From a phage, in the sequence record PZ151149.1: a stretch of DNA of 64,000 nucleotides; one strand, given 5' to 3'. Positions 1-64,000 of this stretch are shown piece after piece. The notes beneath the pieces were generated by a model that saw only the letters and a list, made by a program, of their open reading frames with translations, had not been told where the DNA came from and made no database searches. Position 1 is the stretch's first letter, and the number at the start of each line of letters is the position of its first letter. The position numbers were made by a program, and so were the translations under genes.

Positions 1-731
1 TCCGCATTCAGGATAAAATCATAGCCAGTAATTTCGGTTCCTTCTTTCTGCTGACGACGACCAATAATGAAAACTTCATTGGCTGAATACATCGCGCCCG
101 TACCGCCGGACATAACGGTCTTACTAAACATTTCTTGCGTTTCGTAAGTGTGGTTAATAGCGATGCACGGGATATCATTCATAGTCAGATACGGCGTAAC
201 CATACGGAACAAGCCTTTAAGTGCTTTCGCTCGCGTCATATCCTGTGCGGATTTCTCATTAATCGCGTCTTCAACTTCTTTTTTACTTGCTAAGTTACCG
301 ATTGAGTCAATAAAGATGATCACTTTATCTTCACGGGTAATTTGCTCAAGCTGGTTCATGATTTCAAATTTAAGTTCTTCGATGTTCTTGATTGGAACAT
401 GCACTACGCGATCAGGATCTACACCCATAGATTCAAGATAAGCGGGTGTAATACCGAACTCAGAATCAAAGAACAAACAAGCCGCATCTGTATTCTGTTT
501 CATGTATGCACTAACACAAGTTAATCCCATGTTTGATTTAAAGTGCTTAGACGGACCAGCAAAGAAAATCAGACCAGATTGAAAGCCCTTTTTAAGATCA
601 CCTGAAAACGCAATATTCAGCATCGGGATCTTAGTGCGAGTATTTGTTTTTTCGTTAAAGAAGCTGGATTTAGACAGTACCGCAGTAGTTTTCAGGGTAG
701 AGTTCTTTTTCAGTTTTTCCAGTACAGACAT
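1..731 (-). CDS. uvsX: UvsX RecA-like recombinase, partial (C-terminus lies before window start)
   Basis: Translation matches T4 UvsX over N-terminal ~243 aa incl. Walker A GPSKHFKS; ATG at 731 with GAGG SD; reading frame runs off the window edge. Confidence 0.9.
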   Translation of the reverse strand, partial: MSVLEKLKKNSTLKTTAVLSKSSFFNEKTNTRTKIPMLNIAFSGDLKKGFQSGLIFFAGPSKHFKSNMGLTCVSAYMKQNTDAACLFFDSEFGITPAYLESMGVDPDRVVHVPIKNIEELKFEIMNQLEQITREDKVIIFIDSIGNLASKKEVEDAINEKSAQDMTRAKALKGLFRMVTPYLTMNDIPCIAINHTYETQEMFSKTVMSGGTGAMYSANEVFIIGRRQQKEGTEITGYDFILNA

Positions 732-742
732 TATTAATACCT

Positions 743-931
743 CTATTCAGTTAATCCGTAATACTTTAATTGCTTCATTGTTATTCGATCTTTGTAGTGC
801 TCTTGAATTAACTTTTTCATCGCACCAACATCGATCGTCACAAATACTTCGTTGCTGTGATTTCCGTGAACTTTCTTGAAATGCTCTATGCCTTCCTCAC
901 GTTCACGTTTAATCTTTTCAATGTCTCTCAT
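743..931 (-). CDS. hypothetical small protein between uvsX and gene 43
   Basis: ORF track 743..970; first in-frame ATG at 931; weak SD; no recognisable motif. Confidence 0.35.
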   Translation of the reverse strand: MRDIEKIKREREEGIEHFKKVHGNHSNEVFVTIDVGAMKKLIQEHYKDRITMKQLKYYGLTE

Positions 932-992
932 CGTATATTTCTCACAACGGCGGGTATCGTCACCCAACACCCGCCATTATACACACTTTATC

Positions 993-2469
993 TTAAATGT
1001 CAAACAGGTCTGTAAGAGATGCCACTTTTTCATATTGCAGCTTTGCAGCCGTGGTAATGTTCTCCAGTGGTTTGACGAAAGTCTTATTAAACAACAAAGG
1101 CCAGTCTAACCACTTTAACACCTCTGATTCAATTTCTGGTGGAATACGAGTACCAGACAACCAGCCAAAACAGATTTCTCCAAACGGATTTCGATCTTTC
1201 AGCGGTACGATCATAACTTTCTCGCCTTCGCGGATCGGATCTAGTCCATATTTGCGAGCATTGCGATTATAGCACAATACACTCTTAACCGCATACGGAC
1301 AACCCTTAATCGGATACCCGTTTGAATCGCTGTATTTCTGTAGGTTGTTTGCAGATGACACCGCAGCAACCTCAAGATAGTCAAGTTTTCTAAATTCTTG
1401 CTCAAAAATACCGTAGTATTCCTGCAATGACTCTTCACCTTCCTGCAACATACGACGAATACATTCTTTCAGTGATTTCTGACATGCTTTAGGGGTGGAG
1501 CTACGTTGCGTTTCCAAGCCCATGATTTTTAGCTTAGGTTCAGCAAAGCGCGTTCCTTCCATATCCCAAACATTAAGAGCATAACGCTTTTTACCAGTCC
1601 AGAATCCACCGATACCCGCAGATTTCAACGGAGGACCAGCAATTGCCTCGCGGTCCATAAACATCAAGTGCTCATAATTGTTCATGTACTCGCATAACTC
1701 GCGATATCCTTTGTCGATAATCGGTTCCATTCTATGTTTACCGAAATTATCAAGGAAGTCAACAAGTTTTTCGGTATCGTCGAAACGATCTTCCCCGCCA
1801 ACCTTATCAACAACATTGTTAACCAGCACATAAACGGAGTCAGTATCACAATAACGAACATATGCAAAATCGGTTGTTCCGCAAAGCTCGTTTAAGTATT
1901 CGTTAATCTTACGCTCAATCCACTGAATTGCAAGCTGACCGAACAAGGTGATCGCACTAGCGTTACGGAGATCATAAAAACGGAATTTAGGATTCCCCAA
2001 CGCACCATAAAGGGAGTTGATCAAAACTTTTCGAGAAAGCTGGTTTGTATTGCACAAGATCGACTCGTCTTTACATTCTTCCAGCAATTTCTCTAAGGCA
2101 TCTTTGCTTAATTCCGAAAGCATCGATTTAAACGCTTCATCGAAGTCATGACGCACTTCAACGCTATAGCTAATGGTTCCCCCATAAACATGATTTTCAT
2201 CGTGTAGAATCGCTTTACATAGTTCAGCATTGCGATCACATGCCAACATCATGTTTTTGTACTGCTTACGCTGATCGAATACCTTTTTAATCTCAATCGG
2301 TACGATACCATGAATATCTTTTCTATACATCCATCCGTTAGGCGAGCAAGAATACTCATCACTCGGACGTGGTGCAGTTTTATTGATATACTCGTGCATC
2401 GGTGCAGCATCAAAAGATCCAGCGATTGTTTCCGGCGAAATGTTAACCTGACGGATGATTGATGGATAC
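993..2469 (-). CDS. 43: DNA polymerase gp43, exon 2 (C-terminal part, family B polymerase)
   Basis: Translation has YGALGN and YCDTDS polymerase motifs and aligns to T4 gp43 from ~residue 410; reading frame stays open upstream of the annotated Met as YPSIIRQVNISPETIAG, matching T4 gp43 across the junction. Confidence 0.85.
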
Positions 2470-3583
2470 CATTATGTTCAGCGCGGTTCGCTACTCCCGC
2501 GCCCGTTCTCTTGCGAACTGCTACATGTCACCATGTAGATCAGACTATATCACATTCTCATAGAGAATCCTGCCATTTCGAATCGCTTGATTCTACTCTA
2601 CTCGGTTCGTTACCCTTTCGATAGTCGTTGAACAACTGCATCTTTAAGCTCATTTTGATCAAACGGTGTTCTCTTACAGTATCCGCTATAATTCTTAGCA
2701 AAAGGTTTCTTCTTACCAAAAATCTCTTTTCCTGAATTGTGTGCTTCAACAAGAAAATTCACCATTTCATCAAATGTGAAACTTGCAAATTTAGCATAAG
2801 TTTCATTACGTTTTGACATTATTTTACTCATAACTTCCGGTCGTTTAGACGCTGAATTTTCGCGTTTCTCGCCAGTATTAAATGATACCAACTCACCGGA
2901 AACATATCTAGGATCATCACAACTAACTCTAAACCGATTTCCTTCCTTATCCTTAACGATAACAGTATTCTTTAGCTTTTCTGCCATAGAATCAAGACCT
3001 TTTCGTATAGTGTCCTCATCAGCCCCGAAATATTTCTTTCCGCTCATATCGGTTCTGGCTTTTCCGGTCTTGTTTTCGGATATTTTCAGTCTAACTTCCT
3101 CTCGCTTGGCTGGGTTATTGTCTCCAGCGAATGCATCTTTGGTTAACGCCTTCACTTTATCGTCATAAGATCCTCTAGAGATGAAAGCATATGCTCTCTT
3201 GCATTCACCGTTATTGAATATTAAGCACAATAACCGATGCGCCTCGACGTGGTCTTCAAACTTAAGCCTAACAAGATTCCATTTATCTAACCGATATTCA
3301 GGGAACATTGACTTCGGGCATATATGATGCACCTCGGAATATTCTTCACCCTGATACGGATTAGACACCAGTTTAATGTAGTCGTTTAATGCTTCCTCGT
3401 TATGTATTTCGTACTTTCTTAAAATGTCTTTCATCTCGCGCCTCCAATGTATATCAATATCTATATACATTATAAGACACGTTAGCTCAAAATGCAACTG
3501 CTGCTGATTGTCTCCTTAGAGATTTCCCAGCAATTAAGCAGGTTATTCGATCACTGTCACCAGTGAAAGCCCCATATCAGTTT
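2470..3583 (-). ncRNA. Group I (IA2, T4 td/nrdB-like) self-splicing intron interrupting gene 43
   Basis: 5' exon ends ...CCCU with intron GGGG internal guide 10 nt downstream (P1); 3' part has AACGACUAUC ... GAUAUAGUCUG ... CAUGGUGACAUG ... CUGAACAUAAUG-G nearly identical to the T4 td intron core/3' end; exon joining restores SL-YPSIIRQ reading frame. Confidence 0.8.
2610..3434 (-). CDS. Intron-encoded HNH homing endonuclease
   Basis: ORF inside the intron; motif EVHHICPKSMFPEY...N...HVEAH typical of HNH; ATG at 3434 preceded by GGAGG. Confidence 0.75.
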   Translation of the reverse strand: MKDILRKYEIHNEEALNDYIKLVSNPYQGEEYSEVHHICPKSMFPEYRLDKWNLVRLKFEDHVEAHRLLCLIFNNGECKRAYAFISRGSYDDKVKALTKDAFAGDNNPAKREEVRLKISENKTGKARTDMSGKKYFGADEDTIRKGLDSMAEKLKNTVIVKDKEGNRFRVSCDDPRYVSGELVSFNTGEKRENSASKRPEVMSKIMSKRNETYAKFASFTFDEMVNFLVEAHNSGKEIFGKKKPFAKNYSGYCKRTPFDQNELKDAVVQRLSKG

Positions 3584-4785
3584 AGGGAAGTAAGGTCAAA
3601 GCTCATCATCCAACGGTAAGCATTCGGCACAGGTTCTTTTACAAATGCGCCTGGATACGTCTGCTTAGGCTGTATCTTATTTTCCGGTACTACTTTACCC
3701 TCTGCTTTCAGAGATCCGAAGATAATAGCATCCCATACTTTCATCGGATTATAAACATGGTTAAATTTAATCTTTGCATAGAAACATAGGCTATACACCA
3801 GATCAATAAAACCACGCTTTTTATCAATCGCCAGCACACGGTCAACGTCGCCGATGTTATAATCGATGTAAAGTTGATGGTTGTCATCACGCAATTTCTT
3901 TAATGGACCATCATAATCAACCTTACCGATTCCTGTCTCATATTCAGCAACATAATCTAATGCATATGTTGGTTGAGTCGTAAAGCTAAATTTCTTGTAC
4001 AGGTCAATATAATCAAGGCTTTCGATCCCCATGATCGTAAATGCTTCACGCTCATTGCCAAAATCATCCTGTGAGATTCGGGATTTAATCTTACCGCACG
4101 GGCTTAATCGGTTTGCCGTTCGACTTCCAAACTTATTACTGATACGCTTAATGATATACGGGATATCGAATGTTTCTGTGTTCCAGCCAGTGAAGCCAAC
4201 TGGTCGGTTTTCCTCAAAGAATCGGATGTATTCTAATAGCAATTCATCTTCTGTATCATAGACGTTATAAACAACGCGCTCTACAATATCAGGTCGAAGA
4301 ATAGATTTGTTTGCTTCCCAGATTTCACCGTTTTTTCCTTTCAAATCAAATACAAAGAAACGATCATGTACGGAATCATAATGCGTAATTGCATCGATAG
4401 GATATTTCGCCTCTTCTGGTTTAGGAAATTCCGGTGCGGTGACCTCAATATCAACCCACGCTACACGGATTTTATTTCGGTCATATCGAATCTCACCTTT
4501 ATATGCATCAGACAGATAGGAGATGATAAAATCATCCATACCTAGTGCCTCTTGCCCCATTTCCCCCATCCTTTTACGCCATTTGTTGGCCTCGTTCATA
4601 GATGGGAATTTTTTAGCAATGCAAGGCTTGCCATAGATATCTTTATAATTTGTAACCATACCAGGCGCGGCATGATGAAATAATGTTGGCGTATATTCAA
4701 CGTAACGCTCTTGTTCTTGTCCAGCATCATCAATATAACGCTCGTAGATCTTATCACCTACTCGCTCACATGACAGAAAATACAT
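3584..4785 (-). CDS. 43: DNA polymerase gp43, exon 1 (N-terminal exonuclease part)
   Basis: Translation ERYID...AITHYDS...FTGWN...MSFDLTSL aligns to T4 gp43 N-terminus; ATG at 4785 with AGGAG SD (longest ORF starts at GTG 4815); the in-frame stop at 3577 is inside the intron. Confidence 0.85.
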
Positions 4786-4817
4786 AATATAAACTCCTTC
4801 ACTTACGAAAGACACTC

Positions 4818-4846
4818 ATTATAGGGGAATCGACTTAGTTTGTCAA
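4818..4846 (-). promoter_or_regulatory. sigma70-type early promoter upstream of gene 43 (TTGACA-17-TATAAT) embedded in an inverted repeat
   Basis: Exact -35 and -10 hexamers on minus strand; flanked by ATAGGGG/CCCCTAT inverted repeat. Confidence 0.5.
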
Positions 4847-4867
4847 TACCCCTATCCCATCAGTATC

Positions 4868-5230
4868 TTATCGCCCGATCTGATATTTCTCGATCAGAGT
4901 CCACTCTTCTTTCTGTTTAAAAGACAGTACACGGAAATTATTAACTTCGGTAGTTTCAAAATCACTATCAATCAGGGTACACAGATTCCACTGCGCAAGA
5001 AGTTTTGCAATGTTATTACGGCGCAATTCATCTTCCCACGTCATCTTAACACTACGACCATCTAATTTCAACAACTCCTTGAAATGAACGATGTAATAAC
5101 GCCCCTTCTTCTGGAGAATATGACAAGACTGATACAGCGTCTTGTCTCGATTGTTGGCAATGCCGCAGCGGGTTAAAGTCTCCTTAATTTTAAGGAAGTT
5201 TTCAGGATTAATCAAATTAATTTCAATCAT
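4868..5230 (-). CDS. regA: RegA translational repressor
   Basis: 120 aa; strong identity to T4 RegA (MIEI..LKKPE.FLK.KETLTR.GIANN.DK.LYQSCHILQKKG.YYIVHFKE). Confidence 0.9.
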   Translation of the reverse strand: MIEINLINPENFLKIKETLTRCGIANNRDKTLYQSCHILQKKGRYYIVHFKELLKLDGRSVKMTWEDELRRNNIAKLLAQWNLCTLIDSDFETTEVNNFRVLSFKQKEEWTLIEKYQIGR

Positions 5231-5231
5231 T

Positions 5232-5810
5232 TTACCACCTTTCTATAATCTTTTTAAGTCGTTTCCTTTCTGTCTGATTCTTAGTAACACCCGCCAAAAG
5301 TTCATCGGTCGCATACGGTTTAATGTGCTTCAATAACTTGTCCATATATCCCTTTTCATTAGCCAAATCGAGATAAAATCGGGCGTCATCCATATTTACA
5401 CAATATGCTTTCGCCACTGCCATTAAAACCAATTTTTGGTCCAATTCTTCTGTTAGTTTAGCCCATTTACCGTATCGTTTCCCCTTAGAAATACTCTGTA
5501 AGAGATAATCAAAGTGCATTTGATCTGGGAGGCCATGACCGATTAAATTCATCACATACGCGCTATATAGACAATCTGCGTGCTGGGAAAGAGCGGTGTT
5601 AATCCATCTCTGGTTATATGCAGAATTGTTTCCCACATTAACGCGCTGTTTATCTAAGGTGATATGATCCATCAGAGCAAATAATGCATTGTCGGTTTTC
5701 TCGGTGAATGTGTCCGCTAATTCAGACACTTTTTCCCAATCACGAGAGCGCCATGCAATTTCATGCTCGTTTAATTGTGTATCATCTTCACCGAAAAATT
5801 GACCTAACAT
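5232..5810 (-). CDS. 62: Clamp loader small subunit gp62
   Basis: 192 aa; synteny regA-62-44 and sequence similarity to T4 gp62 (QLNEH..AW.S.DW, KGKRYGKWAKL). Confidence 0.85.
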   Translation of the reverse strand: MLGQFFGEDDTQLNEHEIAWRSRDWEKVSELADTFTEKTDNALFALMDHITLDKQRVNVGNNSAYNQRWINTALSQHADCLYSAYVMNLIGHGLPDQMHFDYLLQSISKGKRYGKWAKLTEELDQKLVLMAVAKAYCVNMDDARFYLDLANEKGYMDKLLKHIKPYATDELLAGVTKNQTERKRLKKIIERW

Positions 5811-6784
5811 TATACGAACTCCAATTCAACCATTAATTGCATTAACAAAAAGACAATGTGAATCTCTTTATCAGCCGCGTGTGCAAACATCTGATTATTT
5901 TCACCGATGATCTCAGTGAGACGAATAATCGACGCTGGCTTAACTTGAGTATATAACTCATTATAAAGTTTCTTGACAAATTGAGCGTATGTATTGGTAT
6001 ATCGTGGCGCAAGTTTACGCACATTAGCAAACTGTTTAGTTTTAAGTGCTTCCACCACATCGGTTACTTCGGTATTGCTACTTTCGATAACCATGCTCAA
6101 TACGCCAGCATCAATTTTACCGTGTTTTGCGTAACGGTCCAAAAGTTTCATTACGCGCCGGAAGTCTGGGAAATTTTGCTTAACCAGTTCCGCTAATACT
6201 CGCATCTCTTCTACTGGCACACCTTCTTTATCAAGAATTGCTTTACACCGGACGATCATTTCTTTCATCATGCGAAGCTGATCATCTTTAGTCGGAGATC
6301 CAAACGTGATGGGGTCAAATCTAGATCGCAACGCTGGGATAATACCTTCTAGATCATTTGCTGTAATGATGAACGTCACATTGTTTGAGTATGCCTCAGA
6401 GAAACTACGCAAGTGTCTTTGAGCATCAGCCAGCCCCGCTCGGTCATACTCATCGATAATAACAACTTTGCCTTTTTCTCTTTTTTCTTCATCGAGCGAT
6501 ACACTCTGCGCAAAGCGTGTAATCTCATCGCGGATAAAATCAATCTTACAATCTGCGCCGTTAACAAACAGATAATCAACACCCACATCTTCGCAAAGCG
6601 CCTTAGCAACGGTTGTTTTACCAGTACCCGGCGATGGGCTATGCAGGATCATAGAAGGGATTCGGCCTTGCTTAACAATCTGCGCGAAGATCTTTTTATC
6701 TGCTTCCGGCAGAATACATTCAGAAATTGATTTCGGACGGTATTTCTGTTCCCACTGAAACTCATTTTCATTAACACTCAGCAT
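5810..6784 (-). CDS. 44: Clamp loader ATPase gp44 (AAA+)
   Basis: Walker A SPSPGTGKTTVAKAL, high identity to T4 gp44; ATG at 6784 with GAGGTGA SD. Confidence 0.9.
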   Translation of the reverse strand: MLSVNENEFQWEQKYRPKSISECILPEADKKIFAQIVKQGRIPSMILHSPSPGTGKTTVAKALCEDVGVDYLFVNGADCKIDFIRDEITRFAQSVSLDEEKREKGKVVIIDEYDRAGLADAQRHLRSFSEAYSNNVTFIITANDLEGIIPALRSRFDPITFGSPTKDDQLRMMKEMIVRCKAILDKEGVPVEEMRVLAELVKQNFPDFRRVMKLLDRYAKHGKIDAGVLSMVIESSNTEVTDVVEALKTKQFANVRKLAPRYTNTYAQFVKKLYNELYTQVKPASIIRLTEIIGENNQMFAHAADKEIHIVFLLMQLMVELEFV

Positions 6785-6807
6785 ATAATCACCTCTCACA
6801 AATTACA

Positions 6808-6837
6808 TCATTAAAACGGGGAGTATTTACACTCCCC
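6808..6837 (-). terminator. Hairpin GGGGAGU-loop-ACUCCCC followed by U-rich tract between genes 45 and 44 (possible attenuator)
   Basis: 7-bp GC-rich stem then GUUUUAAUGA on minus strand. Confidence 0.35.
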
Positions 6838-6850
6838 CACAAACATTATA

Positions 6851-7537
6851 TTAGTCGGTGTAGCTGGAGTCAAGGTCACACGCGATCATATAAGATACGG
6901 TTTCACTTGCCAGCCATACAGCTTTACGGCGAGTGAAGCTCAATTTGTAATCGCCGAAGTCAGTAGCAACCAGTTTCATATTATCTTTACGAATAAAGAA
7001 ATGGAAGTCGGCGGTTCCGGCATATTCGCCCATGTCAAGACAAAACATCTCATTAGGATTATTTTTGTCAATCTCTTCCCAACCTTTGATCATCAGACGA
7101 CCATCAATCGGTAGAAACTCAAGGCGATCCACTTTAAGCTGATTGCTCATTTTCATAAGCTGTTTCAGATCGTCGTTGCTCAGTTCGTAATCTACATCGC
7201 TTGCAGGTGGAGTAACTCGGCCTTTCGGTGATACGATAGCAGCAGCACTAGCACCAGGGTAATTAATTTTCAGACGATCATTAGACACACGAATGTTACC
7301 AGTGCGGTCATCAACCGTAATATCTGCTTCATCGCCTACCAGATTCAGAATACCCAGGAAAGAGTTAAGATCATAGATCCCGATTTCGTGTTCCAGTTCT
7401 TGATTCAGAGTCGCTTCACCATATACAACGTTTGTCATGTTTTTGGTGATCAGGACGTTTCCTTTTTTCAGGATGATACCTGGGTTAATAGCGGAAAAGT
7501 TTTTAAGGATCGCAACAGTTTCTTTAGTTAGTTTCAT
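6851..7537 (-). CDS. 45: Sliding clamp gp45
   Basis: High identity to T4 gp45 (MKL.K.T.A.LKNF..INSGI.LK); ATG at 7537 with AAGGTGA SD (longest ORF starts at TTG 7543). Confidence 0.9.
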   Translation of the reverse strand: MKLTKETVAILKNFSAINPGIILKKGNVLITKNMTNVVYGEATLNQELEHEIGIYDLNSFLGILNLVGDEADITVDDRTGNIRVSNDRLKINYPGASAAAIVSPKGRVTPPASDVDYELSNDDLKQLMKMSNQLKVDRLEFLPIDGRLMIKGWEEIDKNNPNEMFCLDMGEYAGTADFHFFIRKDNMKLVATDFGDYKLSFTRRKAVWLASETVSYMIACDLDSSYTD

Positions 7538-7577
7538 ATTCAAATCACCTTATCATGTTAATCAATTAATCAATTAA

Positions 7578-7946
7578 TTATGGGTTTACTGCGTGTTCGT
7601 TACGAATCTTGAGCATTTTGTTTTGGAAGTTTTCCGCAGCTTGCTCATCAATAGCATGAGTATACTTAAATCCAATGTATGCTGTCAAGTATTGTTGCAG
7701 AGCATAGACAGTAACAGGATTCTTTGCGGTCTTCTTACCTTCGAGATATACCAGATCACCACGAACATCAAACGCAAGTTTACGACGAATCACATTATCA
7801 ACAAACTCATCAACAACAAAATGCCAAATGTTGCTATCGGTTCCAATATCAAAATTAACCACACAACCATGTTTGACATAATCAAACGGTATCGGGAATA
7901 GTTTATAGTCAAGTTCGATAAACATTAATTGTTCTTTTAAGCTCAT
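7578..7946 (-). CDS. rpbA: RNA polymerase-binding protein RpbA-like
   Basis: Position between 45 and 46 as in T4; ~122 aa starting MSLKEQLMFIELDY; identity by synteny and recalled similarity. Confidence 0.55.
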   Translation of the reverse strand: MSLKEQLMFIELDYKLFPIPFDYVKHGCVVNFDIGTDSNIWHFVVDEFVDNVIRRKLAFDVRGDLVYLEGKKTAKNPVTVYALQQYLTAYIGFKYTHAIDEQAAENFQNKMLKIRNEHAVNP

Positions 7947-7959
7947 ACGTTTCATTCTA

Positions 7960-8337
7960 TCACTTCCCATCAGCAATTGCGATCAGACGAGTTACTACTA
8001 CGCTAGCGGCTTCAATCAGCAGTTCATCAGTGTCAATCTGATAACCCTTTTCGAGAATATCTTTACCTCGAATAGTTTTAGCGCCTTTAGCAATTGAATC
8101 ATCGTAATATTTGCGCATTGCCGCGATCCATTCTTTTTGCACCATATCATCAATATGCGCGTACAGTTCAAAGCGTGCTTGCTGCGGGATAACCTTCATT
8201 TTAGCTTTCTCGCTTTCCGGCATTTGTAGTACCCACGCTTTACGGATCTTGTTCATTGCTCGGTCAAATTCGAGACTGGTTTTCTTGTTCTGAATGTCTG
8301 CTACAGTAATTTTAGCCAGGTTTGCGGAAGTAGTCAT
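7960..8337 (-). CDS. hypothetical protein
   Basis: ORF with ATG at 8337 preceded by GGAGA (longest ORF starts at TTG 8352). Confidence 0.45.
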   Translation of the reverse strand: MTTSANLAKITVADIQNKKTSLEFDRAMNKIRKAWVLQMPESEKAKMKVIPQQARFELYAHIDDMVQKEWIAAMRKYYDDSIAKGAKTIRGKDILEKGYQIDTDELLIEAASVVVTRLIAIADGK

Positions 8338-8367
8338 AATATTAATCTCCAAAATAAAATCAGTATA

Positions 8368-8598
8368 TCACGTTCTAAAGTTTGTTGCAACCCCAGCATC
8401 AGGGTAATCAAGTTTATCAAAGTTGGGGACCAGCATAAACTCATGATGACGACAAGACAACATTTTTGTTATGTCTTCATCGCTGTATATGCTGTTTTTC
8501 ATATCCCCCATACTAACTACATATTCTTCACCGGAATATAGATTGATTAAGGTATACAATTCTAACTCCGGCTGCGTTACTCTGTCAAATGTTAACAT
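8368..8598 (-). CDS. hypothetical protein
   Basis: 76-aa ORF, start overlaps end of gene 46 (translational coupling). Confidence 0.4.
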   Translation of the reverse strand: MLTFDRVTQPELELYTLINLYSGEEYVVSMGDMKNSIYSDEDITKMLSCRHHEFMLVPNFDKLDYPDAGVATNFRT

Positions 8599-10267
8599 TC
8601 ATTTCAGTGAATCGCCCACGTTTAACCATCTTGAGATGACGGCTAAAATCATCAGGGTTATGGTCACGATGGCTGATAATATACACGTTATCATCTAACT
8701 TGTCAATGATGGAATCAAGTGCTTTTACGCCTTGAACGTCCGTAGCCCCATCATAAATTTCGTCGAGTACCAACAAAGAAATATTAGTACCAGATACTTT
8801 ACCAGCAACATCACGCCATGTAAAGAGCATCGCAAGGTCAATACGTGCTTTTTCGCCTTGACTGAATGATGTATACGAAAACGATTCACGCCCCCGTGAT
8901 TTGATTGTTTCATTAAACTCTTCATCTAGCGTAAAGATATAATCCGCTTCCATGATATCAAGATAATATGCAATCCGATCATTGAAATATGGAATATATT
9001 TCTTGACGATAGACGCCTTAACACCGGAATCCTTCAACATTTCTGTTACAAATCCACGGTGATATTTTTCAAGAACTAGCTTTGATTTTTCGTTAGTGAT
9101 CTCTACCAGTTCGTGTTCCAGTTTAGCAAGTTCTTCGGAATTGTCAACCCTTTCTTTTTGTAATTCCTGAATTGCTTTCTGGATCTGTTTAGCACGACCT
9201 ACAGATGCCGTTAAATTCGCTCTCTGTGACTCTATAGCGCGTTTAATTTCCAAGACCTTAGTTTGTGCTGTCTGAAAAGAATTGGCCTTCTCTGCGTATT
9301 CTACGCGTTTCTCGTCAATCAGAGACAGTTTATGTTCTGCTTGTGCTTTTTGTTCGCGTACAGCCTGATCATTACCCTGAATGATCGGTTGTGTACACGT
9401 CGGACAAACCCCGCCTTTCTCGTGCATATGGATAACACGATCAAAGTTCTGGATCTGTGCCCCAATCTGTGCGATAGCCGTATTAATTTTAGCCAATGCC
9501 GCGCTGGGGTCTTCCGGCATAACAACAGCCAATAGCTCATCGGTCAAGCGCGTTTCTTCGGCTTTAAATGCTTTAGCCGATTCTACCTCTTTATCATACA
9601 TATTCTGTAAACGCTGGAGATTCTCGGCACTCGCCTTGCTAGCGTCTTCTATGTACTTTTTATGAGTGTTGATTTGTTGCTGAACGTGATTAGCTTTCAT
9701 TTCCTGCATTTGGATATTCTGGGTAATCTCGCGCACATATGCTTTATTCAGTTTATCCATTTCGCCTAGCGTAGCAATATCAAGCAAATCCTCGACCAGC
9801 TTACGGCGACCCGCTGCCGGAAGACTCATAAACGGAACATAACCAGCAGTGCCTAAAACAACGATCTGTTTGAAGCTGGCTAGATTCATGCCTATGATAC
9901 CTTCAAAATATTCCTGAAAGTCTTTGGTGCTTGCGCTCTCGTCGATCTTTTGACCGTCGCGATACACTTCGAATACTTCCGGCTTTTGTCCACGTTTAAT
10001 ATAAAATTCTTTCCCATCCAGTTCAAACCAGACTTCGACTAACAGTTTCTTTTTGTTGACGCTGTTAATCAATTGGCCTTTCTTGATACTACGAAACGGT
10101 TTACCGAACAACACAAAGCAAAGCGCCTCGATCATTGTTGATTTACCAGCACCGTTAACACCAGTGATTAGTGTCTTTTTGAATCCGTCTAGCTGAATCT
10201 CTACAGGTTCAGCACCTACGCTCATTATATTTTGATAGCGCAAGGTTTTAAAATTTAACTTTGCCAT
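8585..10267 (-). CDS. 46: Recombination endonuclease subunit gp46 (SbcC/Rad50-like)
   Basis: N-terminal Walker A GVNGAGKST, long coiled coil, C-terminal LLVLDE signature; high identity to T4 gp46; ATG at 10267. Confidence 0.9.
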   Translation of the reverse strand: MAKLNFKTLRYQNIMSVGAEPVEIQLDGFKKTLITGVNGAGKSTMIEALCFVLFGKPFRSIKKGQLINSVNKKKLLVEVWFELDGKEFYIKRGQKPEVFEVYRDGQKIDESASTKDFQEYFEGIIGMNLASFKQIVVLGTAGYVPFMSLPAAGRRKLVEDLLDIATLGEMDKLNKAYVREITQNIQMQEMKANHVQQQINTHKKYIEDASKASAENLQRLQNMYDKEVESAKAFKAEETRLTDELLAVVMPEDPSAALAKINTAIAQIGAQIQNFDRVIHMHEKGGVCPTCTQPIIQGNDQAVREQKAQAEHKLSLIDEKRVEYAEKANSFQTAQTKVLEIKRAIESQRANLTASVGRAKQIQKAIQELQKERVDNSEELAKLEHELVEITNEKSKLVLEKYHRGFVTEMLKDSGVKASIVKKYIPYFNDRIAYYLDIMEADYIFTLDEEFNETIKSRGRESFSYTSFSQGEKARIDLAMLFTWRDVAGKVSGTNISLLVLDEIYDGATDVQGVKALDSIIDKLDDNVYIISHRDHNPDDFSRHLKMVKRGRFTEMNVNI

Positions 10268-10511
10268 TAAGCCACTCCGCAATCACACATTCCATAATAT
10301 TAAATGCTAACACATCTTCATCAATGTTGTAAACACTTGCCGCCTTCACTTTAACTAATGTGTCTCTGCGATCTGGCAACATGATCACATAATCCAGTGT
10401 CGCCGGATCATATGTCATAAAGGGATCAACATAAATCCCTTTATTCAATGCCAGATATTCGCGAAGACCTTCTATAACCCTGTGTCTAAGGTAGGTCATC
10501 GATAGAATCAT
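10248..10511 (-). CDS. hypothetical protein (46.1 position)
   Basis: 87-aa ORF, ATGA overlap with upstream gene. Confidence 0.45.
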   Translation of the reverse strand: MILSMTYLRHRVIEGLREYLALNKGIYVDPFMTYDPATLDYVIMLPDRRDTLVKVKAASVYNIDEDVLAFNIMECVIAEWLNGKVKF

Positions 10512-11080
10512 TTTAGTTTATGTTCCTCTAAAAATTCTTCAATTTCACCTTGCAGGTCTTCCGCTTGTTGTTCCAGAATATCGCGAAATTCACCTACCGT
10601 CAAGCGGTGATCACATTTCACCAGTCGATGCGGGAGAATATACCCTTTATACATTGTCTCTGACGCTTCCAGGAATACCCCACTATGCATGACAGAGATC
10701 CAACCTGTTAACGTCAATGGAGTATTCGGAAAATAATACTTGCTGGATTGTTTCCACTGTACGAAAGCACCATATACAATCGGATTATATTCACCAACCA
10801 CACTCTTAATAATGGATTCTACTTTGTCTTTTACAAAGTCGCCAATGTCCATAGTTACCATCAAATCCTGTGGATGAATCACTTTAAGGTAACGACGATA
10901 ACCGTCATCATACCACATCTTAACCACTGGCTGACCCCACATTTTAGCAATACGCGCTTTCAGATAGCCATAGATCGGATTCTTGCAATGTGATTGTTTT
11001 AGTGTGTATGTGTGCACCAATTTAATAAAATGTTCCATTACCAACCAATCAGAATCAGCCGCGACCATAGTCGTATTCAT
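10508..11080 (-). CDS. hypothetical protein (46.2 position)
   Basis: ATG at 11080 with GAGGAA SD. Confidence 0.5.
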   Translation of the reverse strand: MNTTMVAADSDWLVMEHFIKLVHTYTLKQSHCKNPIYGYLKARIAKMWGQPVVKMWYDDGYRRYLKVIHPQDLMVTMDIGDFVKDKVESIIKSVVGEYNPIVYGAFVQWKQSSKYYFPNTPLTLTGWISVMHSGVFLEASETMYKGYILPHRLVKCDHRLTVGEFRDILEQQAEDLQGEIEEFLEEHKLK

Positions 11081-11372
11081 AATATGTTCCTCGTTCAATC
11101 TCATATTGTTTCAGGTCTTCTAAAAGTTCATCCACTGCTTGTTTCAGCACATGACGCAGCGTAAAGTAATAGCTTTCATCAAATTCTATTTCCGCGCGAG
11201 GAATAGAGCGAATCTTACACTTAACAGTAGTATCGGTGAGTCGCTTTTCGACCATCATCCGAACTTCTTCATGCTCTTTAGAATACCATACATCAACGGA
11301 GATCCCCTTACGTCGAGCAAACATAGGCAAAGCTGCATTAAATTCTACTACTTTTTGTGCAAGTGTTTTCAT
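11055..11372 (-). CDS. hypothetical protein
   Basis: ATG at 11372 with GGAG SD. Confidence 0.45.
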   Translation of the reverse strand: MKTLAQKVVEFNAALPMFARRKGISVDVWYSKEHEEVRMMVEKRLTDTTVKCKIRSIPRAEIEFDESYYFTLRHVLKQAVDELLEDLKQYEIERGTYYEYDYGRG

Positions 11373-11373
11373 T

Positions 11374-11619
11374 TTACATACTCCACGATTCACGAGCAAT
11401 AACATTCTGGGTAATATCAGCAACCTTACGGGATACGATGTTTGTTAGCCCCTCTTTGGTGATATTTTCACGATCAAATGGGATTTCGTCATGAGTCCAT
11501 AAACCATAGTTAGACCGAAATGATAGCATATACTGACCATCTCGCACAACCTCAAATACATGGATCTTAGTGAATTTCGACAAACCTTCGTTGATTTCTT
11601 TCAGTGCATTAGTAATCAT
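11374..11619 (-). CDS. hypothetical protein
   Basis: ATG at 11619 with GGAGG SD. Confidence 0.45.
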   Translation of the reverse strand: MITNALKEINEGLSKFTKIHVFEVVRDGQYMLSFRSNYGLWTHDEIPFDRENITKEGLTNIVSRKVADITQNVIARESWSM

Positions 11620-11640
11620 AACAACCTCCAATCAATTTTT

Positions 11641-11668
11641 AGAGAGTATAACGGGGATTTCTCCCCGC
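11641..11668 (-). terminator. Hairpin CGGGGAGAAAUCCCCG downstream of gene 47
   Basis: 6-bp GC stem with 4-nt loop; weak U tract. Confidence 0.35.
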
Positions 11669-11673
11669 GTCAA

Positions 11674-12699
11674 CTAACTTTTTGCGTTATTTACTTCGGC
11701 TAAAAGTTCATCAGAAATACGCTTGACCGCCGCAAGTTCTTCCGGTTCTAGGTTTTGTTCTTCCAGATATTCATAGACCATCTGAATAGTGCTTTTAACT
11801 TCAATAACACCTGTTTCCTGTGATGCGCTACTCTCCAGCTTATGGACCACTTTTAGCTTGTGTACAACGGCCTCTAACGCGCTTTCTAACTTAGTTAATC
11901 CATTATCAGCGACCGTTGCGATAAGACGCACACTAAGCCCTTTAAAGCGTTCTACATCGATTTTATCATCTGACGGGTAAGTGATACGCACATGATAAGT
12001 TTTGTCATTCTGAATAAACTCTTTTTTGTGTGTATCGGTATCGAATACCCAAAAACCACGCGGATCGTTTTCGTCACCCGCCGTTAGTGTGTATGGTGTA
12101 CCAATATATGTTACGTTACCGCCATCACTGATAGTATGAAAGTGACCCGAAAACACTTCACGGTATTTCTTTAGGAAGTCCGCGCTATAACCTTCGGATT
12201 TTAACCCTTTATAGAAATAGTAGCCAGACAATTCCCAATGGCCTACACAATATTCGCTGAATGAATTTTGAATAAACTCTAAAACCTCTGATTTATTATC
12301 ATCACAAAACCACGGGAACAGATCGAACGATACCCCATCAAAGGTAACTGTTTCCGGCTTATCAATGACCTTAATGCAATCATACTGGCTTAACACTTCA
12401 CGCGGCGCGTTAGGCTGGATCTTATTGCGCTTAAACATATCATGATTCCCGACCGTGATATAACAAGTAATGCCAGCCTCTTCCAGTAATGGGATGACCT
12501 TAGTACGGTTAAATTTCATGGTTTCATGGGTAATTGCTTTTCGGCAATCAAACCAATCCCCTGTTTGAATCCATGTCTTAATATTATGCTCTTTGGAGTA
12601 TTCAACCGCTTTCTTGATGGTATCAAGAATATACTCATGCACCCACGGATCATCGCCACCGATACCAGTATGCAGATCACCTAAAAGCAAAATTTTCAT
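11674..12699 (-). CDS. 47: Recombination endonuclease subunit gp47 (Mre11/SbcD-like phosphoesterase)
   Basis: N-terminal LLGDLH metallophosphatase motif; identity to T4 gp47; 341 aa. Confidence 0.9.
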   Translation of the reverse strand: MKILLLGDLHTGIGGDDPWVHEYILDTIKKAVEYSKEHNIKTWIQTGDWFDCRKAITHETMKFNRTKVIPLLEEAGITCYITVGNHDMFKRNKIQPNAPREVLSQYDCIKVIDKPETVTFDGVSFDLFPWFCDDNKSEVLEFIQNSFSEYCVGHWELSGYYFYKGLKSEGYSADFLKKYREVFSGHFHTISDGGNVTYIGTPYTLTAGDENDPRGFWVFDTDTHKKEFIQNDKTYHVRITYPSDDKIDVERFKGLSVRLIATVADNGLTKLESALEAVVHKLKVVHKLESSASQETGVIEVKSTIQMVYEYLEEQNLEPEELAAVKRISDELLAEVNNAKS

Positions 12700-12789
12700 A
12701 GTCTCTTCCTCTCTTCGTTTTCGATGCTCTCACTATATCACAGAAAAATAAAAAGGGAAACCCTTTTCAGAGTCTCCCTTATAAAGCCA

Positions 12790-13077
12790 TTACAGCATAC
12801 TTAATACCGTTTGCCGTGTACTAATCCACATAGCAGAAAGCAGTTCTGGCGTGTGTGGCTGTTTGTAGATATCACGTAATTTTCCGATAGCGTAGATATA
12901 CGCATCACGATTATCATCGATGATAGCTTGTTCAGCCCACCGCTTAAGGCGTGCAATCTCTCGCGAGTTCTTACGCAAGATCTTTTCCGCTTTCTTAGCG
13001 GCTTTAGCCTCTAGTTCTGCTTGAACTTTGTCTACTTCATTCACTGCAATCTGGTCATGCTGTTCATTGCAAGTCAT
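12790..13077 (-). CDS. hypothetical protein
   Basis: 95-aa ORF with ATG start. Confidence 0.45.
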   Translation of the reverse strand: MTCNEQHDQIAVNEVDKVQAELEAKAAKKAEKILRKNSREIARLKRWAEQAIIDDNRDAYIYAIGKLRDIYKQPHTPELLSAMWISTRQTVLSML

Positions 13078-13078
13078 A

Positions 13079-13312
13079 TTATTTTACCTCTGGGATATAA
13101 TCAATTATTAAAGAAAATTCATCTTCTGATACATTATAGCTATGTGAGATTGTACCCGTAAAGACCTCAAGATCCGGTGATTTGATATTGCAAGGATCGA
13201 TAATCACCGGAACGCCGCAATCTCTCAAAAATAATTTGGCGAAATACGGCACGAGGTCAGTTTCAAACTCTGCTTCTTCCAGCAAACGGGAAATGTTAAT
13301 TTTCAATCTCAT
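13079..13312 (-). CDS. hypothetical protein
   Basis: 77-aa ORF overlapping start of gene 55. Confidence 0.4.
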
Positions 13313-13829
13313 AAAATTGGTCCAGGCTAGGCAATTCCTCGGTCAATACATCTTCAACCTTTGGCGCTTTCGGTTTATTGACCGATTCCTCGTAGTTGTT
13401 GATTTTATCGTAAATGTCCTGTATGAATGCCTCATCCGCAATCTGGCACATATCAGCGTCGCGTTCGTCATATACATGATGCACAAAATATTTGTATTTT
13501 GCGGCTGTCGCTGTTCTCTCTTTTTTAATGCGCTGTACAAAAGCATTAAAGCACGCTTGCGTGATGTAAGCATGAGGATTTTTATACTTTGTCTCGTCAA
13601 AATTAATCAAACCCTTGACCGCCGCTTCGATTCCGTCGTCGATCATTTCTTCGCGCCATGTTTGACTATAACCAGAAAAGTTAAAACGACGTGATAGATT
13701 TTTAGAGATTTGCATAATTGCTAGGCCGATTTGATCGCTCATTGGAACTTGCCGACCTTCTGCTGCAATTTGTTGTTTCCAACGGCAAATTTCTTCGTAA
13801 AGCTCTTTATTGTTTACATAATCAGACAC
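13296..13829 (-). CDS. 55: Late transcription sigma factor gp55
   Basis: High identity to T4 gp55 ([59 protein letters not shown]); apparent GTG start with GAGGGTG SD. Confidence 0.9.
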
Positions 13830-13869
13830 TTCGCACCCTCGCTATTATTTAGGAAATAACCCTTTCGGG

Positions 13870-15339
13870 CTATTCCCCATTACCATTATACTTTCTTTGC
13901 TTAGTTATCCACACTCTAACCATCTCTACTGATTCACCGTCAGACGGATCAAGAGTTTTTCCTTTTTTCTTCATGCGATACTTAAATCCGTTAAATCTTG
14001 CATTCTCTTGCTCGTTAAAGTCGAACATCTTTTTAAATGATTTTCGCCCTTTACGCTCACCACATTCTAGCGGAATCATTCGGTCTGTTATTACATTGGC
14101 ATTAGGTAGAAACGTTTTTAGATAATCCACCAAAGCCCAATCAGGAACATATAGATTAACATTCTCCTTGCTATCGTTGTCTCTCAGGTTACAACGCAAA
14201 CATAATTGAAATGCTGGTTCCAGATAATCAGACACATGACGCGCTTTCAAAAACTCGTTTGTCGGGAGATCACAACTATTAGCAAGACCTTTTAAAATAT
14301 CAATCTCCCATCGTTGAGGGTTAAAGCTGAACATCACAGCAACATTTTTATGATGAATGTAAGAGTTAAGACCATAAGATCCGTAAGGTATCCGCTCACC
14401 AATACCATTTGTGCACGCTTCACGGTCCCGATTCACTGTATAAATGAAGTTATCACCACATTCATTTTTAACCATATCAACAAGACGTTCAAAGGTATTG
14501 TTTGTTTCTGACTGGTGACGCGACCATCGTTCGGAGTCCGTCATAAGGATGATGTTAACTCTATCTGTATTTTTATACTCTTTGAAATATAGTCTGGATT
14601 CTAGCGCACTCGGAACAAAATCGCAATTTGCATAGTATCGTAGATACTTCCCACTATATGTATCAAAGAGATTTGCACATGCTATCGTAACCTTTTTAAA
14701 GTCTCCCCATGTACCGTGTTTGTTATCGTTCAAGAAAACAATTTTCGACCCATTCTTCCGGTGTCCTTCGTTATGTTTTACCATAACGTTGATTTTCTTC
14801 TCTAATAACGCCTCATAAAGCCCTCTAAGAGAAGAATCGATCATATCAGTACCATCCTTTGCACTTTCTATCTTTTCTTTGATAGCGGCCTTCTCGGAGT
14901 CTTTTAGAACTAAGTTCTGTAGACATTCCGATTCGTCGGCGATTGGTTCGCAATGCTTCGTGATAAGTTCAAGATTAGACTTAAACGGATACTCATTAAA
15001 TTCAACCAGTTGAGGAACTTCATCAATGTAAAGCGCATAATCACCAAACATTTTTGAACGTTCCATATTAGATAACGCTGTATGTGTAATGAATATCACA
15101 TCAGCACCATCTTTAACTGATTGCATTATCGACGCTTGCACTGTCTTAAGGCTTCTTAGTCTTGTGCTATCAATCAAGACAGCACGACCGCCCATTCTTT
15201 TAAACTTATTGTAAGATTGTTCACTTAAAACACGAGATGGCGAAGCAATAACCGCTTTTTCTTTTGTCTCTAGGACGTGGGAAAGTATAGCATCAGTTTT
15301 CCCCGCCGCTGGCAATGCGATTAATGTTTCAATCTTCAT
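13870..15339 (-). CDS. Uncharacterised P-loop NTPase, helicase-like N-terminal domain
   Basis: 489 aa; Walker A ALPAAGKT, VIASPSRVL (motif Ia-like) and YIDEVPQ (Walker B-like); no match recalled to known T4 genes at this locus. Confidence 0.6.
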   Translation of the reverse strand: MKIETLIALPAAGKTDAILSHVLETKEKAVIASPSRVLSEQSYNKFKRMGGRAVLIDSTRLRSLKTVQASIMQSVKDGADVIFITHTALSNMERSKMFGDYALYIDEVPQLVEFNEYPFKSNLELITKHCEPIADESECLQNLVLKDSEKAAIKEKIESAKDGTDMIDSSLRGLYEALLEKKINVMVKHNEGHRKNGSKIVFLNDNKHGTWGDFKKVTIACANLFDTYSGKYLRYYANCDFVPSALESRLYFKEYKNTDRVNIILMTDSERWSRHQSETNNTFERLVDMVKNECGDNFIYTVNRDREACTNGIGERIPYGSYGLNSYIHHKNVAVMFSFNPQRWEIDILKGLANSCDLPTNEFLKARHVSDYLEPAFQLCLRCNLRDNDSKENVNLYVPDWALVDYLKTFLPNANVITDRMIPLECGERKGRKSFKKMFDFNEQENARFNGFKYRMKKKGKTLDPSDGESVEMVRVWITKQRKYNGNGE

Positions 15340-15626
15340 TAGAAACCCTTACGTCGTGCTTTCTGGCATTTCTTGATCATTTTATCAGAAATTTCGCGCT
15401 TAGGTGCAATCTCTTTCACACCGAAAGCACTAATGCCAAATTCAGAGAGAATATATTCAACCAACAATTCACGCACACGCGTTTTACCGATATTCACGCC
15501 GTTATTTTTCAGATATGTCTGGCCTTCGACTTGCATCAGATCTAAATCTGCGTCGGTAATATTGATTTCTTCCATGCGCCCAAATCGAGAATAAACCATG
15601 TGTGCGATTGCATTGTGTACTAACAT
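15339..15626 (-). CDS. hypothetical protein
   Basis: ATG at 15626 with GAGGAA SD. Confidence 0.45.
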   Translation of the reverse strand: MLVHNAIAHMVYSRFGRMEEINITDADLDLMQVEGQTYLKNNGVNIGKTRVRELLVEYILSEFGISAFGVKEIAPKREISDKMIKKCQKARRKGF

Positions 15627-15650
15627 AATATATTCCTCACTCAAGAATTA

Positions 15651-15806
15651 CTTAATGATACTTACTTTACCAGATCCATGACAATGAGCGCAACACCCAT
15701 CACCACGCAATCCTGTTCCGTTACAGTGTTTACACTTCTTCAACGGTAAAGTCATTATAGCAAATAAAGCAATAATGAACACCGAAACTAAATTCTCAAT
15801 AATCAT
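15651..15806 (-). CDS. possible small Cys-rich membrane-anchored protein (51 aa)
   Basis: Unlisted short ORF MIIENLVSVFIIALFAIMTLPLKKCKHCNGTGLRGDGCCAHCHGSGK; start overlaps upstream stop. Confidence 0.25.
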
Positions 15807-16065
15807 AAATCGCCCTCAGTTCTTTATAGCCTCCAATGTGCTCGTTGTCAATGAATATCTGGGGGTATACAAACCGGAGGCTCTTTGAGTTTAGCCTCCC
15901 CGCCAGTTCTTCAATCATATCACGGTCGGGAATAATGTCAACCCCGACCTGCTTGAATACTGGTTTAAGTGTATACGGAATACCCAGATCATCCAGTAGC
16001 TTCATTGCACCAATACAACCATAACAATGATAAGCCTCTTTCGGTATGCCGTATATCTCGATCAT
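15796..16065 (-). CDS. nrdH: Glutaredoxin-like protein (NrdH-like)
   Basis: 89 aa, CYGC redox motif near N-terminus, position between 55 and nrdG as in T4. Confidence 0.65.
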   Translation of the reverse strand: MIEIYGIPKEAYHCYGCIGAMKLLDDLGIPYTLKPVFKQVGVDIIPDRDMIEELAGRLNSKSLRFVYPQIFIDNEHIGGYKELRAIYDY

Positions 16066-16538
16066 TTCTCAGCCTTTAATCTTTCTAGTTCTTCTTCCAG
16101 TTCCTTGATCCGTTGGTCACGTTCAAAGTCACGCTGTAGCTTAGTGGCAAATACTCGCTTAAACTGATTGTAATCATCGATTTTAAACACTTCTTCTTCG
16201 CCATAGCGACGCACAGAAACTTCGTAGTTATTGAAGAATTGTTGCATCATTGCTTCGGATGATAGCTCTGCTGATACCACTTTAAAATATTGATCTTCTG
16301 TAGGCGAAAACCAATTACAAGCATAAAGATAAACCTTTTCATTGTCTGGACACTGGTAAGCCTTACCATCGATTTCAATCACAGAAACATATTCAGGTAT
16401 ACTAGATGAATCAATAGCTAAGACTTTAAACGCACGGTCCCCGATAAACTCGGAGATCACACGATTCGCATCACTGGTTGCAAATGCTTTACGCGCTTGT
16501 TCGTTTTTCCACTGATAGGTCATACCAACAACAAACAT
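16062..16538 (-). CDS. Member of expanded paralogous domain family (one repeat + coiled-coil tail)
   Basis: MFVVGMTYQWKNEQARKAF...VIEIDGKAY...YF motif shared with neighbouring ORFs; ATG at 16538. Confidence 0.6.
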   Translation of the reverse strand: MFVVGMTYQWKNEQARKAFATSDANRVISEFIGDRAFKVLAIDSSSIPEYVSVIEIDGKAYQCPDNEKVYLYACNWFSPTEDQYFKVVSAELSSEAMMQQFFNNYEVSVRRYGEEEVFKIDDYNQFKRVFATKLQRDFERDQRIKELEEELERLKAEK

Positions 16539-16539
16539 A

Positions 16540-17364
16540 TTACCAACCTCGCTCTTTACCAATCAAAAATTCAACTTCACGACGTTTAATGTCTTCTTGA
16601 AGGTCTTTAATCTTCTGGCGATCTTGCATGATTTCATCCATCTTGTCAAGTGCTGTAATGAAGTCATCGAAACGTTCAAAGGTTTTACCTTCATTTGCTT
16701 CGCCAAATTTAACCATTGTCAGGCCGTAACGACTACTAAACAGACGTTTCAACTGTCCAACGATTTTAGAATCAGTGGTTATAACTTCCAATTCTTCTAC
16801 TTCACGAAAGAATTTTCTATCAGAATCAATAAACCAGCTAGTTCCTTTATGGTCTCTATCTTCGGTTGCGCTCATTAGAGTATGGTCTTTACCATCAATT
16901 TCAATTACATCAATTTGCCCACATGGACTAACATTTTTAACAGTAAAAGGTCTATAATTTATTGCTCGTGCAATAACATAATTAAGGTTAGATACGTTTT
17001 CAGCATAATGACAGAAGTCGGTCATAGCCTTATCATCTTTCCAAGTATAAGTTTTACCAACTTCCCATTTCTGGGGAACTTCTTCAACTTCACGAAAGAA
17101 TTTTCTATCAAATGGACTAAACAAATATGTTGACTTCCAAATGTCTTTTCCTGTAGCAGTTTTCGCCGTATGATAAACACCGTCTAGCTCTATTGCATCA
17201 ATCCAACCGTTACCCTCGATCTCGATGATGGTAAATGGCTTGTCACCAATAGCTGCACTAATATCGCTGTTAAGTGGAGAAAGAACACCTTCTCCGTTAG
17301 TAATAAACTCAGTTTTAGCGTTTTCGTCTTTCCAAGTGTAAGTTTTACCAATTTCCCATTTCAT
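16540..17364 (-). CDS. Member of expanded paralogous domain family (two tandem repeats + coiled-coil tail)
   Basis: Two internal copies: MKWEIGKTYTWKDENAKTEF...IELDGVYHT...DRKFFREVEEV and QKWEVGKTYTWKDDKAMTDF...IEIDGKDHT...DRKFFREVEELE. Confidence 0.65.
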   Translation of the reverse strand: MKWEIGKTYTWKDENAKTEFITNGEGVLSPLNSDISAAIGDKPFTIIEIEGNGWIDAIELDGVYHTAKTATGKDIWKSTYLFSPFDRKFFREVEEVPQKWEVGKTYTWKDDKAMTDFCHYAENVSNLNYVIARAINYRPFTVKNVSPCGQIDVIEIDGKDHTLMSATEDRDHKGTSWFIDSDRKFFREVEELEVITTDSKIVGQLKRLFSSRYGLTMVKFGEANEGKTFERFDDFITALDKMDEIMQDRQKIKDLQEDIKRREVEFLIGKERGW

Positions 17365-17376
17365 AATATATTCCCC

Positions 17377-17862
17377 TTAACCGATTTTATCAAGTTCGTT
17401 TAACGCTTTCTCTGCTTCCTGTATAGCTTGCACCCTTTCCGGCATTTTGTCAAGAAAATCTTTCAACTCTTCAAAACTGGAGATATGACGCAAGGCGTTA
17501 GCACCGATAGCCGCATGTGATTTGCATTCAAAGCGGATTTTATAATTATCCATAGCCAATTTGAGAAGATCAATTAGATCATGTTCATGACCAGGCAATA
17601 AAACTTCTTTGAAGCACGCTCGGTCGGCATCGGAAAACCATATATTATCACCAACATCGATAGAACTAATATAATCCCCTTCGTGATTATAGATTGAACG
17701 TACATTACCCCAACGGTCTACCGTAGCGACAGTAAATGGTTTATCTAGATATGTAAACACACCATCAATATTAGGTTTTTGTTCGTAACGCCAACCATCA
17801 CGCAAAATACGCTTTTCGTCCTCACCAACCAACTTATATGTCTTCCCTTCTTCCCATTTCAT
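17377..17862 (-). CDS. Member of expanded paralogous domain family
   Basis: MKWEEGKTYKL...DADRACFKEV; start at ATG 17862. Confidence 0.6.
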   Translation of the reverse strand: MKWEEGKTYKLVGEDEKRILRDGWRYEQKPNIDGVFTYLDKPFTVATVDRWGNVRSIYNHEGDYISSIDVGDNIWFSDADRACFKEVLLPGHEHDLIDLLKLAMDNYKIRFECKSHAAIGANALRHISSFEELKDFLDKMPERVQAIQEAEKALNELDKIG

Positions 17863-17866
17863 AATA

Positions 17867-18394
17867 TCATCTCTCATTTTTGATACGTGATTCTAATTGG
17901 ATCATACGGTCGCGCGTTTGCTTATATTCGCGGATAGCACCGATTCGGCTAGGCATACCATCCAGTACGCTCTTAATACCTTCTAGGGTAGTGATTTTAG
18001 CAATGCTATTATGCAATCCTGTCTTATCGATCAACTGAATGTCGTAGGCTTCCATAAGCAGACCCAGACGTTCTAAAGTTAGGTCTTCTTCTTTTTCTTC
18101 CGATTCTGGAATCTTAGGTTCAATAGTAACTTCGGTAAAGAAACGACGCTCACCCGACCAAAACCACACGCCGGAACAGCCAATAGGGGATTCTTTTAAC
18201 GTCATAGAGTCGAAATTACTACCAATAATAGTAATTTCTCTAACATCACCATCATCATCAAGGTCTTCTACCCTAAACGGGCGACCAGCCAACAAGTCAA
18301 CAATACATCTGTTAATAGACGACGAAAATTTAGTCAGTTCGGCTTTCGACGCTTCGCATTCAATCTTGTAAGTTTTACCAACTTCCCATTCCAT
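17867..18394 (-). CDS. Member of expanded paralogous domain family
   Basis: MEWEVGKTYKIECEASKAEL...GERRFFTEV; ATG at 18394 with GAGGTGA SD. Confidence 0.6.
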   Translation of the reverse strand: MEWEVGKTYKIECEASKAELTKFSSSINRCIVDLLAGRPFRVEDLDDDGDVREITIIGSNFDSMTLKESPIGCSGVWFWSGERRFFTEVTIEPKIPESEEKEEDLTLERLGLLMEAYDIQLIDKTGLHNSIAKITTLEGIKSVLDGMPSRIGAIREYKQTRDRMIQLESRIKNER

Positions 18395-18404
18395 AATAAT
18401 CACC

Positions 18405-18908
18405 TCAAATAATTTTCACTGGAATACTATTAACAATCTTGTATTGTACTTGATTGTCAGACCCCCGCCACGGCTTCTTCGTTGGCATATCTTTAATATA
18501 ACGCCCATCGATGAACATGTCAACTGATTCTACAATTTTTCTTTGCTCATCATTCAATTGGTCAAGGGTATAACCAGACCATAGCCAAATATCTTTATTT
18601 GGCATCCATGATTTTACTTCATCGATGATCCGCTGTACACCCTTTAAATTGCGTTTATACAGTGGATCACCGCCTAAGAATGTTAGCCCCTGAATAAAAT
18701 CAGGTCTAAGCAGATCCAGAATCAATCCCATTGTGTCATCAGTGAATGGTTCCCCGTTCTTAGGATTGAGTAGACTGGAATTAAAGCAACCATCACATGC
18801 GTGTGAACATCCGGTAACGTAAAGGGAGACTCTCACTCCCTCACCGTTAACCATATCACAATCTTTAATATCGGCATAGCGTAGTTTGCCGTATGTATCA
18901 GAACTCAT
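18405..18908 (-). CDS. nrdG: Anaerobic ribonucleotide reductase activating protein NrdG (radical SAM)
   Basis: CxxxCxxC-type cluster VTGCSHACDGC, LTFLGGDPLY, DIWLWSGY, KKPWRGSDNQ; strong similarity to T4 NrdG. Confidence 0.85.
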   Translation of the reverse strand: MSSDTYGKLRYADIKDCDMVNGEGVRVSLYVTGCSHACDGCFNSSLLNPKNGEPFTDDTMGLILDLLRPDFIQGLTFLGGDPLYKRNLKGVQRIIDEVKSWMPNKDIWLWSGYTLDQLNDEQRKIVESVDMFIDGRYIKDMPTKKPWRGSDNQVQYKIVNSIPVKII

Positions 18909-19125
18909 ATTCAATTACCCCGAACTCGTTTACAATCTGCGCTTTATAGTAACCGCCGCGAGATGCTAATAGATAAGCTGGGCTTAGGTATTCGTATTCA
19001 CGGATTTCTACTTGTGCGTTTTCAGTTTCCCAAATCAGTAAAGTCCACATATTTGATTCTCCTGTAAAGTTGTATCTCGTCTTGATGAATATAGTATAGG
19101 GGATCTCGCGATCCCCGTCAAGCAT
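18898..19125 (-). CDS. hypothetical protein
   Basis: 75-aa ORF. Confidence 0.4.
   Translation of the reverse strand: MLDGDREIPYTIFIKTRYNFTGESNMWTLLIWETENAQVEIREYEYLSPAYLLASRGGYYKAQIVNEFGVIEYEF
19093..19121 (-). promoter_or_regulatory. Early-type promoter TTGACG-17-TATACT with hairpin-forming spacer
   Basis: Spacer GGGATCGCGAGATCCCC is self-complementary; lies just upstream of 18898..19125 ORF. Confidence 0.4.
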
Positions 19126-19653
19126 TTATTTTAAATTTTTTCGAATGTATTCAGACCATTCCTTCCCCGTCATTTCGGACCCATTCTGGAAACTGAAATA
19201 TTCATACGGCATCGAGTCAAGATAAAACAGGATCATACATCGCGCCATATAATACCAATCACGATTAAAGTAAACTACGTTATCACCAGTACCATCAACC
19301 CCTTTATCATAACCATCGCGGGTACGGGCTACCCATTGAATAGTATCATTTTTCTCACGGATAGTAACAGGTTCCCAATATCCAGCACATCCAGCATGAC
19401 CACACGAACAAGTAAGGAAGTATTGGCCTTTTGCTTTGTTGTCATCCCATTCACGATGGATTGGTTTGATCTCGTGAAACAGTGCCAAGCAATCATGATT
19501 ATGCAACACTGGCTTACCATCAATCAATGCATGGAATGTATACAAACGACCAGTAGACAAATAGCTATCCTCACGCTCACAGAGTTCAATAGCAATCTTT
19601 TTAGCTTGTTCTTTGTGCCGTTGTGCTTTACGCTTACGGTTTAATGATTTCAT
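19126..19653 (-). CDS. hypothetical protein (Cys-rich CSCGHAGCAGYW segment)
   Basis: ATG at 19653 with GAGGTGA SD. Confidence 0.5.
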   Translation of the reverse strand: MKSLNRKRKAQRHKEQAKKIAIELCEREDSYLSTGRLYTFHALIDGKPVLHNHDCLALFHEIKPIHREWDDNKAKGQYFLTCSCGHAGCAGYWEPVTIREKNDTIQWVARTRDGYDKGVDGTGDNVVYFNRDWYYMARCMILFYLDSMPYEYFSFQNGSEMTGKEWSEYIRKNLK

Positions 19654-19670
19654 ATTCACCTCACACATTA

Positions 19671-20216
19671 TCAAAGGTCGCGATATAGCACATTATGAAA
19701 ATGAGAACTTGCATTACCAATATTGTAGATAATAAATTCTTCATCCGGCGCTTGCGCTACAAATTGAGTATGAGCAACCGCTACAACCTTAAAAATACGA
19801 TCCGTAATCTTGTGTTTAATTTCTGCTCCTACTTCCATAGGAACATATTCATGTGTTTCTGTTTCAGTCGCAAAACAGCTATCTTCTTCATAAGCACGAA
19901 CAAATCGATCGCAATCAGTACGCTTAACAAATTCAAGAGTATATAATTCTCGTGAATTGTCGGTATAGACCAATACAGAATTATTCTGATAGCGAATCAC
20001 ATACAGGTTATTATCATCGTCAAGTACACAAAAGCTACGGATTTGTGTTCCTTCGCCTTTACTCCAGCAGATATTAACCACGGTTCCTCTAATAAAAAAA
20101 CTTTCCTTTAAATTAAAACTAGCCAATGTGCTAGCGTGCATTTTAACAACAACACCATCACCAATTTCCAGTTTACGAAGTTTAACTTCTTTGCTCAGTA
20201 CACAAAACATCATCAT
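19671..20216 (-). CDS. hypothetical protein
   Basis: 181-aa ORF starting MMMF. Confidence 0.5.
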   Translation of the reverse strand: MMMFCVLSKEVKLRKLEIGDGVVVKMHASTLASFNLKESFFIRGTVVNICWSKGEGTQIRSFCVLDDDNNLYVIRYQNNSVLVYTDNSRELYTLEFVKRTDCDRFVRAYEEDSCFATETETHEYVPMEVGAEIKHKITDRIFKVVAVAHTQFVAQAPDEEFIIYNIGNASSHFHNVLYRDL

Positions 20217-20244
20217 GTTGTCCTCTCGTTGTTTTCGATGTGAG

Positions 20245-20272
20245 CATTATACATTAGCTAATCAGGTTGTCA
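20245..20272 (-). promoter_or_regulatory. sigma70-type early promoter (TTGACA-16-TATAAT)
   Basis: Exact hexamers on minus strand upstream of 19671..20216. Confidence 0.45.
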
Positions 20273-20280
20273 ACACCCCA

Positions 20281-20311
20281 AAACGAAAAAGCCGACCCTT
20301 TCGGATCGGCT
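20281..20311 (-). terminator. Rho-independent terminator after nrdD
   Basis: Minus-strand hairpin AGCCGAUCC-GAAA-GGGUCGGCU followed by UUUUUCGUUUU. Confidence 0.6.
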
Positions 20312-20316
20312 AAAAA

Positions 20317-22179
20317 TTACATGTGCTTAACGCGGTTTACCATCTCGGAGTGTTTCCCGTGGTTAAATGGACGCAGATCAACAGATCCAAGATATCCACT
20401 AACGCGACGGATAACATTCATCTTTTCCAGATTGTCGTTGCCGCAATCAGGACAAACAAAACCAGACTCGGTCGCTCTCATTTCCTTATTAGATCCGCAT
20501 ACATGACATACATCAGAAGGAGTATTAACACCGAAGTAGTGCAATTTATCCATTGCATAGTCTACTACAGTTTCAAGACCTTTCAGGTTGTTTTTCATGT
20601 CTGGGAACTCAACATAAGAGATCATGCCACCGGACGCCAGCCAGTGATAATCTTTCTCAAAGTCAATTTTCTCAAATGGAGTGACTTTCCGGTCTACGTC
20701 AAGGTGGAATGAGTTGGTGTACCAGTCTTTATCGGTAGCACCCTTAACAATACCAAATTGCTCTCGGTCCAGTCGATTAAATCGATAGCAAAGGCTCTCG
20801 GCTGGCGTACCGTAAAGACTAAACCCAAGTCCGGTTTCTTCCTTCCATTTGTCAGTATAATGACGCAGGATTTTAAGAATATGTTTACCGTATCGCTGCG
20901 CATCTTCCGAATCAAACGGATGAACACCAAACAGGACGCTCAATACCTCATGTAAACCAATATACCCAAGAGAGATACTAGCGCGACCATCTTTCAACAC
21001 TTCCAAAATTTCATCGTTTTGATGAATACGGAAAAATGCACCTTCTGTATACAGCACCGGAGCAACATTGGCTTTAGCCCCTTTTAAAGCGTCTACGCGA
21101 CTCATGAGCGCATCAAAGCAAATAGGCATACGATTAGCTAGCTCTTGTTCGAATAGCTCAATTCTGCGCATTACAGACGCTTTACCAGCACGACGAGCGG
21201 CAATAAGGGCAATACGCGGAAGATTCAGAGTCACAACACCTAAGTTATTACGTCCGTCTAATACTTCCTCGCCTTTCTCATTATGCCACACACCCAGGAA
21301 GCTACGACAACCCATCGGGCTAACCGGAACACTAGATCCGGTGATACTACGGTTATTCTTCGCAGAGATATAATCAGGGTAAAGACGCTTACTAGAACAT
21401 TCCAATGCAAGTTGCTTAATGTCGTAGTTCGGATCTTCCGGTTTAAGGTTTAATCCTTCTTCTAAGAACATCACCAGCTTAGGAAACACCGGAGTGATAC
21501 CATCTTTACCTAAACCTTTAGTTCGAACTTTCAGGATCGCTTTCTGAATCAGTTTTTCTTCCCAGCTAGTCCCCATACCAAATGTTAAAGTCACAAAAGG
21601 TGTTTGACCGTTGGTGGAGAACAAAGTGTTGATTTCATATTCCAACGCTTGATACCCGTCTAGCGTTTCTTTTTCTGTCTTCTCTTGTGCATAGAGAGTA
21701 TCCGCTTTGATTCCGTAGGTTTCGGCATCAGCAAGGTGTTTATGATATGTTTTCTCAACGTATGGCGCTAAAACCTGATCGATGTTTGCAATTGTGGTCC
21801 CGCCATATTGATGACTTGCCACCTGTGCGATAATTTGAGCGGTTACAGCACAAGCAACGCCGATTGATTTCGGACTTTCGATTTGTGCGCTACCCAATTT
21901 AAAACCATTCTCTAACATGTCTTTGAGATTAACAAGACAGCAGTTAGTAAACGGCATAGCGGGTGCATAATCCATATCATGATAATGAATGTCACCGTCT
22001 ACATGCGCTTTATAGATGTGCTCAGGTAACACGGTTTTAGCAATCTGTTTAGACACAGCACCAGCAATCAGATCTCGACGTGTCGGGAATGTTCGCGCGT
22101 CTTTGTTCGCGTTCTCTTTGCTTACTTCGTTTTCTTTACCCGTTGCGATCTCTGTAATGTCTTTGATTAGTTTTTCCAT
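20317..22179 (-). CDS. nrdD: Anaerobic ribonucleoside-triphosphate reductase NrdD (glycyl radical enzyme), uninterrupted
   Basis: 620 aa; C-terminal glycyl radical motif RVSGYLG; strong similarity to T4 NrdD; no intron apparent. Confidence 0.9.
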   Translation of the reverse strand: MEKLIKDITEIATGKENEVSKENANKDARTFPTRRDLIAGAVSKQIAKTVLPEHIYKAHVDGDIHYHDMDYAPAMPFTNCCLVNLKDMLENGFKLGSAQIESPKSIGVACAVTAQIIAQVASHQYGGTTIANIDQVLAPYVEKTYHKHLADAETYGIKADTLYAQEKTEKETLDGYQALEYEINTLFSTNGQTPFVTLTFGMGTSWEEKLIQKAILKVRTKGLGKDGITPVFPKLVMFLEEGLNLKPEDPNYDIKQLALECSSKRLYPDYISAKNNRSITGSSVPVSPMGCRSFLGVWHNEKGEEVLDGRNNLGVVTLNLPRIALIAARRAGKASVMRRIELFEQELANRMPICFDALMSRVDALKGAKANVAPVLYTEGAFFRIHQNDEILEVLKDGRASISLGYIGLHEVLSVLFGVHPFDSEDAQRYGKHILKILRHYTDKWKEETGLGFSLYGTPAESLCYRFNRLDREQFGIVKGATDKDWYTNSFHLDVDRKVTPFEKIDFEKDYHWLASGGMISYVEFPDMKNNLKGLETVVDYAMDKLHYFGVNTPSDVCHVCGSNKEMRATESGFVCPDCGNDNLEKMNVIRRVSGYLGSVDLRPFNHGKHSEMVNRVKHM

Positions 22180-22190
22180 TGTATCACCTA

Positions 22191-22214
22191 TGAAAAAGCG
22201 GGATTTCTCCCGCT
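22191..22214 (-). terminator. Hairpin AGCGGGAGAAAUCCCGCU + UUUUU immediately upstream of nrdD RBS
   Basis: 7-bp stem, U tract; lies between 22224..22718 ORF and nrdD. Confidence 0.5.
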
Positions 22215-22223
22215 CGTTGATAG

Positions 22224-22718
22224 TTATTTTACCAGTTCTGCTAATTCTTTTTCCGCCGCTTCCAGTTCAGCTTTCAGTTGTTTGATCTCTTGTCGCTTCT
22301 TATTAGCGGCTTCCTGCTTACTATTTCGGATAATCTGATCTAGATACAACTCCCAATCCTGAATATTTTTGATAATGTAGCCGTCAACATTAATTGGTCG
22401 GAGATTCAGTACAGCTTCCAGTTTAGTTGCAAAAACTTTAATTGCTGGTGTGAAGTATTCATATTCGTTATCTTCAAACCAATAACCTAGACTTGCATTA
22501 TCAATACTAAGACGAAGTTCAAGATCAAGGTCTTTATCTTCGGTGTATAGGTCTTTTACACCCCCCATCGAACCAACAACAACTTTAAAACGAATTTTAT
22601 CAACACCACCAAACACATCAGTAAGGATACCAGCAATTGAGCTATTAGCGCAAGATTGGTCGCTGAATGCGTCAAGGTTTTCTTTAGTTACAGTATACCA
22701 AACATCTTGTTTCCACAT
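22224..22718 (-). CDS. hypothetical protein with C-terminal coiled coil (distant relative of the expanded family)
   Basis: 164 aa; N-terminal WKQDVWYTVTKENLDAF and C-terminal KQLKAELEAAEKELAEL. Confidence 0.5.
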   Translation of the reverse strand: MWKQDVWYTVTKENLDAFSDQSCANSSIAGILTDVFGGVDKIRFKVVVGSMGGVKDLYTEDKDLDLELRLSIDNASLGYWFEDNEYEYFTPAIKVFATKLEAVLNLRPINVDGYIIKNIQDWELYLDQIIRNSKQEAANKKRQEIKQLKAELEAAEKELAELVK

Positions 22719-22748
22719 AATATAATCCTCTCGTTGTTAAGTGGGAGT

Positions 22749-22776
22749 ATTATAGCATACTCCCTTCGCATGTCAA
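22749..22776 (-). promoter_or_regulatory. Early promoter with stem-loop (TTGACA-16-TATAAT)
   Basis: -10 embedded in GGGAGUAUGCUAUAAUACUCCC hairpin. Confidence 0.45.
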
Positions 22777-23951
22777 GCACTAACTTTTTTCTTTACTGCT
22801 TTCACCTTCTGGCGAATTGCTCGAATCTCTTCGATCTCTTTTTCAGTCTCTTTAACAATTTCTTTGCGATTCTGAATATCTGTATCGAGATTATCATCAA
22901 GTTTAGGCAGCATGTCAATCAAGAACTTTTTAAAGTCTTTCAGGTTTCGAATAACAGCACCTTCGCCCATTACCGCAACACCCACACCATCCGGCAGATC
23001 ACCAAACAGCTTAACCAGTTCAGACAGATGATCATGATCTTCTAGTGCTTCTTCCGGTTCAGATGGCAGTTCAACAAAGTTATAACGTTCATCATTGCTG
23101 ATCAAGTGATACCAGCAAAGCCCGAAAGATTTCGGTGTATATTCTACACCATCAATTTCAACCGCGTCAACACTTCCATAATCATCTACTTTAGTTACCT
23201 TAAATCCTTGTCCCAGCTTTTGAACAATTTCAACAACATGACTTGATACAGTTTCAGCGGTAAACCAATATGGCAAATTATGCTGATTTGGCTTGTAGCG
23301 TTCACCTACTTTAAATCTCTGACCATCCGCTTGCATAGAATGAAATTGTTGTTTCGTGATTTCCGCGAAGTATTCAAATTCGCCACCATCAAACACACAA
23401 GCCCATTGATCACAAAAACGATCTGCCTTAACAGTTTCACCTTTCGCGGTGATCATGGTAGCTGATCCGTGCAATTCTTCTTCAACTAAAAAGCCATATT
23501 CGACAAAATCAACAAGTTTCATAGCTTCTTTGTGATCTGGATCATGCTCTCCCCAGAATCGCTTAAATTCTTGCAAACCTTCTGGGGTAAACGAATAACA
23601 TTTACCTTTTTCAAAGTAAGTCGGCATTGCATCCTCTTTCTTGTTCATCGCTTCGTATGCCTCTTTTGAGATACGTTTAAAGTATTTGCGCTCATTGTGC
23701 ATAATCATAGTAGACCAATAATAAACGATATCCTCAGCGGAATAAACTACATCTCCAGCTTCAATAGTAATAACATGACCGTGGTCATCTTTTTCTAATA
23801 CTTTAAAGCCCTTTTCTACGATTTCAGCAACCCGAATATGACCACGGCGCGAAGCATCGGTCAGATTAATTGAATAGCGAGAAAAGTCTAGAAACTCATC
23901 TTTACCACCTTCACGGAATGCATAGTAATGACCTTCAAAGAATTTAGCCAT
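22773..23951 (-). CDS. Multi-repeat member of expanded paralogous domain family (about 3 repeats + charged tail)
   Basis: 392 aa; repeats contain GFKVL, V.AVEIDG.EYT, NERKYFKRI-type motifs shared with 24008..24861 ORFs. Confidence 0.6.
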   Translation of the reverse strand: MAKFFEGHYYAFREGGKDEFLDFSRYSINLTDASRRGHIRVAEIVEKGFKVLEKDDHGHVITIEAGDVVYSAEDIVYYWSTMIMHNERKYFKRISKEAYEAMNKKEDAMPTYFEKGKCYSFTPEGLQEFKRFWGEHDPDHKEAMKLVDFVEYGFLVEEELHGSATMITAKGETVKADRFCDQWACVFDGGEFEYFAEITKQQFHSMQADGQRFKVGERYKPNQHNLPYWFTAETVSSHVVEIVQKLGQGFKVTKVDDYGSVDAVEIDGVEYTPKSFGLCWYHLISNDERYNFVELPSEPEEALEDHDHLSELVKLFGDLPDGVGVAVMGEGAVIRNLKDFKKFLIDMLPKLDDNLDTDIQNRKEIVKETEKEIEEIRAIRQKVKAVKKKVSA

Positions 23952-23982
23952 AATATAATCCTCTCGTTGTTTAAATGGGAGT

Positions 23983-24011
23983 ATCTTACTACTCCCGTTT
24001 CATCATGTCAA
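23983..24011 (-). promoter_or_regulatory. Early promoter with stem-loop (TTGACA-17-TAAGAT)
   Basis: GGGAGUAGUAAGAUACUCCC hairpin spans the -10. Confidence 0.45.
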
Positions 24012-24574
24012 GCGTTAAATGACTTTTGGATCTCTTTCAGTTCAGCTACTTTATCGGCGCTGAATTTAGCGTAGGTATCATGTCGAATAATTTCACTTTC
24101 GAGAAAGGTTTCCAGCCGAGATCTATTTTCAATAAGGAACTCTTTCAGGTCTTCCGCGTTCTTGATAAAGATTTTATTGTCAGTAATGTCATCTTCAATC
24201 GCAAAGGAGATCGAGCGAACTTTACCAAACAAGTTAATCAGATCTTCCAGAGATTCTTCTTTCTTAATTGGTTTCATTTCTTCAAACTGCTTTTTAGTGA
24301 TTCGTTTAAAGTATTTGCGCTCGTTTGCAGCAATCAGAACAGATGCACCTTCATACTCATGAGTTTCTACCAGATACACACGCCCCATCGCATCAACAGT
24401 GAGAACTTTAAAGCCGTTACAAAGCACGTCATACAAGAACTTATTATGTTGCGGACATCGTTTGATAAATTCCTCTGCGGACTCAGCATTACGGAAAGTG
24501 TAATAACGACCTCGTTCAAAAACAGCATCAGTTGAAGACTTAGCCGGATACAATTTATACGTTTTCTGTACCAT
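24008..24574 (-). CDS. Member of expanded paralogous domain family
   Basis: MVQKTYKLY..., NGFKVLTVD, ANERKYFKRI; ATG at 24574 with AGAGGA SD. Confidence 0.55.
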   Translation of the reverse strand: MVQKTYKLYPAKSSTDAVFERGRYYTFRNAESAEEFIKRCPQHNKFLYDVLCNGFKVLTVDAMGRVYLVETHEYEGASVLIAANERKYFKRITKKQFEEMKPIKKEESLEDLINLFGKVRSISFAIEDDITDNKIFIKNAEDLKEFLIENRSRLETFLESEIIRHDTYAKFSADKVAELKEIQKSFNA

Positions 24575-24588
24575 AATATAATCCTCTA

Positions 24589-24861
24589 TCATTTCACTAA
24601 TTGAACAGCACGAAACAGAATGCGGTCACACGGAAGAAGCATAAATTCCCAACGCGAATCAAAGTCTTTAGCGGTATATGTTTTCCCATCAACCGAGATT
24701 TCACTTACATAACCAATAGGTGACACTTTAAGAACAGTAAACCCATTCTTGATGACTTCGTAGGTATCTTTCAAACCTTCGTAGTCATCCTCTAGGAAGT
24801 CTTTACGTGCTTGCTCAGATTTAAAAACATAGGCCACACCGGATTTAAACATCTTACGCAT
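24589..24861 (-). CDS. Member of expanded paralogous domain family (single domain)
   Basis: GVAYVFKSEQARKDF...NGFTVLKV...ISVDGKTYTA...ILFRAV. Confidence 0.55.
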   Translation of the reverse strand: MRKMFKSGVAYVFKSEQARKDFLEDDYEGLKDTYEVIKNGFTVLKVSPIGYVSEISVDGKTYTAKDFDSRWEFMLLPCDRILFRAVQLVK

Positions 24862-24892
24862 TGTTGATTCTCCTTCTTGATTAGATGGGAGT

Positions 24893-24921
24893 ATTTTACT
24901 ACTCCCATTTCATGCTGTCAA
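24893..24921 (-). promoter_or_regulatory. Early promoter with stem-loop (TTGACA-17-TAAAAT)
   Basis: GGGAGUAGUAAAAUACUCCC hairpin spans the -10; followed by conserved leader ending AGGAGAATCAA-ATG. Confidence 0.45.
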
Positions 24922-24924
24922 CTA

Positions 24925-25398
24925 CTATCTTAATCTTTGTATAAATTGTTTCTTATACTTCTTCGTGATCTCTTCTCTTGTATCCGCGTCACAATAATCG
25001 AAACCTTCTGCGTCCATAATAGCAACCATCTCCGCGCGTGTCAAGCGTGAAAATCGTTTTACTTTATCAACAGCATATTGAGGATGTAAATGATTGTTGG
25101 TGTAGTCTCCTTTGATGTAATTAACATAGTTTGTAGCCCAAACAACGAAGTCAGCACCTAAAGCACCAACACCAAACCGTTTAAAGTCTCCGGTCAACGA
25201 TCCTTCTAGGCGGTTGCAACACGAATGAAGCAATCCCCTTACGCGGCCTTGCCCTTTCCCATCTAGATCGTGATCATGGTCAAGATGGTTTTTGCTCATA
25301 TCCTCAAAAAGTGGCAATTGACAAAGGGGGCAAATGCCCCCTTGTTTTTCGAATAGTTCTTGTTTGTACTCTTTAGCACTCTTAGCAGTCAGTAACAT
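24925..25398 (-). CDS. 49: Endonuclease VII (Holliday junction resolvase) gp49
   Basis: 157 aa from ATG 25398; strong similarity to T4 EndoVII (MLLT.K...CPLCQ...NHLDHDH.L.G...G.VRGLL...CN). Confidence 0.85.
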   Translation of the reverse strand: MLLTAKSAKEYKQELFEKQGGICPLCQLPLFEDMSKNHLDHDHDLDGKGQGRVRGLLHSCCNRLEGSLTGDFKRFGVGALGADFVVWATNYVNYIKGDYTNNHLHPQYAVDKVKRFSRLTRAEMVAIMDAEGFDYCDADTREEITKKYKKQFIQRLR

Positions 25399-25422
25399 AA
25401 ATTCACCCTCCAAAGAAGGTAT

Positions 25423-25703
25423 TTAACCATTAATCTTGTTTTTGACTACAAAGGAACGGAACTCATCAAAACCACCAATATAATCACCATTATAGAAAAT
25501 CTGCGGCATGGTGGCAATAACTTCTACCCCTGCGCGATCCTGAATATCGGCAATGATAGAATCAATCTTTACAGGGCGACCGTTTTCGTCCACACCATCA
25601 TTAACCGGAATGTAGATGTAAGGGATCTTACGCGATTCACAAAGTCGCTTTGCATTCTGGCAATACTTACAGTTGTAACCTTCAAAACCAAAAATTTCTA
25701 CCA
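25423..25703 (-). CDS. nrdC: Thioredoxin/glutaredoxin NrdC
   Basis: CKYC redox motif, MPQ.F..G..IGGFDE; similarity to T4 NrdC. Confidence 0.75.
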
Positions 25704-25712
25704 TGTTATACC

Positions 25713-26525
25713 TCAATCTACGTTAGTTACATAAACTTCTTGCGTATCAGAAGACTTACCACCTGAACGATCTAGGCAATAGGTCTTATTCAACAGGACG
25801 CAGTTTAAATCATTCCGCTTGATAAAGTCAAGAAGATGATCATTTACCTTTCCCTTATGATGTGTGACATTACTGATACCAAACTGAAAACCACGCGCCA
25901 TAATAGATTCTACCCACTGATAGAATTTAATCTCTTCCTCGTCACTCCAGAACTTATTGTATTCCGCAGAAGTGATAAGGTACGGCGGGTCCAAATAAAC
26001 GAAATCACCTGGCAAGATCTCGATCTCGTCATAGCGACCAGACGTAAAACTGATTCGACCGTCTTTGTTTTCTTCCTTAAAATTCAGGACACGCTCTACC
26101 GCGTTTTCGTTAAAAGTCCGGCGACCAAAATTAGCATTAAATTCGCCCTTCCGGTTATGGCGGTTAATGTTGCTAAAACTATGCTGGATCAGAACAAACA
26201 GAGATAGCGGATCTGGATTCTCGTTATACTTCTTACGGAATGCCATGTAAGCATCTTTATCATCACGAGACAAACCATTCTCGGCAATAATCCGCTTGAT
26301 CGTAGAAACCGGATCAGGACACGCATCAATGGCCTTGTAAGCGTCAATTAAACGATGGTCATAGTCATTAGCCAGCACATCACCTTCAACATACAGAGAC
26401 ACGCTCAAGCCACCGCAAAAGGCATCAACAAAGCGGTTGTAGTGCTTAGGGAAATACTTACTAACACCGGGCAATAACTTTTCCTTATTGCCAGTATAGG
26501 GAATTAAACCTAATGCTTTCTTCAT
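25713..26525 (-). CDS. dam: DNA adenine methyltransferase Dam
   Basis: FxGxG-type SAM motif FCGGLSVSL and DPPY catalytic motif; collinear similarity to T4 Dam. Confidence 0.85.
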   Translation of the reverse strand: MKKALGLIPYTGNKEKLLPGVSKYFPKHYNRFVDAFCGGLSVSLYVEGDVLANDYDHRLIDAYKAIDACPDPVSTIKRIIAENGLSRDDKDAYMAFRKKYNENPDPLSLFVLIQHSFSNINRHNRKGEFNANFGRRTFNENAVERVLNFKEENKDGRISFTSGRYDEIEILPGDFVYLDPPYLITSAEYNKFWSDEEEIKFYQWVESIMARGFQFGISNVTHHKGKVNDHLLDFIKRNDLNCVLLNKTYCLDRSGGKSSDTQEVYVTNVD

Positions 26526-26956
26526 TATCCCTTCCTTAAATAAGTTCTTTCAGTTTCTACCAGTTCGAAAAATTCATCCCAATCACACGGAAAGTTGCAG
26601 TTTCCAAAATGGTCTTCGTTATAGAGTTCTTTACCGGATGGCAACTTAATATCTGTTACACTATACCAACCGCAGCAATCGCAATCACCCTCAGCAACAG
26701 AAACCTTCGTAGGAATTTGCATCATTGCCAGATAGGTTGGTACGTCAGACTGTTCAAAGATCATGTAACCTTCATGGTCAAACGAGACAAAATTGTCATC
26801 ACCCAAAAAAGGAATGTAATGGTCATAGTCAGTGACAGGTTGACCGTGCAATTCCCATTCTACAATTTTAACAATACCACTAAACTTTATACCCATCATA
26901 TCAACCATAAAATGGGTATCATCAATGTAAATCTTACTAGGAGTTGGATAAACCAT
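26525..26956 (-). CDS. hypothetical protein
   Basis: 143-aa ORF with ATG start. Confidence 0.5.
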   Translation of the reverse strand: MVYPTPSKIYIDDTHFMVDMMGIKFSGIVKIVEWELHGQPVTDYDHYIPFLGDDNFVSFDHEGYMIFEQSDVPTYLAMMQIPTKVSVAEGDCDCCGWYSVTDIKLPSGKELYNEDHFGNCNFPCDWDEFFELVETERTYLRKG

Positions 26957-26966
26957 TATATAATCC

Positions 26967-27260
26967 TCATATCTCAGAGAATAGAATCTCGGTTAGCTTC
27001 ACTGACTGCTCTCTGAATGTTAGCGTATACTCGAAAGGAAAGTCAACACCTAATTTCAGAAGAGAATAACCTACCGCCTCTTTATGCTTGTCGGTTAGGG
27101 CAATCCTAACCAATTCCCGTTGAATCTCTTTAGGCGGTGAATGGATAGTAACACGGGTATCGTGTAATGTCCAGTCACCATTTCGAATTAAGATTAACGG
27201 TTTATCGTCACTAAAGATCACCGACCCCTTTCCGGTCGGTGAGTGTTTTATACTAATCAT
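26967..27260 (-). CDS. hypothetical protein
   Basis: ORF with ATG at 27260. Confidence 0.45.
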   Translation of the reverse strand: MISIKHSPTGKGSVIFSDDKPLILIRNGDWTLHDTRVTIHSPPKEIQRELVRIALTDKHKEAVGYSLLKLGVDFPFEYTLTFREQSVKLTEILFSEI

Positions 27261-27474
27261 CAAATTCTAAGAAATATTCTGGAACGATATAACCGTTAAA
27301 GTCATTGCACTTATAAAAATGTGGTGCATTCAATGCTGGATGAGCATTAGTAAAGAGTTTACCCTCTAGAAACAGAATGTAATTAATAGGTCTAATACCG
27401 ACAGAATCAGGATCTAAACCTTTTTCTTTCAGTTCAGCCAGCGTTAAAACTCGTCCAGATCGTAACTTAGCCAT
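27253..27474 (-). CDS. hypothetical protein
   Basis: 73-aa ORF. Confidence 0.4.
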   Translation of the reverse strand: MAKLRSGRVLTLAELKEKGLDPDSVGIRPINYILFLEGKLFTNAHPALNAPHFYKCNDFNGYIVPEYFLEFDD

Positions 27475-27760
27475 GATTTACCCCCAATTCATCAAGATTA
27501 TGTCGCAGCATTTCAGAGTATTTCTCTACTTCCTTAATCTTAGTGTGGATCTCCACGATCTCATCTTCACTATCAGAAAGTTTAATGGCAATCGCGAGCG
27601 TGCTTTTACCAGCTTTCATAGTCTCTTTCAGTTCAACCAACAGATCCGCGTGTTTCAGTAGCAGATCTTCACGTCGAACATAAGCGACGGTCAAAGCCTC
27701 ATCAGCGATTTCTAAAGCGTTTTCAGCGACACCAACAACCATTTTACGAGTAGACAGCAT
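27467..27760 (-). CDS. hypothetical protein (helical/coiled-coil)
   Basis: 97-aa ORF. Confidence 0.45.
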   Translation of the reverse strand: MLSTRKMVVGVAENALEIADEALTVAYVRREDLLLKHADLLVELKETMKAGKSTLAIAIKLSDSEDEIVEIHTKIKEVEKYSEMLRHNLDELGVNHG

Positions 27761-27774
27761 AAATTCACCTCACA

Positions 27775-28083
27775 TTATTTCACGTTAACGCCGTCATCAA
27801 TCCAGCCGACGCTATTTGGTTTAACAGTTTTACCATAGGATGCATACTTAATCAAGCATGGTTTAACATCATTATCAAATCTTCCTAAGCGTACTCCCAA
27901 ATCAGGAATATCCATGTATGCGGCTTTATATCCCCATGTACAATATTCAGCATCAATCTCAACCGGACGGCCTTTAAAAGCATATACATCACTGTAACGG
28001 TCAACGATAACATAGCGATAGCCAGCCGGAAGATACACAGTTTCGCCGTAAACTTTAACTGGAGTAGCAGAAGAGATAAACAT
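27775..28083 (-). CDS. hypothetical protein
   Basis: 102-aa ORF. Confidence 0.45.
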   Translation of the reverse strand: MFISSATPVKVYGETVYLPAGYRYVIVDRYSDVYAFKGRPVEIDAEYCTWGYKAAYMDIPDLGVRLGRFDNDVKPCLIKYASYGKTVKPNSVGWIDDGVNVK

Positions 28084-28117
28084 AATATAATCCTCACATC
28101 GTTCATTTGATGCGGCT

Positions 28118-28146
28118 ATTATAGGATAACCGCATTTTCATGTCAA
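28118..28146 (-). promoter_or_regulatory. Early promoter TTGACA-17-TATAAT with hairpin
   Basis: Exact hexamers; UGCGG/CCGCA stem encloses -10. Confidence 0.4.
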
Positions 28147-28152
28147 CAGTTT

Positions 28153-28461
28153 TTAAAAATCTTCTTCCGGTTTATATCGACCGTCGTCTTCTTGTTTTGG
28201 GCTGAATCCGGTATGTTTGCGCGGTTTAGCTTCCGGCTTACCAGCAATTGATAGACCAAAACATTTCAATCCTTTATAGATCATGACAATTTCTACAATA
28301 ATCCACGTTATAGGCCAGACGATCGCAGCAATACAAAATGCTCCTGTATCGACCTCTTTAGTGTCCTTGTCGAATCTGGCATACAAGCAGAATACAAGAT
28401 ACGAGATCATTGCACCTACCGCCCAGATAGAAAGATTTCTGCCTAACGCGTTTAAATCCAT
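28153..28461 (-). CDS. hypothetical membrane protein
   Basis: Two hydrophobic segments. Confidence 0.5.
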   Translation of the reverse strand: MDLNALGRNLSIWAVGAMISYLVFCLYARFDKDTKEVDTGAFCIAAIVWPITWIIVEIVMIYKGLKCFGLSIAGKPEAKPRKHTGFSPKQEDDGRYKPEEDF

Positions 28462-28470
28462 AATACCTCC

Positions 28471-28749
28471 TTACATGTCTTGCAGTGCATAAAAGCATTT
28501 TTCTTCGTAGTCGTAGAAAATGTCAAAGTATGCTTTTTCTACATACTCGCCATTGATCCAAGCGGCAGTAACAATCAGGGTAGTCCAGTTAGATCCGCTC
28601 TCAACGGTAAAGGTTTTAATACCCAGCTTCACAGCAAGGTCACGCGCAAACTGGTCGCAACCACGGCAGGAAGTGATATTGGAAGTTTTGATTTTAAAGC
28701 CACCGCGAGTTTTAGAAATTTCTACTTTAGCGAAAGACAGGTTGCTCAT
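28471..28749 (-). CDS. hypothetical protein
   Basis: 92-aa ORF preceded by conserved leader/RBS. Confidence 0.45.
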   Translation of the reverse strand: MSNLSFAKVEISKTRGGFKIKTSNITSCRGCDQFARDLAVKLGIKTFTVESGSNWTTLIVTAAWINGEYVEKAYFDIFYDYEEKCFYALQDM

Positions 28750-28790
28750 TTTGATTCTCCTTAAGAAGTGTGTTTCGTTTTGATGTGTGT

Positions 28791-28819
28791 AGTATAGGGG
28801 ATACGTGATCCCCTGTCAA
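28791..28819 (-). promoter_or_regulatory. Early promoter TTGACA-17-TATACT with hairpin-forming spacer
   Basis: Spacer GGGGATCACGTATCCCC. Confidence 0.45.
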
Positions 28820-28827
28820 CAACTTTT

Positions 28828-29157
28828 TTATGATTTTAGTGAATTAACTACTACATCAAAATGAGGCACAGAGAACACCTTACGAAACACGTATTCATCA
28901 TGTTTAGGAATCGCCCCTAGCCGCTCTATTTCGCTCGCTAACACGATAAACTGTTTATCTGGCGCATCTGTCTTATATGCTTCAACAACGCACGGAAAAC
29001 TCGTTTTAGCGAGTTCGGGATAGTTTTCGGACTCCATCAGGACGATGAATACTCTGTTACATTGATTGTAGAATCCTGTTTTTGATTTCATCAAGTTTTC
29101 TTCTATGTACATTTCGTGCAATCTTCCTTTCATGATTTCGTTGGTTCTTGTCTTCAC
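28828..29157 (-). CDS. hypothetical protein (true start uncertain)
   Basis: Longest ORF; overlaps upstream ORF by 100 nt so start is probably internal. Confidence 0.35.
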   Translation of the reverse strand: MKTRTNEIMKGRLHEMYIEENLMKSKTGFYNQCNRVFIVLMESENYPELAKTSFPCVVEAYKTDAPDKQFIVLASEIERLGAIPKHDEYVFRKVFSVPHFDVVVNSLKS

Positions 29158-29395
29158 AGTTTACCCATTCAACAAGATCTTTACCTAACTCGAAAGCCCA
29201 TTCTCGGTCTTGCTTTACGTTTTGTAGGTATGGACTTTCCGACACTCGACGAAGTGATGTTGTTGTAACAAGAATGATCCCAGGAATGGTCGGGTGTTCC
29301 TTTCCGTATACAATCGGACGGGAATCACGCTCAACACCTTGTAAGAAGGTATATCCTGAATCATTCAGCAACAAATACATTTTCAGTTCGTTCAT
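29057..29395 (-). CDS. hypothetical protein
   Basis: 112-aa ORF. Confidence 0.4.
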   Translation of the reverse strand: MNELKMYLLLNDSGYTFLQGVERDSRPIVYGKEHPTIPGIILVTTTSLRRVSESPYLQNVKQDREWAFELGKDLVEWVNCEDKNQRNHERKIARNVHRRKLDEIKNRILQSM

Positions 29396-29652
29396 TACAG
29401 CTTCCTCAACCAGTTATTAAAACGAGCAAACAATGATGCTTTTCGTGCTTCTTCTGCTTTACGGGCAAACCTATCCAAGAAACACCATTCATAATCATCA
29501 TTATAAATTCCCTCAAAGGAAGCGCCAGCTTTGCGTAGTTCTCTTGTTGGTATCAAGAAACTATCATAGAAGGGAGTTCCTCTAACAATAATCGGAAGTT
29601 TAACACCTTTCATGAAAGAATATCCGCCATCACCAAAAATTTCAATCTTCAT
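29395..29652 (-). CDS. hypothetical protein, tandem paralog A
   Basis: MKIEIFGDGGYSFMKGVKLPIIV... nearly collinear with the next ORF. Confidence 0.5.
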   Translation of the reverse strand: MKIEIFGDGGYSFMKGVKLPIIVRGTPFYDSFLIPTRELRKAGASFEGIYNDDYEWCFLDRFARKAEEARKASLFARFNNWLRKL

Positions 29653-29670
29653 AATATAATCCTCAATTAA

Positions 29671-29874
29671 TTACACTTCCCAGGCTTCTTTGCTAAGAAA
29701 ACACCATTTATACTCAGGAGAATAACCTTTAATCGGTACGCCAGCTTTGCGTAATTCCTGCGTTTCAACAAGATAATCATGCCCATACGGTCGACCTTCC
29801 ACGATGATAGGAAGTTCAACGCCTTTCATGAAAGAATATCCGCCATTGTCAAAAATTTCAATTTTAATTTTCAT
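29671..29874 (-). CDS. hypothetical protein, tandem paralog B
   Basis: MKIKIEIFDNGGYSFMKGVELPIIV... Confidence 0.5.
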   Translation of the reverse strand: MKIKIEIFDNGGYSFMKGVELPIIVEGRPYGHDYLVETQELRKAGVPIKGYSPEYKWCFLSKEAWEV

Positions 29875-30119
29875 TTTACATTATCTCCATAGATCTTTCC
29901 ATCAATATCAATTTCACCAGCGCGAACATCCAGTATAAGATGCGGTAGGTGTATGCAGTTTTCCCAGCCTACGCGCTTCATTTCTTCTACGGTAACGTAA
30001 GCCCATCCGTTCGCTGTAATAAAGTCTACTTCAACCTTAAGAGGAAAGCAAGACTTTTCTATGTCTTCGAATCCAACAATATGTTTTGTTGTTGAATATG
30101 GGATGTATCCGACGATCAT
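29871..30119 (-). CDS. hypothetical protein
   Basis: ATG with AAGGAG SD. Confidence 0.45.
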   Translation of the reverse strand: MIVGYIPYSTTKHIVGFEDIEKSCFPLKVEVDFITANGWAYVTVEEMKRVGWENCIHLPHLILDVRAGEIDIDGKIYGDNVK

Positions 30120-30334
30120 TTTGTGATCTCCTTATACTCAACACACCATAAGCGGGTAGCCCATGATAAACGCTCGTAACGCTGGCAGAAATCGGACCAT
30201 AGATATTGTGTGCCGTCCTGCATAGTTGAAATATGCGTTTTCTCTCCCACTTTCACGAAAGAAGTATTAGATTTTGTGATCTCGACCGGAGTATATCCGA
30301 AAGCTGGCGGTATTACTGATTCGTTGGTCTTCAT
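30116..30334 (-). CDS. hypothetical protein
   Basis: ATG at 30334 with GAGGAA SD. Confidence 0.45.
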   Translation of the reverse strand: MKTNESVIPPAFGYTPVEITKSNTSFVKVGEKTHISTMQDGTQYLWSDFCQRYERLSWATRLWCVEYKEITK

Positions 30335-30344
30335 TCTATATTCC

Positions 30345-30542
30345 TCACTCTTCTGTTTCATTTCTTTTATATGGTACTATAACAGGATTAATACAGCAAG
30401 CACCAATTACGTTATGAGCACCACAATTTAAACATTTATAATCATGGAACTTATTAAGGAATCGACCAAACTCATAACCGACTAACGCCGCATGTACTTG
30501 AGTCTCGATCTCATCCATATCAGCTAATGTTTTAACCTTCAT
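30345..30542 (-). CDS. hypothetical protein (Cys-rich)
   Basis: ATG at 30542 with GAGGA SD. Confidence 0.4.
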   Translation of the reverse strand: MKVKTLADMDEIETQVHAALVGYEFGRFLNKFHDYKCLNCGAHNVIGACCINPVIVPYKRNETEE

Positions 30543-30552
30543 AATATAATCC

Positions 30553-30843
30553 TCAAATGGTAGTTTTGCGAAGATGGTCATTACATGCTTTTAATGCATC
30601 AGTCGAGGTGTCATAGCGAGTATTATCATAGCACCAGTAACCATCTGTCAACTGATAAATTAATCCATCCTTTTTAGCTTCGATGAAAGACAATTCTTTG
30701 AAAGTTTCTACTTTCTTTGCTGATACTCCACGATCGCGGCGTTTATACAGTTTAGCTAAAATGCGTTCGGCTTGTTCCTCTTTATCGCCAGACAGATCCC
30801 AGATAATACTGCGGATATGTTTGATTAATTGTTCAGTGGTCAT
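30553..30843 (-). CDS. hypothetical protein
   Basis: ATG at 30843 preceded by conserved leader AGGAGAATCAACA. Confidence 0.5.
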   Translation of the reverse strand: MTTEQLIKHIRSIIWDLSGDKEEQAERILAKLYKRRDRGVSAKKVETFKELSFIEAKKDGLIYQLTDGYWCYDNTRYDTSTDALKACNDHLRKTTI

Positions 30844-30929
30844 TGTTGATTCTCCTAGAAAGTGTCGTGCTTCGATGTGTGTATTGTGCAATAACACCGG
30901 ATCGCTGTCAACACTTTCTAAGAAAAATT

Positions 30930-31214
30930 TTAAATTAATCGAATATAGCCCAGAATTTCAGCACTTTTAGCCAGGTCTAAAACTTCCCATTCAAGGTCGC
31001 CGTAGTCATAATTTGCAACCATCAACTGATCATTTTTCATGCAGCAATCATGAGAGAAAATTTGCCCCGCATAAACTACGATAGTGATAAACTTTCCTGA
31101 TTCTGGCGGTGTGGAAGACAAAGCGACCATATGACCATTCAGCTTAGTCACCAGTGATGGAACAATAAAATTCGGGCTTACCTGAATGCTGTTAAATCCG
31201 TTTGTGTCTTTCAT
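30930..31214 (-). CDS. hypothetical protein
   Basis: 94-aa ORF. Confidence 0.45.
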   Translation of the reverse strand: MKDTNGFNSIQVSPNFIVPSLVTKLNGHMVALSSTPPESGKFITIVVYAGQIFSHDCCMKNDQLMVANYDYGDLEWEVLDLAKSAEILGYIRLI

Positions 31215-31561
31215 GCCAGACCTCGCAAAACACTAATAGCATAATCATGCTGGTTATTCATAATATCAATTGCGTTGTGATAGCGAGCTAAACCATCAAG
31301 GATAAATTCTTGTTTATCCTGTTTCAGTTTGGTATCACGCGCAGCCATAAGAGCATCAAGAACAGGTCCAAAGTGATTATCTAATTCATCTTCGGTTGCA
31401 ATGTTTCCTATTGCCTCGTCGATCCGTGATTCTAATGCTTGCTTTTCGTTGATCACTTGCTGGGTATATTCCAACACATCAAGAATATCGCGGGTAACGT
31501 CGCCATGATAAGGTATTCCCGCGTGAATATGATCAATTAATCGCTGAATATCAATGTTCAA
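31211..31561 (-). CDS. hypothetical protein
   Basis: 116-aa ORF; apparent TTG start after GAGGAGGG. Confidence 0.4.
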   Translation of the reverse strand: MNIDIQRLIDHIHAGIPYHGDVTRDILDVLEYTQQVINEKQALESRIDEAIGNIATEDELDNHFGPVLDALMAARDTKLKQDKQEFILDGLARYHNAIDIMNNQHDYAISVLRGLA

Positions 31562-31880
31562 TTGTAACCCTCCTCTGAAAGTACATCCCAGATCGTTGCG
31601 TCAAGGTGCATTAAATTCCACATAATAGAGTCATAACTACCGAAGCCAGAAGTAAAAATTACATCACACTGACGATAGGTCTTATGAAAATCGGTAGCTG
31701 TCTCTGCATCAATCGGCATATCGTCACCTGAAAGCACCAGACAGAATCATAACCCTGTTAGCCGTTGGCGCTTGCTTAGTCTTTTCAGCATATTTTTCGA
31801 TGATCCGTTTTGCCTTTTCTTCTTTGATACGTCCAGACCAAATCCGGTTTCGGTATTGATTCATAATAATTTCAATCACA

Positions 31881-32090
31881 TCATTTTGCATTCTTCACGG
31901 TCTCCATAATTGTTTTGTAAGCCAGTTTAAGATGATCACCGAAAAACTTTGCGGTGTTACCCTTCGGATCGCGGAGCATGGTTTCTACGATCTCATCGGC
32001 AGTAACAATTTCTCCTTTCTTTGCTGCATGTTCTACCATATACTTCAAAGTTTCTTCGGAAGCAAGTGCTGCCGCTACTGGATTAATCAT
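31881..32090 (-). CDS. hypothetical protein
   Basis: 69-aa ORF preceded by conserved leader and promoter. Confidence 0.45.
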   Translation of the reverse strand: MINPVAAALASEETLKYMVEHAAKKGEIVTADEIVETMLRDPKGNTAKFFGDHLKLAYKTIMETVKNAK

Positions 32091-32120
32091 TTTTGATTCT
32101 CCTTTGTTGTCGATGTGTGC

Positions 32121-32149
32121 ATTATGCTATACACTATTCCGGTTGTCAA
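32121..32149 (-). promoter_or_regulatory. Early promoter TTGACA-17-CATAAT
   Basis: On minus strand upstream of 31881..32090. Confidence 0.45.
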
Positions 32150-32157
32150 CACCTAAA

Positions 32158-32186
32158 AACAAAAAAGCCACCCTTTCGGATGGCTT
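32158..32186 (-). terminator. Rho-independent terminator
   Basis: Minus-strand hairpin AGCCAUCC-GAAA-GGGUGGCU + UUUUUUG. Confidence 0.6.
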
Positions 32187-32418
32187 TTGATTATATTTTA
32201 TTCACGTCCATTTGTATAGTAGTGTTTGAATCGACCTTTGCTAAACTAGTTAAACATAGTAACCAATTCACCATCCCTTTCCAATGATAACCCTTCCTCG
32301 TCTTAGACGGGTCTTCCGATTCGGCAGTAATTGAACACGCGAAAGTATGAGGAAGCCAAATAGTTGTGTTAATGCTAGTATTCTTTTACTTATGGTATGC
32401 ATCCCACGGTGACTAACA

Positions 32419-32817
32419 TTAAGCCAGTCGAGTGAGTTTATAAATTGTTTTAAAGCATAGAGCTTTGATATCGTCTAAAATGCTCTGTAACGAGCTATCA
32501 ACATCATTATAAATCTCACTAGCCATTTGCGTTAACTCTTGCAAATAGGCAATTTCGCTAATCTCCTTGCGGACGACCAACTTTGGCTGATAACGACCAG
32601 TGATCCCAATATTGGTTTCAGTGAAATTATCAACCAATTCTTGCATTTCAAGATAGAACTCTTCTAGAGCCTTATGTTTTGCATAAGATCCAGGACCAGT
32701 TACCCCAAAATGCGCAGAATGCATATAAGTAACACTCATCAGACATTCACCGATAAAGCGGTCAACTTTATTAGCCTTTCCCTCTTCGGAAGTCTTTAGA
32801 AAATCACTGAATTTCAT
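32419..32817 (-). CDS. Dps/ferritin-like protein
   Basis: HSAHFGVTGPGSYAKHKALEEFY matches the Dps ferroxidase-site signature (H[WF].V.GP.F...H...EE.Y); ATG at 32817 with GGAGAATC SD. Confidence 0.55.
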   Translation of the reverse strand: MKFSDFLKTSEEGKANKVDRFIGECLMSVTYMHSAHFGVTGPGSYAKHKALEEFYLEMQELVDNFTETNIGITGRYQPKLVVRKEISEIAYLQELTQMASEIYNDVDSSLQSILDDIKALCFKTIYKLTRLA

Positions 32818-33106
32818 GTTCTCGATTCTCCATATTATGCAACAGAACAAATTGTTGTGCGGCATATCCCCCCATAATAAAACACTGCCTAGAATCCATA
32901 CATTTACTACGAGCATACATCTTCATAATATGGGCATGAAATTTCTGGCTGGTTTCAATGGAAGGAGATATTTTGTTTACATATACTATCATTGCGCCGT
33001 CGAAATAATCAGTAAAGTCACCAGTTGGATCATATTGATCAGCACTGACACTTCCGACCGCAGTCAAGCATATTGCCGCTGTTAGAGTTTTACGAATAAA
33101 TGACAT
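32804..33106 (-). CDS. hypothetical secreted protein (N-terminal signal peptide)
   Basis: MSFIRKTLTAAICLTAVGSVSA-DQ... typical Sec signal. Confidence 0.5.
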   Translation of the reverse strand: MSFIRKTLTAAICLTAVGSVSADQYDPTGDFTDYFDGAMIVYVNKISPSIETSQKFHAHIMKMYARSKCMDSRQCFIMGGYAAQQFVLLHNMENREHEIQ

Positions 33107-33174
33107 AAGTCATTCCCCCAGATTGAAAATATTCAGTTATATTTATAATCCGGGGCTTTATTTATGATTAACTC

Positions 33175-33771
33175 TTATTTGGTAGTACCATCAATAAAAT
33201 GTTTACGACACACAGAAACATATTTATCCTCTGCACCAACTTCTATTTGAGCACCATCGCGAATAACATTACCATCTTTATCTACGCGAAGGACCATAGT
33301 CGCTTTCTTGCCACAATGACAAATACCCTTCATTTCGACCAGTTTATCAGCAAATGCCATTAATGCCGCAGATCCTTCAAATAGATTGCCCTGAAAGTCA
33401 GTGCGAAGGCCATAGCACAGTACAGGGATATTAGCATCATCAACAAGCGCACACAAGCCTAAAACATGCTCTTTAGTCATAAATTGGGCTTCATCTACAA
33501 ATACAGCATCAGGACGCCAGCGATCCGTTCTACGCTTACCTAACGATTCACGATAAACCAAGTCGAAAAGATCATCCGATTTAGTGAAGGTGATCGCTGG
33601 AGCACTTAGGCCAATTCGGGAAACGACTTCACTTTCTGAATCTCGATTATCAATCGCTGGCTTAAGAATTAATACTCGCATATCACGTTCTGTATAGTTA
33701 TAAGCACTTTGTAACAGAGAAGTTGATTTGCCAGCGTTCATAGATGCATAGTAGAAATATAATTGCGCCAT
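33175..33771 (-). CDS. tk: Thymidine kinase
   Basis: Walker A AMNAGKST, VDEAQF, CYGLRTDF, VCR.H; strong similarity to T4 Tk. Confidence 0.9.
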   Translation of the reverse strand: MAQLYFYYASMNAGKSTSLLQSAYNYTERDMRVLILKPAIDNRDSESEVVSRIGLSAPAITFTKSDDLFDLVYRESLGKRRTDRWRPDAVFVDEAQFMTKEHVLGLCALVDDANIPVLCYGLRTDFQGNLFEGSAALMAFADKLVEMKGICHCGKKATMVLRVDKDGNVIRDGAQIEVGAEDKYVSVCRKHFIDGTTK

Positions 33772-34064
33772 TAATTAATCTCCAAAAATCCAACAAGACC
33801 TAAACCGATATAAGTCCAGATACCAATAAAAAAGATGTTAATGCTCATGGCAAGGATAAACCCTTTCAGCGTTTTGGGATACCCGACCCAATATTCCCGA
33901 CCATCTTCTAACCGGATCAGTTTATTGCCTTGCGAGTCCATATCAACTACAACATGTTTATTTCGAGATTGCAATAGATATTGTTTTACAATCTCTACAC
34001 CCGCCATAATAACAATAACGAAAATAAAAGTCCACACAACAAGATTAATGATAGTCTCAAGCAT
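33771..34064 (-). CDS. hypothetical membrane protein
   Basis: Two predicted TM segments. Confidence 0.5.
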   Translation of the reverse strand: MLETIINLVVWTFIFVIVIMAGVEIVKQYLLQSRNKHVVVDMDSQGNKLIRLEDGREYWVGYPKTLKGFILAMSINIFFIGIWTYIGLGLVGFLEIN

Positions 34065-34275
34065 TTTCTATCACCTCCACCCAATCAGGTGTTTCCTGAA
34101 AGACTCCTTCACCTTCATGATGGTCGCAACCTTTATTGCTACAATACATCCACCAATCCCACATTCCCCACGGTAAACGCTGCATATCGTCGTTACAGCA
34201 AGTGAAGATAATAGGCCAACCACATCTAACACATCGGCAGTTTTCTTTCATGTGAGCGGTATTAGGCTTCTTCAT
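34057..34275 (-). CDS. hypothetical Cys-rich protein
   Basis: CRCVRCGW...CC...C...GCDHH; ATGA overlap with upstream stop. Confidence 0.4.
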   Translation of the reverse strand: MKKPNTAHMKENCRCVRCGWPIIFTCCNDDMQRLPWGMWDWWMYCSNKGCDHHEGEGVFQETPDWVEVIENA

Positions 34276-34466
34276 AGATGACTCCAATATAATCGACATT
34301 TACATTTAGGGCAATGCGGTTCTTTAATATAATACCCGTCTGTCTTTGGAACACTAACAGGAGCGGTTTTTATATTGTATTCAGTGAAACAACGAAAACA
34401 AGTTACGTTTTCTACAGACTGACGTTTCACCCAATCACCGGAATATAGATCATTTTTATTTGTCAT
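34272..34466 (-). CDS. hypothetical zinc-ribbon-like protein
   Basis: CFRC ... CPKCKC pairs; ATG at 34466. Confidence 0.4.
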   Translation of the reverse strand: MTNKNDLYSGDWVKRQSVENVTCFRCFTEYNIKTAPVSVPKTDGYYIKEPHCPKCKCRLYWSHL

Positions 34467-34911
34467 ATTCAACCACCACAATATTGATATCTGGAGTAGC
34501 AATATTAATGATCTCTTCTACACATTCCCACTCAAGGCCACCGATACCGCAACCGATTTTAGGAATATAGAAAGGCTGTATAGCACCTTCAAAAACATCA
34601 TTGATAGTCTCAAATCCTTTCAGGATAGCACCATATTCAGCATTTGGACCCGGTCGGAATTGGGTATAGAGATTAACCCCGCACCAGTTATAACCATTAA
34701 CTTGATGCGTCCAGACACTAAACCCACCCAGCTTTTCTACCTTACCGCGAGAAGTTTGCTTGTCAATCTCTAACGCTTGTGGGAACTCTTTCGCGATCTT
34801 CGCAGCAATACCAGCGCCCATAGTATGAAAACAATTACAACCATGAATTAAATGACCGTTTCCTTGTTTAAACAGGGCGATGAGATCGCCCTTTACAGTA
34901 TCAATAATCAT
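34456..34911 (-). CDS. Macro-domain protein (ADP-ribose binding/processing)
   Basis: HGCNC, MGAGIAAKIA, GCGIGGL motifs characteristic of macro domains; ATG at 34911 with GGAGG SD. Confidence 0.6.
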   Translation of the reverse strand: MIIDTVKGDLIALFKQGNGHLIHGCNCFHTMGAGIAAKIAKEFPQALEIDKQTSRGKVEKLGGFSVWTHQVNGYNWCGVNLYTQFRPGPNAEYGAILKGFETINDVFEGAIQPFYIPKIGCGIGGLEWECVEEIINIATPDINIVVVEYDK

Positions 34912-34926
34912 AATATAAACCTCCAA

Positions 34927-35286
34927 TTAGTCACGGGAAGACAACCCAGCCATAAAACGGCTTAAAAGCGTGTCACGATAAGCAAAGCATAATTGCTTAT
35001 CAGGGGCAGTATCACACAGGTTGCGTTTTGTTTTAGCGAAACTGGCAATACTAAGATCCCATGCTCGATTTTTTCGTTTTTCATCTCGGCCTTGTTTATA
35101 GGCTTCGTCGAGTTCAAGTGCGATAAAATCGCTACACATGTTATCATCATCACAGAAGGTTTTAATGATCTTTTTGTTGATCTCAAATCCTTTGTATTCG
35201 AACTTTGGATAAGGTCGCTCATTACTAGCAAGCGCACCAGCAGAGAACATCATAGCAATCATAGCAATTATTGTCAACTTTTTCAT
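34927..35286 (-). CDS. hypothetical secreted protein
   Basis: N-terminal signal peptide MKKLTIIAMIAMMFSAGALA. Confidence 0.5.
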   Translation of the reverse strand: MKKLTIIAMIAMMFSAGALASNERPYPKFEYKGFEINKKIIKTFCDDDNMCSDFIALELDEAYKQGRDEKRKNRAWDLSIASFAKTKRNLCDTAPDKQLCFAYRDTLLSRFMAGLSSRD

Positions 35287-35293
35287 ACATTCC

Positions 35294-35884
35294 TCAATAG
35301 CGTTTAGTTTTAAGAATGCCTTTACTCTTTAGATGGTTAGCTTTTTTTAGTACGTCATCAGCATAACCTAAACCGGCTTTATAGTTCCACCCTGCATTGT
35401 AAGAAGCTAGCGCGAGTCGGATATTACCGTTTCGAACATCCAGCCAGTATGCTAACTCATCCATCGCGTAGAATGCAGAAACCTCGCGATTCATGATAAA
35501 GTTGATAGTCTGGCGATCACTCATTTTAACACCGCGCTTTGCATTTTTCGCTTTCACCGTTTTAAGGTAATTTTGAAATAATCCATAAGCATGATGATTT
35601 TTCTTTGGTGATAAGTTTGCACCCGCGCTTGATTCTTGCCATGCGATACCCGCCAAGATGTGACCTAAACCCTTTCCGTTATAGCGAATATTCGGATGGT
35701 CCTTTTTCAACTTACCGCTTTTCTCGAATTGCTCGCCGTATTGATAGGCGAAATGTAAATTATCTAGTTGGTGTGCTGTAAAGTTGTCTATCGGCGCTTT
35801 TTTGATCGGTGCGCTAGTCGATGCGTGTGTAGCACCAACGGCTAGTGACAGACTCAATACTATCGCTTTTAGAACTTTTAACAT
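35294..35884 (-). CDS. Secreted lytic transglycosylase (SLT-domain) protein
   Basis: Signal peptide then GIAWQESS ... YGLFQ ... SYNAG motifs of family-1 lytic transglycosylases. Confidence 0.6.
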   Translation of the reverse strand: MLKVLKAIVLSLSLAVGATHASTSAPIKKAPIDNFTAHQLDNLHFAYQYGEQFEKSGKLKKDHPNIRYNGKGLGHILAGIAWQESSAGANLSPKKNHHAYGLFQNYLKTVKAKNAKRGVKMSDRQTINFIMNREVSAFYAMDELAYWLDVRNGNIRLALASYNAGWNYKAGLGYADDVLKKANHLKSKGILKTKRY

Positions 35885-35969
35885 TAATTTCTCCTGTTTG
35901 GCTTAACTTTCTGATTCCATAATATAGCCCTATCACCAGAAAGTCAAGCATTAATTTAACAAATTTCCA

Positions 35970-36392
35970 TTATTGGTCTACCCTCAAAACAACAGCCGAC
36001 ATTTTACCCGCAAGTCGTTTTGGATTCTCTATAATCATTCGGCAGCATAGACCGTGATACGGTTTACCCTCTTCGATTAGATCTACTGTCATTCCGATCC
36101 ACATGTTACCGTCAGTAATTTCTAATCGATTAGGTCGGTCTTCCATTTTCAGGAAGTCGAAGATCTCCGGCAAACGAGTTTCTACCTTATTGAATAGTTC
36201 CATTGTCTTATGTTCATCGATATGACGATCGGTTAATCTGTCGATCATATGTGGACTAAAGCGAATGAAAATATACTCGCCGTAACCATCATTCAAGCAC
36301 TTTTCTTTGATCTGCGCATTGGTTTTGCGCATTTCGGTTTCGAAGAATCTGCGCAGCTTACTACGGCGAACATGTACGTTAATTGTTTCCAT
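35970..36392 (-). CDS. hypothetical protein
   Basis: ATG at 36392 with AAGGAG SD. Confidence 0.45.
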   Translation of the reverse strand: METINVHVRRSKLRRFFETEMRKTNAQIKEKCLNDGYGEYIFIRFSPHMIDRLTDRHIDEHKTMELFNKVETRLPEIFDFLKMEDRPNRLEITDGNMWIGMTVDLIEEGKPYHGLCCRMIIENPKRLAGKMSAVVLRVDQ

Positions 36393-36393
36393 T

Positions 36394-36732
36394 TTATTCT
36401 CCTTTCTTGAACAAATTGCGAAGCCAGTATACAAACGGGATTTCTTTAAACTTGAATTTCTCTATAGTTAATTCTTTAGTAGCAAGATGAATACCATAAG
36501 AATCATGTGTCACGATATGCCATTTTCTATAGTCCAAATGTGAACAACCATTTGAATCTAGGTTAATAATAGTTTCTCGCTCACTAGGATTGTTTTTCCA
36601 CGATTTTGTAATCGGATCGCACATAATTCGACCTAGCGTACCATGAATAATCTCGCATTTGTAAACCTTTCCGGCAGTGATATAAGCGCAACCGTCATAG
36701 TCGGTATAAACAAACACTTCTTTAACACTCAT
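36394..36732 (-). CDS. hypothetical protein, tandem paralog 1 of 3
   Basis: GCSHLDYRKWHIV motif shared with next two ORFs; ATG at 36732. Confidence 0.45.
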   Translation of the reverse strand: MSVKEVFVYTDYDGCAYITAGKVYKCEIIHGTLGRIMCDPITKSWKNNPSERETIINLDSNGCSHLDYRKWHIVTHDSYGIHLATKELTIEKFKFKEIPFVYWLRNLFKKGE

Positions 36733-36763
36733 TTTAATACTCCTTTGTAGTTTCGATGGGGGT

Positions 36764-36792
36764 ATATTACTACCCCCGTTTTGACGTGTCAA
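36764..36792 (-). promoter_or_regulatory. Early promoter with stem-loop (TTGACA-17-TAATAT)
   Basis: GGGGGUAGUAAUAUACCCCC hairpin spans -10. Confidence 0.45.
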
Positions 36793-37038
36793 CTACTTTT
36801 TCAAGAATTTTTTGAGTACATTCCAAAGACCTTTATTCTCGGCTTGTTTTGGTTCTTCGATCAGTGTCCATGTTCGACCGTCTAAGTGTGCACAATTTTT
36901 AAGGCAAATAAAAATCTGGTGTCCCTTATCATCACGGATATAACCACTATTCGCAAATCTTTCATGTGGTGTATATTCATACAGTGTATTCGGTGTAATA
37001 TACTTGCGGTTACTATAAGGTGTCGTTACATATTTCAT
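36793..37038 (-). CDS. hypothetical protein, tandem paralog 2 of 3
   Basis: YEYTPHERF..GYIRDDKGHQIFICL..CAHLDGRTWTL. Confidence 0.45.
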   Translation of the reverse strand: MKYVTTPYSNRKYITPNTLYEYTPHERFANSGYIRDDKGHQIFICLKNCAHLDGRTWTLIEEPKQAENKGLWNVLKKFLKK

Positions 37039-37229
37039 GGTACTAACTCCCAACGATCACCGCGAAGATGAGAACATCCACCATCAAGAAGGATCGTAAT
37101 ACGAAACCCCGCATCATCTTCAATATACCCGATAGTCGGTGGATGTTCGTCGTCTCGTGTCGGGGTAAAATCATACATCTTTCCCGGTGTGATATCATTG
37201 CCTTTATTGCTATTGGTATAAACTTGCAT
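37035..37229 (-). CDS. hypothetical protein, tandem paralog 3 of 3
   Basis: YDFTPTRDD..GYIEDDAGFRITILL..CSHLRGDRWEL. Confidence 0.45.
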   Translation of the reverse strand: MQVYTNSNKGNDITPGKMYDFTPTRDDEHPPTIGYIEDDAGFRITILLDGGCSHLRGDRWELVP

Positions 37230-37250
37230 TTTCTTAATCTCCTACATTAA

Positions 37251-37949
37251 CTAACCACGGGTATAGTGTTCCAGAACAACGGTCAGATGAATATATTCTA
37301 ATAAATCTTTCCAAAAGTCAACATCTGGTTCTTCCGGCATACCGTTTTTCTTTGCCTCTTCACGCGCGAGTTTAACACGCTCGTAGAGATCTTTCAATTC
37401 TTCCCGCACATTATCAAAGGTTCTTTCTCCTAACTTACACGCTAAAATAGAAGAACGTCGCGCGAGAGGGAATTGTAGATCACCAGTCTGATAGATTTCA
37501 AGTAGCTGATAACCAACACGCAGAGCATGAGAAAGGTCTTTCCAGTTACTGAAATACTTTTCAGATTTGGCTACCTGCTTTTTGAGATAACCGGAGCACC
37601 CCCACATACCAACATGATAGAATTTATCGCGATGTGTTCGGATGTATTCCCATTCTCTGGAGGATTCAATCAACATGTTACTAGGCGCGTGCACCATGTC
37701 AATAGCGCCGATATCACCTTTACATGCCAGATTGATAAACCGTTTTAGACTGAACATATTAACGTCAATATCGTCTTTGGTGTTCTTGATACCTTGACCG
37801 CTAGTGCTTTGGTCATAGTGTTCTTTCATCGATCCTAAGATAATTTCTTTCGCAGTCGGAACAAAGATACCACGATAATCTTTATCGGAATTTTCAGTAT
37901 CAAGGCCGTATAAGTGAGATCCGAAGACCATTTTAACCATTGTATGCAT
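37251..37949 (-). CDS. Predicted nucleotidyltransferase (pol-beta superfamily)
   Basis: N-terminal FGSHLYGLDTENSDKDYRGIF matches the GS-x9-13-D-x-D nucleotidyltransferase signature. Confidence 0.55.
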   Translation of the reverse strand: MHTMVKMVFGSHLYGLDTENSDKDYRGIFVPTAKEIILGSMKEHYDQSTSGQGIKNTKDDIDVNMFSLKRFINLACKGDIGAIDMVHAPSNMLIESSREWEYIRTHRDKFYHVGMWGCSGYLKKQVAKSEKYFSNWKDLSHALRVGYQLLEIYQTGDLQFPLARRSSILACKLGERTFDNVREELKDLYERVKLAREEAKKNGMPEEPDVDFWKDLLEYIHLTVVLEHYTRG

Positions 37950-37962
37950 AATTAAACCCTCA

Positions 37963-38493
37963 TTAGTATTTTACGTTACGTCGAACGCCTTTTCGAATCT
38001 GACAAATAGCAGACGGTGAAACATTATATTTTCTTGCAAGTTCTACACCCTTCATATGGGGAGAAGATAAAATCTCTTCCACTTGGTCGTCGGTAAGTTT
38101 TGCGTTTCCGTGGTTCTCTCCCCAATTGTTGTTTAATCCTTCTTCCTTCGCATGAACAAGATTTCGGGTATCTGTCGTCCATTCAAGATTATAAAGGTCA
38201 TAGTTTTGTTTGTTTCCATCCTTATGATTAACTACACGGTAGTTATTTGGATTCGGAATAAACGCAACCGCCATAGCTTTATGCATGTTCACGGTTTTTC
38301 TAAATCCATCCGGCTTATAACATACTGTAAATTTAGAATAACCAGTTTTACCATAAACACTAATATAATTTCCGGTCTCTGTATTTCTAACCCTACCATG
38401 AGAGCTAATCTCAAATTGAGTGTAGGGCAACAGCGCATCAATCACTTTCCATTCTTCGACAGGATGGTCATCACAATATCTTTTAATCATCAT
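37963..38493 (-). CDS. Free-standing HNH homing endonuclease
   Basis: EISSHGRVRN (NUMOD4-like) and NHKDGNKQNYDLYNLEW (HNH) motifs. Confidence 0.7.
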   Translation of the reverse strand: MMIKRYCDDHPVEEWKVIDALLPYTQFEISSHGRVRNTETGNYISVYGKTGYSKFTVCYKPDGFRKTVNMHKAMAVAFIPNPNNYRVVNHKDGNKQNYDLYNLEWTTDTRNLVHAKEEGLNNNWGENHGNAKLTDDQVEEILSSPHMKGVELARKYNVSPSAICQIRKGVRRNVKY

Positions 38494-38502
38494 ATCACCT
38501 CA

Positions 38503-38534
38503 TAAAAATAAAGCCAACCCTTTCGGATTGGCTT
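38503..38534 (-). terminator. Rho-independent terminator
   Basis: Minus-strand hairpin AAGCCAAUCC-GAAA-GGGUUGGCUU + UUAUUUUUAU. Confidence 0.55.
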
Positions 38535-38540
38535 AAAAAA

Positions 38541-38957
38541 TTACATTGCTTCCGTAAAGGTGCGCGAAATAACGTCACGTTGTTGGTCTGGAGTCAGACT
38601 ATTGAATCTTACGGCATATCCGCTAACGCGAATGGTTAGTTGCGGATACTTATCAGGATTAGCAACCGCATCAAGAAGAAGATCGCGACTCATCACATTG
38701 ATATTCGCGTGCTGACCACCTTCGACAACCGGAGCGCCATTATCTACAACAACCGGACGGAAGCTAGTTGTGTGCAGTGCCAGCGAATCGACGTCTTCGG
38801 CGGTGATCACATGTTCTTCTGCGAAAGTTTTACTAACAATTACTTTAGCGCCGATCAGTGCTTTCGGTTCGGATACCAGAATCATAGGCGCGAAGTGTCC
38901 ACCGATAATAGTACCTTTATGCTCACCTTTCATGATTTGAATTGCTTTAAATTCCAT
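38541..38957 (-). CDS. Autonomous glycyl-radical cofactor (GrcA/YfiD-like)
   Basis: C-terminal [29 protein letters not shown] is the glycyl-radical signature. Confidence 0.75.
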
Positions 38958-39092
38958 AATTCACCTCTTATAGATCAGGACGTTCGTCATTAACTTTTCC
39001 AACCAAAACCCCATAGAGCCTATCAGGTTGGACTTTACGATTCTTTTTAATTGTAGCACGAAATCGACGAGCTACGCTATCTTTATTTTTCA

Positions 39093-39578
39093 TCAGTTGA
39101 TACCTAAGCCAATGAAAATAGGTTGGTCTTCTACATTACCCATCCCAACACTAAGTCGATTTACTTCTAAAAACTGCAATACGCTGTCAGTAAATCCTCG
39201 CATGGTAGTATCTAGGATAAAGATTGTTTTGTCAAGACTACGACCTCGCCAAGTGATCGGATTCAGGAAAGTTCGGATCGAAGTGCAATCTACATTTGAA
39301 ATGTTGATATTTTCACCGCGACCGCGTTCTCGGATCGTTTTGGCATGTTCCCGCGTTGTTGAAACGATAAAAACACTATATCCTTTTCGCGTATAATGGT
39401 CATATAACTTGATTGTAGCGTCTGTATGCCCTGTTTGACGGCCTAAATTGATTGAGACGATGGAATCTAGGTCATCAGCAAAATTACGTCGCTTACGGCG
39501 TTCTATGATGCCATCTACGGCAGATACACACGCAGCATAAATCAAATCTTTACTTTCTAATTTTACATCAATATTCAT
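39093..39578 (-). CDS. hypothetical protein
   Basis: 161-aa ORF. Confidence 0.45.
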   Translation of the reverse strand: MNIDVKLESKDLIYAACVSAVDGIIERRKRRNFADDLDSIVSINLGRQTGHTDATIKLYDHYTRKGYSVFIVSTTREHAKTIRERGRGENINISNVDCTSIRTFLNPITWRGRSLDKTIFILDTTMRGFTDSVLQFLEVNRLSVGMGNVEDQPIFIGLGIN

Positions 39579-39640
39579 GGTAAAGTCTCCAGTGAACGGG
39601 GAGAGATCCTTAGATTGTCTCCCCGTTGATGGTTAATATT

Positions 39641-40030
39641 TTATTTTGGATCTGGGTATTTGCTGTGTGGCAATTGTAGATGAGGACCATCTTTGAAACT
39701 AGACCAATCCCCACCCCATTCAACAGGAACACCCAATTCTCGACCAGCTTGTTTAAATGCATCAGCGATCATGCGGTAATATTTCATGTTCCATGTATCC
39801 TTATCTTTAGGATACGCTACAACGTCAACCGCGAAACCGTGAAGATGACGAGATTTCATAGTCTTAGATTTACCTTCCGCAACATATTTCTTTTGCGTTT
39901 CTAGACTACGCACACCTTCCGTAATACCAAAATCGACCGGAGTCAGTTCTAATGCACGATGAACGACTTTTACCAGGTCTGGATGTACACCAACAAGCCG
40001 ATCTTTGCTTCTTTGAGATAATTTAAACAT
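39641..40030 (-). CDS. Peptidase M15-like cell-wall hydrolase (candidate endolysin)
   Basis: SRHLHGFAVDV ... WGGDW ... DGPHLQL zinc-peptidase motifs. Confidence 0.6.
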   Translation of the reverse strand: MFKLSQRSKDRLVGVHPDLVKVVHRALELTPVDFGITEGVRSLETQKKYVAEGKSKTMKSRHLHGFAVDVVAYPKDKDTWNMKYYRMIADAFKQAGRELGVPVEWGGDWSSFKDGPHLQLPHSKYPDPK

Positions 40031-40058
40031 TATTCACCCCCTTTGTGAGTGATAATAT

Positions 40059-40250
40059 TTAGATTCCTGTGATCCTGCATAGAGTTCTTGTATTAGCACC
40101 AATCAGGATCGCATTAACGGCAACCATTCCCCAATCAACCCACGGATTATTATAAATGCTAAATCCGTTTGCTAGGCCAAATACAAGCATTCCGGTACAC
40201 ATACTCAGAGCAATAATCAACATCACGGTAAAACCAAATGCAAATCTCAT
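40059..40250 (-). CDS. small hydrophobic membrane protein
   Basis: 63 aa, two TM-like segments. Confidence 0.4.
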   Translation of the reverse strand: MRFAFGFTVMLIIALSMCTGMLVFGLANGFSIYNNPWVDWGMVAVNAILIGANTRTLCRITGI

Positions 40251-40251
40251 A

Positions 40252-40467
40252 TTATTTTCCTTTTCTCTGTTTACGTTTATAAAAGTAATACATTACCTCA
40301 TCGCGTCCGGTGATCCAACATGCTAGGGCGGTAAACAGGTTTACAATTCCCAACACACCTACGGATGCGGCGCTGTCAACAGACATAGGAACAGTAAAGG
40401 CCATAACTAACATAGCAACGCCACAAATGACATTAAGCACCATTATAATAAGACCGAAGAAAACCAT
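40252..40467 (-). CDS. small hydrophobic membrane protein
   Basis: ATG at 40467. Confidence 0.4.
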   Translation of the reverse strand: MVFFGLIIMVLNVICGVAMLVMAFTVPMSVDSAASVGVLGIVNLFTALACWITGRDEVMYYFYKRKQRKGK

Positions 40468-40469
40468 TG

Positions 40470-40649
40470 TCAATCCTCCGACACAAGAAAACCAACAATC
40501 ACGCCAGTGATAAGACATGATGCACCGCTAATAAGACAACCCGCGCCAAGTGATTCCCACCATATAAGGGAAGCGACGATAACACAGAGTCCCCAGACTA
40601 CAGCAATCACAACATAGGCAATGGTCGCCCAAAACATATATTTGTTCAT
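40470..40649 (-). CDS. small hydrophobic membrane protein
   Basis: ATG at 40649. Confidence 0.4.
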   Translation of the reverse strand: MNKYMFWATIAYVVIAVVWGLCVIVASLIWWESLGAGCLISGASCLITGVIVGFLVSED

Positions 40650-40834
40650 AATAAATCCCATTCACCAAACAAATAAGAAAAAAGCCATATCAACAGAAAC
40701 GAGGCGATTGATCCAGCAAGCAAAATGATATTAGAGAATCCGCCGTCTATCCAGCCAATCAAACAGAATACGCCAGTATAGAAGCACAACCCCAGCACAA
40801 AGCATACTATAATCAACCATAGATAAAACGCCAT
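40646..40834 (-). CDS. small hydrophobic membrane protein
   Basis: 62 aa, GGAGGG SD. Confidence 0.4.
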   Translation of the reverse strand: MAFYLWLIIVCFVLGLCFYTGVFCLIGWIDGGFSNIILLAGSIASFLLIWLFSYLFGEWDLL

Positions 40835-40895
40835 AGAAAGCCCTCCAGTTAGCTAATTTAGTGCGGGTAGTACATTCCCCTACCCGCTTTGTTAA

Positions 40896-41054
40896 TCAAC
40901 GTAGAGCTTGTTCTAAAGCGATTCCAAACCATCCGCAAACAACACCCATACAGACAGCGACAAGAAGACTCATTCTCTCTTTAGGGATCATTGCAATCAT
41001 AACAACAACCATACAGAAAGCCATTACCATTGCAGTTAACATTTGTTCAATCAT
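40896..41054 (-). CDS. possible small membrane protein (52 aa, below ORF-track cutoff)
   Basis: MIEQMLTAMVMAFCMVVVMIAMIPKERMSLLVAVCMGVVCGWFGIALEQALR read from minus strand. Confidence 0.3.
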   Translation of the reverse strand: MIEQMLTAMVMAFCMVVVMIAMIPKERMSLLVAVCMGVVCGWFGIALEQALR

Positions 41055-41056
41055 TA

Positions 41057-41377
41057 TCACACCTTCAAAGTCATAGACGCATAGACATTAATACCAGGCC
41101 AGTTAGGATCGCAATTATACTCAACATCCCATAGATAAAGCGGTTTAGATGTATCAGCCAGGTTTTTAAAATCTTCTACCCACATTTCAAGGCTATATGA
41201 AGGATAAACTAGGCTATCATACCCTCCGTAACGTTGGCCTACTGGTCGGTCAGTAAAGACTACCTCAAGATCCGGTAATTCTTTTTCTAGGATAACCGCC
41301 AGCGCATAAATCAGGCGGTCTTCCTTGTTACGCTGCCGTAGGACCGTTGTCAGTTGGTTCGTCTGGTTCACTAGCAA
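41057..41377 (-). CDS. hypothetical protein (start uncertain, overlaps upstream ORF)
   Basis: Longest ORF starts at TTG; GTG two codons in with GGAGG SD is plausible. Confidence 0.4.
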   Translation of the reverse strand: MLVNQTNQLTTVLRQRNKEDRLIYALAVILEKELPDLEVVFTDRPVGQRYGGYDSLVYPSYSLEMWVEDFKNLADTSKPLYLWDVEYNCDPNWPGINVYASMTLKV

Positions 41378-41648
41378 CTACCTCCACATTTTCACAGAAT
41401 GAAATTTTCACAGACACAATTTTACCATAAGTGAAGAATGAATATACATTATCGAGATATTCAACGTCACCTACAATCACATCAAACTGCGGATCAGCAA
41501 CTGCCGCAACATATTCTACCAGTTCATCAAGAGAATGCAACTTAATTTCATCAATTCGGCTGTATTTGGTTGCATCTTTGATCTTAAAACCACGTTCTTT
41601 CAGTTTATCGATCAGAATTTCGCGCGGAGTTTCAAACAGTTTACTCAT
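41328..41648 (-). CDS. hypothetical protein
   Basis: 106-aa ORF with ATG start. Confidence 0.45.
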   Translation of the reverse strand: MSKLFETPREILIDKLKERGFKIKDATKYSRIDEIKLHSLDELVEYVAAVADPQFDVIVGDVEYLDNVYSFFTYGKIVSVKISFCENVEVVASEPDEPTDNGPTAA

Positions 41649-41666
41649 AATATAATCCTCACACAG

Positions 41667-41867
41667 TTAATCAGTATAGTCAATAATCTTGCACATTACA
41701 ATTGAAAGAACAAAGACCGCAACCCACATATAGATCCCAGCAATCAATGCTACTTCAATATCACAATATCCAAGAAGTACAACAGGAATAAAAACAAACA
41801 TACAGACCAGCGCAATGAAACTAGCATATACGCTCGAAAATATGATGGCACTATTATTAATTTTCAT
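41667..41867 (-). CDS. small hydrophobic membrane protein
   Basis: 66 aa. Confidence 0.4.
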   Translation of the reverse strand: MKINNSAIIFSSVYASFIALVCMFVFIPVVLLGYCDIEVALIAGIYMWVAVFVLSIVMCKIIDYTD

Positions 41868-41868
41868 A

Positions 41869-42051
41869 TTAACAATCCTCGCGGTTTAAGTCAACTATAA
41901 TTGCATACAGCATAATGAAAACACTAGCAGATCCTAGAATCAATGCACCGTCACATTTTGAAACGCGCTCATCAAAATGTAACATTATCCATCCGAGGAT
42001 GTTAAAGGCGCAGACCGCGCCTATGTTCGCTAACCAATTAATCTTTTTCAT
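41869..42051 (-). CDS. small hydrophobic membrane protein
   Basis: 60 aa. Confidence 0.4.
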   Translation of the reverse strand: MKKINWLANIGAVCAFNILGWIMLHFDERVSKCDGALILGSASVFIMLYAIIVDLNREDC

Positions 42052-42059
42052 AATATACC

Positions 42060-42386
42060 TTAGAAAGAAACAGTTTTCAAGAAATCCAGATTTTCAGTAC
42101 CGAAAACAGAAAAGTAGTGTTTTCCTTTTTCGGTTTTAGAGAAAGCGATTGTCTTCTCTACATGGTGACGGAAGCCAGACAGACGATCACCCAGGTCAAG
42201 GCGGCAAGCGTAAGTAGTGCCGTTTTCGAAAGTAACCTCGATTTGAGTTTTGTCATATTCGCTTTCATAGGCTTTTGCTGCCGCGTCCTGTGCTTTACGC
42301 TCGAAGTCTTCGAAGTGGAATACTTCGTTTGCGTTAGCGAATACAGAAGATTCAGAGAAGATAACTTTAACAGATACTGGTTTCAT
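42060..42386 (-). CDS. hypothetical protein
   Basis: 108 aa; preceded by promoter and conserved leader. Confidence 0.5.
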   Translation of the reverse strand: MKPVSVKVIFSESSVFANANEVFHFEDFERKAQDAAAKAYESEYDKTQIEVTFENGTTYACRLDLGDRLSGFRHHVEKTIAFSKTEKGKHYFSVFGTENLDFLKTVSF

Positions 42387-42428
42387 TTTGATACTCCTTA
42401 GTAGTTCGTGTTTCGTTTCGATGGGTGT

Positions 42429-42457
42429 ATTATGATATACACCCTATCGTGTGTCAA
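42429..42457 (-). promoter_or_regulatory. Early promoter TTGACA-17-CATAAT
   Basis: Minus-strand hexamers upstream of 42060..42386. Confidence 0.45.
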
Positions 42458-42465
42458 CAACTTTT

Positions 42466-42654
42466 TTAGTCTTTTTTCATAATTTCTAGGGCAGTTTCTA
42501 CCGCACCTTTCCAACCTTCCCACATAATGGACATAGTGATGAAGGTAAAGCACCCGCAGGAATCAGCCTTTTTAGAAATAAACCATTCTACAAACTCTTC
42601 GCTCATACCATGCTCTTTAGCGGATTCGCGTAATTGTTCAATTTTGTCTTCCAT
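42466..42654 (-). CDS. hypothetical small protein
   Basis: 62 aa. Confidence 0.4.
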   Translation of the reverse strand: MEDKIEQLRESAKEHGMSEEFVEWFISKKADSCGCFTFITMSIMWEGWKGAVETALEIMKKD

Positions 42655-42663
42655 AGTATCACC

Positions 42664-42852
42664 TCAACACTTAACGTTATTCAATCGATTTTGAAAGTAC
42701 ATATAACAAGCATAGTTCTGTTTTGGTTGTACCGTATCAGATAGACACGCTTTTACAGCCTCGCGGTCCGATGGATCTACACCCTCAGCTTTAAGTAATG
42801 CTAAAATCTGGTTATAGCGTACTCTTAGTTGTACTAATGGTTTCTCCCCCAT
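42664..42852 (-). CDS. hypothetical small protein
   Basis: 62 aa. Confidence 0.4.
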   Translation of the reverse strand: MGEKPLVQLRVRYNQILALLKAEGVDPSDREAVKACLSDTVQPKQNYACYMYFQNRLNNVKC

Positions 42853-42863
42853 AATATACCCTC

Positions 42864-43091
42864 TTACAGTTGATCAGCAATGTATGCGGTGCATTTGCGG
42901 AGTTTAGCCATAGCACCACCTTTCATGTCGCTTGCGCCTACAATGTTCATGATCTCTAAGCGATCAGCCGGATTCAGTCTAGTAGCCCAGATCTGGTTAG
43001 CCAGTTCCATTTTACCCATCTGCGGTTCCATCTCAAACAGTTCACGCTCAAAGTCGATAATTTCTTTTGCTGCGTCTTTAAAGTTAATCAT
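42864..43091 (-). CDS. hypothetical small protein
   Basis: 75 aa. Confidence 0.45.
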   Translation of the reverse strand: MINFKDAAKEIIDFERELFEMEPQMGKMELANQIWATRLNPADRLEIMNIVGASDMKGGAMAKLRKCTAYIADQL

Positions 43092-43120
43092 TTTGATTCT
43101 CCCGTTTCGTTGATGGTTGT

Positions 43121-43149
43121 ATTGTAGGGGAGTTATCCTCCCCTGTCAA
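43121..43149 (-). promoter_or_regulatory. Early promoter TTGACA-17-TACAAT with hairpin-forming spacer
   Basis: Spacer GGGGAGGATAACTCCCC. Confidence 0.45.
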
Positions 43150-43157
43150 CACTTTTA

Positions 43158-43343
43158 TCAGAAATATGCAATATAGTTTGCCAGTCCTACAGAGTCATCA
43201 TTCGGCATTGCTTTTACTGCCAGTTCAAACCCTGCTTCAACTTTCTGTTTAGCGGATTCTTCGTTATAACCCCAAATTACCAGAATAGCTACTACGTTTT
43301 CTTTGCTTACTGCTTTCAGTGCTTTAGTGATGCGACGTGCCAT
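43158..43343 (-). CDS. hypothetical small protein
   Basis: 61 aa. Confidence 0.4.
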   Translation of the reverse strand: MARRITKALKAVSKENVVAILVIWGYNEESAKQKVEAGFELAVKAMPNDDSVGLANYIAYF

Positions 43344-43389
43344 AATTTGATTCTCCGTTTAAGAAAGTGTGTTTCGTTTCGATGGGTGT

Positions 43390-43418
43390 ATTATGCTATA
43401 GGCGGGGTCTGGTGTCAA
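43390..43418 (-). promoter_or_regulatory. Early promoter TTGACA-17-CATAAT
   Basis: Minus strand; followed by conserved leader. Confidence 0.45.
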
Positions 43419-43444
43419 CAACTTTTTTCAAAAAAATTTAGGCA

Positions 43445-43471
43445 ATAAAAAAGCCACTCCGAAGAGTGGCT
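43445..43471 (-). terminator. Rho-independent terminator
   Basis: Minus-strand hairpin AGCCACUC-UUCG-GAGUGGCU + UUUUUUAUU. Confidence 0.55.
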
Positions 43472-43621
43472 TATAGGGGAAGGTAGCGAATCTTCCTTGT
43501 CTCCAACCTGCTAGCGGCCTAGCAAGTGAATGCTTTAGCGTACCGGATCACCCCATACGCTGCAATAAATGCGGCTAGGTGACGTCCAAATCATTCTAAC
43601 CGCGCTGTCTTTAGTTCACTA

Positions 43622-43840
43622 TTATTTATATCGCTTTCTCTCGCGACGTTTTTGATCTTCTTCCTTGATAGAGTTAAATGCATCAAAAAGACACATGACA
43701 CTGATCAGGAACATAACCGTATTTTCTACGATATCCCACGGCTTCGCATCAGTACAGATCCCCCAAACGGTAAGAAATGCAAATAGTGCAGAAGAGATCA
43801 CAAGCATGATACTTGCTAAGATATAAAAAGTCATCTTCAT
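43622..43840 (-). CDS. small membrane protein
   Basis: 72 aa, two hydrophobic segments, basic C-terminus. Confidence 0.45.
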   Translation of the reverse strand: MKMTFYILASIMLVISSALFAFLTVWGICTDAKPWDIVENTVMFLISVMCLFDAFNSIKEEDQKRRERKRYK

Positions 43841-44019
43841 GGTTTTACCTCAATTCTTCGATATTCATCACACATCCACGCAGTAAGCAAGAATCCCAAC
43901 ACATAAGCAACAAAATACGTTAATGCTTCTTCTGGTTCCGTGCTATGTGTCATCAGTAAACCAGCGAGAACAGTCTTAATAATTACATTTAAAATAATTA
44001 GCCACGCAAATAGTTTCAT
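43837..44019 (-). CDS. small membrane protein
   Basis: 60 aa. Confidence 0.4.
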   Translation of the reverse strand: MKLFAWLIILNVIIKTVLAGLLMTHSTEPEEALTYFVAYVLGFLLTAWMCDEYRRIEVKP

Positions 44020-44240
44020 CGTTTGCCCAATTTCGGCCGAGTCTTTTCAAACTTATACATTCCGTAACAATCTCGAATCATCCACGTAACAAGAGCACCA
44101 GTCAACACCGACAACACACAGAAGAAGTAAAACGGTCCGGTTGCATTATCAACATGAGCAAGCCATGTAAAGAAAACACATGCTAAGAATGTAAAGAACA
44201 TCATAAAGCACAAGAAAGCGAAATATTTTATACTACTCAT
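44016..44240 (-). CDS. small membrane protein
   Basis: ATG at 44240 with GGTGG SD. Confidence 0.4.
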   Translation of the reverse strand: MSSIKYFAFLCFMMFFTFLACVFFTWLAHVDNATGPFYFFCVLSVLTGALVTWMIRDCYGMYKFEKTRPKLGKR

Positions 44241-44343
44241 AGAGCCACCATACAACAGATCATAAGAAAACCCAACGCAATAAGAATTGCATCAAATTTA
44301 GTGAACTCAGGTCCACCTATCAACATCATTCGTTCCTGTTCAG

Positions 44344-44541
44344 TCATAGATCACAGATCCATCTAACAACACCACATACAGCGATCAGGAGTGTAGGACC
44401 ACTTGAGAAGAAAACCAATGTACAAAAATCATCTAGTGTAATACCGGAATAACTACCGACTGCAATCACACCGATGATCAGACACAGAAAGAAAACAAAT
44501 GCAATCAGAAACAAAGTATTACTAAACAGTTTAGTGATCAT
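44344..44541 (-). CDS. small membrane protein
   Basis: ATG at 44541. Confidence 0.35.
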   Translation of the reverse strand: MITKLFSNTLFLIAFVFFLCLIIGVIAVGSYSGITLDDFCTLVFFSSGPTLLIAVCGVVRWICDL

Positions 44542-44734
44542 TAGACACCCCACGACGGTCAATTTCAAAAACTTTCTTATCACCAACGAAGCATGTCACA
44601 ACTGCCTCGTTGACTTCCGCAAATTGTTGTGTTACCCACTTAAGGTCAGATCGAAACAATGTTTTGTTAATAACAAATGTTTTACCGATCTTATCCTTAC
44701 CCATAAATTTTGCGTTAACCATATCCAATTCCAT
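44531..44734 (-). CDS. hypothetical small protein
   Basis: 67 aa. Confidence 0.4.
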   Translation of the reverse strand: MELDMVNAKFMGKDKIGKTFVINKTLFRSDLKWVTQQFAEVNEAVVTCFVGDKKVFEIDRRGVSNDH

Positions 44735-44743
44735 ATTATAGCC

Positions 44744-44902
44744 TTATTTGCTAATCGCTAAACCTAATCCGAAGAGAGCACCCGACGCTACAGTATACCC
44801 GAAAGTTTCAAATGCAGTAAAGATATCTAAGCCACCAGCTAACAGAGTTGCAGTAAACAGAGTACCAGCTACGAACATAAAAGTTTTACCGATAAATTTC
44901 AT
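44744..44902 (-). CDS. possible small membrane protein (52 aa, below ORF-track cutoff)
   Basis: MKFIGKTFMFVAGTLFTATLLAGGLDIFTAFETFGYTVASGALFGLGLAISK; preceded by AGGAGAATCAAG leader and promoter. Confidence 0.35.
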   Translation of the reverse strand: MKFIGKTFMFVAGTLFTATLLAGGLDIFTAFETFGYTVASGALFGLGLAISK

Positions 44903-44933
44903 CTTGATTCTCCTTTCGTTTGTTTGTGGGGGT

Positions 44934-44962
44934 ATCTTACTACCCCCGTTTCATGTTGTCAA
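44934..44962 (-). promoter_or_regulatory. Early promoter with stem-loop (TTGACA-17-TAAGAT)
   Basis: GGGGGUAGUAAGAUACCCCC hairpin spans -10. Confidence 0.45.
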
Positions 44963-44968
44963 CTGTTT

Positions 44969-45346
44969 TTAAGAAAATTTTACTTCGTCTACAATGTCTT
45001 TCATGACATTGATTTCCATTCCGGTCAGAACACGTTGGAACATGTGCTGCACATACGCTTTCAGGTATTCATTTGATGGCTTACTATCGAAAGTCTTTTT
45101 AGTGTAGTAGTCATCACCGAAAGCTACTGTAATTACATTTTCGTCGTCGTTCCAAGCGATATAAGCAAATTTGCCGTTATCCCAGAAGCGAGCACTAATT
45201 GCTACTTTTGTTGAATCGAATCCTACTTCGCTGTGAGATTCAAGAACTACTTGCGTACCAGTTTCTTTATGAATGTAGTAGCGGGATACTAAGTCAAAGT
45301 TACGGGTGTAGTGACATTCGAATTTATCTTTAAACATCATCATCAT
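44969..45346 (-). CDS. hypothetical protein
   Basis: Starts MMMMFKDKFE at ATG 45346 with AGGAG SD. Confidence 0.5.
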   Translation of the reverse strand: MMMMFKDKFECHYTRNFDLVSRYYIHKETGTQVVLESHSEVGFDSTKVAISARFWDNGKFAYIAWNDDENVITVAFGDDYYTKKTFDSKPSNEYLKAYVQHMFQRVLTGMEINVMKDIVDEVKFS

Positions 45347-45383
45347 TTTGATTCTCCTAAGTGTGTTTCGTTTCGATATGTGC

Positions 45384-45412
45384 ATTATGCTATAGTCGTT
45401 TATGGTTGTCAA
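45384..45412 (-). promoter_or_regulatory. Early promoter TTGACA-17-CATAAT
   Basis: Minus strand upstream of 44969..45346. Confidence 0.45.
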
Positions 45413-45417
45413 CAACT

Positions 45418-45448
45418 AAAAACAAAAAACCCCGAAAAATTTTCGGGG
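45418..45448 (-). terminator. Rho-independent terminator after 57B
   Basis: Minus-strand hairpin CCCCGAAAAUUUUUCGGGG + UUUUUUGUUUUU. Confidence 0.6.
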
Positions 45449-45455
45449 TATAAAA

Positions 45456-45920
45456 TTACAGTTTGGTCGTCCACTCCAGGTCTAGATCTTCGACATACTC
45501 ATGAGATCGGACAATCTCTAAATCGAACTCTAGGTCAGTGCCAAATTTACGCGCACCAACATCATAAGAAAGCGTGATATGCGGTACATATTCAGGATAA
45601 TCCCACGTCGCACCTAAAGCAGTGCCGATATCGTGTCTGAATTGCATGTAGTCGCTTTCAAATGCCAACACAAGTGCATTAGTACCGGATTGAGTTTCAA
45701 ACACTTTCAAATGGCATAGAGAGCCTAAGAACTTCTCCCCTTCTTCTGGGATAAACGGAACATAAACACGAGAATATAAGATAGTGCTATGCAGTTTATC
45801 ACGAGTAACGGCATTAGGCAGATCGTAGAACTCCTGCAATTTTTCAATGCGGTCTAGTGTATCCTCAGTGAATTTAACCGCCGCATATGTACCTTTAACG
45901 GATTCTCGAAACGGGGTCAT
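45456..45920 (-). CDS. 57B: 2H-phosphoesterase family protein, gene 57B position (Acb1-like anti-CBASS nuclease candidate)
   Basis: Two H-x-T/S motifs (HSTILYS and HITLSY) ~80 aa apart; 154 aa; lies next to 57A and gene 1 as T4 57B does. Confidence 0.55.
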   Translation of the reverse strand: MTPFRESVKGTYAAVKFTEDTLDRIEKLQEFYDLPNAVTRDKLHSTILYSRVYVPFIPEEGEKFLGSLCHLKVFETQSGTNALVLAFESDYMQFRHDIGTALGATWDYPEYVPHITLSYDVGARKFGTDLEFDLEIVRSHEYVEDLDLEWTTKL

Positions 45921-45922
45921 AA

Positions 45923-46183
45923 TCAAGCCTCCGTGATCAGTTCTACTTCCTCTTTAGCGTCTTCTGCTGCTTCGTCTTTAGGGAGAAGTTCTTTTACTTC
46001 TTCGACAATAGCATCAAGGGAAACAGTGCCATTTTCATCTGGCTGAATACCCAGAATGCGTACCAGTTCCATCAAGACACGCTCACGATCTTTCAGTTGG
46101 CCTTCTAAGAATGCGGCTTTTTCTTGAGTGTCGAACAGACGTACTTTCAGGACATTAATCATTTGTTCATGCTGATTGGACAT
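45923..46183 (-). CDS. 57A: Tail-fibre assembly chaperone gp57A
   Basis: Small acidic coiled-coil protein upstream of gene 1; similarity to T4 gp57A. Confidence 0.7.
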   Translation of the reverse strand: MSNQHEQMINVLKVRLFDTQEKAAFLEGQLKDRERVLMELVRILGIQPDENGTVSLDAIVEEVKELLPKDEAAEDAKEEVELITEA

Positions 46184-46215
46184 ATTCACATCTCCTACTT
46201 GTTGATAACTTTTTA

Positions 46216-46872
46216 TTAAATGTTCGCGAGAATCGCGCTTTCAAATTCTTCTAATGTACCATTATTTATGATAATGGTTTCACCGTCAATAGGCAAAATT
46301 CCTTTTTCGGTGGAGTGAGTCGATACAATACCGGTATCACGCTGAATATGCAACACCTTAGCACGCATAGCACGCATGAGAGCAATTTCAATAGGCTGAC
46401 GCACATCAACTACTACAAAATACCCTTCTTCACTTTTGCGCTTCATAAACTCATTCACGAAGAGATTACACCAATAAAGCGGATTAATCAAGTTAACCAT
46501 TATCTCAGTACCGAGAGTGGTTAACATAAGACGAATAGACCAGACGTTATTATGTTTTTCGCCGATCTCATTAACGACCTTGTAAATCTCAGCCAGACTA
46601 TCACAAGTAAAGGAACTACCGCCATACTTCGAATCTAGCATAAGCAGACACTGAATAAACCACTTATGCGCGGTATAGGTATCAATACCTAGATCGGCTT
46701 CTCTGTCACGCCCCAACCCGTCAAAGTCAAGATAAGTCAGACCTAAGTCTGGTTGGCATTCGCATAAGATTTCTTTGATCGGTGCTGCCAGTTGATAACT
46801 GTGTCCATCAATGATTAACGCGGCAGTGTCTTTTCCTACGCGCTTTTTACCACAAAGTGCAATCAATTTCAT
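46216..46872 (-). CDS. 1: Deoxynucleoside monophosphate kinase gp1
   Basis: Walker A GKKRVGKDT and collinear similarity to T4 gp1. Confidence 0.85.
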   Translation of the reverse strand: MKLIALCGKKRVGKDTAALIIDGHSYQLAAPIKEILCECQPDLGLTYLDFDGLGRDREADLGIDTYTAHKWFIQCLLMLDSKYGGSSFTCDSLAEIYKVVNEIGEKHNNVWSIRLMLTTLGTEIMVNLINPLYWCNLFVNEFMKRKSEEGYFVVVDVRQPIEIALMRAMRAKVLHIQRDTGIVSTHSTEKGILPIDGETIIINNGTLEEFESAILANI

Positions 46873-46887
46873 AATATAAGCCTCTTG

Positions 46888-47478
46888 TTACTTTCTAAAT
46901 GCAGGGTGCATAGCTTTAATACCTTCCACTCGCTGACGATCCGCCGCCTGAATTGCTGGGCGAGGAACGATCAGTTGACCATCACGTTCAATGCTCATTG
47001 TTTTAAATGGAAGAATTGCAGTACACACCAGAGATTCATGCATGTCATCGGTGTATGTTAACTCAAGTTCCCCCAATTGTGAACACCAACAACCATAAAA
47101 GTTAAAGGTGCATACAATGTTACGGCGTTCATTGTCCAGCATGTGAACTTGAACGGCTTCCGGCATTGAATCCTTCCACGCGGTGGAGTTACCGTTATTG
47201 TAGTCTACTATAGAAAGCATCCATGTGTAAAGGTTTAGATAGCTTTCCAAATGCTCATCGACAATAAACCGGACTACCAACGGGTCAAACTCTACATGAC
47301 TGGAAGGATAATCAGCGACCGCCAAACCATATTGACCAGCAACTTGTTTAGTCGGTGGAATGGTTATAGCCGGAAGTGTAACACCTTGACAGTTTAAAGT
47401 AAAGCCTTTTGTTAGTTGACCATCTGGAATGGCAATCTGCCAGTTGCTAGGGTTAGCATAGTTAAAGAGATTGGACAT
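46888..47478 (-). CDS. 3: Tail completion / sheath stabiliser protein gp3
   Basis: Synteny (adjacent to gene 1) and recalled similarity to T4 gp3. Confidence 0.6.
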   Translation of the reverse strand: MSNLFNYANPSNWQIAIPDGQLTKGFTLNCQGVTLPAITIPPTKQVAGQYGLAVADYPSSHVEFDPLVVRFIVDEHLESYLNLYTWMLSIVDYNNGNSTAWKDSMPEAVQVHMLDNERRNIVCTFNFYGCWCSQLGELELTYTDDMHESLVCTAILPFKTMSIERDGQLIVPRPAIQAADRQRVEGIKAMHPAFRK

Positions 47479-47508
47479 TACGATTCCTTAAATGAAAATA
47501 TTTATCAA

Positions 47509-48042
47509 CTAAAAATTTAAACTAGCATAATCTCCAAAATGTTCCTTTGCTGCTTCGTCATAAGCCTTTGCAGCATCAACTTCGTCAAGAAAGACGCCCA
47601 AATGGACCTTTCTACGATTGATTGATATCTGAGCACACCATTTGTTATTCTGTGTTCTAATCACTCCTTTATACTTACTCTTACAACCATCAAGTTTTCC
47701 GCGATTGAATGCATTTTCCTGAGAAGTGGATTCTCTCAAGTTATCCGGTGCATTATTTTCTCGGTTTCTATCTATATGGTCGATCATTTTAACTTGCGTA
47801 CCATGTTCAAGATACCAAACAACCCTATGAACTTTAATGACCAAAGAATAGCCATCACTGCGCCAAAACTTAAAACATAGATAACCTCGACTATTTTTAT
47901 AAACTTTAACCGGGTCTCCTGCCTTATACCATCGACCATTCTTTCCACTATCTTTCAAATGGTACAATATACCATTAACGTGTTTATACTTATCTCTAAT
48001 TTCTTTTTGTGTAAAATCATCCCACATCTTAAACCCAGACAT
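47509..48042 (-). CDS. Free-standing HNH-AP2 homing endonuclease
   Basis: HNH motif IDHIDRNRENNAPDNL and AP2-type DNA-binding domain YKGVIR...WCAQI...VHLGVF...AAKAYDEAA; ATG with AGGAG SD. Confidence 0.7.
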   Translation of the reverse strand: MSGFKMWDDFTQKEIRDKYKHVNGILYHLKDSGKNGRWYKAGDPVKVYKNSRGYLCFKFWRSDGYSLVIKVHRVVWYLEHGTQVKMIDHIDRNRENNAPDNLRESTSQENAFNRGKLDGCKSKYKGVIRTQNNKWCAQISINRRKVHLGVFLDEVDAAKAYDEAAKEHFGDYASLNF

Positions 48043-48262
48043 ACATTTTCTCCTGATAATATTATTAATAACAACATCAATCTAACATATCTAGTATATA
48101 ATGTCAATTGTCGCTTTGCGACGTGCCGTAGGCACTGACTACTTTTTAACCGAAACAAATTTTCTATATTCTAAAGATCTTTCTTCGTTTTGGTTATGTT
48201 TTAACCAATAACTATATTTTTATACAGTAATAAATAAAACTGGTACTATACGAGGACTTCTT

Positions 48263-48517
48263 ATGACAGAAGACATTTTGTTAAAACTCTATGATCGTTT
48301 GGATAACGAATTAGCAACATTGCGGGGTGAAGTTCTCTATTTGTCTAAATGCAATACAGATCTGATTAAGCAGATTGCCGAAAGGGATGACCAAATAAAA
48401 TCCCTTTCAGGCGCATTACGTGATCGCGACAAGGCATTAGAGATTTTACAGCGTGTAACCAATAAAGAAGAGTTGAAAGACTTTCTACATGGTTATGCTC
48501 ACGCCATCGATCTATAA
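48263..48517 (+). CDS. hypothetical coiled-coil protein (isolated plus-strand gene)
   Basis: 84-aa ORF, GAGGA SD 6 nt upstream, followed directly by a hairpin terminator. Confidence 0.45.
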   Translation: MTEDILLKLYDRLDNELATLRGEVLYLSKCNTDLIKQIAERDDQIKSLSGALRDRDKALEILQRVTNKEELKDFLHGYAHAIDL

Positions 48518-48520
48518 TAA

Positions 48521-48548
48521 AAAGCCCGTCAATGACGGGCTTAATTTT
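48521..48548. terminator. Bidirectional hairpin terminator
   Basis: GCCCGUC-AAUG-ACGGGC flanked by U tracts on both strands; sits between convergent genes. Confidence 0.55.
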
Positions 48549-49575
48549 AATATGTATCAGCTAATTTAATTATGTTATCAAGTTCCGTGATTGGTAAAGT
48601 TTCTGTGTATCCATCTTTCAACATGGATTTATCAACAACGCCACAATGATAAGTTCTCTTTATTTCCTTTTCAAGTTCCCACGGAATCCAGCCATCAACA
48701 CTTTGTTTGACGTAAACAAGTTTGTGAACAAACTTAGATTTCTGCATATGTTGTTTCATTCTGGTTTCCGGTAATTCATTGGTTACACCAAACTTTATAA
48801 ATTTATCATCTAACGTCTGGATATAAAAATATCCCATCTCAGATGGACGATAGCCAGAAGAACTACATTTCGGACACCCTTTAGCATTTCTGTTGAACGT
48901 ACAATATCTTACAGAAAATTCGGCGTCATGTTTTGTACATTTAAGTTTTATCCATGAATTTGCAGTACCTATCCATTCACCATCGACACCTATATATTCA
49001 TACCCTAACTTTTTACATTTATCTTCTATTCTAGATAGTGCATCTTCCACGGGAACGACATATTCCGTCTTAAATTGTTCAGCCGCACATTTCTTACAAC
49101 CACATGTACCATGATTTTTAAAATCAAAGAACTTTGTATTCTTCCAAATATGGTCATGTTTCTTGCATCTAAGAATCATCTTAGTAATTTGTGATTTCCA
49201 GCCACCAACAAATCCCAAAAATTCATAATCAAGATCTTTACATTTTTCTTCAATGAATTTGGTTGCTTCATCTTCTGTCATAACTCCCCTACATTGAGGG
49301 CAACCAACAATAACCTTTTTAGCATAGAAACTATTACTGGAAACATCATAGACAGTTCCATGCTTATTGCATTGGATAACAGATCTAGTCAATTTTCCTT
49401 TCCATTCTCCAGTAAATCCTAAGAATGTATGGTCGACAAGTTTACATCTTTCAATAACTTTATCTGCAAACTCTCTAGGAGATTTTGTTACCTTGTTTAC
49501 TCTGTATTCTATTTCTTCCGGTTGACGAAGATCATAAACGTGGGGATTTCTCCCCACGGAATTAATATTAAGCAT
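48547..49575 (-). CDS. Zinc-finger-repeat protein with C-terminal T5orf172/GIY-YIG-like domain (putative homing endonuclease or DNA-binding protein)
   Basis: Three ~45-aa repeats each with C..H ... C.KH ... GCP.C; C-terminal GYFYIQTLDDKFIKFGVTNELPETR resembles T5orf172; start ATG 49575 overlaps stop of gene 2. Confidence 0.55.
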   Translation of the reverse strand: MLNINSVGRNPHVYDLRQPEEIEYRVNKVTKSPREFADKVIERCKLVDHTFLGFTGEWKGKLTRSVIQCNKHGTVYDVSSNSFYAKKVIVGCPQCRGVMTEDEATKFIEEKCKDLDYEFLGFVGGWKSQITKMILRCKKHDHIWKNTKFFDFKNHGTCGCKKCAAEQFKTEYVVPVEDALSRIEDKCKKLGYEYIGVDGEWIGTANSWIKLKCTKHDAEFSVRYCTFNRNAKGCPKCSSSGYRPSEMGYFYIQTLDDKFIKFGVTNELPETRMKQHMQKSKFVHKLVYVKQSVDGWIPWELEKEIKRTYHCGVVDKSMLKDGYTETLPITELDNIIKLADTY

Positions 49576-50389
49576 CTTTCCACACCTTCCTTGCATCATA
49601 GTTTTTACCTTTAGAAACAAATTTATATGTGTTAAGGTAGATAATATTGCTCCAGTCTTTCGGGCTAATCTCAACAAGTTTTGTTTTAATGTGTCCCGGT
49701 AGATATGCTTTGATCATGTGGTCACTACCACGCATACCTTTTACATCACTCCATTTAATCTTCAAGCGTGTTTTATTGCTCAAGGTAGGAGTAGATGCAT
49801 ATTGCTTTAAAAGTGCTTCCAGAAACTGCTGACGGGCTTTAGGCGTTACATAGTGTAAGTTAAGACCCAGCATTACAGTATTACCCGCCTTTGTCTTAGA
49901 ATCACCCAGACAAATGATCAGCGGGAAAACATCCCAATATGGCAAAGTATCTTTATACTTCGCATCATACATAAAGGTATAGATTCGCCCTACTTGCGGT
50001 TTTACAATCTGGTGTCCCTTTATTCCAGCTTTTATTGTTTTAGTAAACCACTCCTGTGATTTTTCTTTAGGACGACTCTTTGATACAGCACGCATAGACG
50101 CACGAAAATCATTAATCATCATCATTGCGCGTTGCTGCTTATTGAGACCCTTTGCACCTTTCCCTTTTAGTTTTTCAACTTCTATTGCTGTTTTAATTTC
50201 GCTGGCATAACGAGACATACTTTTAGTGAAAGTCGCATAGGCTATTCCCTTAGAATCTGCAAATGCTTTAGCTGTCATTCCTTTGGCTTTTGCTTTCGCA
50301 AATTCTACACCCAATTCGACCCACTGTTTAGACTTTCGCTTTTGGGGAGACGGCTTTTCGTCTTCTGTGATTATTTCAAATACGCTCAT
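49568..50389 (-). CDS. 2: DNA end-protector protein gp2 (by synteny and length)
   Basis: 273 aa from ATG 50389 with GAGGA SD; position between gene 3 and gene 4; call rests mainly on gene order. Confidence 0.5.
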   Translation of the reverse strand: MSVFEIITEDEKPSPQKRKSKQWVELGVEFAKAKAKGMTAKAFADSKGIAYATFTKSMSRYASEIKTAIEVEKLKGKGAKGLNKQQRAMMMINDFRASMRAVSKSRPKEKSQEWFTKTIKAGIKGHQIVKPQVGRIYTFMYDAKYKDTLPYWDVFPLIICLGDSKTKAGNTVMLGLNLHYVTPKARQQFLEALLKQYASTPTLSNKTRLKIKWSDVKGMRGSDHMIKAYLPGHIKTKLVEISPKDWSNIIYLNTYKFVSKGKNYDARKVWKDA

Positions 50390-50423
50390 AATATTGTCCT
50401 CTATGTTTATGTTTGTTACACAC

Positions 50424-50452
50424 TTGACAATCCTCTTTGCTATTGCTAAAAT
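50424..50452 (+). promoter_or_regulatory. sigma70-type promoter TTGACA-17-TAAAAT for plus-strand HNH gene
   Basis: Exact -35; plus strand; 60 nt upstream of ATG 50516. Confidence 0.45.
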
Positions 50453-50515
50453 GCAGACGAAAATAAACAGCGATACTTGTTGATAAATATCATTATAACA
50501 CAGGAGGAACATTAG

Positions 50516-51538
50516 ATGCAAGATATTAAGAACAAAATTTTGATGCAGTTTCCGAATGCAGATATCAAGTATTTAGAAAAGTATCTAGAAATTTGTGCAA
50601 ACCCAGATAAGGATGGGGAATTAGAGAGGCATCATATTCTACCAAAATCAATTTGGAAGGAATATGAAGACCTTAAAATTCATGATTTTAATGCTGTTCA
50701 CTTGAACACCGTTCGTCATATGATGGCACACTACTATTTCAGTAAAGCAACAAATTCCATTTGGAAGTCTGTTGTTATGATGTTTAATACCAGAATTGAT
50801 ATTATGAAGGAATTGCCAGAAGATATTGTGTTGAAACTTGCTGGTATATCAGAAGAGGCAAAGCGAAAACATGTATACACGGAAGAATCTAGACTGAAAA
50901 TGTCGGAATCACAAAAACGTTTCATGGCTTCTCTTGATGAAGAAGAATTAAAACGTCGCCATAAGAAAAGAACTGATTCCGTTAAAGAACATTTTAGAAA
51001 CTTGAGCGATGAAGAACGAGAAAGAAAGTATAAAGAACGTGGCAAGAAAATATCAAAGGCGTTAAGTAATAGATCAGAGGAAAAACTTAAATTACGAAGA
51101 GAAAGGCTTCTACAAACTATAAACTCAAAGTCAGACGAAGAAAAACAAAGAATCGCCAAACTACTTTCAGATTCACAAAAACCGAAAGAAACATGGGGAA
51201 AATTTGATGAGTTATATGCATTATGGATTGATCTGAATATGCCGGGTCAATATGTATTCAAGCGCGAGGCCATTAAACGTGGATACCCAGATAGGTCATA
51301 TGATTACATCGTTAAAGAAATGAAAAATAAGTACATAAAGGAGAATGGAAACGACATAATAAAATTAAATCCCAGAAAAAATTCTGGTGTCTGGGTATAT
51401 TATGACGAAATATATAAGCTGTGGAAAGAAAATGGTATGCCTAGCGATAGAAAAACAAGAAAAATAGCGGTCGAGAATGGTTATCCCGACCAATGCTATC
51501 AAACTATAGTAAAAGACTTTAAGAACTCACTTATTTAA
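50516..51538 (+). CDS. Free-standing HNH endonuclease with C-terminal repeat domain
   Basis: N-terminal ERHHILPKSIW...N..HLNTVRHMMAH HNH motif; two C-terminal repeats (YDEIYKLWKENGMP...ENGYPD and FDELYALWIDLNMP...KRGYPD). Confidence 0.65.
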   Translation: MQDIKNKILMQFPNADIKYLEKYLEICANPDKDGELERHHILPKSIWKEYEDLKIHDFNAVHLNTVRHMMAHYYFSKATNSIWKSVVMMFNTRIDIMKELPEDIVLKLAGISEEAKRKHVYTEESRLKMSESQKRFMASLDEEELKRRHKKRTDSVKEHFRNLSDEERERKYKERGKKISKALSNRSEEKLKLRRERLLQTINSKSDEEKQRIAKLLSDSQKPKETWGKFDELYALWIDLNMPGQYVFKREAIKRGYPDRSYDYIVKEMKNKYIKENGNDIIKLNPRKNSGVWVYYDEIYKLWKENGMPSDRKTRKIAVENGYPDQCYQTIVKDFKNSLI

Positions 51539-52000
51539 ACCTTTAAAACCGAACACCTTTTTTAATGTGTGTTCGGTTATGATTTTAAATTCCATATTAT
51601 GTTTTTTACACAATGCTACTGCCGCTGCCCACTTTTCGGTATTTTTCGTCCACGTCCAAGCCTCCATCATATAACGCTGCTTTGTTTTAGTCGTTAATCG
51701 CTTTGGCTTTTCTGGTGGTCTAGTCTCTTTGGCTGGCTTAATTTCCCATAAATGCTCTTTTCCATCATCAAACTTAACATAAACATCAACAAAATATCTG
51801 TGACGCTTACCGTCTGTTGATGAATTGTAAGGAATTACAACGGTCTCAGATCCCCATTTAACCACATGAGGATTACGGTCACACCATTTAAAAACATGCA
51901 ATTCCCAGCTTGAACGGTATGTGATTTTCCGTATATCCCCTTTATACTTTTCCTTATTCTCAGGAACATACTTGCCCTTATAAGTGTTAGATCCTCCCAT
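51527..52000 (-). CDS. 4: Head completion protein gp4 (by synteny)
   Basis: 157 aa; divergent from gene 53 as in T4; YRSSWE...KWG...YFVDVYVKFDDGKEHLWEIKP. Confidence 0.5.
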   Translation of the reverse strand: MGGSNTYKGKYVPENKEKYKGDIRKITYRSSWELHVFKWCDRNPHVVKWGSETVVIPYNSSTDGKRHRYFVDVYVKFDDGKEHLWEIKPAKETRPPEKPKRLTTKTKQRYMMEAWTWTKNTEKWAAAVALCKKHNMEFKIITEHTLKKVFGFKGLNK

Positions 52001-52015
52001 TTTAGCACCCTTTAT

Positions 52016-52023
52016 TATAAATA
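52016..52023 (+). promoter_or_regulatory. T4-type late promoter box TATAAATA upstream of gene 53
   Basis: Exact TATAAATA about 33 nt upstream of the gene 53 ATG. Confidence 0.5.
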
Positions 52024-52055
52024 CATAATACTATTTATCAATTGAGGGTGCTAAA

Positions 52056-52610
52056 ATGCTCTTTTCTTTCTTCCCTGCCATTGAATACAACGGCAAGATG
52101 ATTACTGACATTGTGCGCAATTACCGCGCATATTTCAATGCAATAATTTCTGATTATAACATACAAACATATTACATTCAAGGTAGTCCACGACCGGAAC
52201 AGGTTGCATATGAAGTATACGGAAACCAGCAACTTTATTGGATCTTGCTGATGCTTAATGACGTATACGATCCGTTTCATGACTGGATCACCGATCAAGA
52301 GACAGCATACGAATCAGCCGAACAACGATATGCAAACGTAGGAGGAAATCAAGTATTATACCACGTTGATATTGACGGAAACAAGTATTGGAATCTTACC
52401 GAATATCCGAAAGGATCAAGCAATTGGTATGATAAAGGGGATATTCATCATCGTCATTTGCAGTTTCATGGTGCACTGTCGGCGGTAGACACACTGGAAG
52501 ATGCGATCCTCCGCAACGAGGAACGACGCAAGATCAAGATCATAGATCCTACACAAATTAAACAATTTATTAACGCATTCATTCGAGAAATGGAAAAGGC
52601 TGATGTGTAA
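52056..52610 (+). CDS. 53: Baseplate wedge protein gp53
   Basis: Similarity to T4 gp53 (MLF.FF..IEY, YYI.GSPRPE, YG N.QLYW.LLM.ND.YDP, KIKII). Confidence 0.85.
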   Translation: MLFSFFPAIEYNGKMITDIVRNYRAYFNAIISDYNIQTYYIQGSPRPEQVAYEVYGNQQLYWILLMLNDVYDPFHDWITDQETAYESAEQRYANVGGNQVLYHVDIDGNKYWNLTEYPKGSSNWYDKGDIHHRHLQFHGALSAVDTLEDAILRNEERRKIKIIDPTQIKQFINAFIREMEKADV

Positions 52611-52621
52611 GGTGATTAATT

Positions 52622-54421
52622 ATGCTAATGTTTAATAACTCCGTTAAATGGTTTACCGGAATTGTAGAAAACAGGGAAGATCCATTAATGCTGGGGCGCG
52701 TTCAGGTTAGGATTCATGGTATACATCCTTCGCTATCCGCACACGGTGACATTCAAGGTCTCCCAACCGAAGATCTATTATGGATTACGCCAGTACAAGA
52801 CATTACAAGCGCGGCGATCTCCGGTATAGGTCAAAGTCCTACTGGTATTGTTGAAGGTTCAATGGTATTTGGATTGGCTTTAGATGAACGTTATTTAAAC
52901 TGCGTTATTCTGGGTACTATTGCCGGACAATATACAGAGAAACCACTCACTACAGAAGGTTTTTGTGACCCTTCGGGTGCATATCCTCGTTATATTGGTA
53001 ATGATGTTAATATTCTTGCCCGTGGCGGTATTAACCCAGAAACCGGACAAACAACAAAACCTGATAGTGTCTATATTCGAGATGAAAACACTGGAGTTGC
53101 AGTAAATCCAGACGACGAGCCATTAGATCAAATTCCGGTTGATGATAATCCTGATTTTACAATAGAAAAAATGCTTCGTGGCGATGAGGGATATCGTGAG
53201 AAATGGTATCTTGATTCAGAAGGATATCCGACAATAGGCATCGGGCATTTGATCATTTATAAGAAAACCAGTGATCTGGGTATTATCAATAATGAACTTT
53301 CTAAGCTGGTAGGGCGTGAAGTTACAAACGGAAGACTTACCGCCGAAGAAGTTAGTAAAGTATTTGCCGACGATATAGAAAAGACCCGTCGTGATATGCG
53401 CAAACATCCACGAATTGCACCTGTCTATAATAAATGTAATGCTTCTCGTCGTATGGCATTAGAAAATATGGCGTTTCAAATGGGCGTTGGTGGATTGGGT
53501 AAATTTAAGAATAGCCTTGCTGCAATGCTAGCAGAAGAATGGAAACAAGCCTATGATGGATTACGTCAATCGGTATGGGCTAACCAAACTCCAGGACGCG
53601 CCAACCGTGTTTCTAAAATTATTCTTACTGGTAACTTAGAATCATATGGCGTAATTGCTCCTAAGAAAGAGGAATCAATTTCTGATGATCCGAGAGCACG
53701 TTTGAGAAAAACCCGTATTGCTGCATATAAGACGCAGAGAGCAGAAGAAGACCCAGAAGCACCGTTTACCCCACAAGATACACGAATCATGTTTAAAGAG
53801 CCTAAGAGTTCGTATTCTGCAAGGTATCCATATAACCATGTGTACGAGTCAGAGAGCGGTCATATTATCGAGATTGATGATACTCCTTCTCATGAGCGAT
53901 ATCATCGTAAACATCCTTCTGGTACATTTGAAGAAACCAGACCGGACGGAACGAGGGTAGAAAAGATTGAAGGTGATGATTATCTGATCGTTAAACAAGG
54001 CCGGAAAGTAAACGTTAAGGGTAATTTGCAAGTTGTTGTTGAAGGTGACGCGCAAGTTTATTATATGGGTAATGTGATGCAAACCGTTGATGGTAACGTC
54101 ACGGAATTTATTCGTGGTAATGTTAATCAGACCGTTGAGGGTACAGCTAATATGCATGTTGTAGGTGATGTTACCGCTCAGCTTGACGCTAATTTAACGG
54201 CTAATGTCAAGGGTAATGCTGAATTAATGATCGAGGGTAACACTACCGAAACAATTAAAGGTAACTATGATTTAACCGTTGAGGGTAATTTTAATATGAC
54301 CGTCAATGGCACTAAATCAGATCAGGTTAATGGTGACTGGTCCCGTAATTGTGGTGCAAGCGTTAAAGATATTGCATCGGGTACAGTTAAAATTGATGGT
54401 AGCCGTATTGATCTTGGGTGA
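52622..54421 (+). CDS. 5: Baseplate hub / tail lysozyme gp5
   Basis: N-terminal OB domain similar to T4 gp5, central T4-lysozyme-like domain (GYPTIGIGHLI), C-terminal VxGxxxxx beta-helix repeats. Confidence 0.9.
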   Translation: MLMFNNSVKWFTGIVENREDPLMLGRVQVRIHGIHPSLSAHGDIQGLPTEDLLWITPVQDITSAAISGIGQSPTGIVEGSMVFGLALDERYLNCVILGTIAGQYTEKPLTTEGFCDPSGAYPRYIGNDVNILARGGINPETGQTTKPDSVYIRDENTGVAVNPDDEPLDQIPVDDNPDFTIEKMLRGDEGYREKWYLDSEGYPTIGIGHLIIYKKTSDLGIINNELSKLVGREVTNGRLTAEEVSKVFADDIEKTRRDMRKHPRIAPVYNKCNASRRMALENMAFQMGVGGLGKFKNSLAAMLAEEWKQAYDGLRQSVWANQTPGRANRVSKIILTGNLESYGVIAPKKEESISDDPRARLRKTRIAAYKTQRAEEDPEAPFTPQDTRIMFKEPKSSYSARYPYNHVYESESGHIIEIDDTPSHERYHRKHPSGTFEETRPDGTRVEKIEGDDYLIVKQGRKVNVKGNLQVVVEGDAQVYYMGNVMQTVDGNVTEFIRGNVNQTVEGTANMHVVGDVTAQLDANLTANVKGNAELMIEGNTTETIKGNYDLTVEGNFNMTVNGTKSDQVNGDWSRNCGASVKDIASGTVKIDGSRIDLG

Positions 54422-54429
54422 GGTAATTG

Positions 54430-54996
54430 ATGGTTGAAATTCTTCCTATGAGTTCAAAATTGGAGGATATCAGCGAGCGAGAAATCTTTGAGGTGGTGTT
54501 CTCTTATAAAGCAACGCCACCGGATGCAAATACCACATACACGATTAAAGAGTTTAAGATCAGCGAGTATCGCCCTAATAAGGGCGTTACCGTTGAAGAA
54601 ACTAAAATATCTGGTGAGTATCGGGATAGTTTTTCGCTTGGCGCGGATTCTCTTAAATATATAACGAAAGATAGAATTAAAAAATCTGCCGGAAGTTTTG
54701 ACGATTTACCAGATCCAACTACAGCAGATCTATATTATTTTAACGCTCCTACACGTCTACAGGAGGTTTATACTTATAAAGTAACCCTAACCTATATCCA
54801 ATCTGTTTCAGAGTCTTCTGGCGGTTCTGGTGAAGGAAATAGTGGTGGTTCCAATAGCCGAGAGGGTGCTGGTGAAACTAATACTCCTCCGGTAGTAACC
54901 GAGCACACAATAGAGAAAGTTTATACTCAAACCGTTTTTGGAAATTGGGATGTGTGGGCGCAACAACTAAGAGATTATGTACATAGGGGTGTTTAA
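54430..54996 (+). CDS. hypothetical protein (5.1 position)
   Basis: ORF between gene 5 and PAAR gene; ATG at 54430. Confidence 0.5.
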
Positions 54997-55289
54997 TGGC
55001 TGGATTATCCTACGATAAAGCTAAAACTACAGGGCATGGTAATTACGGTCCTACGGTAATTAATGCAACTCAATCTAAGGTATTTGTTGAGGGTATCCCT
55101 GTATTAGTCGAAGGAGACCCAATTACACCACACACAAAAACAACAAAGCCTTATGATACACACGGGGGAACTACGGTCGCCAGTACCCCGAAAGTATTTG
55201 TTACCGGAAAGAAAGCAATTCAAATGGCAGATCGTATTAGCTGTGGCGATACCGTCGCTATGGCATCACCGAAGGTATTCATAAAATGA
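54996..55289 (+). CDS. 5.4: PAAR-repeat spike tip protein (gp5.4-like)
   Basis: 97 aa; position and size match T4 gp5.4; small repeat-fold protein downstream of gene 5. Confidence 0.7.
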
Positions 55290-57190
55290 CAAAGCAAAAG
55301 ATTACACAAATTCCTGATATTTTTAATGCTGCTACATTCGATGAAATTAAAAGCGCATTAACAGACTGGATGAGAAACCAGGAAGAATTTAAAGATTTTG
55401 ATTTTAATGGTGCTGGTATTAACGTATTGATGGACTTGCTCGCATATAACACTCTGTATATTCAGCAATTCGCTAACGCCGCGCTATATGAATCTTTTAT
55501 CAGAACGGCAATTAAGCGTAGTTCAGTTGTTCAAGCCGCGCAAGATTTAGGATATTTGCCAGCGAGTAAAACTAGTGCATCAACTACTATTATGTTGCAC
55601 GTATCACATCCACGAAATCCGGCAAGTATTCGAATCCCACGAGGAACTAAATTTATTGCAAGTGTGGATCGCCAGACGTCTTACCCGTTTGTGACTACAG
55701 AAGACGTCGTGAGTGTTTTAGGTTCAAATGGTTTATATACGCCTATGCTTAAAGTCGCACAAGGTCGTATTGTTCGTACAGAAATGTTATTTGATCCGAA
55801 GAAACAAATTCTGATCCGCGATCCTGATATTGACCGCGCTCAGGTTAAGTTGTGGGTAGACGGTGCTGAATGGAAAGACTGGACACGAGAAAGTATTGTT
55901 AATGCAACTGGTGCAAGCAATATTTTCTATATGCGTGAAACCGTAGACGGTCATACAGAAATCTTCTTTGGTGAAGGTGAATCAACTTTATCTGCTGCTG
56001 GCGGTGCACTGGAAGCAAATTATATTGGTGGACTTAAGCCGTCAACTGGTGCTAATATTGTTATCGAATATATCAGCACTAAAGGCGCGGAAGCAAACGG
56101 TTCAGTTAATTTCACATACGCGGATACCCTTGCATCTATCTCTATTGTTACAATTATTGAGAATCCGACAAATGACCGTGATTATGTCGGTGCAGATGGT
56201 GGCGGTGATCCTGAATCAATCGAACGTATCCGTGAACTTGCTCCGGTAATGCGTGAATCTCAGCGTCGTTGTGTTACTGCTTCCGACTATGAGGCTTTTG
56301 TGTCTAGCCGTTTTGGTAGTATTGTTCAGGCGGTACAATGTTTCACCGACCGAGAAAAACCGGGTTATGCTTTTGTTGCTGTTAAGCCGAAATCTGGCTT
56401 GCGCTTGACAACTGTTCAAAAAGAAGATATGCGTGATTATCTGGCAAAATATAACCTTGCCCCTATCACACCGAGCATCATTGACCCCAGCTATCTGTAT
56501 ATTAAACAGAATATTAAAGTTTCCTATTCGATCAATGACTTATCAGAATCAGAGCAGTGGTTGCGCGGTGCGGTTATTGATCAGATTGACGCATATTATA
56601 CCGACGAAGTGGAAATTTTTAACCAGACCTTTAGTAAGTCTAAAATGCTTGCGCGTATTGACAAAGCTGATGTATCGGTGATAGGTTCTAGTGCAGAGAT
56701 CGAGATGGTGCGAGAGATCGACAACTTCTATAAAGCGCCTATGGCTGGAATCAAGTTTTTAAACCAGTATAAGAGCGGAATCAAGTCTAGTTCATTCAAC
56801 TTCGAAAAGGACGACAAGCAATATCCGATCCATTATGTAAGTACAGAAATGAACAAAGAATCCGGTTTAGCTAAATTGCTGGTTGGACCTTTCCCTGTTG
56901 GTTCTGTAATCGCTTTACCGCACTATTCCGGCACTGATTTTGATAAAGAGGTTATCGACGGTGCGGACCTATACTTTGAGGTTGGAGAGGTTCAGCATTA
57001 TGAAGACCTTATTTCATGGGATCTGGGTAAACTGAATATCAATAGCGATCGCTTTACTGGTTCATATATTGAGTTGACAGCTAAACCGATTGCTGATAAC
57101 ATCTTTACTAAAGACGGTTCTTTGATCGTGTTTGAAAACGATCTCCGTCCTCAGTACACAACTATTAGTCTGGAGGCAATTGCTCAATGA
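55286..57190 (+). CDS. 6: Baseplate wedge protein gp6
   Basis: 634 aa; N-terminal similarity to T4 gp6 ([36 protein letters not shown]). Confidence 0.9.
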
Positions 57191-60100
57191 TTAAAGCGCC
57201 TAGTGTAACTAGCTTGACAATAGAAAAATTGTCTGCTAATCAGGCGTATATCACATGGGATGACGTAGGTGAAAACTTCTTTTATTTTGTGGAGTTAGCC
57301 GAAACCAGAACACGAGACGGGGAGATCATCCCCGTCGATGAGTTAAGCTGGGTAAACCTGGGATATACTGCCGAACAAAACTGGTTTGAGGATAAAAACC
57401 TTTTTCCAGAATATTATTACAAGTTTCGTGTAGCAGTAGCCGCAGAAGGATTTGAACAAAGTAAATGGGTTGAGACAGAAGAGTTTCAGACATTTAAAAC
57501 AAACGCATATAATTTTTCTATGATGCGAGAGTTCAACCTTGCAAACGAGTTTATAAAGGAAAAATTTACATACGATAATCGAGAGTATGTCAAGTTTAAT
57601 ACCGACCTTATTCAAGCATCATTGATGAAGGAAGATTTTGTCTTTAGTCCTGAATATGCAAACATGACAAATATCTCAAACTACATTGTAGTTGATGAGA
57701 ACTTTCATGAAATACAGGACCACATAGAAAAAGTTTGTACCGATATAAACCGCACCATGTTAGCGGAAATGAACGGTGTTTTGTACCTTTTCGAAAGGTT
57801 TCAGCCGATCGTGAAAGTATCAAACGATAAAGGTCAATCATGGAAAGCATACAAGGCTTTTAATGACCGTGTAGGCAATCCGGTTTCCAGTACATGCGTT
57901 TATCAGTCTAAGACTACTACTTACGTTTTAGGTTATGACCGAATCTTTTACGGACGACAAGCGAGCGATACCCGATGGAGTGCGGACGATGTTCGATTTA
58001 GTGATGATACGATCACTTTTGCAAAGGTTGGTGACGAAAACGACTTAGGGTTTGATGTTGAGGTCTTTGGTGTATTTTCCAGATTAACAGGTGATACCAC
58101 AAAATACGCCGAAGCTATGGCGTGTAGTGACGATTATTTGTGGGTTGGTGCTAAAGATGTTATTCGCCGGATTCGTCTTAAGAATACTCCTGTTGATACC
58201 GTACAGGGTTCGCCTACGTTTGGAGAAAAAATATTCGATCCTGATGTTATCCGAGTAACAGGAAATGATAAAGCTGTCATTCAGAAAATGGATGTGATCG
58301 ACGGTAAATTGCTTGTATTTGTTACTGGTGAAGTTAAACAGCGTTATCAAGATCCAACTAAACCAGAAAACGTTGTTCCGTCAGATGATGCGGGTGTATA
58401 CTTAATCGAGAGTGATGGTCTGTCTTTTCAGAGAGTATTTGGCAACACTCCGCAGGAAAGGGAATATATTCAGCATGGGTTCAGTAATATGTCAACCAAT
58501 GGTGATGAGGTGTTCATAAGCCATTATAATCATCACTTCGAAAGCATTTTACCTGATCCAGAAACTGCCGCGAAATATGAATTAAGCGAAGCTGTAAAAT
58601 ATTCTCAGGAGCCAACTTATCTAACTGATAAGAAAATACATCAAACTACTTTCAGGGCAAGTTATGATGATTTGCGTATCTGGGAGTTAGGACCGCAAGC
58701 GTATTATAATGAGGCCGATTATACATGGATGCGTCGAAACGGTGTCCGTGTGTGGATCACAAATGATAATCGCCCGTTGGTTGTTTATCCAGAGGTTATC
58801 TATACTCAAGAAGTTGATACGTCTGGCATTCTTGACCAAAATAGGGTTAACCGAGAAGTTTATGATAAAGGGACCGTGACCTGTTATCTGAACAATGTTA
58901 AATTTGAAGGATTCAAACAATATGCATCCGGCGTAATGTTCCATAAAAACACGGGAGAGATCATAGGATTCTATCAATTTAATTACCGTGTTCGTGATCA
59001 AGTTGGTGTATATTGGAAGCCAACAAATGTAGCATTTGTTGCAGAACTGCAAAATCAGGTTCGGGAGGTTCCCTGGGTTCCGGTTCACTACGATCAAGAG
59101 CAAGTTCCAGATTTACGGCCTTTATTGAATAAAATGACGCCGGACAGCTTTTTGCTTGAAAATGAAAATTTCAGAAAATTCTCTGAATATTATCTGCAAT
59201 TCTTAAGTGATGGTTCAGGAACATATTATAATAAACTAAAAAATCTGATTAAAAACAAATACCCACGCGAGCAAGATGCATATGAGTATCTTTGGTCAGA
59301 GATGAACAAACGAAACATCTATGCAGATAAAAACAAGCGAGATGCGGTAGTAAGATTCTTTGAATCCCGCAAATCAGATTTTTATTCCACTAAGGGCGTG
59401 GAGGCTTCTTATAAGTTCTTGTTTAAGTTACTTTATAATGAAGATGTGGAAATTGAGGTTGAATCACAAGCCGGACTAGAGTATGATATTGTTGTTAGTT
59501 CAACGAACATTGACGAGGATATCGTAGGTCGCACTATTTATACTCCAACCGGACGGGCTAACGTGACGTATCTTGAAAGGGAATATGAAGGTGGTCGCCT
59601 ACGCTGGCGAGTAACCATTCATAACCTGATCGGGCGGTTTGAAGAAGGTCAAGTGATCAAATCAGAGAAAACAGCGTTTGAGGGGATGATCCTTGTTGGT
59701 GTACGTGGTAAAGAGTTGTTGAGTAGTTCAATCGACTATATCAACCGCTCACGAAGCCAATACACCATGAAGATTAAAAGTGCATTGCCAGTTTCTCGCT
59801 ATGCAAATGATGTAATGCGATTCGTTCATCCTGTCGGCTTTGGGTTTATCGGTGTTACCCTGCTTACGATGTTCATTAACAGCGGGTTAAGCATGAAACA
59901 CACAGAGACGATAATTCAATCTCTAAAAAATTATAAGTTTGACAGCGGATTGCCTAGCGTGTATCCTGATCGGGTGGCAGACCTTGACGTTGACGGAAAC
60001 ATTAAGAAAGACCCGCTTACCGGAAAAGCATTATATTTGACTTCACCTTTAATTGGTGAAGAATTTCCGGTTCCCCCTGAATATGATCAGGAGAACAGCG

Positions 60101-60273
60101 AATTGTTCCACGGACTTAAAGCAAGCGAACGAAGATTTGCAATGAGTCCACTGTTTGACCAGTCGGCGGTAACATTCTCTATGTTCCGTGAACTTGTAGA
60201 TAAACGGTTGAAGGATAATATAGGGAATCCACGCGATCCGAAGAATCCGACACAGAGGAAAATTAATGGCTAA
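57187..60273 (+). CDS. 7: Baseplate wedge protein gp7
   Basis: 1028 aa; size and position match T4 gp7. Confidence 0.8.
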   Translation: MIKAPSVTSLTIEKLSANQAYITWDDVGENFFYFVELAETRTRDGEIIPVDELSWVNLGYTAEQNWFEDKNLFPEYYYKFRVAVAAEGFEQSKWVETEEFQTFKTNAYNFSMMREFNLANEFIKEKFTYDNREYVKFNTDLIQASLMKEDFVFSPEYANMTNISNYIVVDENFHEIQDHIEKVCTDINRTMLAEMNGVLYLFERFQPIVKVSNDKGQSWKAYKAFNDRVGNPVSSTCVYQSKTTTYVLGYDRIFYGRQASDTRWSADDVRFSDDTITFAKVGDENDLGFDVEVFGVFSRLTGDTTKYAEAMACSDDYLWVGAKDVIRRIRLKNTPVDTVQGSPTFGEKIFDPDVIRVTGNDKAVIQKMDVIDGKLLVFVTGEVKQRYQDPTKPENVVPSDDAGVYLIESDGLSFQRVFGNTPQEREYIQHGFSNMSTNGDEVFISHYNHHFESILPDPETAAKYELSEAVKYSQEPTYLTDKKIHQTTFRASYDDLRIWELGPQAYYNEADYTWMRRNGVRVWITNDNRPLVVYPEVIYTQEVDTSGILDQNRVNREVYDKGTVTCYLNNVKFEGFKQYASGVMFHKNTGEIIGFYQFNYRVRDQVGVYWKPTNVAFVAELQNQVREVPWVPVHYDQEQVPDLRPLLNKMTPDSFLLENENFRKFSEYYLQFLSDGSGTYYNKLKNLIKNKYPREQDAYEYLWSEMNKRNIYADKNKRDAVVRFFESRKSDFYSTKGVEASYKFLFKLLYNEDVEIEVESQAGLEYDIVVSSTNIDEDIVGRTIYTPTGRANVTYLEREYEGGRLRWRVTIHNLIGRFEEGQVIKSEKTAFEGMILVGVRGKELLSSSIDYINRSRSQYTMKIKSALPVSRYANDVMRFVHPVGFGFIGVTLLTMFINSGLSMKHTETIIQSLKNYKFDSGLPSVYPDRVADLDVDGNIKKDPLTGKALYLTSPLIGEEFPVPPEYDQENSELFHGLKASERRFAMSPLFDQSAVTFSMFRELVDKRLKDNIGNPRDPKNPTQRKING

Positions 60274-61261
60274 TGAAAATAGTGTGATCTATCGCTCAAT
60301 CATTACTAGTAAATTCAGAACGGAAAAACTTCTGAATTTCTATAATTCTGTAGGCGATGGAGCAAATCAAATTACAATTTATGGAACGTTTGGACGTTCG
60401 GAGCCGTGGTCAGAAAACGAAAAAGAGGTGGGCTTTGCCCCACCTTATCCGACCGATTCAACGGCTGGCGTTGTTGATATGTGGACCCATATGATGGGTG
60501 CGGTTAAGATTAACAAATCACTTCTTGATGCGGTCATCCCCCGTAAAGATTGGGGTGATACCGGACAGGATAACCCGCGCACGTTCTTTATCAATGACAT
60601 TGTTGTTGTAAACTCAGCACCATATAACCGTACAGATGTTGGTAGCGGCTGGATGGTGTATCGCGTAACCGATGTTCCTGATCGCGGTTACTGCTCGATT
60701 TCAAGCATTGATGCTAAAGTAGAGTGTTTGAAGTTGGGCGGAAAGTGGACCCCAACTCATGAATCAATTGCGCCACCTGTAGGAAAGGGCGATTCTATTG
60801 ATATGGGTGATGGGTATCGTTGGGAATATCTGTACACAATTCCACCTGATGCGGCGATCAACCGTTGCACCAATGAACATATTGTTGTACCGTTCCCCGA
60901 TGAACTGCGACAAGATCCGGCGCGTTGGGGCTATGACAATGTGATCACCTGGTATAATGACTATAATCTGCTTTATCGGCTGAAAGTAGTAACTTTGCGT
61001 TTTCAGGCTTATATGGACTCTGCGCAATTCCCAACTACCGCGTTAGTGGGTAATACTGGTTTCCGTCAGTTAAGCATTATCCTTAACCCATTGGAAAAGA
61101 AAGCACGCCCTAGCGATCCAGACGTTAAAGCGGTTAACGATAAGTACCGACCGCAAGACTTAGAGCCACACTCAGGAGAAATGATCTACATGGAAAACCG
61201 ACAACCTATCGTTCGTTCACTGGATCAAACAGAACTTGTTTCTGTATTATTTGAGTTCTAA
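60266..61261 (+). CDS. 8: Baseplate wedge protein gp8
   Basis: High identity to T4 gp8 (SVIYR.I.TSKFRTEK.LNFYNS, GDGY.WEYL, GEMIYMENR). Confidence 0.9.
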   Translation: MANENSVIYRSIITSKFRTEKLLNFYNSVGDGANQITIYGTFGRSEPWSENEKEVGFAPPYPTDSTAGVVDMWTHMMGAVKINKSLLDAVIPRKDWGDTGQDNPRTFFINDIVVVNSAPYNRTDVGSGWMVYRVTDVPDRGYCSISSIDAKVECLKLGGKWTPTHESIAPPVGKGDSIDMGDGYRWEYLYTIPPDAAINRCTNEHIVVPFPDELRQDPARWGYDNVITWYNDYNLLYRLKVVTLRFQAYMDSAQFPTTALVGNTGFRQLSIILNPLEKKARPSDPDVKAVNDKYRPQDLEPHSGEMIYMENRQPIVRSLDQTELVSVLFEF

Positions 61262-61274
61262 GTATATGATTTTA

Positions 61275-61307
61275 AAGCCAATTCGTGAGAATTGGCTTTT
61301 TCTATTT
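61275..61307 (+). terminator. Rho-independent terminator after gene 8
   Basis: Hairpin AAGCCAAUUC-GUGA-GAAUUGGCUU followed by UUUUCUAUUUUG. Confidence 0.6.
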
Positions 61308-61313
61308 TGGGTG

Positions 61314-61341
61314 TTGACAATCTTGTCTGGTGAGGTATAAT
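61314..61341 (+). promoter_or_regulatory. Consensus sigma70 promoter (TTGACA-16-TATAAT) inside the late baseplate cluster
   Basis: Exact -35 and -10 on plus strand about 30 nt upstream of ATG 61371. Confidence 0.55.
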
Positions 61342-61370
61342 GCTCACATCTAAACAACGGAGGATAAATT

Positions 61371-61628
61371 ATGGCACGTCGTAAATTTACAGATAATTGT
61401 GAAGCAATTCAGGTATCCCCTTGCGGTTGGGATGTGATTGCGAACGGTGAAAAGATCGGAGAGATCATCGATCATACTCATTCATCATTAGCTGATTACA
61501 CCGATGAACTGTGGGAAGGTATCAACTTCATGAATGACACTAAGCGATTCAAGACTATTGACGAAGCTATCTATTTTGTATACAATCCAACTTTCGGTAT
61601 GTGGAGTGATAGAAAATGGCACGCGTAA
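61371..61628 (+). CDS. hypothetical protein (cassette gene 1)
   Basis: 85 aa; GGAGGA SD; starts MAR like the next two genes. Confidence 0.5.
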   Translation: MARRKFTDNCEAIQVSPCGWDVIANGEKIGEIIDHTHSSLADYTDELWEGINFMNDTKRFKTIDEAIYFVYNPTFGMWSDRKWHA

Positions 61629-61948
61629 ATATTAAATTGCATTACACAATGAATAAAGCTAAGTTCCCAATGCAAAAGCATTACTATGGTCTACGTGCAC
61701 AAGATCCTAAACTCTATGGTACTCATTGGTTTTGTAAACATGATAACCAATGGCACACATACGAAGAAATGCACGAGATGATGAAACAGGGTATTGAATT
61801 TAGTTATTCTAATTATGACCATCGTATAACTTGCATTCGAAAATTGAAACGATGGATTCGTAAGAATCCGCAATTTAAAAACTATGTGTTCTTTATGTCT
61901 CATACTTATCTGGGGCATAGCGTTACCGTAACAGCAAAGGTTAAATAA
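61616..61948 (+). CDS. hypothetical protein (cassette gene 2)
   Basis: 110 aa; overlapping start/stop. Confidence 0.5.
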   Translation: MARVNIKLHYTMNKAKFPMQKHYYGLRAQDPKLYGTHWFCKHDNQWHTYEEMHEMMKQGIEFSYSNYDHRITCIRKLKRWIRKNPQFKNYVFFMSHTYLGHSVTVTAKVK

Positions 61949-62787
61949 TGGCACGACTTTCTAAACAAGAACAAAAATTACACGACCGAGCAATGGAGTT
62001 GATTAATTCAGATCGTCCATTGACATTTGAAGAAAAAGAATTTTGCTATAATAACTATCATGGCGATGGGCTAGGTGGTTCCGGTGCATTCTTTACCCCA
62101 GAATGGCTTGCCTGGGATTTTACCATTGACGCACACTGCACAGGAAAAGTATTGGACCTTTGTGCTGGGATCGGTCGTTTATCTTTTTGTATGTTGCATC
62201 GTTGTAAGCCAGAAAAGATCGTATGCGTCGAACTCAATCCAGAATTTGCGCGGATTGGCAAGCGACTATTACCGGAGGCAGAATGGATCACCAGCGATGT
62301 ATTCGAATTTGAGTCAAACGAGAAATTCGATGTTGTAATTAGCAATCCACCTTTCGGGAAAATCAATACTACCAACACAAAGGATGTATTTGAATATACT
62401 GGCGGTGAGTTTGAATTTAAGGTTATGACGTTAGGCCAGAAGTTTGCCGATGTAGGTTACTTTATTGTTCCTTCTAGTTCCGCTGGTTTTGCCTATTCCG
62501 GCAGACCTTATTATGATGAATCAGTGAAGTCTAATAAATATCTAAAATGGAGCAAACAAACTGGTTTGGTGACTTATGCCGGATGTGGGATCGATACATC
62601 AGTCTATCGCGATGAATGGCATAATACCAACGTTTTAACAGAAGTGGTTGAGGTTCGGTATTACGAGAAAGAAGCCGTAGAAGCGCCTAAATCGCGTCCT
62701 AACGAACAAATAGAAGAAAGTAAGGAGATTACCTTACCGAAACAGGAAAGCGAGTCTGGGACGCTCTCAGATTTGTTTGACATTTAA
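61948..62787 (+). CDS. Putative N6-adenine (amino) DNA methyltransferase, gamma-class motif order
   Basis: FFTPEW then SAM-binding VLDLCAGIGRL then catalytic VISNPPFGK (motif order X-I-IV as in TaqI-like MTases). Confidence 0.6.
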   Translation: MARLSKQEQKLHDRAMELINSDRPLTFEEKEFCYNNYHGDGLGGSGAFFTPEWLAWDFTIDAHCTGKVLDLCAGIGRLSFCMLHRCKPEKIVCVELNPEFARIGKRLLPEAEWITSDVFEFESNEKFDVVISNPPFGKINTTNTKDVFEYTGGEFEFKVMTLGQKFADVGYFIVPSSSAGFAYSGRPYYDESVKSNKYLKWSKQTGLVTYAGCGIDTSVYRDEWHNTNVLTEVVEVRYYEKEAVEAPKSRPNEQIEESKEITLPKQESESGTLSDLFDI

Positions 62788-62792
62788 TTATA

Positions 62793-62818
62793 AGCCGTCC
62801 TTGTGGGCGGCTTTTTTG
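62793..62818 (+). terminator. Rho-independent terminator after methyltransferase cassette
   Basis: Hairpin GCCGUCC-UUGU-GGGCGGC + UUUUUUG. Confidence 0.55.
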
Positions 62819-62827
62819 TATGTATTT

Positions 62828-62835
62828 TATAAATA
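62828..62835 (+). promoter_or_regulatory. T4-type late promoter box TATAAATA upstream of gene 9
   Basis: Exact TATAAATA about 28 nt upstream of the gene 9 ATG. Confidence 0.5.
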
Positions 62836-62862
62836 ATACATCATAACATGAGGAATTAAACA

Positions 62863-63717
62863 ATGGCACAAGTTCCAAAGAAAAGAATAGACACAGGTAC
62901 GGTCGGCAATCCATCGACTGGCGATATCTTATATGATGGCGGTAATAAAATTAACGATAACTTTGATTCAATATATGACGCATTTGCTGATCAACGGTTT
63001 AAAGACGTAGACCACGGCGTAGGAAGAATGGTTATTCATGCAACCGGATACTATCAGAAGCATCCACGTCAAAGCTACTCGGGTTCCGCTGTTGAGATTG
63101 GGAGTCTACACGATATCGATACAACTCAAGGCGCACTTATTGCTATTCTACCTAAAGCAAAGGTCGGAGAGGGTGTTGTATTCATAAATAGTAACGGTAG
63201 CCTTTCAACGACGACACCGCTCAATATTCGAACTCAAGCAGGTGATTCTATTAGCGGTTATTCCGGTGATGCTACAATAACACAACCATTTTCAAAAGTC
63301 ACTGTTTGGTGTACTGCCGTTGAAGGTAGTCGCGTAACATGGCGATTGGGTATCGAAAGTATGTTTACCGATACAACAACGCCAGTAGATAAAACTGTTA
63401 ACGTAACTGGAGTAGCAACAAACGTTGCTATTGCCGCAAAAACAGAATATGTTTCCATCAAATTATTAACTACCGCTAGCAATACATCCGGTTCAAAAAT
63501 GCGTTCAAGTGAAACGCTACTGATGATTGATTCTAAAGCCGGAAAAGTTTATGCGACGGAATATGCAGTTTTGCAGAAGACAGAAGATGAACTATACACG
63601 GTTCGTTATTTCATCGGTTCCGGCGATAAAGTATATGCAGAGTATAAGGCTACTGGCGAAAATATTCGTTTAGCAGTTAAAGCCGTAGACACTATTAAAA
63701 TCGGGGTTGCTACATGA
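62863..63717 (+). CDS. 9: Baseplate wedge / long tail fibre attachment protein gp9
   Basis: Similarity to T4 gp9 (IDTG..GN.STGDIL.DGGNKIN..F, HATGYYQKH, FINSNGS, KIGVA). Confidence 0.85.
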   Translation: MAQVPKKRIDTGTVGNPSTGDILYDGGNKINDNFDSIYDAFADQRFKDVDHGVGRMVIHATGYYQKHPRQSYSGSAVEIGSLHDIDTTQGALIAILPKAKVGEGVVFINSNGSLSTTTPLNIRTQAGDSISGYSGDATITQPFSKVTVWCTAVEGSRVTWRLGIESMFTDTTTPVDKTVNVTGVATNVAIAAKTEYVSIKLLTTASNTSGSKMRSSETLLMIDSKAGKVYATEYAVLQKTEDELYTVRYFIGSGDKVYAEYKATGENIRLAVKAVDTIKIGVAT

Positions 63718-64000
63718 AACAATTAATTAATATCGGTAACGTTGTTGATGACGGTACAGGTGATTATCTAAGAAAAGGCGGTCAAAAGATTAATGACAAC
63801 TTTTCTGAACTTTATACTAAGCTGGGGGATGGTGATATCCCTCACGCATCCGGTGCATGGAAAACGCACACAGATCCATTATTAAAGCCTAATTTTGGTG
63901 ATGCGTGGGCGATTAATACAACGAACAACGCTGTTTCTGTTGAATTGCCTAAAGGAAGCGCGAGTGATTACAATAAAACAATTAAACTTCGTGATGTTTG
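63714..64000 (+). CDS. 10: Baseplate wedge protein gp10, partial (continues beyond window end)
   Basis: MKQLINIGNVVDDGTGDYLRKGGQKINDNF nearly identical to T4 gp10 N-terminus; ATGA overlap with gene 9 stop. Confidence 0.85.
   Translation, partial: MKQLINIGNVVDDGTGDYLRKGGQKINDNFSELYTKLGDGDIPHASGAWKTHTDPLLKPNFGDAWAINTTNNAVSVELPKGSASDYNKTIKLRDV

Follow-up and report, generated by a model that had tools for sequence, protein, structure and literature searches.

We found that the phage DNA analysed here (a stretch of 64,000 nucleotides, record PZ151149.1, hereafter the window) most probably contains a homing endonuclease gene (HEG) of the free-standing kind, from the T5orf172 branch within the GIY-YIG superfamily; it is inserted after the stop codon of gene 2 and ahead of the gene 2 terminator in a Krischvirus. 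The window phage is a Krischvirus, an RB49/Phi1-like T4-type coliphage. The first-pass annotation regarded the encoded protein as unusual. This view did not hold, since its layout is the T5orf172 homing-endonuclease architecture published in 2021 and 2023 (PMC8096241, PMC10448857), and the HEG is an ordinary member of this already described family.

The protein consists of an N-terminal leader, three CapR-type zinc modules and a C-terminal T5orf172/GIY-YIG nuclease domain. It matches PHROG 681 'endonuclease' as a whole protein (E 1.6e-79), and tblastn revealed homology to ICP1 TcgB/Gp130, which is annotated as 'putative homing endonuclease'. Near-identical copies of the gene are already in GenBank. 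The gene and its parts are as follows.

48547..49575, minus strand: candidate HEG, 342 codons plus TAA, from the ORF list
49483..49575, minus strand: N-terminal leader, residues 1-31, synonymous sites unusually conserved in the DNA
49282..49482, minus strand: CapR-type zinc module 1, residues 32-98, predicted ligands C69, H72, C92, C95
49060..49281, minus strand: CapR-type zinc module 2, residues 99-172, predicted ligands C137, H140, C160, C163
48853..49059, minus strand: CapR-type zinc module 3, residues 173-241, predicted ligands C213, H216, C234, C237
48550..48852, minus strand: T5orf172/MUG113-type GIY-YIG nuclease domain, residues 242-342, motif residues Y251, K261, G263, R272, E302 and DGYTE 321-325

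Three CapR-type zinc modules in the N-terminal part

The three internal repeats, each of about 70 aa, align with one another at local scores of 85-115 (shuffle mean 24; z 13.7-18.7) and 28-37% identity. Pfam CapR (PF21817, gathering score 24.2 bits) matched the whole protein in three stretches with 54.6 bits (E 1.2e-14). The zinc-finger-like repeats noticed in the first-pass annotation are therefore CapR homology domains. Their period is 68-75 aa and not about 45 aa as first given, a figure that takes in just the conserved core, which runs from the EKCK helix to GCPxC. When the modules were scanned alone, modules 2 and 3 reached 32.1 and 30.8 bits for CapR, above the 24.2 cut-off. Module 1 stayed sub-threshold (CapR 18.6 bits, DUF723 19.3 bits), but it is clearly homologous to the other two by the repeat alignments.

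All three repeats contain two conserved pairs about 17-26 residues apart, the spacing that we used to define CapR-type ligands, and the predicted metal-ligand set is C-x2-H-x17-19-C-x2-C in each. In Salmonella homologues, CxxC replaces CxxH at module 2; such alternation of H and C at the second-ligand column is expected of a metal ligand. For CapR itself the motif has been published as CxxC...CxC, and its sequence-specific DNA binding, together with the need for four metal ligands, was shown by EMSA and Cys-to-Ser mutants (PMC8096241). The predicted CxxH...CxxC set is thus a ligand variant of this motif. Conservation of the repeats in homologues had been proposed as a test of the first annotation. 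We found 47 homologues, and CapR repeats were present in all of those scanned (25/25). Foldseek against the PDB returned weak tandem-dsRBD matches for the repeats, with probability up to 0.5. No paralogues of the HEG turned up when tblastn and HMM searches were run on the whole 64-kb window.

A predicted T5orf172/GIY-YIG nuclease domain at the C-terminus

The C-terminus carries the motifs GYFYIQ...IKFGVT...R...E...DGYTE. The residues Y251, K261, G263, R272, E302, D321, G322 and E325 are invariant across 25 homologues; K261/G263 form the KxG motif, and E302 is the presumed catalytic Glu from its position after strand 3. Pfam PF10544 (T5orf172) and PF13455 (MUG113) gave no match at E up to 10 with the whole protein or the isolated C-terminus, and a scan of the isolated C-terminus with NCBIfam and Pfam likewise gave no T5orf172 or MUG113 match. 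The sole nuclease model to pick up the query was PF01541 GIY-YIG, at a sub-threshold level (E 0.048, 14.4 bits, cut-off 22.6).

The C-terminal profile aligned with residues 295-393 of ICP1 TcgB at an hhalign probability of 99.0% (E 3e-18), and residues 295-387 of TcgB are T5orf172 by Pfam (21.2 bits, cut-off 20). The profile also aligned with the endonuclease of the T5-like phage NR01 (98.9%, E 2e-17). Among the 25 full-length homologues, 12 match MUG113 and seven match T5orf172. The resemblance to T5orf172 that was first noticed in the letters thus proved to be homology, by the hhalign match to TcgB and the matches of the homologues. The AF2 model of the domain is confident (pLDDT 95.7), with the element order E-E-H-E-H-E-H; the GIY-YIG core is beta-beta-alpha-beta-alpha. 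Foldseek with this model ranked GIY-YIG proteins second to third in the PDB at a weak E of 0.9-1.2. Neither the full model nor the isolated domain gave a significant Foldseek match to the PDB, and the C-terminal profile, run with hmmsearch on PDB sequences, returned nothing meaningful.

The candidate HEG occupies the junction of gene 2 and its terminator

To describe the insertion site, filled and empty junctions were compared base by base. The elements of the filled junction are listed below.

49568..50389, minus strand: gene 2, DNA end protector gp2 (PHROG 429, E 2.7e-71)
49583..49592, minus strand: Shine-Dalgarno-like AAGGAAGGTG within the gene 2 3' end, read from the sequence, 8-17 nt upstream of the HEG ATG
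49568..49575, minus strand: ATGCTTAA, HEG start codon over the gene 2 stop codon (gene 2 TAA at 49570..49568)
49562..49570, minus strand: TAATATTAA, left copy of an imperfect 9-bp direct repeat flanking the insert, from the junction comparison
48541-48549: TAAAATTAA, right copy of the imperfect 9-bp direct repeat, from the junction comparison
48522..48542, bidirectional: intrinsic terminator, common to a convergent 84-aa ORF, -14.6 kcal/mol

The identity of gene 2 is supported by a Pfam Phage_T4_gp2 match of the L004 orthologue and by the Phi1 annotation as gene 2. The terminator is annotated as such in GEC-3S, Makalu_001 and G2248, and it directly follows the gene 2 stop in HEG-less phages. 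The HEG sits exactly between these two elements, and the empty site has a single TAAGATTAA where the filled site has two repeat copies. The junction is uninterrupted in 31 public Krischvirus records, including RB49. The window-type HEG is present at the same junction in 11 records, and at least four phages (JSE, AV108, G37-3, PTE-Eco09) carry there a different HEG that is related by family. Free-standing homing endonuclease genes typically show such a pattern of empty, filled and alternatively filled sites.

We also searched the polymorphisms between HEG+ and HEG- phages for a target or immunity site, and the insertion was the only consistent difference. In the empty-site phage MIZ4 the 3' end of gene 2 is identical to that of the window, so that beyond the insertion itself no polymorphism for immunity is visible. 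The diverged gene 2 patch 49594-49653 divides window/MIZ4 from Phi1/L004, not HEG+ from HEG-.

The overlap of the HEG start with the gene 2 stop, reported in the first-pass annotation, is seen as ATGCTTAA at 49575..49568, and it implies a probable translational coupling of the two genes. The 3' end of gene 2 supplies both the Shine-Dalgarno sequence and the start codon of the HEG; the ATG is built from the gene 2 codons GAT GCx and is already there in empty-site phages. The in-frame ATGs at 49596 and 49599, chosen by RAST and one gene caller, are disfavoured as the main start because their Shine-Dalgarno spacing is poorer and most curated records use the equivalent of 49575, an argument that falls short of proof.

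No T4-type late promoter TATAAATA was found on the minus strand near genes 4, 2 or the HEG, and the five matches in the whole window are at chance level. One 7/8 match, TATAAATT, lies inside gene 2; it is present in empty-site phages too and was left out of the count. Rfam returned around the HEG a chance-level Trp-leader match alone (E 0.83).

A terminator-like hairpin at the start of the HEG

A stable hairpin was found 18-37 nt into the HEG reading frame.

49539..49558, minus strand: 8-bp GC-rich hairpin with GNRA tetraloop GAAA, from the terminator scan, CGUGGGGA-GAAA-UCCCCACG
49529-49538, minus strand: U-rich tail directly 3' of the hairpin, UUUAUGAUCU

Its stability (-15.6 kcal/mol) was reached by none of 200 shuffles and matches that of the genuine terminator downstream. 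A terminator-like hairpin within the first ten codons had been reported for this gene; the hairpin is there, but it spans codons 6-13 and so reaches beyond the tenth. The letters first given for it included the plus strand; in the mRNA the sequence is GGGGAGAAAUCCCC. Across three alleles the loop varies between GAAA, GCAA and GAGA, on an invariant 7-bp stem. The U-tract (UUUAUGAUCU) is weak and interrupted. The leader has a pS of 0.00-0.05, compared with 0.3-0.8 elsewhere in the HEG (window vs Phi1, and vs L004), and the block of high identity and conserved synonymous sites extends over 49444-49593.

T4 mobE and segF combine a start/stop overlap with a terminator in the 5' coding region (PMC2988022). 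By analogy, the overlap and the hairpin of the window HEG appear to copy this arrangement, with a putative terminator role for the hairpin. In its location, the length of its stem, its 4-nt loop and its U-rich tail, the hairpin fits the T4 terminator description. This argues against the possible but rather doubtful alternative that it acts on RNA, either by stabilising the 3' end of processed gene 2 mRNA or by modulating the initiation or elongation of translation at the start of the HEG. Such an action is favoured by the interruption of the U-tract and by the beginning of the stem at +18/+19, the edge of the footprint of an initiating ribosome. The conservation of synonymous sites over the whole block suggests more than a simple terminator, and RNA hairpins controlling translation are common in T4 HEGs (PMC2988022). 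The GNRA loop is also retained in three alleles despite amino-acid changes, which is weak evidence because there are only two loop substitutions, with a chance of about 0.1 that both stay GNRA.

Alleles, selection and alternative roles of the protein

The HEG at this site is 98-99% identical in eight phages and 84% identical in Phi1. Its reading frame is intact in 11/11 records and in one metagenomic allele. The dN/dS is 0.09-0.29 between alleles, indicating purifying selection, and 0.06-0.29 in every domain, and pN in the nuclease domain is 0-0.025. Between the window and Phi1, codons 1-98 and 242-342 are near-identical, while zinc modules 2-3 show pS of 0.63-0.70 and pN of 0.24-0.29. The alleles are thus mosaic, an instance of the shuffling of binding modules that is known from T5orf172 HEGs (PMC10448857).

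Purifying selection suits a useful function and a selfish one equally. We also considered a domesticated, HEG-derived protein that no longer homes and serves the phage. It could be a sequence-specific DNA-binding regulator, as with the satellite repressor CapR or the autorepression of I-TevI, or a nuclease against competitors, satellites or host DNA, as with ICP1 Odn. There are precedents for both, as CapR-type modules alone are a transcriptional repressor in PLE (PMC8096241) and nucleases of the T5orf172 class have been recruited to act on satellites (PMC10448857); moreover, bioinformatics alone does not decide whether a given nuclease gene homes (PMC10448857). However, the gene is missing from most close relatives (the 31 empty-site records) and can be replaced at its site by an unrelated member of the family, which suits a selfish insertion better than a function for the phage. 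The protein has kept its nuclease core residues. The alignment of CapR with the ICP1 proteins is confined to their N-terminal part, outside the nuclease (PMC8096241), and a Pfam search found no satellite-derived binding domain such as RepA_N. We consider this repurposing unlikely.

A decaying, inactive HEG remnant that persists at the insertion site after fixation in a sub-lineage is very improbable: degeneration is part of HEG life cycles, the query has no match above threshold to Pfam nuclease models and module 1 is below the CapR threshold, but the intact frames, the low dN/dS in every domain with little amino-acid change in the nuclease, the presence of all family-invariant residues and the confident AF2 nuclease model argue against it.

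Proposed mode of expression and homing

Under the homing endonuclease reading, the HEG, which has no evident promoter of its own, would be transcribed by read-through from gene 2. Some transcripts would end at the GNRA hairpin and its U-rich tail, by analogy with T4 mobE, where about 30% terminate; the hairpin now holds the former place of the gene 2 terminator. Ribosomes ending gene 2 at UAA would re-initiate at the AUG 5 nt upstream (AUGCUUAA), aided by the Shine-Dalgarno AAGGAAGG inside gene 2, and the enzyme would be kept scarce.

From what is known of CapR, the three tandem zinc modules would read a long asymmetric DNA site. The C-terminal domain, with its conserved Tyr, Arg and Glu intact, would cut DNA; Glu-dependent nuclease activity has been shown for the ICP1 T5orf172 protein Odn. 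As the presence/absence pattern suggests, HEG-less relatives in a mixed infection would be cut at or near the gene 2/terminator junction, and recombinational repair from the HEG-carrying genome would copy the HEG in. Homing has so far been verified for no T5orf172 HEG (PMC10448857).

Comparison with known systems

ICP1 encodes several putative HEGs with CapR and T5orf172 domains, namely Gp130/TcgB, Gp165, Gp174, Gp121 and Gp53 (Netter et al. 2021, PMC8096241; Barth et al. 2023, PMC10448857). Like these, the window protein combines N-terminal tandem zinc modules of the CapR/DUF723/DUF4379 type with a C-terminal T5orf172 domain (tblastn E 3e-6 over residues 108-342; hhalign 99% for the nuclease domain). 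Both adjoin essential or structural genes, and in both the binding modules are shuffled between alleles. However, the host here is a T4-type coliphage (Krischvirus) and not ICP1, the ligands are CxxH...CxxC where CapR is described with CxxC...CxC, and sequence identity is only about 26%. In the 2023 survey, the family was enriched in Plateaulakeviruses, T5-like and VpaJT-like phages, and T4 itself has none (PMC10448857).

T4 mobE and segF (Edgell, Gibb & Belfort 2010, PMC2988022) are likewise intergenic free-standing HEGs of a T4-type phage, with the start codon over the upstream stop and a terminator or terminator-like hairpin with a 4-nt loop in the 5' coding end. Their expression needs the transcript of the upstream gene, as we infer for the window HEG. 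SegF shares with it a nuclease within the GIY-YIG superfamily, whereas MobE is an HNH enzyme. The T4 Seg proteins have a canonical GIY-YIG domain at the N-terminus and DNA-binding modules at the C-terminus; in the window protein, of the T5orf172 branch, the order is reversed (binding N-terminal, nuclease C-terminal). Homing was shown by experiment for SegF and MobE, while the window gene is known from sequence. The CapR of PLE, a Vibrio cholerae satellite repressor, has the same zinc-module fold family (PF21817), but it stands alone with one module, unlike the three modules and conserved nuclease domain of the window protein.

The 380-aa endonuclease of the JSE/AV108 type belongs to the same family, with four CapR stretches and a weak T5orf172 match. 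Its gene has the same downstream junction (TAA GATTAAGCCC...) and there, too, a GC hairpin immediately follows the stop of gene 2. In contrast to the window HEG, it has its own Shine-Dalgarno sequence and a 56-nt spacer with no start/stop overlap, and it goes with a different gene 2 3' end; the two share 27% aa identity and no nucleotide similarity.

Implications

The junction, with its empty, window/Phi1-type and JSE-type states, could tentatively be read as a contested homing site, a reading that is less likely than not. The window and Phi1 alleles, with leader and nuclease in common but zinc modules 2-3 swapped, may be specificity variants from an ongoing arms race between endonuclease and target-site immunity. 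The hairpin of every invading HEG may substitute for the terminator, restoring the 3' end of gene 2 mRNA. The 150-nt synonymous-conserved block at the HEG start may be a portable regulatory cassette and not a product of coding constraint.

If the contested-site reading is true, these E. coli phages would become the first tractable system to show homing for the T5orf172 class, and the same phages would suit the mapping of DNA reading by tandem CapR modules and tests of target switching. One precisely defined junction separates natural phages with the HEG, without it and with the alternative HEG, all of which grow on E. coli K-12, and homing could be tested on them directly. Natural alleles whose differences fall mainly in two of their three DNA-reading modules could be used to test how CapR modules specify the target. 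The same phage set could test whether the putative in-gene terminator limits endonuclease expression. For annotation, records that list this gene as 'hypothetical protein' can now name it 'putative T5orf172-family homing endonuclease'. Taken alone, the gene is of little weight, being another selfish endonuclease gene in a HEG-collecting phage group; two more HEGs, one HNH-AP2 and one mob-like, have inserted less than 2 kb away.

Insertion at the gene 2 / terminator junction

The phage belongs to Krischvirus and is a T4-type coliphage like RB49 and Phi1. Across the 6 kb around the putative homing endonuclease gene (HEG), identity was 97.9% to phage Cognac and 90-98% to 58 other Krischvirus records. 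On the minus strand the order is gene 4, gene 2, HEG, bidirectional terminator; gene 3 and gene 1 lie further along.

Features of the locus
47509..48042, minus strand: HNH_3 + AP2 HEG, 177 aa (insert 47510-48104), between gene 3 and the 84-aa ORF
48263..48517, plus strand: conserved 84-aa ORF, converging on the terminator
48522..48542: bidirectional terminator, from the terminator scan, -14.6 kcal/mol
48547..49575, minus strand: ORF of the HEG, 342 codons
49558..49539, minus strand: hairpin CGUGGGGA-GAAA-UCCCCACG, HEG codons 6-13, then UUUAUGAUCU
49568..50389, minus strand: gene 2 (DNA end protector), PHROG 429, E 2.7e-71
50516..51538, plus strand: mob-like HNH HEG, 340 aa (insert 50405-51539), PHROG 655, between gene 2 and gene 4
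Before gene 2 in the local order, minus strand: gene 4 (head completion)

In six relatives with an empty site (MIZ4, SSG23, Makalu_001, KFS-EC, GEC-3S and phiS), gene 2 ends in ...GGATGCATAA and the terminator, GATTAAGCCCGTCAATGACGGGC, follows 3-4 nt past this end. Base-level comparison showed that in the window about 1.02 kb carrying the HEG separates left and right sequences that are contiguous in the empty sites. The gene 2 codons GAT GCx, already present in empty sites, form the HEG start codon, and the HEG stop TAA occupies the position of the empty-site gene 2 TAA relative to the terminator. An imperfect 9-bp direct repeat (TAATATTAA and TAAAATTAA) flanks the insert, and the empty site has a single TAAGATTAA.

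The empty junction, searched with a 72-nt probe, was matched at full length in 31 public records, including RB49. Eleven records contain the HEG itself: nine of them, from 8 phages, stand at 98-99% identity, and the other two, the GenBank and RefSeq entries of Phi1, at 84%. The same junction in JSE, AV108, G37-3 and PTE-Eco09 is filled by another member of the family, a 380-aa gene (2747-3889 in the AV108 contig L015; 861-2003 in the JSE contig L020), which has four CapR stretches, a weak T5orf172 match, 27% amino acid identity to the window HEG and no nucleotide similarity to it. Two more HEGs lie within 2 kb in the window, each missing from some relatives. Taken together, the insertion, the empty, filled and alternative states and the neighbouring HEGs form the pattern that marks a free-standing homing endonuclease gene in a hot spot of homing.

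The JSE/AV108-type gene has its own hairpin, AGCGCCGCTGGTGACGGCGCT, in front and a different gene 2 3' end. The HNH_3 + AP2 HEG was found in phiS and AV108 and is absent from Cognac, Phi1 and MIZ4; the mob-like HNH HEG was found in Cognac and is absent from Phi1 and MIZ4, and transcription from gene 4 to gene 2 must traverse it antisense. The 84-aa ORF encodes a coiled-coil protein (phrog_17832, E 4.7e-57), occurs in all Krischvirus loci examined, and converges with the HEG on a terminator common to both.

Zinc modules and nuclease domain

The three internal repeats described in the first-pass annotation are real, with pairwise scores of 85-115 against shuffle means of ~24 (z 13.7-18.7; 28-37% identity). 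Their period is 68-75 aa rather than the ~45 aa first given, which covers the conserved core alone. The Cys/His spacing was recovered as C-x2-H-x17-19-C-x2-C in each repeat.

Zinc modules and ligands
Residues 32-98: module 1, C69/H72/C92/C95
Residues 99-172: module 2, C137/H140/C160/C163
Residues 173-241: module 3, C213/H216/C234/C237

The repeats match the CapR homology domain PF21817 (Pfam; whole protein 54.6 bits, E 1.2e-14). Scored singly, module 2 (32.1 bits) and module 3 (30.8 bits) exceeded the cut-off of 24.2 bits, and module 1 (18.6 bits) fell below it. The related "treble clef" models DUF723 and DUF4379 matched more weakly. A regular expression found three ligand motifs in 25 of 47 homologues and 0-5 in the remainder. 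At the second ligand position His and Cys alternate in one alignment column, as expected of a metal ligand. The AF2 model of the full protein (m70a21baf120f, pLDDT 82) predicted a helix, three strands and a short helix per unit (residues 32-241), and in repeat 2 a helix begins at the second ligand pair, as in a treble clef. The best Foldseek matches of this model were tandem dsRBD proteins, at non-significant scores; this likeness of the predicted CapR units is probably mere topological resemblance. DSRM_RDM1 also gave a weak Pfam match on repeat 2.

For the C-terminus (residues 242-342), neither the T5orf172 nor the MUG113 Pfam model matched the query protein, and a GIY-YIG match was below threshold (E 0.048). 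We found that a profile built from the C-terminal 104 residues of 13 family members aligned to residues 295-393 of ICP1 TcgB (formerly Gp130) with an hhalign probability of 99.0% (E 3e-18), and to the endonuclease of the T5-like phage NR01 with 98.9%. TcgB residues 295-387 match Pfam T5orf172 above threshold. Among full-length homologues, 12 of 25 carry MUG113 and 7 of 25 T5orf172, and several are named "GIY-YIG nuclease family protein" by NCBI. The proposed T5orf172 likeness is therefore upheld, with solid homology at the profile level. The family alignment conserves Y251, K261, G263, R272, E302 and a DGYTE motif, with D321, G322 and E325 invariant. Foldseek gave no significant match for the nuclease fold with either the full or the isolated-domain model, so the fold evidence is rated as moderate.

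Start/stop overlap and 5' hairpin

The HEG start overlaps the gene 2 stop, as first noticed: ATGCTTAA at 49575..49568 holds the HEG ATG and the gene 2 TAA. A Shine-Dalgarno-like AAGGAAGGTG lies within gene 2, 8-17 nt upstream of the ATG. The terminator-like hairpin reported near the HEG start was likewise detected by the terminator scan. Its stability (-15.6 kcal/mol) was reached by 0 of 200 shuffles and is comparable to that of the downstream terminator. The loop is GAAA in the window, GCAA in Cognac, Phi1 and others, and GAGA in the metagenomic contig L004; all are GNRA, although each of the two changes affects the amino acid sequence, and the stem of 7 bp does not vary. With two substitutions only (chance ~0.1), conservation of the GNRA loop is hinted at rather than proven.

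Measured from the gene 2 stop, the hairpin occupies almost exactly the place that the original terminator of gene 2 had, and the unrelated JSE/AV108-type HEG likewise opens with its own GC hairpin directly past the gene 2 stop. Both observations support the idea that the hairpin may replace the displaced terminator and throttle the endonuclease. The 5' coding regions of T4 mobE and segF contain terminators, each built from a GC stem, a loop of 4 nt and a U tract, with ~30% termination at the mobE site; the mobE start codon overlaps the nrdA stop, which was read as down-regulating translational coupling (Edgell, Gibb & Belfort, PMC2988022). By analogy, HEG expression probably mirrors that of mobE and segF.

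Allele evolution

The reading frame is intact in all alleles, and dN/dS, 0.09-0.29 over the whole gene, does not exceed 0.06 in the nuclease domain, indicating that the gene is not decaying. The window and Phi1 alleles are mosaic: codons 1-98 and 242-342 are nearly identical, and modules 2 and 3 show pS 0.63-0.70, pN 0.24-0.29 and 40-80% nucleotide identity (30-nt windows). This matches the DNA-binding repeat exchange reported for the T5orf172 HEG family (PMC10448857).

Codons 1-31 have pS 0.00-0.05, even against L004, the most diverged allele, whose gene 2 differs from that of the window at pS 0.59. A conserved block of ~150 nt (49444-49593) runs across both the gene 2 stop and the HEG start, which suggests that the nucleic acid itself is constrained; a recent, short conversion tract is a possible alternative explanation.

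Adjacent to it, a 60-nt gene 2 patch (49594-49653) has 50-67% identity between window and Phi1, and the rest of gene 2 97-100%. The empty-site phage MIZ4 carries the window version, so the two versions do not sort with the presence of the HEG; the patch may be the trace of an old boundary of recombination or co-conversion. The ECD7 allele (L006, ~1491-1510) has a 6-nt tandem duplication, ATATTA, directly past the start codon, which adds two codons within the AT-rich junction repeat.

Relation to known systems

The protein had been called unusual, a description that does not hold: the HEGs of Netter et al. 2021 and Barth et al. 2023 have exactly the same architecture, in which CapR/DUF723/DUF4379 zinc modules in tandem precede T5orf172. 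At least one such module, and in many cases several, was found in 200 of 229 T5orf172 HEGs (Barth et al., PMC10448857). The differences are minor: the ligands are of the variant form CxxH...CxxC, and the host is a T4-type coliphage; T4 itself lacks T5orf172 genes (PMC10448857). GenBank labels the HEG "endonuclease" (RefSeq Phi1, ECD7), "putative GIY-YIG nuclease family protein" (Skers) or "hypothetical protein". One "seg-like GIY-YIG" HEG was counted in each of phi-1 and JSE by Petrov et al. 2010 (PMC2993671), probably this locus. Our literature search found no paper specifically about the window HEG, which by its architecture we assign to the known T5orf172 HEG class as an uncharacterised member.

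Following the class pattern, the HEG protein would use its three zinc modules to bind a long site and would cleave genomes that lack the HEG, at or near the gene 2 / terminator junction; repair would then copy the HEG into them. DNA binding and ligand dependence have been described for CapR (PMC8096241), and Glu-dependent nuclease activity for the T5orf172 protein Odn, as cited in PMC10448857, which also states that homing by the ICP1 T5orf172 genes was not verified experimentally. For the window HEG, DNA binding, cleavage, homing and mobE-like control are inferred. The locus offers a tractable E. coli system in which homing, the recognition of targets by modules and control by a terminator within the ORF could be examined for T5orf172 enzymes.

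Salmonella and E. coli chromosomes also encode CapR + MUG113 proteins, ~29% identical to the HEG protein (6001-7083 in the Salmonella enterica contigs L016 and L017). Their genes lie among small unannotated genes near a phage pRha gene and adjoin housekeeping genes, a region that is probably a prophage or satellite.
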